The notes under the pieces are model-generated. The model did no database searches, had not been told where the DNA came from, and saw nothing but the letters and a program-made list of their open reading frames with translations. Made by a program: the position numbers and the translations under genes. Positions 1-64,000 of a stretch of DNA of 64,000 nt are shown piece by piece. Origin of the DNA: Hemiscyllium ocellatum. Its lineage: Eukaryota. The stretch lies in NCBI RefSeq assembly GCF_020745735.1, contig NC_083417.1, positions 71,982,001-72,046,000 of the forward strand, read 5' to 3'. Position 1 is the stretch's first letter. Each line of letters begins with the position of its first letter.

Positions 1-375
1 CCATGAACACCAACTAGCCACGAAACGACACAACCAGCTATCCTTAGTAGCCACACACGCAAATGACACGCAACATGAGTTCGACTGGAACAACACTACT
101 ATTATAGGACAAGCTAAACAGAGAACAGCCAGGGAATTCCTAGAGGCATGGCACTCACCCACAGATTCTATCAACAAACACATCGACCTGGACCCAATAT
201 AACCGGCCACTGCAACGGACAGCAACTGACAACCGAAAGCGACAGATTCAAACCACGATAAATGCCGGAGGAAACATCACAGAAGCGCTTCACCGGAGGC
301 TCCCAAGCACTGAGTATGTCACCTAGACAGGGGACGAAACGTCTGCAACACAAATTCCCAGCTCGGCGATCAGAA
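1..375 (+). mobile_element. Penelope-like retroelement 3' end (GIY-YIG endonuclease C-terminal remnant plus pseudo-LTR)
   Basis: Frame 2 from nt 2 reads HEHQLATKRHNQLSLVATHANDTQHEFDWNNTTIIGQAKQRTAREFLEAWHSPTDSINKHIDLDPI*, the R..E..h...N pattern of PLE GIY-YIG ends. It is followed by a minimal hammerhead-like motif at 307-346. Confidence 0.8.
307..346 (+). ncRNA. Minimal type I hammerhead ribozyme-like motif (probably inactive copy)
   Basis: GCA-CTGAGTA-T-GTCACC(TAGACA)GGGGAC-GAAAC-GTC-TGC. Stem I GCA/TGC, stem II, GAAA core and GUC triplet are present; the core reads CUGAGUA instead of CUGANGA. Confidence 0.6.
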
Positions 376-387
376 TCTCAACACTCT

Positions 388-600
388 ACTGGATATGTGA
401 CACTGCAGCATCTGTATCAGTACTGGGTCTGAGACAGTGCTGGGTCTGTATCAGTACTCGATCTGTGACAGTGCGGGGTCTGTATCAGTACTGGGTCTGA
501 GACAGTGCGGGGTCTGTATCAGTACTGCGTCTGAGACAGTGCTGGGTCTGTATCAGTACTGGATCTGTGACAGTGCGGGGTCTGTGCCAGTACTGGGTCT
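388..600. repeat. 34-bp minisatellite, about 6 copies, built from two diverged 17-mers
   Basis: TCTGTATCAG recurs at 411, 445, 479, 513 and 547, and as TCTGTGCCAG at 581. Unit TCTGTATCAGTACTGGG + TCTGAGACAGTGC(T/G)GGG. Confidence 0.9.
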
Positions 601-1039
601 GGTAGCCAGACAGATAATGTATGTCAACCAGACATGGAAAAAAAAACATATTATTAACGTATTATTGACATTGGAACTCTTGCTCAGTAATTTGAACAAG
701 TTGCCGAAAAGTAGCGAGAACGAAGGTAATATGCAGAAAATACACCGCAGTTTACCCGATATGTACGAACAAGTATTAGGTTTAACAGGCAATGCAATGT
801 TTTCAAACGTTCATAATTTTTAATTGTATCATCGCTGTTCCACTTAGAAATTGTCTTTGGATGTCGATGCGAGGAATATTTTTACGCTTTATTGAACAGA
901 TACAATTTCGCAACATGAAAGAACAATGACCGGTTGGCCGATTCGCTTCTTTTCTGCTGAAGAGAGCAATGGTGTTGTTTACATCCCAGACTGGCTGCAT
1001 AAATAACAGTGAATGTGGGACTAGTGTACGCGTTATGTA

Positions 1040-1175
1040 AGAGAGGGAGAGAAACTGTGTGCGTGTGTCTATCGCTATGCATGTGTGTATGAGAAGAGAG
1101 TAATGTGCGAAAGAGTAACAGAGATAGGTATATGAGTTAGAGCGTGGTGTGAGTATGAAATAGTTTAGAGATAGG
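1040..1175. repeat. Degenerate (GA)/(GT) low-complexity tract
   Basis: Interrupted GAGA and GTGT runs. Confidence 0.6.
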
Positions 1176-1888
1176 GGCAGTAACTCGAAGTGAGATTTGC
1201 GATGCACAGTGCACCTGAACTACTAAAAAACCGAAAATAAAATCTGTGGATGCTCATAATTAGAGATATCACTGTACGAGACGCAGGCAGTGAAAGATTA
1301 AGGTGCGTGTGGGTGAATGGTGGTTAGGCGAGGGAGAGAGGGAGAGCTGCTTGTTGGGCACAGCTCTAATTAAGGGATGTTTACTGGATAAGTGAGTGTG
1401 AGATCCCCATGCAATGAACAACGACTGAGAAATGATTGCGATAGCAACACGGTCTGAATGATGATACTGTAAACGGGTGCTGCATGTGTAAGAGACAGCA
1501 AGGAGAAATTGAAGTGTCAGGTGACAGTGGTGATGTGGTGGTGGCGGTTGGATTGGGGGGACAAGTCGCACGACACCGACTTACAGTCCAACAGGTTTAT
1601 GTGAAATCTTAAGCTCCCTGGTCAGGACTTCACCTGGTGTCCTGTGACACAGTGAGTGCGAGGTGGGTGTTAGCACTGAACGACACGTCAGCATTCAGTG
1701 ATAGGGTTCATTCTTTTCTTACAGTATGTACTGAATTGATAAGAAAGTAAAGGGTCAGCCAATGTCTCGCGCATCCATCCGTGCAGATACCGAATGTCAC
1801 TAATGAAGGATGATATATTTTGTTTCCTGCATTAAAAAAAGTCCTTTAATCTAGTTACAATGATGCAAGCAACAAATGATCCCCTTAC

Positions 1889-1979
1889 CTTTAAATGATC
1901 CACAGTAAGGCGGTCCCCAACACCACCATTCCGATCCCCAAAATCAAACGGAAGATGTTAATGGTGTGGAATCGGCCAA
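1889..1979 (-). CDS. Gene A transmembrane exon, (V)GRFHTINIFRLILGIGMVVLGTALLWII*
   Basis: Acceptor ctatccttcag, donor AAG/gtaagg. Hydrophobic segment with H-T-x-N-x-x-R-L, resembling the [YH]T-x-x-N-L-x-R motif of FcR-gamma-associating receptors (NKp46, GPVI, LILRA). Confidence 0.72.
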
Positions 1980-4900
1980 CTGAAGGATAGAGATTCAATG
2001 AGGAAATATAGAGAAACAATTAGAGACGGAAAGGAGACGCAGGATGTTAGTGTGTATGTCTTTAAAGGGAGTGAGAACAACCGAGAGGGAACTGAGTACA
2101 ACCAGTGTGTTAGACACAGGACTGTGCGCTTATGAGTTTACTTCAATACAACTGAGGGGCAGAATTAAAATGCTCAGAACCTTTCTCCATGAGTTCCGCG
2201 GAGTTTTCACTGAATATTGTGTGTATCAAGGAACCCCAAGAATAATCTACCCTCGGTCTTTTATTGGATCTGATCACTGACACTGCTAAACGGGAGCTAA
2301 AGCTAATTCTCATCCTCGCGTTAATTTCTAATGCAGTGCTCGATGGTAACAATACGCAATCAACGGAAAAGAGAAAGCTGGCATTTACATAGCGCCGTTC
2401 AGGCCCCTTTAAAGCCAAGGAACGACTCAAAGTGTGCTCGCCGCTGTAATAAATGTGACCATTTTGCATACGGTTTCCCAAAAGGCAATGTGAGAGTGAG
2501 CAGATCATTTGATTCTGTCGTGTGGATTGGTAGGATAAATATTCGCTTAGGACTGAGTTATTATCTTTAGGGATGAAACCGCGTGTCAGATAGGGGAACT
2601 GGGTATTATCTGCTAACAGCTGAAAACCTGTTGCTGGAAAAGCGCAGCAGGTCAAGCAGCATCCAAGGAGCAGGAGAATCGACGTTTCGGGCAGGAGCCC
2701 TTCTTCAGGATCTGCTAACCCCGAACCTGGCGCGGATTGAATGCAGTTTGTGGTCATTTTGAGCTGACGGTTAAGCAATACTTTAAAATATTGGCGTCAA
2801 GTTTGATTTCGGCTGGAGGCCCAAGTATGCGGGAATGGACCGGACCCTTGTAATTTTAATATTGAAGATTAGTGTAGACAGAAATCCCGCCGTGGGTTCC
2901 AGGATATAACAAAGATCGTGATTAAAGCAATCCTGAAAACCCATCGCCCTTACCATGGTTTGGAACCGTGTAGCTGATATTTGCCGGGACGCTGAGTGCG
3001 ATGTGAGAAATCTGACAGGTGTAGACTGACCCCCTCTCCGGAAGACTGAGCTCGCTGGAAACGGGAGATAAGGAGGACAAGAAAGTGGGAGGTGAATATA
3101 GAGAGAAAAGTAACTTTGATTTTTCCAATAAGACCAAGAGTGAATTGGAGAGAGAGAGAAAGAGAGAGAGAAAGACAGACTGAGAGCGAGAGCAAGAAAG
3201 TGTTTATCATCAGTTTTGTGGATGAAACCTCGCGTCAGACGAGGAAACTGGCCACAGACATGCTGGTTCCCGGACACAGTGCAGATGCAGTGCAGGCCGG
3301 TTTCTGTTTGTGGTAAATTTTGAACTGACGGCTTCGTAACACTTCAAATCTGTTTTTAACGTTGGCTGAAGTGCCAAGCATCCGGGAACGGAATGGACTC
3401 TTGTATTTTTAATATTGATGACAGATATTAGGTTCCTCTGTATATCAAAAAGGGAAAACCGGTGACCCTTACCGTGGTTCGGAATTTTGTCGCTGATGTT
3501 TGCCGGGACGCTGAGTGTGATGTGAGAAATCTGGCAGGTGTAGACTGACCCCTTCTCCGGAAGACTGAGCTCGCTGGAAACGTGAAATAAACCCTCTTCG
3601 TTCAGCATTTTCCTGATGTTGACGCCAGACGTGATTTCGGAGAGATTTTTATACCACACGAGTTCAAACTGCCCCGGGAAGAAGCCAGCTGTTGTGCAGA
3701 GGAGAGCGAGGAAGGGCGAGTACTGGCGGGTTATCTTCAGCGGGGTTGGCGGCACTGGAACACAATAACAATCAATAAATCAACATCGGAAGTTGTGTGT
3801 GAATTGGACAGTGGACTGAACAGCCTGTTAAAAGGCACAGGCATTTCTTGAATTTTGGAGGGAATTTTTTTTAATCAACCTATTAATGCGAACAACTAAA
3901 GTTTCAGTTCTGAAAGTTAGGATCGATGGACATTTGTTAAACCTCCCCTTCCTTTGCATTCGGATAAAACGTGGAGATAAATAGAGTGGACAAAACCATG
4001 TCAGAATGGGCAGCCACTGAATATGTTGGACGAGATAAATACTCTACACACACAGTTCAGAGTCTGCATTGGATTAACAGTGGTCAAATCAGACAAAGTC
4101 AGAGTCCATACTAAAAAAAAGCGGTTCGATCAGACACCCTCAGTCTGTTGTCCATTGAACAATCACTGGTTCAACCGGACACAGGCAATCCAGAATCTAT
4201 TAAATACTTACTTTTTCCACGAGACATTCTCAATCCATAGTTTGTATTGAATTATAATTGGTCCCATCAAAGTCTCAAACCCAAGTCCAAGTCCAATGAG
4301 ATGCTCCGCAGACTTTCTCAGGGACACTATCCATGGCACTGCACACAAGGCCGTTGAGAACAAACAGGGGAAGACACAAGACTGGTTGGAAGCGAGCTCA
4401 AGTAATCTCACCGCTGTCAAGGAGGCAAAACGTGTTGCGCCACTTCACCCAGGCAACACTGTCTCCACTAAGGACAACAAGGCGCAAGTGCAATGTGCAC
4501 CCGTAATGTTGTAAAGGAAGGAGTTTCAGGATTTCGATCCAGCGACACTATAATAGAATGGTGTTATATTTACAAGTCAGGGTGGTGACAGGCTTGGAAG
4601 GGAAGTTGTATGTGGTCGTGTTGCCATCTATCTGCTGCTGTGGGTTTTGAAGGTGCTGTCGACGAATATTGGGCGAATTCCTATACTGCGTCTTGGAGAT
4701 GGCACACACTGATGTGACCGGACATGTTCATATGTAAAACGGCATCCAGGATTGTCACAGAGCATCGGTCATGCAGGGAATGGTGATACATGTGGTGCCA
4801 ACGAAATGGGCTGCATTGCCTGAATGCATTATCAAGCGTGTTGGGTGTTGTTGCAGCTACATTTAATCCGGCAAATGGGACGTCTTCGATCATATTGTCG

Positions 4901-7900
4901 ACGTGTGCTTCATAAATGGTGGATAGGATTTGGGGAGTCAGGAGGTGGATCACACATTGTTGCTTCCTGGCCTTCCATCTGCTCTTGTAGATATTGTATT
5001 GACATGGTTAGTCCAGTTCAGGGCCTCGGCAACCCCCAGGATGATAATGTTTTGTAAAATAAATGAAAAGGCATTTTTCTCGGAAATATTTCTCTGGAGT
5101 TGTAAACAGTCTTCATCTATAAACGATAGCTAACTAGGTCATCTATTAACAATGTCATCGCTAAATTCCAAATAGAAGTTCAACAATTAGAGATTTTCAC
5201 AAAATGCATCCCTTGACTGTTAAAGTTATATGCGAAACGAATTTGCACTTTTTTTTGCCTTTACTGAGAATTAAAAAAACCCTATCTCCTTCAGTTGATT
5301 ATTTCTAATGAACTTGTCCTTGAAACTATTTGGTCTATCTTCTTCACAATCATTAGTTCCCGACTGGCACTCAAACACACTCATAGAGATGTACATCATG
5401 GGAAAAGACCCTTCGGTCCAACTCGTACATGCCGATCAGATATCCTAACCTAATCTAGTCCCATTTACCAGCAATTAGCCCATATCCCTTCAAACCCTTC
5501 CTATTCAAGTACACATCCAGATGATTTTTAAATACTTCCTCTGGGAGCTCATTCCATACACGTACCACTCTCTGCGTGAAAACGTTGCCCCGTAGGTCCC
5601 ATGAAAATGTTTCCCCCTCACGTTGTGTACTCTCCCACCCCAGAGAACAGACCTTGTCTATTTATCCTATCCATGCATCTTATGATTTTATACATCTCGA
5701 TAAGGTCACCCATCAGCCTCCAACACTCCGGGGAAAACAACACTATTCAGCCACTCCCTGACGACATCCTTGTAAAGCTTTTCTGAACTACGTCAAGTAT
5801 CCCGGCATCATTCTGAGAGGAGGGAGACCAGAACTGCACACAATATTTCAAAAGTGACCTTACCAATGTCCTGTACAGCCACAATATAACCTCCCAACTC
5901 TTATAGTCAATGCACTGACCAATGAAGGAAAACATATCAACAGCTTGTTCACTATCCTGTCTCCTTGCGACTCCACTCCAAGAGCTCTCCATGACCACCC
6001 TCTGTTTTCTACCTTTGAGCCAGTTCTGTATCCAAATGGCTAATTCTCCTGCATTCCATGTGATCTAAACTTGCAAACCAGTCTACCATGAGGAACCTTG
6101 TCTAACCCAGTTCATGTAGATCCCTTGGGAAATATGTTGGTTTCCCAGTGGAGCACACATTCTTCACACAATGTGAATTTGAACAACATGCGATCTTTGC
6201 ATGTACTTCTCAGGATTGCATTTATTCATTTCCTGATTGATCATTTGCTTCGTGCCTCCAAACCTCATTTTCAATTGACAAAATCCTGTTGCAATCCCAG
6301 GCCAACATCTGGTATGGATGATGCCACTACCCATTTCAAAGGCAGAGTTGCTTTACAAAACAGGCCAGTTACATTTGAAGCTGGTGCACAGACTTGAGCA
6401 AGTGCCTCGAGGACCTATTTAGTATTCAGAAAAAAAAATCACTTTCATATATATTTCCATACTGAGACTTAATGTAGGGAGATTGGTTGCATCAACATAA
6501 CGAGGTAAAGTGTTTAGTAAACTTTATCCACTTCTTAAAATCAGGATTTAAGATGAGACTCAAACTATGAGGAATGTATATATTTATCAACAGTTGCAAA
6601 CAAAATTGGGGATTAACCAAAATAAATATATCAGTGAATTTAATCTCGAAGTAAACGTAAACTTCTCCACAAAATCATACTTGGAAGCAGCGCTAAGTAC
6701 ATTTCTAATTTCAAGTTTACTGTAGAAGCAATCCAAATAATGCTGTCTGCTTCTCAGGGAAATTTTGAGTGAGCACTTCTTAGTATTTAAGATTCCAATC
6801 CGACAGTGTGAGGAAGCACGTCATTTCTGAGATAGCAGAATACTCCATGCTTCTCAGTTAAAGTTAAGTGAGCAGTTGTAAATATTTAAGAAAAAGCATG
6901 ACATTTCTGAGACAGCATTTAATAATTCGTTTTACCTTAGTTTGCATTGGAATGTTTTCCTAATGCCTGTTCCTCTTCCTCAGGATAATTATTTGCTCTC
7001 GTTTTGCATTACTCACACCGTGCTGTATCTGTATCCGTTTATGATCACTTGCACCTATTTGGTAATCGATTTTGAAAACCTGACATTTATCTCTTTAACA
7101 GAAAAACACATCTTTCCACTTTGAACTCCATGACAAATCTAATGCATTTCATTTCCGGTAGCTATCAAAATCAAGTGGAGCATTATTTATGATACGTTAT
7201 CTGATTATAAATATACGATATAATACAAGATTAAGTACATTACACCGCCTGGCTAGCTTTGATTGACCGCGGACAGCAAGTCTGGTATCCACCAGGACAA
7301 TTTCGGTTTAAGTCTCATTGAACTGAAAAAAAGACCAGCCTTCCTTTCGGCACCAAACTGAAAGCAGACCCTTGCTGCTCTTGTTATCTATTATCGATGT
7401 ATACCTGCCTAATTTAACGTTGTTCATTCCTCCTCAGTGACACTCACCGTGTACAATAAGCTTAGTCCCATTCCCATTGGAAGTTTTCCTGCCGAAGACG
7501 CTGATGCGACAAAAATAGATTCCGGAGTCCCGGAAGCTCACATTCAGCAGATGGAACACAGAAAATATTTGCTTGAACGGTAATATTATTTTCCTTTTGT
7601 CTGCTGTTGGATCCAAAGGTTTGATCTCTCCATCTTTCCGCCAGGACACGTTAACCGATATTTTGCGATCGAAAAGCGGGGTGGAGCAATACATTGACAC
7701 ATTTGTACCTTCCACTGCAGTCAGGTACGGGGGGGATTGAATCACGGGCAAAGGGGTTTCGCCAGTACCTGCCAGAAATATATACAAGCGTTAGTTGCTC
7801 CTGTTTCATGAACCGAAAAATGAAAAATGGTAAAATAATGGTTTAGAAACTCAGCGAAACAAAATCCAATAATTAATCATGAAAACGAAGCTGCCAGTTT

Positions 7901-8016
7901 TGAATTCTCAGTATTTCCATTCATATTCCTATCCGCTAGATGAGTGTAAATATTTATAGACCTGTATAAATTACTCGCAGGACTGAGAGATAGCAGAGCA
8001 CATGAAACACGGGCAT
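1891..8016 (-). CDS. Gene A: NKp30/NCR3-like VJ-C1 IgSF receptor, activating type (L-V-C1-TM with Arg, no tail), about 248 aa
   Basis: Exons 7962-8016 (leader MPVFHVLCYLSVLRVIYT), 7448-7768 (V), 3473-3754 (C1) and 1889-1979 (TM, stop TAA at 1891-1893). All joins are GT-AG and phase 1, and the frame is open throughout. Confidence 0.75.
2617..2710 (-). mobile_element. Short Penelope-derived repeat with hammerhead-like core
   Basis: Minus strand CTGAAGA-AGGGC(TCCT)GCCC-GAAACGTCG at 2680-2708, followed by ATTCTCCTGCTCCTTGGATGCTGC; same family as 19984-20088. Confidence 0.65.
2954..3063 (-). pseudogene. Truncated 3' third of a diverged paralogous C1 exon
   Basis: Reads SSELSLPERGSVYTCQISHIALSVPANISYTVPNHG with intact donor G/gtaagg. 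The downstream intron (about 2760-2953) is a clearly diverged homolog of about 3320-3472. Confidence 0.8.
3147..3192. repeat. (GA)n microsatellite in the C1-TM intron (also about 24541-24580 and 45935-45975)
   Basis: GGAGAGAGAGAGAAAGAGAGAGAG. Confidence 0.8.
3473..3754 (-). CDS. Gene A C1-set Ig domain exon (282 nt)
   Basis: C1 signatures LLCTTAGFFPGQFELVWYKN, NEEGLFHVSSEL and YTCQISH. Acceptor ttgtgttccag, donor G/gtaagg. Confidence 0.92.
4400..5070. mobile_element. Decayed LINE fragments specific to the gene A V-C intron
   Basis: GTAATGTTGTAAAGGAAGGAGTTTCAGGATTTCGATCCAGCGAC matches the repeat at about 26140-26190 and 47535-47580. The 4290-5380 stretch is otherwise absent from units 2 and 3. 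Confidence 0.5.
5385..6090 (-). mobile_element. CR1-type LINE fragment (RT C-terminus and 3' tail)
   Basis: Minus frame LWLYRTLVRSLLKYCVQFWSP matches the CR1 RT C-terminal LVRPHLEYCVQFWSP motif. Related fragments at about 26300-27240 and 47720-48660. Confidence 0.8.
7448..7768 (-). CDS. Gene A V-set exon with germline-encoded J-like G strand (321 nt)
   Basis: C..W..DSGIYFC framework. The end, CRISVFGRKTSNGNGTKLIV, parallels NKp30 CRVEVLGLGVGTGNGTRLVV. Acceptor tttctggcag, donor G/gtgagt. Confidence 0.93.
7962..8016 (-). CDS. Gene A leader (signal peptide) exon
   Basis: ATG at 8016-8014, 18 mostly hydrophobic codons plus a phase-1 donor CAG/gtctat. Same 55-nt exon in all three copies. Confidence 0.75.
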
Positions 8017-8196
8017 TCTGGGCAGGGAAGATGTCTTGGAGCAGGAGGACAGCAAGATCCAGCGAAACCCGATGGAAACATTATTACCATCTGGGACTCC
8101 CTGATGCATTCATGTCTGAGACAACCTCAATGGGTTGGTTCTGTTTAAGGCGGATCGAGGTAGTATGTGTTACAAGATGAGGATGGCTCAAGTCTG

Positions 8197-8201
8197 ATTG
8201 G
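8197..8201 (-). promoter_or_regulatory. Possible CCAAT box about 180 bp upstream of the ATG
   Basis: CTGATTGGTGAC is retained upstream of all three leaders. Conservation is uninformative because the duplication is recent. Confidence 0.25.
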
Positions 8202-9889
8202 TGACCAAGAGACGATCAATTATTTTTTGCATGACGTGAAAGATTTCTAGTTGAGCCAACCCTTGACAAAGTTCAGTGTTGTCCGACCTATGGCAGTTGC
8301 GGATTTGGGACTGCGGCGGGGATCTGGCCCAGCAGCAGTACGAAGTTTGACAGAGGTGGTGATGAAATAGATATGCGTGCTCCGATTTACAGTTGGAGCG
8401 GATGCATTACTTTGCTGAGGTACAACGGGGAGAAAGGAGTGGTCAATGGTTAATTGCTGGGGGTGTTATTGGCATAGTAGAGCCATGTGGGTGCAGTAAA
8501 CCCAGGGATTCCGGGAGAATCTGATAGAATGACTGGATAATGTGGATGGAAATGAATGGGGCCTATCAATTTCAACTGCACATTGGAGGATAGATGGTAA
8601 TGAAAAGTGTGGTGGTCTTCTCTGTTATAATCCAAAGAGGTGACGGGAGCCTACATGGAAGGGATTCAGTGGTCAGCAGAACATTTGTGAATTTCTTTAT
8701 TTTGGTTTATTCAAAACTCAAAATTTATTCAAATTCATTTCTGATTAATGAGTTTAACCATAAAATTGTTGCAAACATGCTCAGTTTTAGAAATTGGTAA
8801 GAATACAGTGTTCAGAGATATTTCCAAGTACGGAGGAGTCAACCAACCGGTTTTGAGACAGTTTTGAACGTTAGAGGATGGAGTTGTGTTTGGGGTGCAT
8901 GGGTCAGTGAGGATGATATAATATAAATCAAAATGGTTGTAGGAATGAAAGTTAAGTAATGAGTTATTTATGATTATTAGGAATGAAAGAGCAGGAAAGA
9001 ATGGAACGAATGATTTTGGAAAGACCATGCGAGCTGGACGAGTTAAAGGCAGGAAAGAATCCAGTGACCAATCCAAATTGGAGAGACATTGAGGACACTG
9101 CAGCATGTTTGAATTTCTTTCCCAAAGGATACCAGTGAACAAGATTTTGTCTATTTTTGACAACAGTGATTAAAAAAAGGTCATCGCTATACCAGCCTTT
9201 CTTCTCCATTTTGTTTCAAATTAAACTTCAGTTTCACAATCGGTCGTGGTGTACGTGAACCCGTGTCGAACAAATAGTGAATTACCATGCGTAGTTACTA
9301 ACCCCATGACACACCATATGGCACTGGCGGCCGATCGTATATGCAAAACATTTGATTTAACAGCAGCAGATTTATTCAAAGTCGTAACTGCTACTGTTCT
9401 CTACCTTCTGTTCGACACCTGTTTGATTTAACCAAGCTATGTCAACGGTAAAAGCCGCGTGAAAGCCACTTTACTAATGAATGCAAAAAAAGTTGGACTT
9501 GAAAGGCTGACATGATGTTCTTGTAACACATTGATGATTGTCAAAACAAAACATTTCTTCAAAGGAGCTAGGGGTTTACGTTCAACCTCCAGTACAGCAC
9601 CAAATTCTTTCCTGTTTTGTTCATCATGTTCGCAAATCAGCACGACTTGATTACATCTTGTTATGTTCTCTATCGCTCCAGAGGCGATTTCAGTATTCAT
9701 TATTAAGGACGCTCCTCTACTAATATTTACCCTATCTTTCTTGAAAACCTTTAAACACGGTAGCATCGATTATCAGCGCTGTTTCGTTGTTATGTCTCAG
9801 CAATGTCATATACTCCAACTCAAGTTGTCTCAGATATTTATTTAATCATTCGTTATCTGTTGTAGTTTAAAGAATAACAAACAATACTG

Positions 9890-12200
9890 CCCATGAAGAA
9901 CGATTGATACTCATTCTGGAAGCTCTGGTGATGGGATTACATCATCAGTTCAGAGGTGGCCATGTTAGGAATGTGTGGCTCTGGGTGACCCATGCCTTAA
10001 TGTAAGGTGATGAGATCTGATGTTGCACATCCAGGGTGATGACGTTGAGATTTTTGTTCTGTTTGTAGAAATAGTGGCCTACGTGGATGAAAGTACAGTA
10101 CAACACTCAAAATGAGGATGGTAGTGTGGTGGTAAGCCATTTCCAAAATGTTATGTTCAGATGTGTTATATCTAAATGATCCCTCTTTTTTGTTGCCACA
10201 ATTCTGCAACTGGCAGGAAGGGCGATGAGGTCCATTTCAGGATGAGCGCAGTCTGGAGGCGACCAGGGCAGGGATATAGAGTTCTTTGCCATAAGCAGTG
10301 ATGCTGGATCCATATCAGCACTCGAGGTTGCTGGAGTAAATTTCATGAAGGCAAGTCGACATGCTGCTCTCTGTAACTGACTCCCGTGATTTGTGTAACA
10401 TGAATGACTTTAGTTGCAGATGTTGTCTATTTCAAATTGAGTTCAACAATTACCTTCAGCAAATCATGGAGGGGAGACTCAGCAATGGTAATTCATTGAA
10501 TTTCAAAGGCCAGTTTTTAGATTCTGTCTTAATGGAGATGGTCATTTTCTGGCAGTCGAGTGGCGGATTTGTTACTTGCCAGTTGTCCGGCCAGGACTGG
10601 ATGCTATCAATATTTTGTTACATTTGGACGTGGACTGATTCAGTGTCTGAGAAGTGGTCGGTGGAGCTGAACTTTGCACAAACATCGCCAGTTATTCAGT
10701 ATTGTGACATCAGGATGAGGGAAAGCCGAGACGACTGACTCCTGATCAGCTTCACGATCTTTCATTGTGCGAGCTAAGACTTCAATGAGCAGAGAGTTTT
10801 CACCTGATTTCCATTTGGTTTTATTTTTCTGGGACTCCTTAGAAAGGCTCATTGCTGACCTTCTCCCAAGAGCAGTTACTTTCACCTCCTCTGCGGTGTT
10901 TAATTCTTTCTGTGTTTGAAAGGAAGGCTGTAATACAGTCAGGGTCTCTGTGGCCCTGGCGGAACCTGAAGTGGGCGTCACTGAGCAGCTTATCAGTGAG
11001 CAAGCGCTACTTCATAGCACTGTTGATGATATCTTCCAACATTTTATTGGCGAAGGTTGGTGACACAGTTATTTCAATTGAGTGACCTTCTAATACCTTT
11101 TGCGCGCATTGGCATACTGCAGATGCTTTCCCACATTTTGACGGAGATGTCAGTGTTGCAGTCGTATTGGATTAGTTTGGCTCGGGTTGTGACAAGTTCT
11201 CGAACACAACTCTTCAATATGTTTGCCTGAATGGTATCAGGTCCCATAGTCTTTGTAGTACCTATTTTCTTGAAACGTTTCTTGACATCACGTCGAGCAA
11301 TACTTGTGATTGGCATTTACGATGCTGTGAAATACTTGAGGAGGCTAAGGTGGTTCATCGACCTGTTCCAGGAGATTGTTATATGTTGCAAAGCCTTTTC
11401 TTTTTGATTGATTTGCTGTGTTTCGTATTCATTGGGTTTGGGATGTTTGTGCAGCTTCCACCTCCAATTACTTGTTTAATGTTAACCAATATTTATGACT
11501 GGATGTGTCAGGATTGCAAAGCTTTGATCCGGTGCTTTTGTTGTGGAGTTCTCTCTTCGAATTGATGTTTATGCTGCCTGACATGCAGTTTGTCCAGTTT
11601 TGTAGCTTTGTCATATTTTTATCCCATATTTAAGTATTCCTGGTGCTGCTCTTGGCATTTCTTCCTGCACATTCTTTGTAATTGCGTTTGATTCCCTGGC
11701 TTGATAGGGTTGACAGAGTGGCGAATCTGCTGTGCCATACTTTGCAAATTGGTATGAATATAATTGATTGTTGCCGATGGCCACAACACCTCATGGATAC
11801 CGTGCTTTCAGTTATTATACCTGTTCCAAATCTACCTCATTGAGCACGATTGTGGTGCCACACAACACGAAAGTTTCGATGCTCACTCAAAGATGTGACT
11901 TCATATTCTCAAGAACAGTCAGTGGTCTCTCGTATGGATACAATTATGGTTAGATGCATCTGCGACAGTCGGGTTGTTGAAGCTGAGGACAGTTTTGTCC
12001 CCTCTTTTTGGCACACTTCCTCCCCAAATGCTGCCAACCCAGTTAACCACCTTTTGTACTCGGCCAACCTGGATAGTACTTGGACTGCCGAACCCTCATG
12101 ATAATAGACATTTAAGTTACTTGCTCAAGGTACACCCAGTACTCTTGACCCAGTCACTGCTTTCTCCAAGTGCTAATTAACAGGGATTCTTGTTGACTAA
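9890..12200 (-). mobile_element. Decayed non-LTR retrotransposon (endonuclease end plus RT), unit 1
   Basis: Minus-strand remnants KTMGPDTIQANILKSCVREL and KELNTAEEVKVTAL match LINE RT N-terminal regions (K..GPD.IP..VLK; ..ALD..KAFD). Many stops and frameshifts. Confidence 0.72.
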
Positions 12201-12989
12201 TCTTTCCCGGCTTGCATGACGTCACTGTTGTCGCAGCATCTGGTCTGACATTAAATTTTCACCTGTTTCAGAATCAGTGAAATTAAATTGTTAATCTTGT
12301 TTAATCTCATTGCTTCTGATCAATCGTGAGGCATCGTCAACAGCAGTGGGACAGAGTGCTTTTCCAACATTTGTTTATGATATTTCAGCCTCGTCTACCC
12401 ATGTGGCTGACCAAATTCTTTAGTCTGCTTGATAATGCTGAATAATGAAGGGTAGTTAGCGCACTGTAACAGGTGATTCCTTGTCTAGGAGGACACCCTA
12501 ATGTCATTGATCCCTTACTATGTTTAACTAACGTCCCAGAAGAGAACAAAGACTATCGAGATCTAAAGATGGAAATGCTCGAGAAACGCAAGAGATTTGT
12601 CATCTCCGTTGGAGAGAGAAACAGAGTTAATGTTTCCTGTCCGGCATGTGACTGTTCCGGGAAATCCAATCCACAGACTTTTTCAGAATTTATCCAGCAA
12701 TGTCTCATTTTATCTTAAATTGTCACCATGCTTAGGGGTCTGCGTTTATTTCCCCACCCCAAAACCAAATGAAATACTATTGATCTTTGTTTTCAACGTT
12801 TTTCAATTGTCAGTAATGACCATTCAGTACTGCTGCTTTGGCAGAATGGTAATCATTTAATAATCGTATTGTTTTGGATGGAGCTCGAAATTGCTCACTG
12901 GTGGCATTGGAAGGCACTGTCAACAAAAAATAACCAGAATGCGTTTTTTTTACATCTCTGGCTGATACTTTTGCATCTTCTATAGTCAC

Positions 12990-14880
12990 AGGTGAGGTCT
13001 GTTAGATTGGTGGTTGTGAACGTTGTGCCCTTTTTCAAGAAGGGCCCCCCCAAAAAACCTGGGAACAAGAGACCAGTAAGCCGAACATCTGTGGTGGGTA
13101 CGTTAGTTGAAAAGATTCTGAGGGTAAGATATGCATGCATTTATATGTCATGTTGTTGTTGTACAGGACATTGGTTTGGCCACTTTTGTAACATTGCGTG
13201 CAATTCTGGTCTCCTTCCTCGGGGGCAGACGCTGTGAAACTTGGCAGGGTTGAGAAAAGATTGACAAGGATGTTGCCAGGCTTGGAGAATTGTAGCTCTC
13301 GGGAGAGGCTGTGTAGGCTGCGGCTGTTTTCCCTGGAGCATCGTAGGCTGAGAGGTGACCATATATAGGTTTATAACATCATGAGAGGCATGAATAGGAT
13401 AAATAGACAAAGTTTCTTCACTGGGGTGGGGCGTCGAGGACTAGAGGACACTGGTTTAGGGTGAGAGGGGAAAAATATAGAAGAGAACTAAGGGACAACT
13501 TTTTCACAGAGAGGGTGGCACATGTATGGAATGAGCCATCAGTGGAAGTGGTGGAAGCTCGTACAATTGCAACATTTAAAAGGCATCTGCATGGTATATG
13601 AATAGGAAGGTTTTGGAGGGATAGAGGCAGGGTGCTAGCAGGTGGGAGTAGATTTGGTTGGGATATCTGGTCGGCGTGGGCTAGTTGTTTCCATGCTGTA
13701 CATCTCAATGATTCTGTGACGGGTTTGATTAGGGATAATCGACATATCTTTGTGCGTTGGAGATCCTGCCTCGGAAATATAGAGTTTTTTTCACGAAGTG
13801 GCCAGCAAGCGACTTGGGCAGGGTGGTAAACATAGTCTGTATGGTTTTCTGTAAGGTTTTTGATGAGGTTTCACGTGGTAATTTGCTCTAGAAGATCACA
13901 TGGCATGGAATCCAGGGGGAGCAGGCAAATTGGATACACAGTTGGCTCGATTGTAGGAAGCTGAGGCGAATAGTGGAAGGATGTTTGTCGGACGGAGGCC
14001 TGTGACGAGTGAGGTGCCTCAGGGTTCGCTGCTGTATCTATTGCTGTTTGTTTTTGATATCAACGATTTGGACTGGAATGTACAGACATGATTAGTAACT
14101 TTGTGGATGACACTAACATAGGCAGTATCGTGCACAGTGAGGAAGGTTATTAGAAATTTTAGCAGTACCTTGATCAGCTGGGATATTGGGCCAAGAAATG
14201 GCGAATGCAGTTCAGTGTAGAAAAGTGTGAGGTCTTGCATTTTGGGAAGTCAAATCAAGGTAAGAGTTTCATGTCGAATGGTAAGTCCTTAAGGATTGTA
14301 CTGCAACAGAAGGTCCTTGGAGATCAGGGGCATGGTTCTCTCCAAGTAGACAGGTAGACAGGGCAGTGAAGAAGGCTTTTGGCACACTGGCCTTCATTAG
14401 TCAGTGCATTGAGTATAAAAGTTGTGAAATTATGTTGCAGTTATACAGGGCGTTGCTGAGGTTGACGTGGCGTATTGTGTTCCAATTTTGCTCACGGTGT
14501 TATAGGGAGGATGTTATTAAACTAGAAAGAATGCAGAAGAAATTTGCAAGGAAGTTTCCAGGACTCAACTAACTGAATTGTAGGGAGAGGTTGGCCAATC
14601 TCGGACTTTTTACTTTATAACAAAGGAGACGGAGGGGTTTTTTGAAATGTACAAAATCAAAAGGAGCATGGATAGGGTGAATAAGCTCAGTCCGTTCCAC
14701 CGGGTTGGCGAATTGCAGAGTAGAGGGTATCACTTAACGCTTAGAGGGGAAAGAATAAAAGTGAACCTGAGGGCAACTTTTTTACAGAGTGTGGTACTCA
14801 TATGGAATGAAGTGACAGCAGAAGTGGTTGAGGCAGGTACAGTAATTACATTTAAGGGACATTTGGACAAATACATGGTT
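12990..14880 (+). mobile_element. Patchwork of CR1 LINE fragments, unit 1
   Basis: VVPFFKKG..PGNKRPVSRTSVVG, KKAFGTLAFISQCIEYKS and FLQSVVLIWNE are CR1 RT motifs; CR1 3' tails also present. Confidence 0.85.
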
Positions 14881-16097
14881 AGGCAAACTATAACAAATTA
14901 AAATTCCAACATATTAAATAAGCAAAGAATCGGATTGCATTAAATTTTTAGACATAAATAATTGTAAATAATTTAATAGATTTTATATATTTCTGCACTG
15001 CCGCAGTAAGACTACACTCAGTGTATTGCGCTCAATTTTGATTTCTTTACTTCCGAAATTGTTGGTTTGTAGACTGTGCACATCATGCTCTTTAGATTCA
15101 TTCGCGATATCAGAATACTATTCCATTGAGCAAGATTTAATTCATAAATCTATATTCCCTGGCATTTAGTATAATCCAAGGTGAAATTATTGAAGGTGTA
15201 AACAAGAATGGCTTCATCAGCTTAATTCATGTTTCAAGCTTTTGCTCTTGGATCAGATCGGAACTTGTTCTCCAAAAGACCTGCTCATTCTGGACCCGGA
15301 TGAGCAGCTGTTCCTTCTCCCCTCAGTGTTGTAAGGTCTACAGAAGCTTCTACGTTAGATGAATATGATTTTCTCAGCTTAGAGGACACTTCTAAATGGC
15401 AACATGGACCATCCTGCCAGTTTTTTTTTCTTGTTTGAAAAGCATCTGACACATCTAATTATTGTGAAAATTCCCCAGAAATTCAACTATTCAGGACAGA
15501 TAAGGATACATTTTTGGTTTGACTATGGGAATCAAGGAATGTGCAGGAAATGTAGAACGATGGAATGGAGGTGATTATCAGCAAACATCCGAACAAATAG
15601 CGTAGTCCCATTCTTATTCCTGTTGATATATTGTATTAAATGTAAACAAAACATTAATGGACTGGGCACGCAGTAGTGATTTGCATATATGGGCAATAGT
15701 GAAGTTAAACAAAAGAGAGAGTTTAACAAAAATAATAGATACCTTCAGGCGAAAGCAGAACACCTAGATAATATATAGGATGTCTAATTTGTCATCACAA
15801 GGAATGGATCGACGTGAGGATGGATTTAAGGTAAATCCAGACCAGTTCACGAGGTATCTCTTAATAAACACTATTGCATTGTCGTTTGTGACGTAAAGAG
15901 AGTTGGGAAGATGATGGTGTGGAGCATACTAAATGGCTCAGTCCTGTTGAGTTCCCGTGCTTTAAAGAATAAGATCATCTGCTTAGCAATGCTATGCGAC
16001 ATGACTGACCAAGTAAATCGTCTGATCAAATAAAATCTAACTGGACAACGGTCTTCGATATTCTGCATTCCCATTTAAAATGTATGCCAGTAATGCA

Positions 16098-16103
16098 TTT
16101 ATT
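16098..16103 (-). promoter_or_regulatory. AATAAA poly(A) signal of the orphan tail cassette (also 37241-37246 and 58568-58573)
   Basis: Lies in a block homologous to the 3' UTR poly(A) block at 21335-21385. Confidence 0.5.
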
Positions 16104-16685
16104 CCATTGCTTTTGCAGGAATCTAGAGATTGAAGACTAAACTAACGTTCAATTGCCAGAGGCGAGCAACGGTTACATCGCCTGCACCTTCCACCAACTC
16201 CATCAATCACAATATAGTTCACAAAGAACCCTGCACCTGCACAGATATTAGTAGAAGGTTATTGCATTGTGATTTGTGACGCAGGGTGGGAGGATGTTTG
16301 TGTAGAACATAAACTGTGGCTGAGGCCTGTTCAGTTCCAGTGCTGTAAACATCAAGGTAAACCGCTAAGTAATGCGATACGACATGACAAGTGAATAACA
16401 CGTGACTGGACAGCGGTCTTCACCGCTTTTCCTTCCCATTTCAAAACCGTGACAGAAATGCATTGATTCTCGTGCTTTTGCAGGATTCGTGAGATTTGCA
16501 CAAAATAAAACAAAAAAAAAACTTTATTTATCAGAATCTAGTTTTTGTTACAACTCCCACTCCTTCTTCCACTTCCATTCAATGACGGTGTAGTTCATGA
16601 GCAACTTAACGCATAAAGTTACCCTTTGTATTCAACTAATACAACTTCCCTGTGTAACTGTAATATCATTGAACATTGTTGGAGT

Positions 16686-17660
16686 TCATGGAATCCAGGG
16701 GTTCCCGCTTCCCTTGCACATCTCGACCCCTGCATACTCCGCCGGTTCGTTCCTTTGTTTTCGTCTTGACATTTTCTCGAAGGTGGTGAGATTCAAAGAC
16801 GCATTCATCAGTTCACCAACTGTGCGGTGCTTAGCCTGCGTGAGAACGAATGAATTATGAGGACGTCTTCTGACTCTGTTTAATAAAATCATTCAGGTTG
16901 TCCGTGTACATTACTGAGATCGGATTTATATTAGAGTGATCCCGGTTGGAATTGTTAATTTTCAACACAGTACCTGCGCATCGACAACTCTTCCTTCATT
17001 AACGGTCTCCCGGTTTTTCTTGGGTCGCTGTAAACGCAATAGTATTTTCTTGGGTACTGTAAACGCAATAGTATTACATGTTGGGGGTGATCAGTTGCTG
17101 CATATCAGGGCTGTGCGATCACCGCTGCCAAGCCCAGCAGCTCTTATTCCGACCCGTTCAGAGAAATAATCAATCAAATTCCTCACTCAAAGTATGTCCT
17201 GCACCCTTGTCCTCAAAGTCATCCTTTATAAACGGGGGTCCAGCAAATCAGTGAAAACAAAACACTGATTTTTGCAAAGAGGTTTCAGCCAGAACAGCCA
17301 AGTGTATGATCCATCTTGATTTCCTCCTGTGCTCCACAGTATTACAAATGCCCGTCTTCAGGCAATCCAATACACTTCATTTGCAATCATTAAACAGTCG
17401 GAGAGACTGGAGATTACAAATGCACTGTGACAGCAGACTTCTGCTCCAGAATTTGCCGCAACGCTAGCCAAGCTGTTCTGTATAACCAGAACCCAGGCAT
17501 CTGTGCAAAACTGCAGAAAAGAATCGGGGTGTGTCCACATATGCGAATTGTATGATAAAGCAAATACTGTCCCATCAATCTACGACCTGTTATCTGCTTT
17601 TTCCACTCAGCACCTGATTTCATTCCAGACTTTACAGGACTCTTTGCAATTCTCCAGGAG
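16686..17660 (-). pseudogene. Orphan diverged cytoplasmic-tail cassette, unit 1 (A' exon partly deleted, B' exon 16686-16835 open)
   Basis: B' = AKHRTVGELMNASLNLTTFEKMSRRKQRNEPAEYAGVEMCKGSGNPWIP*, homologous to exon 21547-21693. GATTTCATTCCAGAC is shared between about 17615-17630 and 23005-23020. No L/V/C/TM exon found upstream. Confidence 0.75.
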
Positions 17661-18109
17661 CTTCTGGTTTTATTGTAGATTTCCGTCATTTGCAGCACTC
17701 TGGTTTGTTTTAATCAGACGTTTGGGAAAAGCATAATATGATTAGGCAGAGTCAAAGGGGACTATTAGGTGAAAAATTACAGTGGGTAGTACCATGACAT
17801 TTCTTGACGATACAATTGTTAGGACAGATGAGAGCGAAGTACTGGTTACAGTTAGAGAACAAAGAATGCGCTCAGGTTTGACAGGAAAGGTTATTAGAAA
17901 TAATCTGACTCATGAGATTTGAGATAATATATTATCATAGATTGAACATTAGCGATCAGGTAGAAATTGGAAAAGTCAACGATTTTTATTTTGTGGGATG
18001 GGAAGGTAAAGCATTTTCCAGTGCAGGGTCACAAGGATTTGTGCTTGATACTTAGCAATCTACAATCTGTATCAGTGACCGATATGAAGTTAGGCGAATG
18101 TAATTAGTT

Positions 18110-18430
18110 CAGATGCCCTACAGTATGGAAACAGGCCCTTCAGCCCAACAAGTCCACACACACCCTCCGAGTGTAACTCACCCAAACCTACTCCCGTACC
18201 CCATTTTTAAACCTGACTAATGCACCTAACATTATGGGCAATTTAGCATGGCCAATTCACCTGACCCGCACATCTTTGGATTGTGGGAGGAAACCAGACC
18301 ACCCGGAGGAAACCCATGCAGACACGGGGAGAATGTGCAAACTCCACACAGACAGTTGTCGGGGCAGGAATCGAACGCAGGATCATAACACAGTGAGGCA
18401 GCAGTGCCAACCACAGAGCCTCCATGCACC
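18110..18430 (-). mobile_element. HE1-type tRNA-derived SINE (also about 39640-39950 and 60300-60615)
   Basis: Body GTGTGGAGTTTGCACATTCTCCCCGTGTCTGCATGGGTTTCCTCC and CR1-like tail GGGCCTGTTTCCATACTGT. Confidence 0.8.
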
Positions 18431-18499
18431 ATGAAAAGCTGCAAACATTGCCCAATAAACACTCAAATTATGTAATGTAGAATCCCTAGAGTGTAGGAA

Positions 18500-19420
18500 G
18501 AGGATATTCGGCCCAACAAACCCAGACTCATTCCCCAGACTAGTTTACTTAACTTGCACGCTAAGCACACTTTGACATGACCATCTAACATGTCTGTCTA
18601 TGAATTTTTGGGTGAAAACCGAATGACCGGAAGAAAGTCGCGCATAGAATTGGAAACTCCACAAAGTCACCCGAAACAGGTGTCGAAGGCGGGTCGCTGA
18701 CATCGTGAAATAGCAGCGCTAACCACTGAACCACTGTGCTGCCCAGCGGCGCTGCCTTTTGGGAAGGCAAATCAGAGCAGGAATTTTACACTTATTGGTA
18801 AGGTTCTGGGAAGTGTGACTGAACAAAGAGACCTTGGAGTGCAGTCGCAGGCAGACAGGATAGGGAAGAGGACGTTTGATACACTTGTCTTTATTGGTCA
18901 ATGCATTGCACGTAAGAGTTGGGTGGTCATGTTGCGGCTGGAGACATGTCGTTGGTTTGGATGTTGTGAAACTTGAAAGGGGTAAGAAAACAATGACATG
19001 AATATTGCCAGTGTTGGAAGTTTTGAGCGAGAGAGAGAGAGAGGTTGAACAGGCTGGAGCTATTTTCATTGAGGCGTCGGAAGCTGATGGGTGACCTCAT
19101 AGAGGTTTATAAAACCATGAGGGTCATGGAGAGTGTAAATAGACAAGGTCTTTTCCCCAGAGTGGGGGAGTCTAAAACTAGAGGGCGTAGCATTATGGCG
19201 AGAAAGGAAATATTTTAAAAGGACCTAAGGGGGAACCTTTTCACGCAGAGAGTGGTGCGTGTATGGAATGTGCTTCCAGAGGAAGTGGCGGAGATTGGTA
19301 CAATTACAACATTTAAAAGGCACTTGGGTGGGTTAATGGGTCGGTAGGGTTTAAAGTGATATGGGTAAAATCCTGGCTGATGGGACTTCATTAATGTAGA
19401 ATCCCTGTACGGCTTGGACA
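18500..19420. mobile_element. SINE remnant (minus) followed by CR1 fragment (plus); also about 40020-40940 and 60680-61600
   Basis: GCACAGTGGTTCAGTGGTTAGCGCTGCT head on minus; LNRLELFSLRRRKLMGDLIEVYK CR1 motif on plus. Confidence 0.75.
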
Positions 19421-19983
19421 AATTGGAACGTTTCCGTGATGTACTTAATGACTCTGAGTGACTCTAAGCTCTATATTATAACTTTGTGACTCTGAGCGAT
19501 TATTCGTTTTCAATCAGTGTTTTCAGTCAAGACTGTCTCTTGATCGAGGAACCACGCAAGAGCTAGAGCACAATTTGTGAAGTGTGAAGTTATATCCTTT
19601 GAAGTGATTAAAGTGAGTAACGAAAATGTATATAATGCCGAAGGCCTGTGGAAATTTGTTTCACGGTCGTTTAGGAGACTTAAGGAGGAACCAGAACAAA
19701 TAATCATTCCAATACAGTAAGCAATCAGGGAATCTGATCACGTGTCAGTTCTGATTAGACACGAATTATAATATACAACTTAAAGAGATTTTACACAATT
19801 GTGCAGTACTTCAATAAGATGGCATTCATTGTATTGGTTTCAATTTTGATTTCTTTACGAAAGAAAGCATACCCTTGTTTTGAAAACCAGACACCAAATG
19901 GTTTTTTTAGATTCACGCAAGGTTTCAGAGAATTCTTCTGTGCAGCAAGGTTTAATTCATCACATTAACTAACTTTAGCCAGA

Positions 19984-20088
19984 GTAAAAACCCTTCCTGA
20001 TGAAGGGCTTATGCTCGAAACGTCGAATTCTCTATTCCTGAGATGCTGCCTGGCCTGCTGTGCTTTGACCAGCAACACATTTTCAGCT
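19984..20088 (+). mobile_element. 105-bp Penelope-derived insertion with 14-bp target-site duplication and hammerhead-like core
   Basis: Flanked by TAACTTTA(G/A)CCAGA at 19970-19983 and 20089-20102. Core CTGATGA-AGGGC(TTAT)GCTC-GAAAC at 19997-20021. Also present at 62183-62287; single empty site at 41493-41506. Confidence 0.8.
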
Positions 20089-21084
20089 TAACTTTAACCA
20101 GACGCCATGTCATCGGAAGATGTAAAAAAAAATCAAATCATAATCTTGGTGGAGTTAATGTAGGAAATCATTGCTAGAAGCTATGGCCAAAATCACTTCT
20201 TCTCAAAAAGGGACTGATCAGATGAGGAGAAGTTCCTTCCTTCAAGGTGTTGTAGATCTTTCGACTCCTCAACCTAACAGGAATATGTCTAGTTCAGCAG
20301 GGAATTGCTCCTATATTGCTATATCGACCATCCTGCGAAGTATCTTTGTTTGTTTATAAGTTATCTAAGACATCTGGCTATCGTCAAAAGTGAAAGAAAC
20401 GTTATTTTGTCTATTCCAGACAGACATGCATTCTTTTATGGACATTCAGGTGATCATGACTTGTACGGAGAGAGTCTGAGGCAATTATGGTCAAAGAACC
20501 TACTCTGTTCTTAGTCCTTATAACAAATGTCATTACGTTTGTACAATATATTAACTAAGTTGGCTGAAAGGAGATATTTACATTTATGGGCGATGCGGGA
20601 AATAGAAGTTGGAAACAAAAAATGCATCTAATTAGAAAAAAGGTTTGGAGAAAATAAAACACCCGGGAAAGGTTTAGAACGTGTTATTCACCATCACAAA
20701 GAATGAATGGACTTGAGAATGGATTTAGGAGGAACCTGGACAAATTCATGAGGGAGACATTAATAGAAGGCTATTGCATTCGGTTTTGTGAAGTAGGGCA
20801 GGATGGTGGAAATTCGTCCAGAACATCAAGTGCGGCCTCGACCTGTTCAGTTTCTGTGTAGACATTAATATAGATTGCTCAGCAATACTATCTCATTATT
20901 AAATAGTCTGATGCACAATATTTTGATGTGAAGATGCCGATGTTGGGCAGAGATAGACAAAACTGAAAATCACACGACACTAGATTTGAATCCAACAAGG
21001 ACTATCATTTTGGACTATAATCTTGAGTCCTATGATTTTCAATTTTGACTACAATTTGACTAAACGAAGGGGACCACTGCGGGC

Positions 21085-21320
21085 TCACAACGCCAGGAAC
21101 CAGGGCTGGATTTCACCCTCAGTTGTTATCTGTGTGGAGTAGCACATTCTTCCCGCGTCTGCGTGGGTTTCCGCCCCGTCCTCCGGTTTCCTCCTGTGCA
21201 GGCTCGGTGGATTGGCAATGGGAAAAGCAGGTTTATAAGGATTGGGTGGGATGAATTTCGGTGGATCAGCGTGGACTCTATGGGCCCAATGGCCTGCTTT
21301 CACACTGTAGGGATTCAATG
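21085..21320 (+). mobile_element. HE1-type SINE remnant (also about 42488-42720, and 63285-63492 truncated)
   Basis: TGTGTGGAGTAGCACATTCTTCCCGCGTCTGCGTGGGTTTCC body and GGGCCCAATGGCCTGCTTTCACACTGTAGGGATTC tail. Confidence 0.75.
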
Positions 21321-21359
21321 ATTTTCGTCATTCCCATTTAACACAATGACAATAATGGA

Positions 21360-21365
21360 TTTATT
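21360..21365 (-). promoter_or_regulatory. Likely poly(A) signal of gene B (gene C equivalent 42763-42768)
   Basis: AATAAA about 180 nt past the stop, followed by GT-rich TTGTCATTGTGTT. Confidence 0.6.
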
Positions 21366-21546
21366 CCATTGCTTTTACAGGAATCGAAGGATTTGAAGGA
21401 TAAACAGAGGTTCAGCAATTAGAATACACCATCGATTAAGGTATCGTTCACAATCAACCCATCACATCTGGCTTGTTGTCTTTTTCAAATAAACAAAACA
21501 AAAGCAACTTTTCTGTAACTGTACTATCACTGAATATTGTTGGAGT

Positions 21547-21693
21547 TCATGGAATCCAGGCGTTTCCGCTTCCCTTTTTTATTTTGACCTCTGCATACTC
21601 CGCCTCCTTTTTATTTGGTTTTCTTGCCGTTTTCTCGGAAGCGGAAAGATTCAAAGACGCGTAGGTCAGTTCGCCAGCTGTCCGGTGCTTTGT
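21547..21693 (-). CDS. Gene B terminal exon with canonical ITIM (LTYASL) and distal AEYAEV motif
   Basis: TKHRTAGELTYASLNLSASEKTARKPNKKEAEYAEVKIKKGSGNAWIP*; acceptor ttttattacag. Confidence 0.85.
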   Translation of the reverse strand, partial: TKHRTAGELTYASLNLSASEKTARKPNKKEAEYAEVKIKKGSGNAWIP

Positions 21694-24600
21694 CTGTAAT
21701 AAAACAATGAAATATAAGTAGTTTCTGCTACTCACTTTAATAAAATTATTCAGGCTGTCGGTGTACATTACCAAGCTGAAAATCACACAACACCAGGTTG
21801 TAGTCCAACAAGTTTAATTGGAAGCAAGAACCTTTCGGAGCACCTCTCCTTCATCCGATGTTTGCAGAGTGCACAATTGTAAGACTCAGAATTTATAGTA
21901 AAAGTTTACAGTGTGATGTAACTGAAACACCAATCTGTGCAGACACGAATTGTTAAGGTTAACCCGAGAATGTAACTTTAAAACAAAGTTTTGTGATTTG
22001 CATATGAAAGAAGCGAAACTAACATTGTCATTCTAAAAGATGAGAGACTTAACAAACAATGTAAGGTATTTTGCAATGTGTAATTTCAGTTACATCACAC
22101 TGTAAACTTTTACTATAAATTCTGTGTCTTAAAATTGTGTACTCCAGAACCACTTGAGGAAGGAGCGGCGCTCCGAAAGCTTTTGCTTCCAATTAAACCT
22201 GCTGGACTACAACCTGGTGTTGTGCGATTTTTAACTTTGTACACACCAGTCCAACATCGGCATCTCCAAATCATACATGACTAAGGTCAGACGTGTGTTA
22301 AAGCGGTCCCCATTGGAAAACCGATGGTTAATTTTCATGACAGTACCTGCGCATACACAAAGCTCTCTTTCTCCGTTAGTAGTTTTGCAGGTTTCCTCTC
22401 TCCGCTGAAGTGGAGAGCAGCATAAATCGGACTCACTGCCTCTCTGTCCCGATTGACCTGAGGAAGGTTTTGCAGAAAGGTTAGCCAGCAAGTTTAAAAA
22501 AATGTAATCACAAATCGAGCTGTGCCTCTGCTCCTGACTGAAGAGCAGGCCAACTGATCCTAACAAAACGCAAACATTTAAAATGTCTTCGAGAGTTGCG
22601 GGCTTGTCTGGACTCGACGTCATTGTCCCAATGGATCACTGTCTCGTGTTCATATCAGAGCGATGCACTGGGGACACCGTGAACTCGATATGCGTGCCGT
22701 CGAAGGACACCGTCTGAGATTCCTGGAGAATGGATAGAAATTACCCGTATGTAGACAACATCCCACTCACAGTTTCGTTCTCGTTGTCATAAGTAGAAAC
22801 TGACCTGTTCCTCAAATTGGCTGTTCATGTCCTCAGCAGTCGCGTTGCCTGTCAGAGAACCGAATGGCATTACACACATGATCATTTTCACAATGTATCA
22901 CAAGCCCGCAAGAAATTAAGCCCCATTGAAGCAAAGTGAGCAGGCTCGCCGAACGCTAACATTCTGCTATATATCTGGATGAGATGAGCTGCACATTATG
23001 CGCACTGCACTTGAAGATTTCATTCCAGACTGCCCGTCCCCTTTCTCTCCTACTGCAGCAGTGACATGGAACAAGAGATGAAAGCCCAGTACAGAATCAG
23101 GAAAAAAATCAAGTCTCACCAGTTGTTTTGTCTAATTTGCACCCCTTGAAGACAATTCCCAGAACTAAAATCATAATCCCGCCTGCTGCACAACCAAAGA
23201 CTAAGGCGTAGTAGAATGTACGGTCTTGGTTACCTATAGGGGACAGAGAAGGTGTAATGTTAGCATTTTTAAAAGCAGATGATACAACATATTCGCCAAT
23301 CCAGGTAACAGACTGCACTCACATTAAAACCGTCTCTGCCACATTCCTGCAGCTTCTCACCGAACGCGAGGCTCCGTTGTCCCTTTATCGACCAACTAAT
23401 TGAACCACAAAGCGCCTATCCATTTCGAAAACACCAGCATGTGTTCAGAATAATGACCGTATTTGATTTAGTGAATATACAGCATTGTTTATAATCCCTC
23501 CGCGAATTAGCGCGTATTTACCAGGTGGAAAGATCTCTACCTCGTTCCACACGTCATTCAAACAGGCGAAAGAATTGACCCTGTGCCCATCATTTACGAA
23601 CCATGCTTCCTATATTCTTTTCCCAATCATTTAGAAAATAACAAGCACTGGTCCCAGCCCTGATCCATGCGGGATACCACTGGTCACAAGACTCGAGTCC
23701 GAAAAGCAAATTTCTACCACCACCCTGTCTCCTCCCGTCAAACCAATTTTGTATCCAATTGTCTAGCACTCCCTGAATCCTACGTGATCTAATTTTACTA
23801 ACAAGTCTGCCAAGCGGAATCTTGCCGAAGGAACATGTACCAAAAGACTGGATGAATGCATCAGATTTTACTATTGGCTCTTGGGATGTGGGTATCGGGG
23901 GCTGAGGCAGCATTTGTTGTCCATTTCTTTGTAGCAGAGTCGCTGTTCTAACATATGCATTGTAGCATCTATTATGGACACTGTTTTTGAAAGGCCAATG
24001 TGATAGTGATCAGACCATCTGATTCTGTGATGTGGATTTCGGGGGATAAGTATTCACGCAGGGCTTACTTGCTATTCTGCAAAACGGTGCGCCGGATCTT
24101 TTGCTCCTACGTGTAGGGACAATCAGATTTTCCTCCTCCTCGGATGCTGCCCGACCTGCTGTGCATTTCCAGCACCACTTCAATCTTCACTCTAATCTCC
24201 AGCATCTACAGTACCCACTTTAGCCCCAGAAAGACCGCACCTTCAACTGAGCAATACTGCCTCAGCACTGCGAGGCTCTGCCAAACCATTGTGAGTGGGA
24301 TCGGAAGAGGAATTGATCCTACGGCCTTCAAAAACAGATAACAAAAAAAAAATAAGCGATCAGACCAACTGAGGTGCGTACCAAGGCAGTAACTACGGAG
24401 TGCCCAGGAAGTGAATGGAGAGCGAGTGGCGTCTGATGTTGGACGCATTACGGTGATGGAGATAAGGAGGACAATAAAGTGGGAGGTGAACATAGAGAGA
24501 AAAGTAACTTTGATTTTTCCAATAAGACCAAGAGTGAATTGGAGAGAGAGAGAAAGAGGGAGAGAAAGACAAACTGAGATGGAGAGCAAGAAAGTGTTTA

Positions 24601-27600
24601 TCATCAGTCTTGTGGATGAAACCTCGCGTCAGACGAGGAAACTGGCCATAGACATGCTGGTTCCCGGACACAGTGCAGATGCAGTGCAGGCCGGTTTCTG
24701 TTTGCGGTAAATTTTGAACTGACGGCTTTGTAACACTTCAAATCTGTTTTTAACGTTGGCTGAAGTGCCAAGCATCCGGGAACGGATTGGACCCTTGTAT
24801 TTTTAATATTGATGACAGATGTTAGGTTCCTCTGTATATCAAAAACTGAAAACCGGTGACCCTTACCGTGATTCGGAATTTTGTCGCTGATGTTTGCCGG
24901 GACGCTGCGTGTGATGTGAGAAATCTGGCAGGTGTAGACTGACCCCTTCTCCGGAAGACTGAGCTCGCTGGAAACGTGAAATAAACCCTCTTCGTTCACG
25001 ATTTTCCTGATGTTGATGCCAGACGTGATTTCGGAGAGATTTTTATACCACACGAGTTCAAACTGCCCCGGGAAGAAGCCAGCAGTTGTGCAGAGGAGAG
25101 CGAGGAAGGGCGAGTACTGGCGGGTTATCTTCAGCGGGGTTGGCGGCACTGGAACACAATAACAATCAACAAATCAACATCGGAAGTTGTGTGTGGGTTG
25201 GACAGCAGACAGAACAGAACAGCCTGTCAAAAGGCATAGATTTTTTTGAATTTTGGAGGGAATTTTTTTTAATCACCCTAATAATGTTAACAAATAATGT
25301 TCCCATTCTGAAACTTAAAATCGATGTATGCTTGTTAAACCGCTCCTTCTTTTTCATTCAGATAGAAAGTGGAGATAAATGGAGTGGACAAAACCATGCA
25401 CAAAACAGACAAAATGTTGGACGAGGCACGCACTCTGCACACGCAGCTCTGAATCTATATTGAATAAACAGTGGTCACAGTTAGTCAGAGTCCATACTAA
25501 ATAATCGCCAGGTGCACCAGACACCCTCAGTTTATTGTCCATTGAACAATCACTGGTTCAATTGGATACCAGAAATTCAGAGTCTACTCAATGGATCCAC
25601 CAGATATTCTCAATCCACAGTTTGCATTTAATTATAATTGGTCCCATCAAAAGCCTCAATCTCAAGTCCAGGACTGGTCGTGTCTTTGTATTTAGGTTGC
25701 AATGAAACGATGATTGAAGATGAATAAAAACGGGGCGTTCAGTTTCTATCACTAGCGTGACACTATCGCAAATACAAGCTTAATCCAATTTACTTTTCAC
25801 TCCCTTTCTTTTTTCTTTCTCGTTTCGATTATTGAGCTTGGAATTTAACCCTCTACCCGTCTGTCCGAAGGTACGTTTGCATTTGAGATCAATCCAACCT
25901 CCACCCGCATCTGTTAAAACTGCAATAAAAAAATTAGCATCCTAAATTCAAGAATTCCTTTGTTTGCTCGGCCCCGCCCCTCAAAAGATGACAAATAGCT
26001 AACCCTTTTCAAGGAAAGGTATGCATGCAATGTTGGTGTTTCTATCGACTTCATATTCTATTTCCTATTTCCAATTGCCCTTGCGAAGATGGTAGTAAGC
26101 TGTCTTCTTGAACCACGGCAACCCACGGAGGTATGCCTGCATCCGTAATGTTGCAAAGAAAGGAGTTTCAGAATGTTGACCCAGCGACACTATTATGGGA
26201 ATGATGATACATTTCAAAGTCGGGATGGTGAAAGGTTTGGAAGGTCATATTGCCACGTATCTGCTGCTGTGGGCTTTGTAGGTGCTGTCGACGAATATAT
26301 AGTGAATTTCGACATTGCGTATCCCTCTAAACTTTCCCTGATTACAAACCCACCCAGATGCTTTTAAATCTTGTACTTGTACAAGCATCCACGAGCATTC
26401 TAGCCTTGTACTAGCCTTCTCACAGCTTATTCCATGCACTCACCACACTCCTCGTGGAAAGTTGCCCCTTAGGTCCATTTTAAATTATTCCCCTCTCACC
26501 CTAAAACTTTCCACTGTGGTTCTTTACTCCCCCATTCCAGGGAAAAGACCTTGTCTATTTAATTTATCACGCCCGTCATGATTTTAGAAATCTCTATCAG
26601 GTCAGCCGCTGACCCTCCAGCGAAACCAACTCCAGCCTATTCAGCCTCTCCCGATAAATCAAATCGTTCAAGCCTGGCTACATCCCTGTAAAGCTTTTCT
26701 GAACCCTTTCAAGTTTCAAAACATCCTTCCGATTGGAAGGAGATCAGAATTGCATACCGTATTCCGAATGTGGCCTCACCAATCAACCTGCACTCCAAGG
26801 TCTCTGTTCAGCAACATTTACCAGGACGTTCCCATTATGTGTATAAGTTCTACCCTGGTTTGCTGTTCCAAAATGCAGTACCTCTCATTTGTCTAATTAA
26901 ACTCCATCTGCCACTCTTCTGCCCGGTGGCCCATCTGATCAAGTTCTTGTTGTTCTCTGAGGTAACCTTCTTCGCTGTCCACGGCACCTGCAATTTTGTT
27001 ATCATCTACTAACTTACTTACTTTACCTCCTATGTTCACATCCAAGTCATTTATGAAAATGACGAAAAGCAGTGAACCCAGCACCCCGATCCTTGTGGCA
27101 CACCACTGGTCACAGGCCTCCAGTCTGAAAGGCGACTCTCCATGACCACCATCTGTTTTCTACCTTTCAGGCAGTTCTGTATCCAAATGCCTAATTCTCC
27201 CTGTATTCCATGTGATCTAAACTTGCAAGCCAGTCTACCATGAGGAACCTTGTCCAACCCAGTTCATGTAGATCCCTTGGGAAATATGTTGGTTTCCTAG
27301 TGGTGCACACATTCTTCACACAATGTGAATTTGAACAACATGCGATCTTTGCATGTACTTCCCAGGATTGCATTTAGTCATTTCCTCATTGATCATTTGC
27401 TTCAGGCCTCCAAACCTCATTTTCAATTGACAAAATCCTGTTGCAATCCCAGACCAACATCTGGTATGGATGATGCCACTACCCATTTCAAAGGCAGAGT
27501 TGCTTTACAAAACAGGCCAGTTACATTTGAAGCTGGTGCACAGACTTGAGCAAGTGCCTCGAGGACCTATTTAGTATTCAGAAAAAAAAATCACTTTCAT

Positions 27601-29168
27601 ATATATTTCCATACAGTGACTTCATGTAGGGAGATTGGTTGCATCAACATAACGAGGTAAAGTTTTTAGTAAACTTTATCCACTTCTTAAAATCAGGATT
27701 TAAGATGAAACTCAAACTATGAGGAATGTATATATTTATCAACAGTTGCAAACAAAATTGGGGATTAACCAAAATAAATATATCAGTGAATTTAATCTCG
27801 AAGTAAACGTAAACTTCTCCACAAAATCATACTTGGAAGCAGCGCTAAGTACATTTCTAATTTCAAGTTTACTGTAGAAGCAATCCAAATAATGCTGTCT
27901 GCTTCTCAGGGAAATTTTGAGTGAGCACTTCTTAGTATTTAAGATTCCAATCCGACAGTGTGAGGATGCGCGTCATTTCTGAGATAGCAGAATACTCCAT
28001 GCTTCTCAGTTAAAGTTAAGTGAGCAGTTGTAAATATTTAAGAAAAAACATGACATTTCTGAGACAGCATTTAATAATTCGTTTTACCTTAGTTTGCATT
28101 GGAATGTTTTCCTAATGCCTGTTCCTCTTCCTCAGGATAATTATTTGCTCTCGTTTTGCATTACTCACACTGTGCTGTATCTGTATCCGTTTATGATCAC
28201 TTGCACCTATTTGGTAATCGATTTTGAAAACCTGACATTTATCTCTTTAACAGAAAAACACATCTTTCCACTTTGAACTCCATGACAAATCTAATGCATT
28301 TCATTTCCGGTAGCTATCAAAATCAAGTGGAGCATTATTTATGATACATTATCTGATTATAAATATACGATATAATACAAGATTAAGTACATTACACCGC
28401 CTGGCTAGCTTTGATTGACCGCGGACAGCAAGTCTGGTATCCACCAGGACAATTTCGGTCTAAGTCTCATTGAACTGAAAAAAAGACAAGCCTTCCTTTC
28501 GGCACCAAACTGAAAGCAGACCCTTGCTGCTCTTGTTATCTATTATCGATGTATACCTGCCTAATTTAACGCTGTTCATTCCTCCTCAGTGACACTCACC
28601 GTGTACGATAAGCTTAGTCCCATTCCCATTGGAAGTTTTCCTGCCGAAGACGCTGATGCGACAAAAATAGATTCCGGAGTCCCGGAAGCTCACATTCAGC
28701 AGATGAAACACAGAAAATACTTGCTTGAACGGTAACATTATTTTCCTTTCGTCTGCTGTTGGATCCAAAGGTTTGATCTCTCCATCTTTCCGCCAGGACA
28801 CGTTAACTGATATTTTGCGATCGAAAAGCGGGGTGGAGCAATACATTGACACATTTGTACCTTCCACTGCAGTCAGGTACGGGGGGGATTGAATCACGGG
28901 CAAAGGGGTTTCGCCAGTACCTGCCAGAAATATATACAAGCGTTAGTTGCTCCTGTTTCATGAACCGAAAAATGAAAAATGGTAAAATAATGGTTTAGAA
29001 ACTCAGCGAAACAAAATCCAATAATTAATCATGAAAACGAAGCTGCCAGTTTTGAATTCTCAGTATTTCCATTCATATTCCTATCCGCTAGATGAGTGTA
29101 AATATTTACAGACCTGTATAAATTACTCCCAGGACTGAGAGATAGCAGAGCACATGAAACACAGGCAT
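21547..29168 (-). CDS. Gene B: NKp30/NCR3-like VJ-C1 IgSF receptor, inhibitory type with four-tyrosine tail, about 357 aa
   Basis: Exons 29114-29168 (L), 28600-28920 (V), 24867-25148 (C1), 23120-23233 (TM), 22805-22848, 22347-22457 and 21547-21693. Phases 1,1,1,1,0,0 join into 1074 nt with no internal stop. A possible extra 42-nt exon lies at 23011-23052. Confidence 0.82.
21779..22231. mobile_element. Fold-back (inverted) Penelope-like pseudo-LTR pair in the last intron (also about 43182-43633; truncated copy about 63491-63851)
   Basis: Arms 21779-21927 and 22084-22231 are reverse complements (about 150 bp, roughly 85-90% identical). The right arm has TTGAGGAAGGAGCGGCGCTCCGAAAGC, a hammerhead-like core. 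Confidence 0.8.
22347..22457 (-). CDS. Gene B cytoplasmic exon A (PIYAAL ... FVYAQ)
   Basis: 111 nt, phase 0-0, VNRDREAVSPIYAALHFSGERKPAKLLTEKESFVYAQ. Acceptor ccttcctcag, donor CAG/gtactg. Confidence 0.75.
22805..22848 (-). CDS. Gene B 44-nt cytoplasmic exon (G)NATAEDMNSQFEEQ
   Basis: Acceptor ttctctgacag, donor CAG/gtcagt. Supplies the phase 1-to-0 change the model needs. Confidence 0.7.
23120..23233 (-). CDS. Gene B transmembrane exon (uncharged)
   Basis: GNQDRTFYYALVFGCAAGGIMILVLGIVFKGCKLDKTT. Acceptor ctgtcccctatag, donor G/gtgaga. Confidence 0.85.
23570..24215. mobile_element. CR1 and short interspersed repeat fragments in the C1-TM intron (also about 44980-45620)
   Basis: GRLVSKIRSRRIQGVLDNWIQNW CR1 RT motif on minus; GGATGCTGCCCGACCTGCTGTGCATTTCCAGCA repeat at about 24140. 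Confidence 0.7.
24867..25148 (-). CDS. Gene B C1-set exon
   Basis: Same splice sites and signatures as 3473-3754. Confidence 0.92.
28600..28920 (-). CDS. Gene B VJ-type V exon
   Basis: 6 nt and 3 aa differences from the gene A V exon (manual count). Confidence 0.93.
29114..29168 (-). CDS. Gene B leader exon MPVFHVLCYLSVLGVIYT
   Basis: ATG at 29168-29166; donor CAG/gtctgt. Confidence 0.78.
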
Positions 29169-31039
29169 TCTGGGCAGGGAAGATGTCTTGGAGCAGGAGG
29201 ACAGCAAGATCCAGCGAAACCCGATGGAAACATTATTACCATCTGGGACTCCCTGATGCATTCATGTCTGAGACAACCTCAATGGATTGGTTCTGTTTAA
29301 GGCGGATCGAGGTAGTAGGTGTTGCAAGATGAGGATGGCTCAAGTCTGATTGGTGACCAAGAGACGATCAATTATTTTTTGCATGACGTGACAGATTTCT
29401 GGTTGAGACAACCCTTGACAAAGTTCAGTGTTGTCCGACCTATGGCAGTTGCGGATTTGGGACTGCGGCGGGGATCTGGCCCAGCAGCAGTACGAAGTTT
29501 GACAGAGGTGGTGGTGATGAAATAGATATGCGTGCCCCGATCTTACAGTTGGAGCGGATGCATTACTTTGCTGAGGTACAACGGGGAGAAAGGAGTGGTC
29601 AATGGTTAATTGCTGGGGGTGTTATTGGCATAGTAGAGCCATGTGGATGCAGTAAACCCACCCATTCCGGGAGAATCTGATAGAATGACTGGATAATGTG
29701 GATGGAAATGAATGGGGCCTATCAATTTCAACTGCACATTGGAGGATAGGTGGTAATGAAAAGTGTGGTGGTCTCTGTTATAATCCAAAGAGGTGACGGG
29801 AGCCTACATGGAAGGGATTCAGTGGTCAGCAGAACATTTGTGAATTTCTTTATTTTGGTTTATTCAAAACTCAAAATTTACTCAAATTCATTTCTGATTA
29901 ATGAGGTTTAAGCATAAAATTGTTGCAAACATGCTCAGTTTTAGAAATTGGTAAGAATACAGTGTTCAGAGATATTTCCAAGTACGGAGGAGTCAACCAA
30001 CCGGTTTTGAGACAGTTTTGAACATTAGAGGATGGAGTTGTGTTTGGGGTGCATGGGTCAGTGAGGATGATATAATATAAATCAAAATGGTTGGAGGAAT
30101 GAAAGTTAAGTAATGAGTTATTTATGATTATTAGGAATGAAAGAGCAGGAAAGAATGGAACGAATGATTTTGGAAAGACCATGCGAGCTGGACGAGTTAA
30201 AGGCAGGAAAGAATCCAGTGACCAATCCAAATTGGAGAGACATTGAGGACACTGCAGCATGTTTGAATTTCTTTCCCAAAGGATACCAGTGAACAAGATT
30301 TTGTCTATTTTTGACAACAGTGATTAAAAAAAGGTCATCGCTATACCAGCCTTTCTTCTCCATTTTGTTTCAAATTAAACTTCAGTTTCACAATCGGTCG
30401 TGGTGTACGTGAACCCGTGTCGAACAAATAGTGAATCAACATGCGTAGTTACTAACGCCATGACACACCATATGGCACTGGCAGCCGACCGTATATGCAA
30501 AACATTTGATTTAACTGCAGCAGATTTATTCAAAGTCGTAAATGCTACTGTTCTCTACCTTCTGTTCGACACCTGTTTGATTTAACCAAGCTATGTCAAC
30601 GGTAAAAGCCGCGTGAAAGCCACTTTACTAATGAATGCAAAAAAAGTTGGACTTGAAAGGCTGACATGATGTTCTTGTAACACATTGATGATTGTCAAAA
30701 CAAAACATTTCTTCAAAGGAGCTAGGGGTTTACGTTCAACCTCCAGTACAGCCCCAAATTCTTTCCTGTTTTGTTCATCATGTTCGCAAATCAGCACGAC
30801 TTGATTACATCTTGTTATGTTCTCTATCGCTCCAGAGGCGATTTCAGTATTCATTATTAAGGACGCTCCTCTACTAATATTTACCCTATCTTTCTTGAAA
30901 ACCTTTAAACACGGTAGCATTGATTATCAGCGCTGTTTCGTTGTTATGTCTCAGCAATGTCATATACTCCAACTCAAGTTGTCTCAGATATTTATTTAAT
31001 CATTCGTTATCTGTTGTAGTTTAAAGAATAACAAACAAT

Positions 31040-33330
31040 ACTGCCCATGAAGAACGATTGATACTCATTCTGGAAGCTCTGGTGATGGGATTACATCATC
31101 AGTTCAGAGGTGGCCATGTTAGGAATATGTGGCTCTGGGTGACCCATGCCTCAATGTAAGGTGATGAGATCTGATGTTGCACATCCAGGGTGATGACGTT
31201 GAGATTTTTGTTCTGTTTGTAGAAATAGTGGCCTACGTGGATGAAAGTACAGTACAACACTCAAAATGAGGATGGTAGTGTGGTGGTAAGCCATTTCCAA
31301 AATTTTATGTTCAGATGTGTTATATCTAAATGATCCCTCTTTTTTGTTGCCACAATTCTGCAACTGGCAGGAAGGGCGATGAGGTCCATTTCAGGATGAG
31401 CGCAGTCTGGAAGGCGACCAGGGCAGGGATATAGAGTTCTTTGCCATGAGCAGTGATGCTGGATCCATATCAGCACTCGAGGTTGCTGGAGTAGAGGCAA
31501 GGCGACATGCTGCTCTCTGTAACTGACTCCCGTGATTTGTGTTACATGAATGACTTTAGTTGCAGATGTTGTCTATTTCAAATTGAGTTCAACAATTACC
31601 TTCAGCAAATCATGGAGGGGAGACTCTGCGATGGTAATTCATTGAATTTCAAAGGCCAGTTTTTAGATTCTGTCTTATTGGAGATGGTCATTTTCCGGCA
31701 GTCGAGTGGCGGATTTGTTACTTGCCAGTTTTCCGGCCAGGACTGGATGCTATCAATATTTTGTTACATTTGGACGTGGACTGATTCAGTGTCTGAGAAG
31801 TGGTCGGTGGAGCTGAACTTTGCACAAACATCGCCAGTTATTCAGTATTCTGACAGCAGGATGAGGGAAAGCCGAGATGACTGACTCCTGATCAGCTTCA
31901 CGATCTTTCATTGTGCGAGCTAAGACTTCAATGAGCAGAGAGTTTTCGCCTGATTTCCATTTGGTTTTATTTTTCTGGGACTCCTTAGAATGGCTCAGTG
32001 CTGACCTTCTCCCAAGAGCAGTTACTTTCACCTCCTCTGCGGTGTTTAGTTCTTTCTGTGTTTGAAAGGAAGGCTGTAATGCAGTCAGGGTCTCTGTGGC
32101 CCTGGCGGAACCTGAAGTGGGCGTCACTGAGCAGCTTATCAGTGAGCAAGCGCTACTTCATAGCACTGTTGATGATATCTTCCAACACTTTATTGGCGAA
32201 GGTTGGTGACACAGTTATTTCAATTGAGTGAGCGTCTAATACCTTTTGCGCGCATTGGCATACTGCAGATGCTTTCCCACATTTTGACTGAGATGTCAGT
32301 GTTGCAGTCGTCCTGGATTAGTTTGGCTCGGGTTGTGACAAGTTCTCGAACACAACTCTTCAATATGTTTGCCTGAATGTTGTCAGGTCCCATAGTCTTT
32401 GTAGTACCTATTTTCTTGAAACGTTTCTTGACATCACGTCGAGCAATACTTGTGATTGGCATTTACGATGCTGGGAAATACTTGAGGAGGCTAAGGTGGT
32501 TCATCGACCTGTTCCAGGAGATTGTTATATATTGCAAAGCCTTTTCTTTTTGATTGATTTGCTGTGTTTCGTATTCATTGGGTTTGGGATGTTTGTGCAG
32601 CTTCCACCTCCAATTACTTGTTTAATGTTAACCAATATTTATGACTGGATGTGTCAGGATTGCAAATCTTTGATCCAGTGCTTTTGTTGTGGAGTTCTCT
32701 CTTCGAATTGATGTTTATGCTGCCTGACATGCAGTTTGTCCAGTTTTGTAGCTTTGTCATATTTTTATCCCATATTTAAGTATTCCTGGTGCTGCTCTTG
32801 GCATTTCTTCCTGCACATTCTTTGTAATTGCGTTTGATTCCCTGGCTTGATAGGGTTGACAGAGTGGCGAATCTGCTGTGCCATACTTTGCAGATTGGTA
32901 TGGATATAATTCGATTGTTGCCGATGGCCACAACACCTCATGGATACCGTGCTTTCAGTTATTATACCTGTTCCAAATCTACCTCATTGAGCACGATTGT
33001 GGTGCCACACAACACGAAAGTTTCGATGCTCACTCAAAGATGCGACTTCATATTCTCAAGAACAGTCAGTGGTCTCTCGTATGGATACAATTATGGTTTG
33101 ATGCATCTGTGACAGTCGGGTTGTTGAAGCTGAGGACAGTTTTGTCCCCTCTTTTTGGCACACTTCCTCCCCAAATGCTGCCAACCCAGTTAACAACCTT
33201 TTGTACTCGGCCAACCTGGATAGCACTTGGACTGGCGAACCCTCATGATAATAGACATTGAAGTTACTTGCTCAAGGTACACCCAGCACTCTTGACCCAG
33301 TCACTGCTTTCTCCAAGTGCGCATCAACAG
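31040..33330 (-). mobile_element. Decayed LINE (endonuclease/RT), unit 2 copy
   Basis: Paralog of 9890-12200. Confidence 0.72.
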
Positions 33331-34139
33331 GGATTCTTGTTGACTAATCTTTCCCGGCTTGCATGACGTCACTGTTGTCGCAGCATCTGGTCTGACATTA
33401 AATTTTCACCTGGTTCAGAATCAGTGAAATTAAATTGTTAATCTTGTTTAGTCTCATCGCTTCTGATCAATCGTGAGGTATCGTCAACAGCAGTGGGACA
33501 GAGTGCTTTTCCAACATTTGTTTATGATATTTCAGCCTCGTCTACCCAAGAGGCTGACCAAATTCTTTAGTCTGCATGATAATGCTGAATAATGAAGGGT
33601 AGTTAGCGCACTGTAACAGGTGATTTCTTGTCTCCGAGGACACCCTAATGTCATTGATCCCTTACTATGTTTAACTAACGTCCCAGAAGAGAACAAAGAC
33701 AATCGAGATCTAAAGATGGAAGTGCTCCAGAAACGCAAGAGATTTGCCATCTCCGTTGGAGAGAGAAACAGAGTTAATGTTTCCTGTCCGGCATGTGACT
33801 GTTCCGGGAAATCCAGTCCACAGACAGTTTCTGAATTTATCCAGCAATGTCTCATTTTATTTTAAATTGTCACCATGCTTAGGGGTATGAGTTTATTTCT
33901 CCACCCCCAAAACCAAATGAAATACTATTGATCTTTGTTTTCAACGTTTTTCAATTGTCAGTAATGACCATTCAGTACTGCTGCTTTGGCAGAATGGTAA
34001 TCATTTAATAATCGTATTGTTTTGGATGGAGCTCGAAATTGCTCACTGGTGGCATTGGAAGGCACTGTCAACAAAAAATAACCAGAATGCGTTTTTTTTA
34101 CATCTCTGGCTGATACTTTTGCATCTTCTATAGTCACAG

Positions 34140-36030
34140 GTGAGGTCTGTTTGATTGGTGGTTGTGAACGTTGTGCCCTTTTTCAAGAAGGGCCCCCCAA
34201 AAAAACCTGGGAACAAGAGACCCGTAAGCCGAACATCTGTGGTGGGTACGTTAGTTGAAAAGATTCTGAGGGTAAGATATGCATGCATTTATATGTCATG
34301 TTGTTGTTGTACAGGACATTGGTTTGGCCACTTTTGTAACATTGCGTGCAATTCTGGTCTCCTTCCTCGGTTGCAGACGCTGTGAAACTTGGCAGGGTTG
34401 AGAAAAGATTGACAAGGATGTTGCCAGGCTTGGAGAATTGTAGCTCTCGGGAGAGGCTGTGTAGGCTGCGGCTGTTTTCCCTGGAGCATCGTAGGCTGAG
34501 AGGTGACCATATATAGGTTTATAACATCATGAGAGGCATGAATAGGATAAATAGACAAAGTTTCTTCACTGGGGTGGGGCGTCGAGGACTAGAGGACACT
34601 GGTTTAGGGTGAGAGGGGAAAAATATAGAAGAGAACTAAGGGACAACTTTTTCACAGAGAGGGTGGCACAAGTATGGAATGAGCCATCAGTGGAAGTGGT
34701 GGAAGCTAGTACAATTGCAACATTTAAAAGGCATCTGCATGGGTATATGAATAGGAAGGTTTTGGAGGTATAGAGGCAGGGTGCTAGCAGGCAGGAGTAG
34801 ATTTAGTTGGGATATCTGGTCGGCATGGACTAGTTGTTTCCATGCTGTACATCTCAATGATTCTGTGACGGGTTTGATTAGGGATAATCGACATATCTTT
34901 GTGCATGGGAGGTCCTGCCTCCGAAATATAAAGTTTTTTTCCACGAAGTGGCCAGCAAGCGACGAGGGCAGGGTGGTAAACATAGTCTGTATGGTTTTCT
35001 GTAAGGTTTTTGATGAGGTTTCACGTGGTAATTTGCTCTAGAAGATCACATGGCATGGAATCCAGGGGGAGCAGGCAAATTGGATACACAGTTGGCTCGA
35101 TTGTAGGAAGCTGAGGGGAATAGTGGAAGGATGTTTGTCGGACGGAGGCCTGTGACGAGTGGGGTGCCTCAGGATTCGCTGCTGTATCTATTGCTGCTGG
35201 TTTTTGATATCAACGATTTGGACTGGAATGTACAGACATGATTAGTAACTTTGTGGATGACACTAACATAGGCAGTATCGTGCACAGTGAGGAAGGTTAT
35301 TAGAAATTTTAGCAGTACCTTGATCAGCTGGGATATTGGGCCAAGAAATGGCGAATGTGGTTCAGTGTAGAGAAGTGTGAGGTCTTGCATTTTGGGAAGT
35401 CAAATCAAAGTAAGAGTTTCATGTCGAATGGTAAGTCCTTAAGGATTGTACTGCAACAGAAGGGCCTTGGAGATCAGGGGCATGGTTCTCTCCAAGTAGA
35501 CAGGGAGACAGGGCAGTGAAGAAGGCTTTTGGCACACTGGCCTTCATTAGTCAGTGCATTGAGTATAAAAGTTGTGAAATTATGTTGCAGTTATACAGGA
35601 CGTTGCTGAGGTTGACTTGGCGTATTGTGTTCCAATTTTGGTCACGTTGTTATAGGGAGGATGTTATTAAACTAGAAAGAATGCAGAAGAAATTTGCAAG
35701 GAAGTTTCCAGGATTCAACTAACTGAATTGTAGGGAGAGGTTGGCCAAACTCGGACTTTTTACAAAGGAGACGGAGGGGTTTTTTGAAATGTACAAAATC
35801 AAAAGGAGCATGGATAGGGTGAATAAGCTCAGTCTTTTCCACCGGGTTGGCGAATTGCAGAGTAGAGGGTATCACTTAACGCTTAGAGGGGAAAGAATAA
35901 AAGTGAACCTGAGGGCAACGTTTTTACAGAGTGTGGTACTCATATGGAATGAGGTGACAGCAGAAGTGGTTGAGGCAGGTACAGTAATTACATTTAAGGG
36001 ACATTTGGACAAATACATGGTTAGGCAAAC
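34140..36030 (+). mobile_element. CR1 fragments, unit 2 copy
   Basis: Paralog of 12990-14880. Confidence 0.85.
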
Positions 36031-37760
36031 TACAACAAATTAAAGTTCCAACATAGTAAATAAGCAAAGAATCGGATTGCATTAAATTTTTAGACATAAA
36101 TAATCGTAAATAATTGAGTAGATTTTATATATTTCTGCACTGCCGCAGTAAGACAACACTCAGTGTATTGCGCTCAATTTTGATTTCTTTACTTCCGAAA
36201 TTGTTGGTTTGTAGACCGTGCACATCATGCTCTTTAGATTCACTCGCGATATCAGAATACTATTCCATTGAGCAAGATTTAATTCATAAATCTATATTCC
36301 CTGGCATTTAGTATAATCCAAGGTGAAATTATTGAAGGTGTAAACAAGAATGGCTTCATCAGCTTAATTCATGTTTCATGCTTTTGCTCTTGGATCTGAT
36401 CGGAACTTGTTCTCCAAAAGACCTGCTCATTCTGGACCCGGATGAGCAGCTGTTCCTTCTCCCCTCAGTGTTGTAAGGTCTACAGAAGCTTCTACGTTAG
36501 ATGAATATGATTTTCTCAGCTTAAAGGACACTTCTAAGTGGCAACATGGACCATCCTGCTCAGTTTTTTTTCTTGTTTGAAAAGCATCTGACACATCTAA
36601 TTATTGTGAAAATACCCCACAAATTCAACTATTCAGGACAGATAAGGATACATTTTTGGTTTTACTATGGGAATCAAGGAATGTGCAGGAAATGTAGAAA
36701 GATGGAATGGAGGTGATTATCAGCAAACATCCGAACAAATAGCGTAGTCCCATTCTTATTCCTGTTGATATATTGTATTAAATGTAAACAAAACATTAAT
36801 GGACTGGGCACGCAGTAGTGATTTGCATATATGGGCAATAGTGAAATTAAACAAAAGACAGAGTTTAACAAAAATAATCGATACCCTCAGGCGAAAGCAG
36901 ATCACCTAGATAATATATAGGATGTCTAATTTGTCATCACAAGGAATGGATCGACGTGAGGACGGATTTAAGGTAAATCCAGGCCAGTTCACGAGGTATC
37001 CCTTAATAGAACACTATTGCATTGTCGTTTGTGACGTAAAAAGAGTTGGGAGGATGATGGTGTGGAGCATACTAAATGGCTCAGTCCTGTTGACTTCCCG
37101 TGCTTTAAAGATTAAGATCATCTGCTTAGCAATGCTATGCGACATGACTGACCAAGTAAATCGTCTGATCAAATAAAATCTAACTGGACAACGGTCTTCG
37201 ATATTCTGCATTCCCATTTAAAATGTATGCCAGTAATGCATTTATTCCATTGCTTTTGCAGGAATCTAGAGATTGAAGACTAAACTAACGTTCAATTGCC
37301 AGAGGCGAGCAACGGTTACATCGCCTGCACCTTCCACCAACTCTATCAATCACAATATAGTTCACAAAGAACCCTCCACCTGCACAGATATTAGTAGAAG
37401 GTTATTGCATTGTGATTTGTGACGCAGGGTGGGAGGATGTTTGTGTAGAACATAAACTGTGGCTGAGGCCTGTTCAGTTCCAGTGCTGTAAACATCAAGA
37501 TAAACCGCTAAGTAATGCGATACGACATGACAAGTGAATAACACGTGACTGGACAGCGGTCTTCACCGCTTTTCCTTCCTATTTCAAAACCGTGACAGAA
37601 ATGCATTGATTCTCGTGCTTTTGCAGGATTCGTGAGATTTGCACAAAATAAAACAAAAAAAAACTTTATTTATCAGAATCTAGTTTTTGCTACAACTCCC
37701 ACTCCTTCTTCCACTTCCATTCAGTGACGGTGTAGTTCATGAGCAACTTAACGCATAAAG

Positions 37761-38860
37761 TTACCCTTTGTATTCAACTAATACAACTTCCCCGAGTAAC
37801 TGTAATATCATTGAACATTGTTGGAGTTCATGGATTCCAGGGGTTCCCGCTTCCCTTGCACATCTCGACCCCTGCATACTCCTCTGTTTTCGTCTTGACA
37901 TTTTCTCGAAGGTGGTGAGATTCAAAGACGCATTCATCAGTTCACCAACTGTGCGGTGCTTAGCCTGCGTGAGAACGAATGAATTATGAGGACGTCTTCT
38001 GACTCTGTTTAATAAAATCATTCAGGTTGTCCGTGTACATTATCGGATTTATATTAGAGTGATCCCGGTTGGAATTGTTAATTTTCAACACAGTACCTGC
38101 GCATCGACAACTCTTCCTTCATTAACGGTCTCCCAGTTTTTCTTGTGTCGCTGAAGTTGAGAACCTCATAAATCGGACTCACTGTTTCTCTGACGCGTTT
38201 GATCTGAGGAGAAGTTTGCGGAAACTTTCGCCACATGTGAATTTAGAAAGAAAGGTACTGTAAACGCAATAGTATTACATGTTGGGGGTGACCAGTTGCT
38301 GCATATCAGGGCTGTGCGATCACCGGTGCCAAGCCCAGCAGGTCTTATTCCGACCCGTTCACAGAAATAATCATTCAAGTTCCTCACTCAGAGTATGTCC
38401 TGCACTCTTGTCCTCAAAGTCATCCTTAATAAACGGGGGTCCAGCAAATCAGTGAAAACAAAATACTTACATATTTGCAAAGAGGTTTCAGCCAGAACAG
38501 CCAAGTGTATGATTCATCTTGATTTCCTCCTGTGCTCCACAGTATTACAAATGCCCGTCTTCAGGCAATCCAATACGCTTCATTTGCAATCATTAAACAG
38601 TCGGAGAGACTGGAGATTACAAATGCACTGTGACAGCAGACTTCTGCTCCAGAATTTGCCGCAACCCTAGCCAAGCTGTTCTGTATACCCCAACCCAGGC
38701 ATCTGTGCAAAACTGCAGAAAAGAATCGGGGTGTGTCCAGATATGCGAATAGTATGATAAAGCAAATACTGTCCCATCAATCTACGACCTGTTATCTGCT
38801 TTTTCCACTCAGCACCTGATTTCATTCCAGACTTCACAGGACTCTTTGCAATTCTCCAGG
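37761..38860 (-). pseudogene. Orphan tail cassette, unit 2 (A' 38097-38203; B' from 37964 with a 13-bp frameshifting deletion)
   Basis: A' = IKRVRETVSPIYEVLNFSD..., 107 nt versus 111 nt. B' lacks CCGCCGGTTCGTT and reads ...RRKQRSMQGSRC... Confidence 0.75.
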
Positions 38861-38881
38861 AGCTTCTGGTTTTATTGTAGA

Positions 38882-39192
38882 TTAGATTAGATTAGACTTA
38901 CAGTGTGGAAACAGGCCCTTCGGCCCAACAAGTCCACACCGACCCGCCGAAGCGCAACCCCCCCATACCCCGACATTTACCCCTTACCTAACACTATGGG
39001 CAATTTTAGCTTGGCCAATTCACCTGACCCGCACATCTTTGTGACTGTGGGAGGAAACTGGAGCACCCGGAGAAAACCCACGCAGACACGGGGAGAACGT
39101 GCAAACTCCACACAGTCAGTCGCCTGAGTCGAGAATTGAACCCCGGTCTACAGGCGCTGTGAGGCAGCAGTGCTAACCACTGTGCCACCGTG
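38882..39192 (-). mobile_element. Young, near full-length HE1-type SINE found only in unit 2
   Basis: A box TGGCACAGTGG, B box GGTTCAATTC, (CTAAT)n tail. Equivalent sites at about 17690 and 59870 are empty. Confidence 0.85.
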
Positions 39193-42100
39193 ACTTGTTA
39201 AATTCCCATCATTTGCAGCACTCTGGTTTGTTTTAATCAGACGTTTGGGAAAAGCATAATATGATTAGGCAGAGTCAAAGGGGACTATTAGGTGAAAAAT
39301 TATAGTGGGTAATACCATGATATTTCTTGACGATACAATTGTTAGGACAGATGAGAGGGAAGTACTGGTTACAGTTAGAGAACAAAGAATGCGCTCAGTT
39401 TTGACAGGAAAGGTTATTAGAAATAATCTGACTCATGAGATTTGAGATAATATATTACCATAGATTGAACATTAGCGATCAGGTAGAAGTTGGAAAAGTC
39501 AACGATTTTTATTTTGTGGAATGGGAAGGTAAAGCATTTTCCAGTGCAGGGTCACAAGGATTTGTGCTTGAGACTTAGCAATATATAATCTGTATCAGTG
39601 ACCGATATGAAGTTAGGCAAATGTAATTAGCTCAGATGCTCTACAATATGGAAACAGGCCCTTCAGCCCAACAAGTCCACACACACCCTCCGAGTGTAAC
39701 TCACCCAAACCTATTCCCCTACCCCAAAATCAACCCTGACTAATGCACCTAACATTATGGGCAATTTAGCATGGCTAATTCACCTGACCCGCACATCTTT
39801 GGATTGTGGGAGGAAACCAGACTACCCGGAGGAAACCCATGCAGACACGGGGAGAATGTGCAAACTCCACACAGACAGTTGTCGGGGCAGGAATCGAACG
39901 CAGGATCATAACACAGTGAGGCAGCAGTGCCAACCACAGAGCCCCCATGCACCATGAAAAGCTGCTAACATTGCCCAATAACCACTCAAATTATGTAATG
40001 TAGAATCCCTAGAGTGTAGGAAGAGGATATTCGGCACAACAAATCCAGACTGATTCCCCAGACTAGTTTACTTAACTTGCACGCTAAGCACACTTTGACA
40101 TGACCATCTAACATGCCTGTCTATGAATTTTTGGGGGAAAACGGAATGACCGGAAGAAAGTTGCGCATAGAATTGGAAACTCCACAAAGTCACCCGAAAC
40201 AGGTGTCGAAGGCGGGTCGCTGACATCGTGAAATAGCAGCGCTAACCACTGAACCACTGTGCTGCCCTGCGGCGCTGCCTTTTGGGAAGGCAAATCAGCG
40301 CAGGAATTTTACACTTAATGGTAAGGTTCTGGGAAGTGTGACTGAACAAAGAGACCTTGGAGTGCAGTCGCAGGCAGACAGGATAGGGAAGAGGACGTTT
40401 GATACACTTGTCTTTATTGGTCAATGCATTGCACGTAAGAGTTGGGTGGTCATGTTGCGGCTGGAGACATGTCGTTGGTTTGGATGTTGTGAAACTTGAA
40501 AGGGGTAAGAAAACAATGACATGAATGTTGCCAGTGTTGGAAGTTTTGAGCGAGAGAGAGAGAGAGGTTGAACAGGCTGGAGCTATTTTCACTGAGGCGT
40601 CGGAAGCTGATGGGTGACCTCATAGAGGTTTATAAAATCATGAGGATCATGGAGAGTGTAAATAGACAAGGTCTTTTCCCCAGAGTGGGGGAGTCTAAAA
40701 CTAGAGGGCGTAGCATTATGGTGAGAAAGGAAATATTTTAAAAGGACCTAAGGGGGAACCTATTCACGCAGAGAGTGGTGCGTGTATGGAATGTGCTTCC
40801 AGAGGAAGTGGCGGAGATTGGTACTATTACAACATTTAAAAGGCACTTGGGTGGGTTAATGGGTCGGTAGGGTTTAAAGTGATATGGGTAAAATCCTGGC
40901 TGATGGGACTTCATTAATGTAGAATCCCTGTTCGGCTTGGACAAATTGGACCGTTTCCGTGATGTACTTAATGACTCTGAGTGACTCTAAGCTCGATATT
41001 ATAACTTTGTGACTCTGAGCGATTACTCGTTTTCAATCAGTGTTTTCAGTCAAGACTGTCTCTTGATCGAGGAACCACGCAAGAGCTAGAGCACAGTTTG
41101 TGAAGTGTGAAGTTATATCATTTGAAGTGATTAAAGTGAGTAACGAAAATGTATATGATGCCGAAGGCCCGGGGAAATTTGTTTCACGGTCGTTTAGGAG
41201 ACTTAAGGAGGAACCAGAACAAATAATCATTCCAACACAGTAAGCAATCAGGGAATCTGATCACGTGACATTCTGATTAGACATGAATTATAATATACAA
41301 CTTAAAGAGATTTTACACAATTGTGCAGTACTTCAATAAGATGGCATTCATTGTATTGGTTTCAATTTTCATTTCTTTACTAAAGAAAGCATACACTTGT
41401 TTTGAAAACCATACACCAAATTTTTTTTAGATTCACGCAAGGTTTCAGAGAATTCTTCTGTGCAGCAAGGTTTAATTCATCACAGCATTAACTAACTTTA
41501 ACCAGACGCCATCTCATTGGAAGATGTAAAAATAATCAAATCATAATCTTGGTGGAGTTAATGTAGGAAATCATTGCTATGAGCGATGGCCAAAATCACT
41601 TCTTCTCAAAAAGGGACTGATCAGATGAGGAGAACTTCCTTCCTTCAAGGTGTTGTAGATCTTTCGACTCCTCAACCTAACAGGAATATGTCTAGTTCAG
41701 CAGGGAATTGCTCCTATATTGCTATATCGACCATCCTGCGAAGTATCTTTGTTTGTTTATAAGTTATCTAAGACATCTGGCAATAGTCAAAAGTGAAAGA
41801 AACGTTATTTTGTCTATTCAAGACAGACATGCATTCTTTTATGGGCATTCAGGTGATCATGACTTGTACTGAGAGTGTCTGAGGCAATTATGGTCAAAGA
41901 ACCTATTCTGTTTCTAGTCCTTATAACAGATGTCATTACGTTTGTACAATATATTCATTGAGTTGGCTGAAAGGAGATATTTACATTTATGGGCGGTGCG
42001 GGAAATAGAAGTTGGAAACAAAAAAAGTCTCTAATTAGGAAAAAGGTGTGGAGAAAATAAAACACCCGGGAAAGGTTTAGAACGTGTTATTCACCATCGC

Positions 42101-42949
42101 AAAGAATGAATGGACTTGAGAATGGATTTAGGAGGAACCTGGACAAGTTCATGAGGGAGACATTAATAGAAGGCTATTGCATTCGGTTTTGTGAAGTAGG
42201 GCAGGATGGTGGAAATTCGTCCAGAACATCAAGTGCGGCCTCGACCTGTTCAGTTCCTGTGTAGACATTAATATAGATTGCTCAGCAATACTATCTCATT
42301 ATTAAATAGTCTGATGCACAATATTTTGATGTGAAGATGCCGATGTTGGGCAGAGATAGACAAAACTGAAAATCACACGACACTAGATTTGAATCCAACA
42401 AGGACTATCATTTTGGACTATAACCTTGTTTCCTATGATTTTCAATTTTGACTACAATTTGACTGAAAGAGGGGGAACACTGCGGGCTCACAACACCAGG
42501 AACCAGGGCTGGATTTCACCCTCAGTTGTTATCTGTGTGGAGTAGCACATTCTCCCCGTGTCTGCGCGGGTTTTCGCCCCGTCCTCCGGTTTCCTCCTGT
42601 GCAGGCAAGGTGGATTGGCAATGGGAAATGCAGGTTTACAAGCATTGGGTGGGATGAATTTCGGAGGATCAGCGTGGACTCTATGGGCCCAATGGCCTGC
42701 TTTCACACTGTAGGGATTCAATGATTTTCATCATTCCCATTTAACACAATGACAATAATGGATTTATTCCATTGCTTTTACCGGAATCGAAGGCTTTGAA
42801 GGATAAACAGTGGTTCAGCAATTAGAATGCACCACCGATTAAGGTATCGTTCACAATCAACCCATCACCTCTGGCTTGTTGTCATTTTCAAATAAACAAA
42901 ACAAAAGCAACTTTTCTGTAACTGTACTATCACTGAATATTGTTGGAGT

Positions 42950-43096
42950 TCATGGAATCCAGGCGTTTCCGCTTCCCTTTTTTATTTTGACCTCTGCATA
43001 CTCCGCCTCCTTTTTATTTGGTTTTCTTGCCGTTTTCTCGGAAGCGGAAAGATTCAAAGACGCGTAGGTCAGTTCGCCATCTGTCCGGTGCTTTGT
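42950..43096 (-). CDS. Gene C terminal ITIM exon
   Basis: TKHRTDGELTYASL...AEYAEV...WIP*. Confidence 0.85.
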   Translation of the reverse strand, partial: TKHRTDGELTYASLNLSASEKTARKPNKKEAEYAEVKIKKGSGNAWIP

Positions 43097-46000
43097 CTGT
43101 AATAAAACAATGAAATATAAGTAGTTTCTGCTACTCACTTTAATAAAATTATTCAGGCTGTCGGTGTACATCACCAAGCTGAAAATCACACAACACCAGG
43201 TTGTAGTCCAACAAGTTTAATTAGAAGCAAGACCTATCGGAGCACCCCTCCTTCATCCGATGTTTGTAGAGTACACAATTGTAAGACACAGAATTTATAG
43301 TAAAAGTTTACAGTGTGATGTAACTGAAACACCAATCTGTGCAGACACGAATTGTTAAGGTTAACCTGAGAATGTAACTTTAAAACAAAGTTTTGTGATT
43401 TACATATGAAAGAAGCGAAACTAACATTGTCATTCTAAAAGATGAGAGACTTAACAAACAATGCAAGGTATTTTGCAATGTGTAATTTCAGTTACATCAC
43501 ACTGTAAACTTTTGCTATAAATTCTGTGTCTTAAAATTGTGTACTCCAGAACCACTTGAGGAAGGAGCGGCTCTCCGAAAGCTTGTGCTTCCAATTAAAC
43601 CTGCTGGACTACAACCTGGTGTTGTGCGATTTTTAACTTTGTACACACCAGTCCAACACCGGCATCTCCAAATCGTACATGACTAAGGTCAGACGTGTGT
43701 TAGAGCGGTCCCCATTGGAAAACCGATGGTTAATTTTCATGACAGTACCTGCGCATACACAAAGCTCTCTTTCTGCGATAGTAGTTTTGCAGGTTTCCTC
43801 TCTCCGCTGAAGTGGAGAGCAGCATAAATCGGACTCACTGCCTCTCTGTCCCGATTGACCTGAGGAAGGTTTTGCAGAAAGATTAGCCAGCAAGTTTAAA
43901 AAAATGTAATCACAAATCGAGCTGTGCTTCTGCTCCTGACTGAAGAGCAGGCCAACTGAACCTAACAAAACGCAAACATTTAAAATGTCTTCGAGAGTTG
44001 CGGGCTTGTCTGGACTCGACGTCATTGTCCCAATGGATCACTGTCTCGTGTTCATATCAGAGCGATGCACTGGGGACACCGTGAACTCGATATGCGTGCC
44101 GTCGAAGTACACCGTCTGAGATTCCTGGAGAATGGATAGAAATTACCCGTATGTAGACAACATCCCACTCACAGTTTCGTTCTCGTTGTCATAAGTAGGA
44201 ACTGACCTGTTCCTCAAATTGGCTGTTCATGTCCTCAGCAGTCGCGTTGCCTGTCAGAGAACCGAATGGCATTACACACATGATCATTTTCACAATGTAT
44301 CACAAGCCCGCAAGAAATTAAGCCCCATTGAAGCAAAGTGAGCAGGCTCGCCGAACGCTAACATTCTGCTATATATCTGGATGAGATGAGCTGCACATTA
44401 TGCGCACTGCACTTGAAGATTTCATTCCAGACTGCCCGTCCCCTTTCTCTCCTACTGCAGCAGTGACATGGAACAAGAGATGAAAGCCCAGTACAGAATC
44501 AGGAAAAAAATCAAGTCTCACCAGTTGTTTTGTCTAATTTGCACCCCTTGAAGACAATTCCCAGAACTAAAATCATAATCCCGCCTGCTGCACAACCAAA
44601 GACTAAGGCGTAGTAGAAAGTACGGTCTTGGTTACCTATAGGGGACAGAGAAAGTGTAATGTTAGCATTTTTAAAAGCAGATGATACAACGTATTCGACA
44701 ACTCCAGGTTACAGACTACACTCACATTAAAACCGTCTCTGCCACATTCCTGCTGCTTATCCCCGAACGCAAGGCTACGTTGTCCCTTTATCGACCAACT
44801 AATTGAACCACAAAGCGCCTATCCATTTCGAAAACACCAGCATGTGTTTAATTAATGACCGTATTTGATTTAATGAATATACAGCATTGTTTAAAATCCC
44901 TCCGCGAATTAGCGCGTATTTACCAGGTGTAAAGATCTCTACCTCGTTCCACACGTCATTCAAACAGGCGAAAAAATTGACCCTGTGCCCATCATTTACG
45001 AACATGCTTCCTATATTCTTATCCCAATCATTTAGATACAAGCACTGGACACCGCCTTGATCCATGCGGGACACCACTGGTCACAAGACTCGAGTCCGAA
45101 AAGCAGTTTTCTACCACCATCCTGTCTCTTCCCGTCAAACCAATTTTGTGTCCAATTGTCCAGCTCTCCTGGAATTCCACGTGATCTAATTTTACTAACA
45201 AGTCTGCCAAGCGGAATCTTGCCGAAGGAACATGTACCAAAAGACTGGATGATTACATCAGCTTTTACTATTGGCGCATGGGATATGGGTATCTGTGACT
45301 GAGGCAGCATTTGTTGTCCATTTCTTTGTAGTAGAGTCGCTGTTGTAACATATGTATTGCAGCATCGCTTATGGACACTGTTTTTGAAAGGCCAATGTGA
45401 TAGTGATCAGACCATGTAATTCTGTGATGTGGATTTCGGGGGATAAGTATTCACGCAGGGCTTACTTGCTGTTCTGCAAAATGGCGTGCTAGATGTTTTG
45501 TTCCTACGTGAAGGGACAATCGGTTCAAGCAGATTTTCCTCCTCCTCGGATGCTGCCTGACCTGCTGTGCATTTCCAGTACCACCTTAATCTTGAGTCTA
45601 ATCTCCAGCATCTACAGTACCCACTTTAGCCGCAGAAAGACCGCACCTTCAACTGAGCAATACTGCCTCTGCACTGCGGGGCTCTGCCAAATCATTGTGC
45701 TCCGGATCGGAAGAGGAATTGACCCTACGGCCTTCAAAAACAGAAATGAGCGATCAGACCAACTGAGGTGCGTACCAAGGCAGTATCCACGGAGTGCCCA
45801 GGAAGTGAATGGAGAGCGAGTGGCGTCTGATGTTGGACGCATTACGGTGATGGAGATAAGGAGGACAAGAAAGTGGGAGATGAATATAGAGAGAAAGAAT
45901 AACTTTGATTTTTCCAATAAGACCAAGAGTGAATTGGAGAGAGAGAGAAAGAGAGAGAGAAAGACCGACTGAGCGCGAGAGCAAGAAAGTGTTTATCATC

Positions 46001-49000
46001 AGTTTTGTTGATGAAACCTCGCGTCAGACGATGAAACTGGCCACAGATATGCTGGTTCCCGGACACAGTGCAGATGCAGTGCAGGCCGGTTTCTGTTTGT
46101 GGTAAATTTTGAACTGACGGCTTTGTAACACTTCAAATCTGTTTTTAACTTTGGCTGAAGTGCCAAGCATCCGGGAACGGAATGGACTCTTGCATTTTTA
46201 ATATTGATGACAGATGTTAGGTTCCTCTGTATATCAAAAAGGGAAAACCGGTGACCCTTACCGTGATCCGGAATTTTGTCGCTGATGTTTGCCGGGACGC
46301 TGAGTGTGATGTGAGAAATCTGGCAGGTGTAGACTGACCCCTTCTCCGGAAGACTGAGCTCGCTGGAAACGTAAAATAAACCCTCTCCGTTCAGAATTTT
46401 CCTGATGTTGATGCCAGGCGTGATTTCGGAGAAATTTTTATACCACACGAGTTCAAACTGCCCGGGGAAGAAGCCAGCTGTTGTGCAGAAGAGAGCGAGG
46501 AAGGGCGAGTACTGGCGGGTTATCTTCAGCGGGGTTGGCGGCACTGGAACACAATAACAATCAATAAATCAACATCCGAAGTTGTGTGTGACTTGGACAG
46601 AAGACAGAACAGAACAGCCTGTCAAAAGGCATAGACGTGTTTTGAATGTTGGAGTGAATTTTTTTAAATCACCCTAATAATGTTAACAAATAAAGTTTCA
46701 ATTCTGAAACTTAAAATCGATGTATACTTGTTAAACCTCTCCTTTTTTATTCAGCTAGAAAGTGGAGATAAATGGAGTGGACAAAACCATGCACAAAACA
46801 GACAAAATGTTGGACGAGGCACGTATTCTGCACACGCAGCTCTGAATCTATATTGAATAAACAGTGGTCACAGTTAGTCAGAGTCCATACTAAATAATCG
46901 CCAGTTTCATCAGACACCCTCAGTTTATTGTCCATTGAACAATCACTGGTTCAATTGGATGCCAGAAATTCAAAGTCTACTCAATGGATCCACCAGACAT
47001 TCTCAATCCACAGTTTGCATTTAATTATAACTGGTCCCATCAAAAGCCTCCATCTCAAGTCCAGGATTGTTCGTGTCTTTGTATTTAGGTTTCAATGAAC
47101 GACGTTTGAAGATGGGTAAAAACGGGGCGTTCAGTTTCTATCACTAGCGTGACACTATCGCAAATACAAGCTTAATCCAATTTACTTTTCACTCCCTTTC
47201 TTTTTTCTTTCTCGTTTCGATTATTGAGCTTGGAATTTAACCCTCTACCCGTCTGTCCGAAGGTACATTTGCATTTGAGATCAATCCAACCTCTACCCGC
47301 AACTGTTAAAAACTGCAATAAAAACATAGCATCCTAAAGTCAAGAATTCCTTTGTTTGCTCGGCCCCGCCCCTCAAAAGATGCCAAATAGCCAACTTTTT
47401 TCAAGGAAAGGTATACATGCAATGTTGGTGTTTCTATCGATTTCATATTCTATTTCCTATTTCCAATTGCCCTTGCGAAGATGGGAGTAAGCTGTCTTCT
47501 TGCACCACGGCAACCCACGGAGGTATGCCTGCACCCGTAATGTTGCAAAGAAAGGAGTTTCAGAATTTTGACCCAGCGACACTATTATGGGAATAGTGAT
47601 ACATTTCAAAGTTGGGATGTTGAAAGCTTTGGAAGGGAAGTTGTAGGTGGTCATATTACCATGTATCTGCTGCTGTGGTCTTTGTAGGTGCTGTTGACGA
47701 ATATTGAGTGAATTTCGACATTGCGTATCCTCTAAACTTTTCCTATTCATACGCCCACCCAGATGCCTTTAAATGTTGTAATTGTACAAGTATCCACGAG
47801 CATTCTAGCCTTGTACTAGCCTTCTCACAGCTTATTCCATGCACTCACCACACTCCTCGTGAAAATTTGCCCCTTAGGTCCATTTTAAATTATTCCCCTC
47901 TCACCCTAAAACTTTCCACTGTGGTTCTGTACTCCCCCATTCCAGGGAAAAGACCTTGTCTCTTTAATTTATCACGCCCGTCATGATTTTATAAACCTCT
48001 ATCAGGTCACCCCAAAGCCGCTGACGCTCCAGCGAAACCAACTCAAGCCTATTCAGCCCCTGCCGATAGGACAAATTGTCCAAGCCTGGCTGCATCTTTG
48101 TAAAGCTTTTCTGATCGCTTTCAAGATTCACAACATCCTTCTGGTAGGAAGGAGATCAGAATTGCATACCGTATTCCAAATGTTGCCTCACCAATCAACA
48201 TGCACTCCAAGATCTCTGTTCAGCAACATTTACCAGGACGTTCCCATTATGTGTATAAGTTCTACCCTGATTTGCTTTTCCAAAATGCAGTACCTCACAT
48301 TTGTCTAATTAAACTCCATCTGCCACTCTTCTGCCCAGTGGCCATCTGATCAAGTTCTTGTTGTTCTCTGAGGTAACCTTCTTCGCTGTCCACAGCACCT
48401 GCAATTTTGTTATCGTCTACTAAATTACTTACTTTACCTCCTATGTTCGCATCCAAGTCATTTATGTAAATGACGAAAAGCAGTGAACCCAGCAGCGATC
48501 CTTATGGCACACCACTGGTCATAGGCCTCCAGTCAGAAAGGCGATCCTCCATGACCATCCTCTGTTTTCTACCTTTGAGCCAGTTCCCTATCCAAATGGC
48601 TAATTCTCCCTGTATTCCGTGTGATATAAACTTGAAGGCAGCCTACCACGAGGAACCTTGTCCAACCCAGTTCATGTAGATCCTTTGGGAAATATGTTGG
48701 TTTCCCAGTGGAGCACACATTCTTCACACAATGTGAATTTGAACAACATGCGATCTTTGCATCTTCTCAGGATTGCATTTATTCATTTCCTCATTGATCA
48801 TTTGCTTCGTGCCTCCAAACCTCATTTTCAATTGACAAAATCCTGTTGCAATCCCAGGCCAACATCTGGTATGGATGATGCCACTACCCATTTCAAAGGC
48901 AGAGTTGCATTACAAAACAGGCCAGTTACATTTGAAGCTGGTGCACAGACTTGAGCAAGTGCCTCGAGGACCTATCTAATATTCAGAAAAAAAAATCACT

Positions 49001-50496
49001 GTTCATAAATATTTCCATACTGCAACTTCATGTAGATAGAATGGTTGCATCAACATAACGAGTTAAAGAGTTTAGTAAACTTTATCCACTTCTTAAAATC
49101 AGGATTTAAGATGAGACTCAAACTATGAGGAATATATATATTTATCAACAGTTGGAAACAAAATTGGGGATTAACCAAAATAAATATATACCTGTGAATT
49201 TAATCTCGAAGTAAACGTAAACTTCTCCTCAAAATCATACTTGGAAGCAGCGTTAAGTACGTTTCTAGTTTCAAGTTTATTATTGAAGCAATCCAAATAA
49301 TACGCTCTGCTTCTCAGGGAAATTCTGAGTGAACAGTTCTAAGTATTTAAGATTTCAATCCGACAGTGTGAGGAAGCACGTCATTTCTGAGACAGCATTT
49401 CATAATTCGTTCTACCTTAGTTTGCATTGGAATGTTTTCCTAATACCTGTTCCTCTTCTGGAGGATAATTATTTGCTCTCATTTTGCATTACTCACACAG
49501 TGCTGTAGCTGTATCCGTTCATGATAACTTGCACCTATTTGATAATCGATTTTGAAAACCAGACATTTATCTCTTGAAAAGAAAAACACATCTTTCCACG
49601 TTAAACTCCAAGACAAATCTAATGCATTTCATTTCCGATAGCTATCAAAATCAAGTGGAGCACTATTTAGGATACATTATCTGATTATAAATAGTCGGTA
49701 TAAAACAAGATTAAATACATTATGGCCTGGCTAGCTTTGATTGACCGCGGACGGCAGGTCTGATGTACACCAGCACAAGTTCGGTCTAAGTCTCCTTGAA
49801 CTGAAAAAAAAGACAAGCCTTCCTTTCGTCGCCAAACTGAATGCAGACTCCCTGCTGCTCTTGTTATCTATTATCGATGTAGACCTGCCTAATTTAACGT
49901 TGTTCATTACTCGTCAGTGACACTCACCGTGTACGATAAGCTTAGTCCCATTCCCATTGGAAGTCTTCCTACCGAAGACGCTGATGCGACAATAATAGAT
50001 TCCGGAGTCCCGGAAGCTCACATTCAGCAGATGGAACACAGAAAATGCTTTCTTGAACGGTAATATTATTTTCCTTTTGTCTGCTGTTGGATCCAAAGGT
50101 TTGATCTCTCCATCTTTCCGCCAGGACATGCCAACCGATAGTTTGGGATAGAAAAGCGGGATGGAGCAATACATTGACACGTTTGTACCTTCCACTGCAG
50201 TCAGGCACGCGGGGTATTGAGTCACAGACAAAGGGGTTTCGCCAGTACCTGCCAGAAATATATACAAGCGTTAGTTGCTCCTGTTTCATGAACCGAAAAA
50301 TGAAAAGTGGTCAAATAATGGTTTAGAAACTCAGCAAAACAAAATCCAATAATTCATCATGAAAACGAAGCGGCCAGTTTTGAGTTCTCAGTATTTCCAT
50401 TCATAATCCGATCCGCTAGATGAATGTAAATATTTATAGACCTGCATAAATTACTCCTAGGACTGAGAGACAGCAGAGCACATGAAACACAGGCAT
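42950..50496 (-). CDS. Gene C: VJ-C1 IgSF receptor, inhibitory type, diverged V domain
   Basis: Exons 50442-50496, 49928-50248, 46262-46543, 44522-44635, 44207-44250, 43749-43859 and 42950-43096. Same lengths and phases as gene B; frame open. Confidence 0.82.
44522..44635 (-). CDS. Gene C transmembrane exon
   Basis: Same translation as gene B TM. Confidence 0.85.
46262..46543 (-). CDS. Gene C C1-set exon
   Basis: LFCTTAGFFPGQFELVWYKNFS...YTCQISH. Confidence 0.92.
49928..50248 (-). CDS. Gene C VJ-type V exon
   Basis: SVTQYPACLTAVEGTNVSMYCSIPLFYPKLSVGMSW...YYCRISVFGRKTSNGNGTKLIVH. Confidence 0.93.
50442..50496 (-). CDS. Gene C leader exon MPVFHVLCCLSVLGVIYA
   Basis: ATG at 50496-50494; phase-1 donor. 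Confidence 0.75.
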
Positions 50497-52379
50497 TCTG
50501 GGCAGGGAAGATGTCCTGGAGTAGGAAGACAGCAAGATCCAACGAAGCTCGATGGAAACATTATTACCATCTGGGACTCCCTGATGCATTCATGTCTGAG
50601 ACAACCTCAATGGGTTGGTTCTGTTTAAAAGACGGATCGACGGTAGTAGGTGTTGCAAGATGAGGAAGGCTCATGTCTGATTGGTGACTAAGAGAAGATC
50701 AATTATTTTTTGCATGATGTGAAAGATTTCTATTTGAGACAACCCTTGACAAAGTTCAGTATTGTCCGACCTATGGTAGTTGCGTGATTTGGGACTGGGG
50801 CGGGGATCTGGCCCAGCGGCAGTACGAAGTTTGACAGAGGTGGTGATGAAATAAATATGCGTGCCCCGATCTTACAGCTGGAGCGGATGCCATACACTTG
50901 CATTACATGGCTGAGGTACAACAGGGAGAAAGAAGTGGTCAGTGGTTAATTTCTGGAGGTGTTATTGGCATAGTAGAGCCATGTGGGTGCAGTAAACCCA
51001 CCGATTCCGGGCGAATCTGAGACAATGACTGGATAATGTGGATGGAAATGAATGGGGCCTATAAATTTCAACTGCACATTGGAGGATAGGTGGAGATGAA
51101 AAGTGTGGTGGTCTTCTCTCTTATAATCCAAAGAGGTGACGGGAGCCGACATGGAAGGGATTCAGTGGTCAGCAGAACATTTGTGAATTTCTTTATTTTG
51201 GTTTATTCAAAATTGAAAATTTATTCAAATTCATTTCTGATTAGTGAGGTTTAAGCATAAAATTGTTGCAAACATGCTCAGTTTTAGAAATTGGTAAGAA
51301 TACAGCGCTTAGAGATATTTCCCAGTACGGAGAAATCAACCAACAGGTTTTGAGACAATTTTGAACGTTAGAGGATGGATTTGTGTTTGGGGCGCAGTGG
51401 TCAGTGAGGATGATATAATGTAAATCAAAATGGTTGTAGGAATGAAAGTTAAATCATGAGTTATTTGTGATTATTAGGATTGAAAGAGCAGGAAAGAATG
51501 GAACGAATGATTTTGTAAAGACCATGCGAGCTGGGAGAGTTCAAGGCAGGAAAATATCCAGTGACTAATCCAAATTGGAGGGACATTGAGGACACTGCAG
51601 CATGTTTGAATTTCTTTCCCAAAGGATACCAGTGAACAAGATTTTGCATATTTTTGACAACAGTGATTAAAAAAGTCATCGCTGTATCAGCCTTTCTTCT
51701 CCATTTTGTTTCAAATTAAACTTCAGTTTCACAATCGGTCGTGGTGTAGGTGAACCCGTGTCGAACAAATAGTGAATTAACTTGCGTAGTTACTAACCCC
51801 ATGACACACCATATGGCACTGGCGGCCGATCTTATATGCAAAACGTTTGATTCAAATGCAGCAGATTTATTCAAAGTCGTAACTGCTACTGTTCGCCACC
51901 TTCTGTTCGACACCTGTTTGATTTAACCAAGCTATGTCAACGGTAAAAGCCGCGTGAAAGCCACTTTACTATTGAACGCAAAAAAAAAGTTGGAATTGAA
52001 AGGCTGACATGATGTTCTTGTAACACATTGATTATGGTCAAAACAAAACATTTCTTCAAAGGAACTAGGAATTTACGTTCAACGTCCAGTACAGCACCAA
52101 ATTCTTTCCTGTTTTGTTGATCATGTTCGCAAATCAGCACGACTTGATTACATCATGTTATGTTCTCTATCGCTCGAGAGGCGATTTCAGGATTCATTAT
52201 TAAGAACGCTCCTCTACTAATATTTACCCTATCTTTCTTGAAAACCTTTAAACACGGTAGCATTGGTTATCAGCGCTGTTTAGTTGTTATGTCTCAGCAA
52301 TGTCATATACTCCAACTCAAGTTGTCTCAGGTATTTATTTAATCATTCTTTATCTGTTGTAGTTTAAAGAATGACGAAC

Positions 52380-54680
52380 AATACTGCCCATGAAGAAAGA
52401 TTAATACTCATTCTGGAAGCTCTGGTGATGGGATTACATAATCAGTTCAGATGTGGCCATGTTAGGAATGTATGGTTCTGGGTGACCCATGCCACAATGT
52501 AAGGTGATGAGATCCGATGTTGCACATCCAGGGTGATGACGTTGATTGTTTTTCTGTTTGTACAAATAGTGGCCTACGTGGATGGAAGTACAGTACAACA
52601 CACAAAATGAGGATGGTAGTGTGGTGGTAAGCCATTTCCAAAATTTTATGTTCAGATGTGTTATATCTAAATTATCCCTCTTCTTTGTTGCCACAATTCT
52701 GCAACTGGCCGGAAGGGCGATGAGGTCCATTTCAGGATGAGCGCAGTCTGGAAGGCGACCAGGGCAGGGATATAGAGTTCTTTGCCATAAGCAGTGATGC
52801 TGGGTCCAAATCAGCACTCGAGGTTGCTGGAGTAAATTTCATGAAGGCAAGGCGACATGCTGAACTCTGTAACTGACTCCCGTGATTTGTGTTACATGAA
52901 TGATTTTATTTGCTGATGTTGTCTATTTCAAATTGAGTTCAACAATTACCTTTAGCAAATCATGGAGGGGAGACACAGCGATGGTAATTCATTGAATTTC
53001 AAAGGCCAGTTTTTAGATTCCGTCTTATTGGAGATGGTCATTTTCCGTCAGATTTGTTACTTGCCAGTTGTCCGGCCAGGACTGGATGCTATCAATATTT
53101 TGTTACATTTGGACGGAGACTGATTCAGTGTCTGAGAAGTGGTCGGGGGAGCTGAACTTTGCACAAACATCGCCAGTTATTCAGTATTCTGACATCAGGA
53201 TGAGGGAAAGCCGAGATGACTGACTCCTGATCAGCTTCAAGATCTTTCATTGTGCGAGCTAAGACTTCAACGAGCAGAGAGTTTTCACCTAATTTCCATT
53301 TGGTTTTATTTTTATGGAACTTCTTAGAATGGCTCAGTGCTGACCTTCTCCCAAAAGCAGTTACTTTCACCTCCTCTGCGGTGTTTAGTTCTTTCTGTGT
53401 TTGAAAGGAAGGCTGTAATGCAGTCAGGGTCTCTGTGGCCCTGGCGGCACCTGAAGTGGGCGTCACTGAGCAGCTTATCAGTGAGCAAGCGCTACTTCAT
53501 AGCCATGTTGATGATATCTTCCAACACTGTATTGGTGACATGGAAAGTTATTTCAATTGAGTGGGCTTCTAATACCTTTTGCGCGCATAGGCATACTGCA
53601 GATGCTTTGCCAAATTTTGACGGAGATGCCAGTGTTGCAGTCGTCCTGGATTAGTTTGGCTCGGGTTGTGACAAGTTCTCGAACACAACTCTTCAATACG
53701 TTTGCCGGAATGGTGTCATGTCCCATAGTCTTTGTAGTACCTATTTACTTGAAACGTATTTTCTTGACATCACGACGAACGATACTTGTGATTTGCATTT
53801 ACGATGCCGGGAAATACTTGAGGAGACCAAGATGGTTCATCGACTTGTTCCTGAAGATTGTTATTTCTTGCAAAGCCTTTTCTTTTTCATTGATTTGCTG
53901 TGCTTCGTATTCATTGGGATGTTTGTGGAGCTTCCATCTCCAATTACTTGTTTAATGTCAACCAATGTTTATGACTGGATGTGTCAGGATTGCAGAGCTT
54001 TGATCTGGTGCCTTTGTTGTGGGGTTCTCTCTTCGAATTGATGTCTATGCTGCCTGACATGCAATTTGCCCTGTTTCGTAGTTTTGTCATATTTTTACCC
54101 CATATTCAGGTATTCCTGGTGCTACTCTAGGCATTTCTTCCTGCGCATTCTTTGACATTGCATTTGATCCCCTGGCTTGATAGGGTTGACAGAGTGGCGA
54201 ATCTGCTGTGCCATACTTTGCAGATTGGTGTGAATATAATTCGATTGTTGCCGATGGCCCACAACATCTCATGGATACCGTGCTTTCAGTTATTATACCT
54301 GTTCCAAATCTACCTCATTGAGCACGATTGTGGTGCCACACAACACGAAAATGTCGATGCTCACTCTAAGATGCGACTTCATATTCTCAAGAACAGTCAG
54401 TGGTCTCTCGTATGGATACAGTTATGGTCAGATGTATCTGCGACAGTCGGGTTGTTGAAGCTGAGGACAGTTTTGTCCCCTCTTTTTGGCACACTTCCTC
54501 CCCAAATACCACCAACCCAGTTAACCACCTTTTGTACTCGGCCAATCTGGATAGTACTTGGACTGCCGAACCCTCATGATAATAGACATTGAAGTTACTC
54601 GCTCAAGGTACACCCAGCACTCTTGACCCAGTCACTGCTTTCTCCAAGTGCTCATCAACAGGGATTCTTGTTGACTAATT
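52380..54680 (-). mobile_element. Decayed LINE (endonuclease/RT), unit 3 copy
   Basis: Paralog of 9890-12200. Confidence 0.72.
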
Positions 54681-55479
54681 TTTACCGGCTTGCAGGATGT
54701 CACTGTTGTCGCAGCATCTGGTCTGACATTAAATTTTAACCTGCTTCAGAATCAGTGAAATTAAATTGTTAATCTTGTTTAGTCTCATCGCTTCTGATCA
54801 ATCGTGAGGCATCGTCAACAGCATTGGGACAGAGTGCTTTTCCAACATTTGTTTATGATATTTCAGCCTCGTCTACTCATGTGGCTGACCAAATTCTTGA
54901 GTCTGCTTGATAATGCTGAATAATGAAGGGGTGTTAACGCACTGTAATAGGTGCATTCTTGTCTCCAAGGACACCCTAATGTCATTGATCCCTTACTATG
55001 TTTAACTAACGTCCCAGAAGAGAACAAAGACTATCGAGATCTAAAGATGGAAATGCTCCAGAAACGCAAGAGATTTGCCATCTCCGTATGAGAGAGAAAC
55101 AGAGTTGATGTTTCCTGTCTGGCATGTGACTGTTCCGGGAAATCCAGTCCACAGACAGTTTCTGAATTTATCCAGCAATGTCTCATTTTATTTTAAATTG
55201 TCACCATGTTCAGGGGTATGAGTTTATTTTATCACCCCAAAACCAAATGGAATACTATTGATCTTTGTTTTCAACGTTTTTCAATTTTCAGTAATGACCA
55301 TTCAGTACTGCGGCATTGGCAGAATGGTAATCATTTAATAATCGTATTGTTTTGGATGGAGCTCGAAATTGCCCACTGGTGGCATTGGAAGGCACTGTCA
55401 ATAAAAAAAAGCCAGAATGCGTTTTTTTACATCTCTGGCTGATAGTTTTGCATCTTCTATAGTCACAGGCGAGGTTTGT

Positions 55480-57355
55480 TAGACTAGATGGTTGTGAAAG
55501 TTGTGCCCTTTTTCAAGAAAACCTGGGAACAGGAGACCAGTAAGCAGAACATCTGTGGTGGTACGTTACTTGAAAAGATTCTGAGGGTAAGATATGCATG
55601 CATTTGTATGCATTTATATGTCATGTTGCTGTTGCACAGGACATTGGTTAGGCCACTTTTGTAATATTGCGTGCAATTCTGGTCTCCTTCTTCGGGGGCA
55701 GATGATGTGAAACTTGGCAGGGTTCAGAAAAGATTTACAAGGATGTTGCCAAGCTTGGAGAATTGTAGCTCTCGGGAGAGGCTGTGTAGGCTGCGGCTGT
55801 TTTCCCTGGAGCGTCGGATGCTGAGGGGTGACCTTATATAGGTTTATAACATCATGAGAGGCATGAATAGGATAAATAGACAAAGTTTCTTCACTGGGGT
55901 TGGCCGTCGAGGACTAGAGGACATAGGTTTAGGGTTAGAGGGGAAAAATATGAAAGAGACCTAAGGGACAACTTTTTCACAGAGAGGGTGGCACAAGTAT
56001 GGAATGTGCTACCAGTGGATGTGGTGGAAGCTCGTACAATTGCAACATTTCAAAGGCATCTGCATGGGTATATGAATAGGAAGGTTTTGGAGGTATAGAG
56101 GCAGGGTGCTGGCAGGTGGGAGTAGATTTGGTTCGGATATCTGGTAGGCATGGACTAGTTGTTTCCATGCTGTACATCTCAATGAGTCTGTGACGGGTTT
56201 GATGAGGGATAATCGACATACCTTTGTGCGTGGGAGATCCTGCCTCGGAAATATAGTGTTTTTTTTCACGAAGTGGCCAGCAAGCGACGAGGGCGGGGTG
56301 GTAAACATAGTCTGTATGGTTTTCTGTAAGGCATTTGATGAGGTTTCACGTGGTAATTTGCTCTAATTTGCTGGCATGGAATCCAGGGGAGCAGGCAAAT
56401 TGGATACACAGTTGGCTCGATTGTAGGTAGCTGAGGGGAATAGTGGAAGGATGTTTGTCGGACGGAGGCCTGTGACAAGTGGGGTGCCTCAGAGGTCGGT
56501 GCTGTATCTATTACTGTTTGTTTTTGATATCAACGATTTGGACAGTAATGTACAGACATGATTAGCAACTTTGTGGATGACACTAACATAGACCGTATCG
56601 TGCACAGTGAGGAAGGTTATTAGAAATTTCAGCAGGAACTTGATCAGCTGGGATATTGGGCCAAGAAATAGCGAATGCGGTTCAGTGTAGAAAAGTGTGA
56701 GGTCTTGCATTTTGGCAAGTCAAATCAAGGTAAGAGTTCCATATCGAACGATAAGACCTTAAGGATTGTACTGCAACAGAAGGGCCTTGGAGATCAGGAG
56801 CATGGTTCTCTGCAAGTAGACAGGTAGACAGGGCAGTGAAGAAGGCTTTTGGCACACTGGCCTTCATTAGTCAGTGCACTGAGTATAAAAGTTGTGAAAT
56901 TATGTTGCAGTTATAAAGGACGTTGCTGAGGTTGACTTGGCGTATTGTGTTCCAGTTTTAGTCACGTTGTTATAGGGAGGATGTTATTAAACTAGAAAGA
57001 GTGCAGAAGAAATTTGCAAGGAAGTTTCCAGGACTCAACTAACTGAATTGTTGGGAGAGGTTGGCCAAACTCGGACTTTTTACTTTATAACAAAGGAGAC
57101 CGAGGTTTTCTTTGAAATGTACAAAATCAAAAGGAGCATGGATAGGTTGAATAAGCTCAGTCTTTTCCACCGGGTTGGCGAATTGCAGACTAGAGGGTAT
57201 CACTTAACGCTTAGAGGGGAAAGAATAAAAGTGAACCTGAGGGCAACTTTTTTACAGAGTGTGGTACTCATATGGAATGAAGTGACAGCAGAAGTGGTTG
57301 AGGCAGGTGCAGTAATAACATTTAAGGGGCATTTGGACAAATACATGGTTAGGCA
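55480..57355 (+). mobile_element. CR1 fragments, unit 3 copy
   Basis: Paralog of 12990-14880. Confidence 0.85.
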
Positions 57356-58797
57356 AACTACAACAAATTAAAATTCCAACATAGTAAATAAGCAAAGAAT
57401 CGGATTGCATTAAATTTTTAGACATAAATAATTGTAAATAATTTAATAGATTTTATATATTTCTGCCCTGCCGCTGTAAGCCAACACTCAGTGTATTGCG
57501 TTCAATTTTGATTTCTTTACTTCCGAAATTGCTGGTTTGAAGACGTGCACTGCATGCTCTTTAGATTCACCCGCAATATCAGAAGACTATTCTATTGAAC
57601 AAGATTTAATTCATAAACCTATATTCCCTGACATTTAGTATAATCCAAGGCGAAATTATTGAAGGTTTAAAAAAGAATGGCTTCATCAGCTTAATTCATG
57701 TTTCAAGCTTTGCTCTTGGATCAGATCGGAACTTGTTCTCCAAAAGACCTGCTCATTCTGGACCCGGATGAGCAGCTGTTCCTTCTCCCCTCAGTGTTGT
57801 AAGGTCTATAGAAGCTTCTACGTTAGATGAATATGATTTTCTCAGCTTAAAGGACACTTCTAAATGGCAACATGGACCATCCTGCTCAGTTTTTTTTTTC
57901 TTGTTTGAAAAGCATCTGACACATCAAATTATTGTGAAAATACCCCACAAATTCAACTATTCAGGACAGATAAGGATATATTTTTGGTTTTACTGTGGGA
58001 ATCAAGGAACGTGCAGGGAATGTAGAAAGATGGAATGGAGGTGATTATCAGCAAACATCCGAACAAATAGCGTAGTCCCATTCTTATTCCTGTTGATATA
58101 TTGTATTAAATGTAAACAAAACATTAATGGACTGGGCACGCAGTACTGATTTGCATATATGGGCAATAGTGAAGTTAAAGAAAAGAGAGAGTCTAACAAA
58201 AATAATAGATATGTTCAAGCGAAAACAGAACACCTAGATAATATATAGGGCGTCTAATTTGTCATCACAAGGAATGGATCGAAGTGAGGATGGATTTGAG
58301 GTAAATTCAGACCAGTTCACGAGGTATCCCTTAATAAACACTATTGCATTGTAGTTTGTGACGTAAAGAGAGTTGGGAGGATGATGGTGTGGAGCATACT
58401 AAATGGCTCAGTCCTGTTGAGTTCCCGTGCTTTAAAGATTAAGATCATCTGCTTAGCAATGCTATGCGACATGACTGACCAAGTAAATCGTCTGATCAAA
58501 TAAAATCTAATTGGACAACGGTCTTCGATATTCTGCATTCCCATTTAAAATGTATGCCAGTAATGCATTTATTCAATTGATTCTCGTGCTTTTGCAGGAT
58601 TCGTGAGATTTGCACAAAATGAAACCAAAAAAAATTTATTTATCACAATCCAGTTTTTGTTACAACTCCCACTCCTTCTTCCACTTCCATTCAGTGACGG
58701 TGTAGTTCATGAGCAACTTAACGCATAAAGTTACCCTTTGTATTCAACTAATGCAACTTCCCCGAGTAACTGTAATATCATTGAACATTGTTGGAGT

Positions 58798-59850
58798 TCA
58801 TGGATTCCAGGGGTTCCCGCTTCCCTTGCACATCTCGACCCCTGCATACTCCGCCGGTTCGTTCCTCTGTTTTCGTCTTGACATTTTCTCGAAGGTGGTG
58901 AGATTCAAAGACGCATTCATCAGTTCACCAACTGTGCGGTGCTTAGCCTGCGTGAGAACGAATGAATTATGAGGACGTCTTCTGACTCTGTTTAATAAAA
59001 TCATTCAGGTTGTCCGTGTACATTACTGAGATCGGATTTATATTAGAGTGATCCCGGTTGGAATTGTTAATTTTCAACACAGTACCTGCGCATCGACAAC
59101 TCTTCCTTCATTAACGGTCTCCCGGTTTTTCTTGGGTCGCTGAAGTTGAGAACCTCATAAATCGGACTCACTGTTTCTCTGACGCATTTGATCTGAGGAG
59201 AAGTTTGCGGAAACTTTCGCCACATGTGAATTTAGAAAGAAAGGTACTGTAAACGCAATAGTATTACATGTTGGGGGTGATCAGTTGCTGCATATCAGGG
59301 CTGTGCGATCACCGGTGCCAAGCCCAGCAGCTCTTATTCCGACCCGTTCACAGAAATAATCATTCAAGTTCCTCACCCAAAGTATGTCCTGCACTCTTGT
59401 CCTCAAAGTCATCCTTAATAAACGGGGGTCCAGCAAATCAGTGAAAACAAAACACTTACATATTTGCAAAGAGGTATCAGCCAGAACAGCCAAGTGTATG
59501 ATCCATCTTGATTTCCTCCTGTGCTCCACAGTATTACAAATGCCCGTCTCCAGGCAATCCAATACACTTCATTTGCAATCATTAAACAGTCGGAGAGACT
59601 GGAGATTACAAATGCACTGTGACAGCAGACTTCTGCTCCAGAATTTGCCGCAACGCTAGCCAAGCTGTTCTGTATAACCACAACCCAGGCATCTGTGCAA
59701 AACTGCAGAAAAGAATCGGGGTGTGTCCACATATGCGAATAGTATGATAAAGCAAATACTGTCCCATCAATCTACGACCTGTTATCTGCTTTTTCCACTC
59801 AGCACCTGATTTCATTCCAGACTTTACAGGACTCTTTGCAATTCTCCAGG
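58798..59850 (-). pseudogene. Orphan tail cassette, unit 3 (A' 59086-59192; B' 58798-58947 open)
   Basis: B' is 150 nt, in frame, with LMNASL and AEYAGV. Confidence 0.75.
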
Positions 59851-62182
59851 AGCTTCTGGTTTTATTGTAGATTTCCATCATTTGCAGCACTCTGGTTTGT
59901 TTTAATCAGACGTTTGGGAAAAGCATAATATGATTAGGCAGAGTCAAAGGGGACTATTAGGTGAAAAATTATAGTGGGTAGTTCCATGACATTTCTTGAC
60001 GATACAATTGTTAGGACAGATGAGAGGGAAGTACTGGTTACGTTTAGAGAACAAAGAATGCGCTCACGTTTGACAGGAAAGGTTATTAGAAATAATCTGA
60101 CTCATGAGATTTGAGATAATATATTACCATAGATTGAACATTAGCGATCAGGTAGAAAATGGAAAAGTCAACGATTTTTACTTTGTGGGATGGGAAGGTA
60201 AAGCATTTTCCAGTGCAGGGTCACAAGGATTTGTGGTTGAGACGCAGCAAGCTACAATCTGTATCAGTGACCGATATGAAGTTAGGCAAATGTAATTAGT
60301 TCAGATGCCCTACAATATGGAAACAGGCCCTTCAGCCCAACAAGTCCACACACACCCTCCGAAGTGTAACTCACCCAAACCTACTCCCGTACCCCATTTG
60401 TAACCATGACTATTGCACCTAACATTATGGGCAATTTAGCATGGCCAATTCACCTGACCCGCACATCTTTGGATTGTGGGAGGAAACCAGACCACCCGGA
60501 GGAAACCCATATGCAGACACGGGGAGAATGTGCAAACTCCACACAGACAGTTGTCGGGGCAGGAATCGAACGCAGGATCAAAACACATTGAGGCCGCAGT
60601 GCCAACCACAGAGCCCCCATGCACCATGAAAAGCTGCTAACATTGCCCAATAACCACTCAAATTATGTAATGTAGAATCCCTAGAGTGTAGGAAGAGGAT
60701 ATTCGGCTCAACAAACCCAGACCCATTCCCCAGACTAGTTTACTTAACTTGCACGCTAAGCACACTTTGACATGACCAATTCATCTAACATGCCTGTCTA
60801 TGAATTTTTGGGGGAAAACGGAATGACCGGAAGAAAGTCGCGCATAGAATTGGAAACTCCACAAAGTCACCCGAAACAGGTGTCGAAGGCGGGTCGCTGA
60901 CACCGTGAAATAGCAGCGCTAACCACTGAACCACTGTGCTGCCCTGCGGCGCTGCCTTTTGGGAAGGCAAATCAGCGCAGAAATTTTACACTTAATGGTA
61001 AGGTTCTGGGGAGTGTGACTGAACAAAGAGACCTTGGAGTGCAGTCGCAGGCTGACAGGATAGGGAAGAGGATGTTTGATACACTTGTCTTTATTGGTCA
61101 ATGCATTGCACGTAAGAGTTGGGTGGTCATGTTGCGGCTGGAGACATGTCGTTGGTTTGGATGTTGTGAAACTTGAAAGGGGTAAGAAAACAATGACATG
61201 AATGTTGCCAGTGTTGGAAGTTTTGAGCGAGAGAGAGAGAGGTTGAACAGGCTGGAGCTATTTTCACTGAGGCGTCGGAAGCTGATGGGTGACCTCATAG
61301 AGGTTTATAAAACCATGAGGGTCATGGAGAGTGTAAATAGACAAGGTCTTTTCCCCAGAGTGGGGGAGTCTAAAACTAGAGGGCGTAGCATTATGGCGAG
61401 AAAGGAAATATTTTAAAAGGACCTAAGGGGGAACTTATTCACGCAGAGAGTGGTGCGTGTATGGAATGTGCTTCCAGAGGAAGTGGCGGAGATTGGTACA
61501 ATAACAACATTTAGAAGGCACATGGGTGGGTTAATGGGTCGGTAGGGTTTAAAGTGATGTGGCTAAAATACTGGCTGATGGGACTTCATTAATGTAGAAT
61601 CCCTGTTCGGCTTGGACAAATTGGACCGTTTCCGTGATGTACTTAATGACTCTGAGTGACTCTAAGCTCTATATTATAACTTTGTGACTCTGAGCGATTA
61701 CTCGTTTTCAATCAGTGTTTTCAGTCAAGACCGTCTCTTGATCGAGGAACCACGCAAGAGCTAGAGCACAGTTTGTGAAGTGTGAAGTTATATCTTTTGA
61801 AGTGATTAAAGTGAGTAACGAAAATGTATATGATGCCGAAGGCCTGGGGAAATTTGTTTCACGGTCATTTAGGAGACTTAAGGAGGAACCAGAACAAATA
61901 ATCATTCCAATACAGTAAGCAATCAGGGAATCTGATCACGTGTCAGTTCTGATTAGACACGAATTATAATATACAACTTAAAGAGATTTTACACAATTGT
62001 GCAGTACTTCAATAAGATGGCATTCATTGTATTGATTTCAATTTTGAATACTTTACGAAAGAAAGCATACCCTTGTTTTGAAAACCAGACACCAAATGTT
62101 TTTTTTTAGATTCACGCAAGGTTTCAGAGAATTCTTCTGTGCAGCAAGGTTTAATTCATCACATTAACTAACTTTAACCAGA

Positions 62183-62287
62183 GTAAAAACCCTTCCTGAT
62201 GAAGGGCTTATGCTCGAAACGTCGAATTCTCTATTCCTGAGATGCTGCCTGGCCTGCTGTGCTTTGACCAGCAACACATTTTCAGCT
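62183..62287 (+). mobile_element. 105-bp Penelope-derived insertion with perfect 14-bp TSD
   Basis: TAACTTTAACCAGA at 62169-62182 and 62288-62301. Confidence 0.8.

Positions 62288-64000: not shown

Follow-up and report, generated by a model that had tools for sequence, protein, structure and literature searches.

An activating-type membrane-anchor exon carried by a predicted hybrid gene in a V-C1 receptor array of the shark Hemiscyllium ocellatum

The 64,000-nt stretch of Hemiscyllium ocellatum DNA analysed here (the window) contains a tandem array of V(J)-C1 receptor genes, one of which, gene A, is by its sequence a hybrid that joins an inhibitory-type leader-V-C1 part to the transmembrane (TM) exon of an old activating gene. 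This 91-base exon is a genuine and ancient membrane-anchor exon of the putative activating type. The genes themselves are already known as unnamed or misnamed RefSeq models, the splice from 3473 to 1979 included. What is new with respect to the initial annotation of this DNA is the hybrid nature of gene A, the recurrent replacement of ectodomains, and the loss of 17 + 1 nt from the TM exon.

The TM exon and the elements associated with its annotation are the following:

1979..1889, minus strand: TM exon of the activating type, 91 nt, entered in phase 1, unique in the window
1889..1979, minus strand: coding content of the TM exon, (V)GRFHTINIFRLILGIGMVVLGTALLWII, with the stop codon TAA at 1893..1891
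1888-1887, minus strand: GT donor of the TM exon, AAG/GTAAGG, 2 nt past the stop codon
1845..1850, minus strand: ATTAAA hexamer resembling a poly(A) signal, about 41 nt past the stop, a consensus match only
4226..4211, minus strand: ATG mini-exon of 16 nt, MSRGK + A, the start of the NCBI model in place of leader and V

The acceptor AG of the exon (1981-1980, minus strand) is preceded by a pyrimidine-rich tract. The C1 donor at 3473 is in phase 1 (CAC G/GT), and its G combines with TT across the 3473-to-1979 splice to encode Val; the joined exons read ...IPNH-V-GRFHTINIFRLILGIGMVVLGTALLWII, followed by the TAA at 1893..1891. With its stop, the exon product is VGRFHTINIFRLILGIGMVVLGTALLWII, and the TM segment considered in the pairing test is INIFRLILGIGMVVLGTALLWII. 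The Arg of the cassette lies about 5 residues into the membrane and in gene A is part of an Asn-x-x-Arg near the outer TM face, which reads T-I-N-I-F-R both here and in Chiloscyllium plagiosum. The anchor has 18 apolar residues and is essentially tail-less, so that gene A combines a basic TM residue with a short tail free of tyrosine motifs. It had been claimed earlier that this 91-nt exon has good splice sites, is in phase with the C1 donor and is unrelated to the TM of genes B and C. These points are borne out: the AG and GT sites can be read, phase 1 matches on both sides, and the exon is single in the window, the B/C type of TM exon being that at 23233..23120. The layout of a stop followed by a donor implies a 3'-UTR exon further downstream, which was not found within the window. 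The ATTAAA at 1845..1850 is a possible alternative 3' end in case the donor at 1888-1887 stays unused.

A protein search with the C1 frame identified an NCBI protein model of H. ocellatum (P0001, 128 aa) whose residues 100-128 are identical to the TM exon peptide. P0001 consists of MSRGKM, the gene A C1 domain and the exact TM peptide, is named 'rano class II histocompatibility antigen, A beta chain-like', and is encoded on the 85-Mb chromosome as well as on a 39.9-kb contig of the assembly. The 3473-to-1979 splice proposed in the initial annotation is present in this model, and was therefore already part of the public RefSeq annotation of the species. The 16-nt ATG start exon of the model could have arisen as an ab initio extension. 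In the databases searched, no H. ocellatum protein model was found that combines V, C1 and this TM. The probability that 1979..1889 is a chance open frame flanked by chance splice-like sites is vanishingly small, its small size being the only feature that would speak for such an origin; this reading was rejected because of the identical peptide in the NCBI model and because of the orthologous exons of two other sharks, Chiloscyllium and Heptranchias, which share R, T, N, R, two G, T and the stop-plus-donor layout.

The window is composed of three tandem units of about 21.4 kb each, with V exons starting at 7434, 28586 and 49914. The ectodomain exons of gene A and the exons of its inhibitory neighbour, gene B, are located as follows:

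8016..7962, minus strand: leader exon of gene A, MPVFHVLCYLSVLRVIYT
7768..7448, minus strand: V exon of gene A, 321 nt, VJ-type, with the J-like motif G-N-G-T-K-L-I-V
3754..3473, minus strand: C1-set exon of gene A, phase 1/1, Pfam C1-set
21550..29168, minus strand: gene B, inhibitory, with exons matching P0002 and P0003
about 29168, minus strand: leader of gene B
28600-28920, minus strand: V exon of gene B
24867-25148, minus strand: C1 exon of gene B
23233..23120, minus strand: uncharged TM exon of gene B, LVFGCAAGGIMILVLGIVF, of the same kind in gene C
22802-22852, 22347-22460 and 21550-21708, minus strand: cytoplasmic exons of gene B, with the motifs LTYASL and AEYAEV

Genes B and C each have their own TM exon followed by three cytoplasmic exons bearing LTYASL and AEYAEV. 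All exons of gene B match P0002, and the gene shows the features of an inhibitory member, namely an uncharged TM and an ITIM-type tail with LTYASL (LxYxxL) and AEYAEV. Genes A and B are linked and have similar ectodomains, as paired receptors do. Their V exons are separated by 6 substitutions in 321 nt, with 3 aa changed (K57E, I61M, I67V), exactly the count given in the initial annotation, and their C1 exons by 6 in 282 nt, with 4 aa changed, which makes 7 differences in 201 ectodomain residues (96.5% identity). The three V differences all fall in the D-strand region; from the sequence, the loops corresponding to CDR1 and CDR3 appear to be identical in A and B. The V exon of unit C (49928-50248, minus strand) is 14-16 aa apart from those of A and B, with the differences concentrated in the first (A) strand and in the BC loop after the first Cys; dN/dS between unit C and A/B is about 0.9-1.0, on changes too few to test.

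Two further observations were made on the array. Each unit carries a diverged second copy of the last cytoplasmic exons (16689-16853, 37831-38218 and 58801-59210, minus strand), in which the tyrosine of LTYASL is replaced (ELMNASL). At the right end of the window, a cytoplasmic exon (63971-64000, minus strand; TEKESFVYAQ) starts a fourth unit.

The origin of gene A can be read at the point where its likeness to the other units stops. Between 12000 and 3072, gene A shares 96-98% identity with units B and C; at the boundary itself, identity is 96-97% down to 3072 and falls to about 44%, the level of unrelated DNA, beyond this point. Two features mark the boundary:

about 3063..3072, minus strand: fusion junction, where the homology of A to B/C ends and C1a starts in mid-exon
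2954..3071, minus strand: C1a remnant, the 3' half of the C1 exon of the old activating gene, ...ERGSVYTCQISHIALSVPANISYTVPNH, with a GT donor at 2953-2952

The remnant carries the signature ERGSVYTCQ...ISYTVPNH and has its nearest relative in the activating gene of C. plagiosum, whose C1 it matches at 85% (P0004 residues 138-177). Within the window, 2746-3071 matches 3306-3590, and the remnant differs from the gene A C1 by 12%. The microhomology TTAT(C/T)TC is common to the B-type intron (CTCCTTATCTCC) and the C1 exon (GGTTTATTTCA) where they meet. These features are accounted for by a single deletion, with microhomology at its ends, running from the intron 400 nt past the C1 of an inhibitory unit to the middle of the C1 of the old activating gene. 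This deletion took the 3' exons of the last inhibitory unit of the array together with intergenic DNA, as well as the leader, the V and half of the C1 of the old activating gene. The fusion is recent and specific to the Hemiscyllium lineage, since A and B differ by 2-3.5% and the remnant differs from the A C1 by 12%. Simple tandem duplication was rejected as the origin of this left edge: an event of this kind would leave the 5' half of C1a next to the inhibitory intron, and it is the 3' half that is observed. The half exon retains an intact donor and has, by chance, a pyrimidine tract and an acceptor-like CAG (3057-3055); spliced between C1 and the TM exon, its 101 nt would break the frame. 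A (CT)n/(GA)n microsatellite lies at about 3140-3200, in the intron directly 5' of the junction.

The TM cassette was also found in other sharks. In C. plagiosum, LOC122558644 (P0004) has a V, a C1 ending in ISYTVPNH, then AGRFHTINIFRLILGIVVMVLGTAFIVDHLK and one more exon; its TM cassette is GRFHTINIFRLILGIVVMVLGTAFIVDHLK, with the boundary ...AFIVDHLK. In the sevengill shark Heptranchias perlo, P0164 and P0165 combine a V-C1 of orthologous type with DRFPTLNFCRFLLGLMVILLGTTIIVDHLKSVPF, after which the reading frame stops. The Heptranchias DNA was read as locus L002 (CM068652.1), from which two exons were aligned with the window exon. The orthologous cassettes have tails of at most 8 residues past the TM. 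The N-x-x-R form, which reads T-L-N-F-C-R in Heptranchias and T-I-N-C-V-R (YTINCVR) in a Leucoraja relative, was found in hemiscylliids, in Heptranchias and in this one Leucoraja relative; the Asn at -3 from the Arg is missing in paralogous clades.

An exhaustive profile-free search returned 939 relatives, those that are named belonging to sharks, rays, skates and one chimaera; the NCBI names are mostly SIRP-alpha-like, tapasin-related-like and NCR3LG1-like. In the majority the TM is uncharged and the tail bears LxYAxL and TEYAx[ILV]. A smaller group is short-tailed and has a TM composed of R, 16 apolar residues and [D/E]-H; its members are Heterodontus P0012, Carcharodon P0016, Scyliorhinus P0020, C. 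punctatum P0027 and Heptranchias P0058. In Heptranchias P0037, a Gln stands at the place of the Arg of related cassettes. The acidic motif at the inner end takes the forms IVDH, IVEH, IFDH and IMDH among orthologues and paralogues, and the TM exon of the C. punctatum paralogue is likewise entered in phase 1. Judged from these models, the Arg/D-H cassette is common to galeomorph and squalomorph sharks and to several ectodomain clades. The V(J)-C1 family spans the cartilaginous fishes, and the Arg cassette itself was found in sharks. When the C. plagiosum TM segment was used as a query for further relatives, the protein search gave only the self-match within the length range searched. A PDB search with a shark TM segment gave no match.

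Three other arrangements were noted during this survey. A second activating TM exon (CRFLLGLAVILMGNTLIVDHLKSDSFYG*; L002 5068-5157, minus strand) occurs in Heptranchias in inverted orientation, at a distance of 5 kb on the upstream side of the activating gene; its old stop is now TAT, and its frame ends within the donor sequence GTAAG. In the DNA that separates the two Heptranchias activating TM exons, neither a V nor a C1 exon was detected. The NCBI model P0005 (C. plagiosum LOC122558646) contains the inhibitory TM exon twice running (GNQDRTFSYALVFGCAAGGIMILVLGIV...) and has an unrelated C-terminal part; the doubling reflects either a real tandem duplication of the exon or an error in the model. 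Lastly, a multi-C1 protein of the lungfish Protopterus annectens (P0072, 'signal-regulatory protein beta-1-like') has a short tail and a TM of R, 16 apolar residues and H-E, with an Arg spacing equal to that of the shark cassette.

Comparison with Heptranchias revealed that the 3' end of the window exon has been remodelled. The Heptranchias exon ends in GTC GAC CAT TTG AAA TCA GTC CCC TTT TAA AG/GTAAGA, and this stop 2 nt before the donor indicates that the stop-then-donor layout is ancestral. With respect to the Heptranchias exons, the window exon lacks 17 nt (GAAATCAGTCCCCTTTT; the KSVPF codons), and one further nt is missing between GCC (1911-1909) and GTG (1903-1901). Because 17 + 1 nt make 18 nt, the ancestral TAA is back in frame. 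IVDHL has been turned into LLWII, and the gene A protein ends in ...GTALLWII, with neither the D-H motif nor a tail. A trace of the former boundary is still visible in the DNA:

1903..1889, minus strand: relic of the cytoplasmic-boundary motif, V-D-H-L-K, readable only in the other frame

The acidic inner TM end is accordingly absent from the gene A copy, lost through the 1-nt deletion, and [D/E]-H is kept in eight other cassette copies from six species. The proposed order of events is that the 17-nt loss, in the hemiscylliid lineage, would have shifted the old stop out of frame, and that a later 1-nt loss in Hemiscyllium would have put it in frame again. The 17-nt loss alone gives ...DHLK and read-through into the next exon, which is the exact state of the C. 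plagiosum protein, where the deletion is deduced from the protein sequence only. The annotated C. plagiosum protein has a 31-aa hydrophobic tail from this next exon, with no recognisable motif or match. The counterpart of the tail exon was not found in window positions 1-1888.

In a maximum-likelihood tree of the V-C1 ectodomains, the Heptranchias activating form grouped with two Heptranchias inhibitory forms (100/100), and all hemiscylliid forms grouped together (100/100), the C. plagiosum activating form being sister within this group. The predicted activating ectodomains are thus clustered with the inhibitory ones of their own lineage, and the TM cassettes are orthologous across species, a combination which indicates that ectodomain replacement recurs. 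The near-identity of A and B results from a recent segmental duplication (flanks 96-98% identical) and the fusing deletion. The initial annotation had inferred nearly the same ligand surface for A and B, as a putative counter-measure to pathogen decoy ligands. The near-identity is the latest case of repeated ectodomain re-matching and is no evidence that this pair is under selection for one ligand surface. The example of SIRP-alpha and SIRP-beta shows that nearly identical V domains may differ in their ligand. The accompanying claim that A and B form an activating/inhibitory pair stands in part. An Arg-bearing TM does follow an ectodomain 96.5% identical to that of an ITIM-bearing neighbour, and the same pairing exists in Chiloscyllium and Heptranchias; on the other side are the remodelled exon end and the absence of an annotated V-C1-TM protein.

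If expressed, the gene A product would be a type I membrane protein without a tail, and both its transport to the surface and its signalling would depend on a contact between the TM Arg and the TM Asp of a dimeric ITAM adaptor. The candidate type is FcR-gamma/CD3-zeta by the position of the Arg, and the receptor would then give an activating signal for a ligand that gene B reads as inhibitory. The need of a lone Arg in the outer third of a tail-less TM for an adaptor follows from general knowledge of receptors and adaptors and from PMC2413239 and PMC6557307. FcR-gamma is the partner of the N-x-x-R TMs in NKp46, GPVI and LILRA, and the initial annotation agrees on this point with these sources (PMC2413239, PMC6557307).

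On balance, gene A probably still yields a tail-less activating-type membrane receptor. There is a smaller but appreciable chance that it is a decaying relic of a birth-and-death receptor cluster, with no working V-C1-TM protein in H. ocellatum: the fusion deletion and the two indels of the TM exon would be steps of gene death, and the exons would seem intact only because these events are recent. Several features fit decay. The D-H motif found throughout the family and the tail are gone; the leader and V are absent from the RefSeq model; the half-exon remnant in the intron could disturb splicing; and the C. plagiosum protein, after its 17-nt deletion, reads into the motif-free hydrophobic tail described above. 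Leader codon 14 (7976-7974, minus strand) is CGA (Arg) in gene A only, versus GGA (Gly) in B, C and Chiloscyllium, which places an Arg in the hydrophobic part of the signal peptide. The dN/dS values among A, B and C (0.3-1.2) are compatible with neutrality, although they rest on very few changes and are uninformative on constraint. Against decay stand the open frames and consensus splice sites of all four gene A exons, the retention of the Arg, the Asn and the 18 apolar TM residues, and an upstream region and promoter 98% identical to those of the intact neighbour B. Moreover, the 1-nt deletion brings back exactly the ancestral stop, as expected if a short tail-less end was selected.

It is rather improbable that the protein is made and its Arg recruits no ITAM adaptor, the residue serving instead in retention or quality control, in pairing with another V-C1 chain, or in a signal-less decoy against B. 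Such a role would be compatible with the conserved [D/E]-H at the inner boundary, which has no assigned role, with an Asn at -3 in only some family members, and with a 2014 survey of shark data in which FcR-gamma was not found (PMC4016189). The literature searched contained nothing relevant on shark FcR-gamma, CD3-zeta or DAP12. Against this, one basic residue in the outer TM third combined with a very short tail is the standard signature of adaptor dependence (PMC2413239 and general knowledge), and the protein has no Cys close to the membrane through which a disulphide-linked dimer could form.

Paired activating and inhibitory receptors are well studied in mammals and barely described in cartilaginous fishes, and this locus shows a shark V(J)-C1 family with both predicted signalling types. 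Its Arg-bearing TM cassette would predate the split of the two great shark lineages, the ectodomains having been re-matched within each. What the window adds is a fusion junction still legible in the DNA and a possibly very old origin of the N-x-x-R cassette. The clean deletion junction and the half-exon remnant offer a concrete route by which an activating receptor may gain the current ectodomain of its inhibitory neighbour. The D-H boundary motif, lost in Hemiscyllium and kept in its sister genus, provides a natural test of its role. The gene A cassette is also a defined bait for the shark adaptor, and bears on when FcR-gamma-type coupling arose.

Four known systems can be compared with the locus. 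Human NKp46, GPVI and Fc-alpha-R reportedly have an Arg-to-acidic spacing of 16 residues, as in the shark cassette. The N-x-x-R subtype of anchor known as 'TM1' occurs in the tetrapod LRC, in Xenopus FCRL-like and in SLAM-like receptors, couples to FcR-gamma (PMC2413239, PMC6557307, PMC4536121) and is reported only down to amphibians and birds. TM1 and the shark cassette both have an Asn three residues before the Arg near the outer face, a short tail and several ectodomain lineages, and both TM1 and the shark orthologues have an acidic residue at the inner TM end (D-H), lost in gene A. Before the TM, the TM1 consensus D-Y-T corresponds to R-F-H-T in gene A, R-F-P-T in Heptranchias and I-Y-T in the skate relative, with only the Thr shared. 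The shared positions are few and the Asn is variable across the shark family; homology is no more than a candidate explanation of the likeness. We found no description of N-x-x-R TMs below amphibians, nor of the shark V-C1 family or its Arg/D-H cassette, in the literature searched. A tentative proposal, which we hold to be unlikely rather than likely, is that the tetrapod TM1 exon and the shark cassette ([H/Y]-T-x-N-x-x-R, 16 apolar residues, [D/E]-H, minimal tail) descend from one and the same exon. If true, this exon for adaptor coupling would already have existed in the common ancestor of jawed vertebrates and would since have been moved among different Ig ectodomains and re-fitted to them repeatedly, the window keeping the DNA footprint of one such re-fitting.

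UrIg and UrIg2 are non-rearranging elasmobranch VJ-C1 genes, UrIg2 with nine to eleven C domains; their main sites of expression are liver and gill, and no activating/inhibitory pairing is described for them (PMC12227049). They resemble the shark genes in having a non-rearranging VJ exon followed by a C1-set domain. Identity of gene A with UrIg/UrIg2 was rejected, as gene A has a single C1 (Pfam) and not several C domains. Multi-C1 proteins do occur among the family matches (P0008, 1105 aa, NCBI 'titin-like'). PRARP are chicken VJ-C1 genes; a search for a shark SIRP-like or paired V-C1 family, or for PRARP, returned nothing relevant in the literature searched.

SIRP is similar in its VJ-like V followed by a C1-set domain, in the paired tyrosine motifs (LTYASL ... 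AEYAEV) of its inhibitory members, and in an activating partner with a near-identical ectodomain and a basic TM residue, as in A/B. In SIRP-beta this residue is a Lys and the adaptor is DAP12. Many of the cartilaginous-fish relatives are named 'tyrosine-protein phosphatase non-receptor type substrate 1-like' by NCBI. SIRP is V-C1-C1, however, and the shark genes have a single C1 between V and TM (Pfam, exon map). A PDB sequence search matched SIRP-alpha (E = 2e-8), MHC class II beta (1e-10) and UrIg2 (9e-10), and Ig also, and the atlas neighbours comprised Ig light chain-like, tapasin-related and SIRP-beta-like proteins. The match to SIRP does not stand out from those to other V-C1 proteins, and there is one C1, not two; orthology to SIRP would be a tentative reading at most.

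The paired receptors KIR and LILR/PIR are alike in their tandem clusters, their ITIM-tailed inhibitory members and their near-identical ectodomains, and their activating members have, as gene A does, a TM Arg and almost no tail. They differ in that the shark ectodomain is a VJ-type V plus one C1-set domain, not C2/I-set, that the host is a cartilaginous fish, and that the gene A copy, known here from sequence alone, has a remodelled TM end. Macaque activating KIR consist of a KIR3D ectodomain and the TM of KIR2DL4, formed, like gene A, by recombination onto an Arg-TM exon (PMC8102735). By analogy, the locus would resemble the classical paired receptors in its working and SIRP in its architecture.
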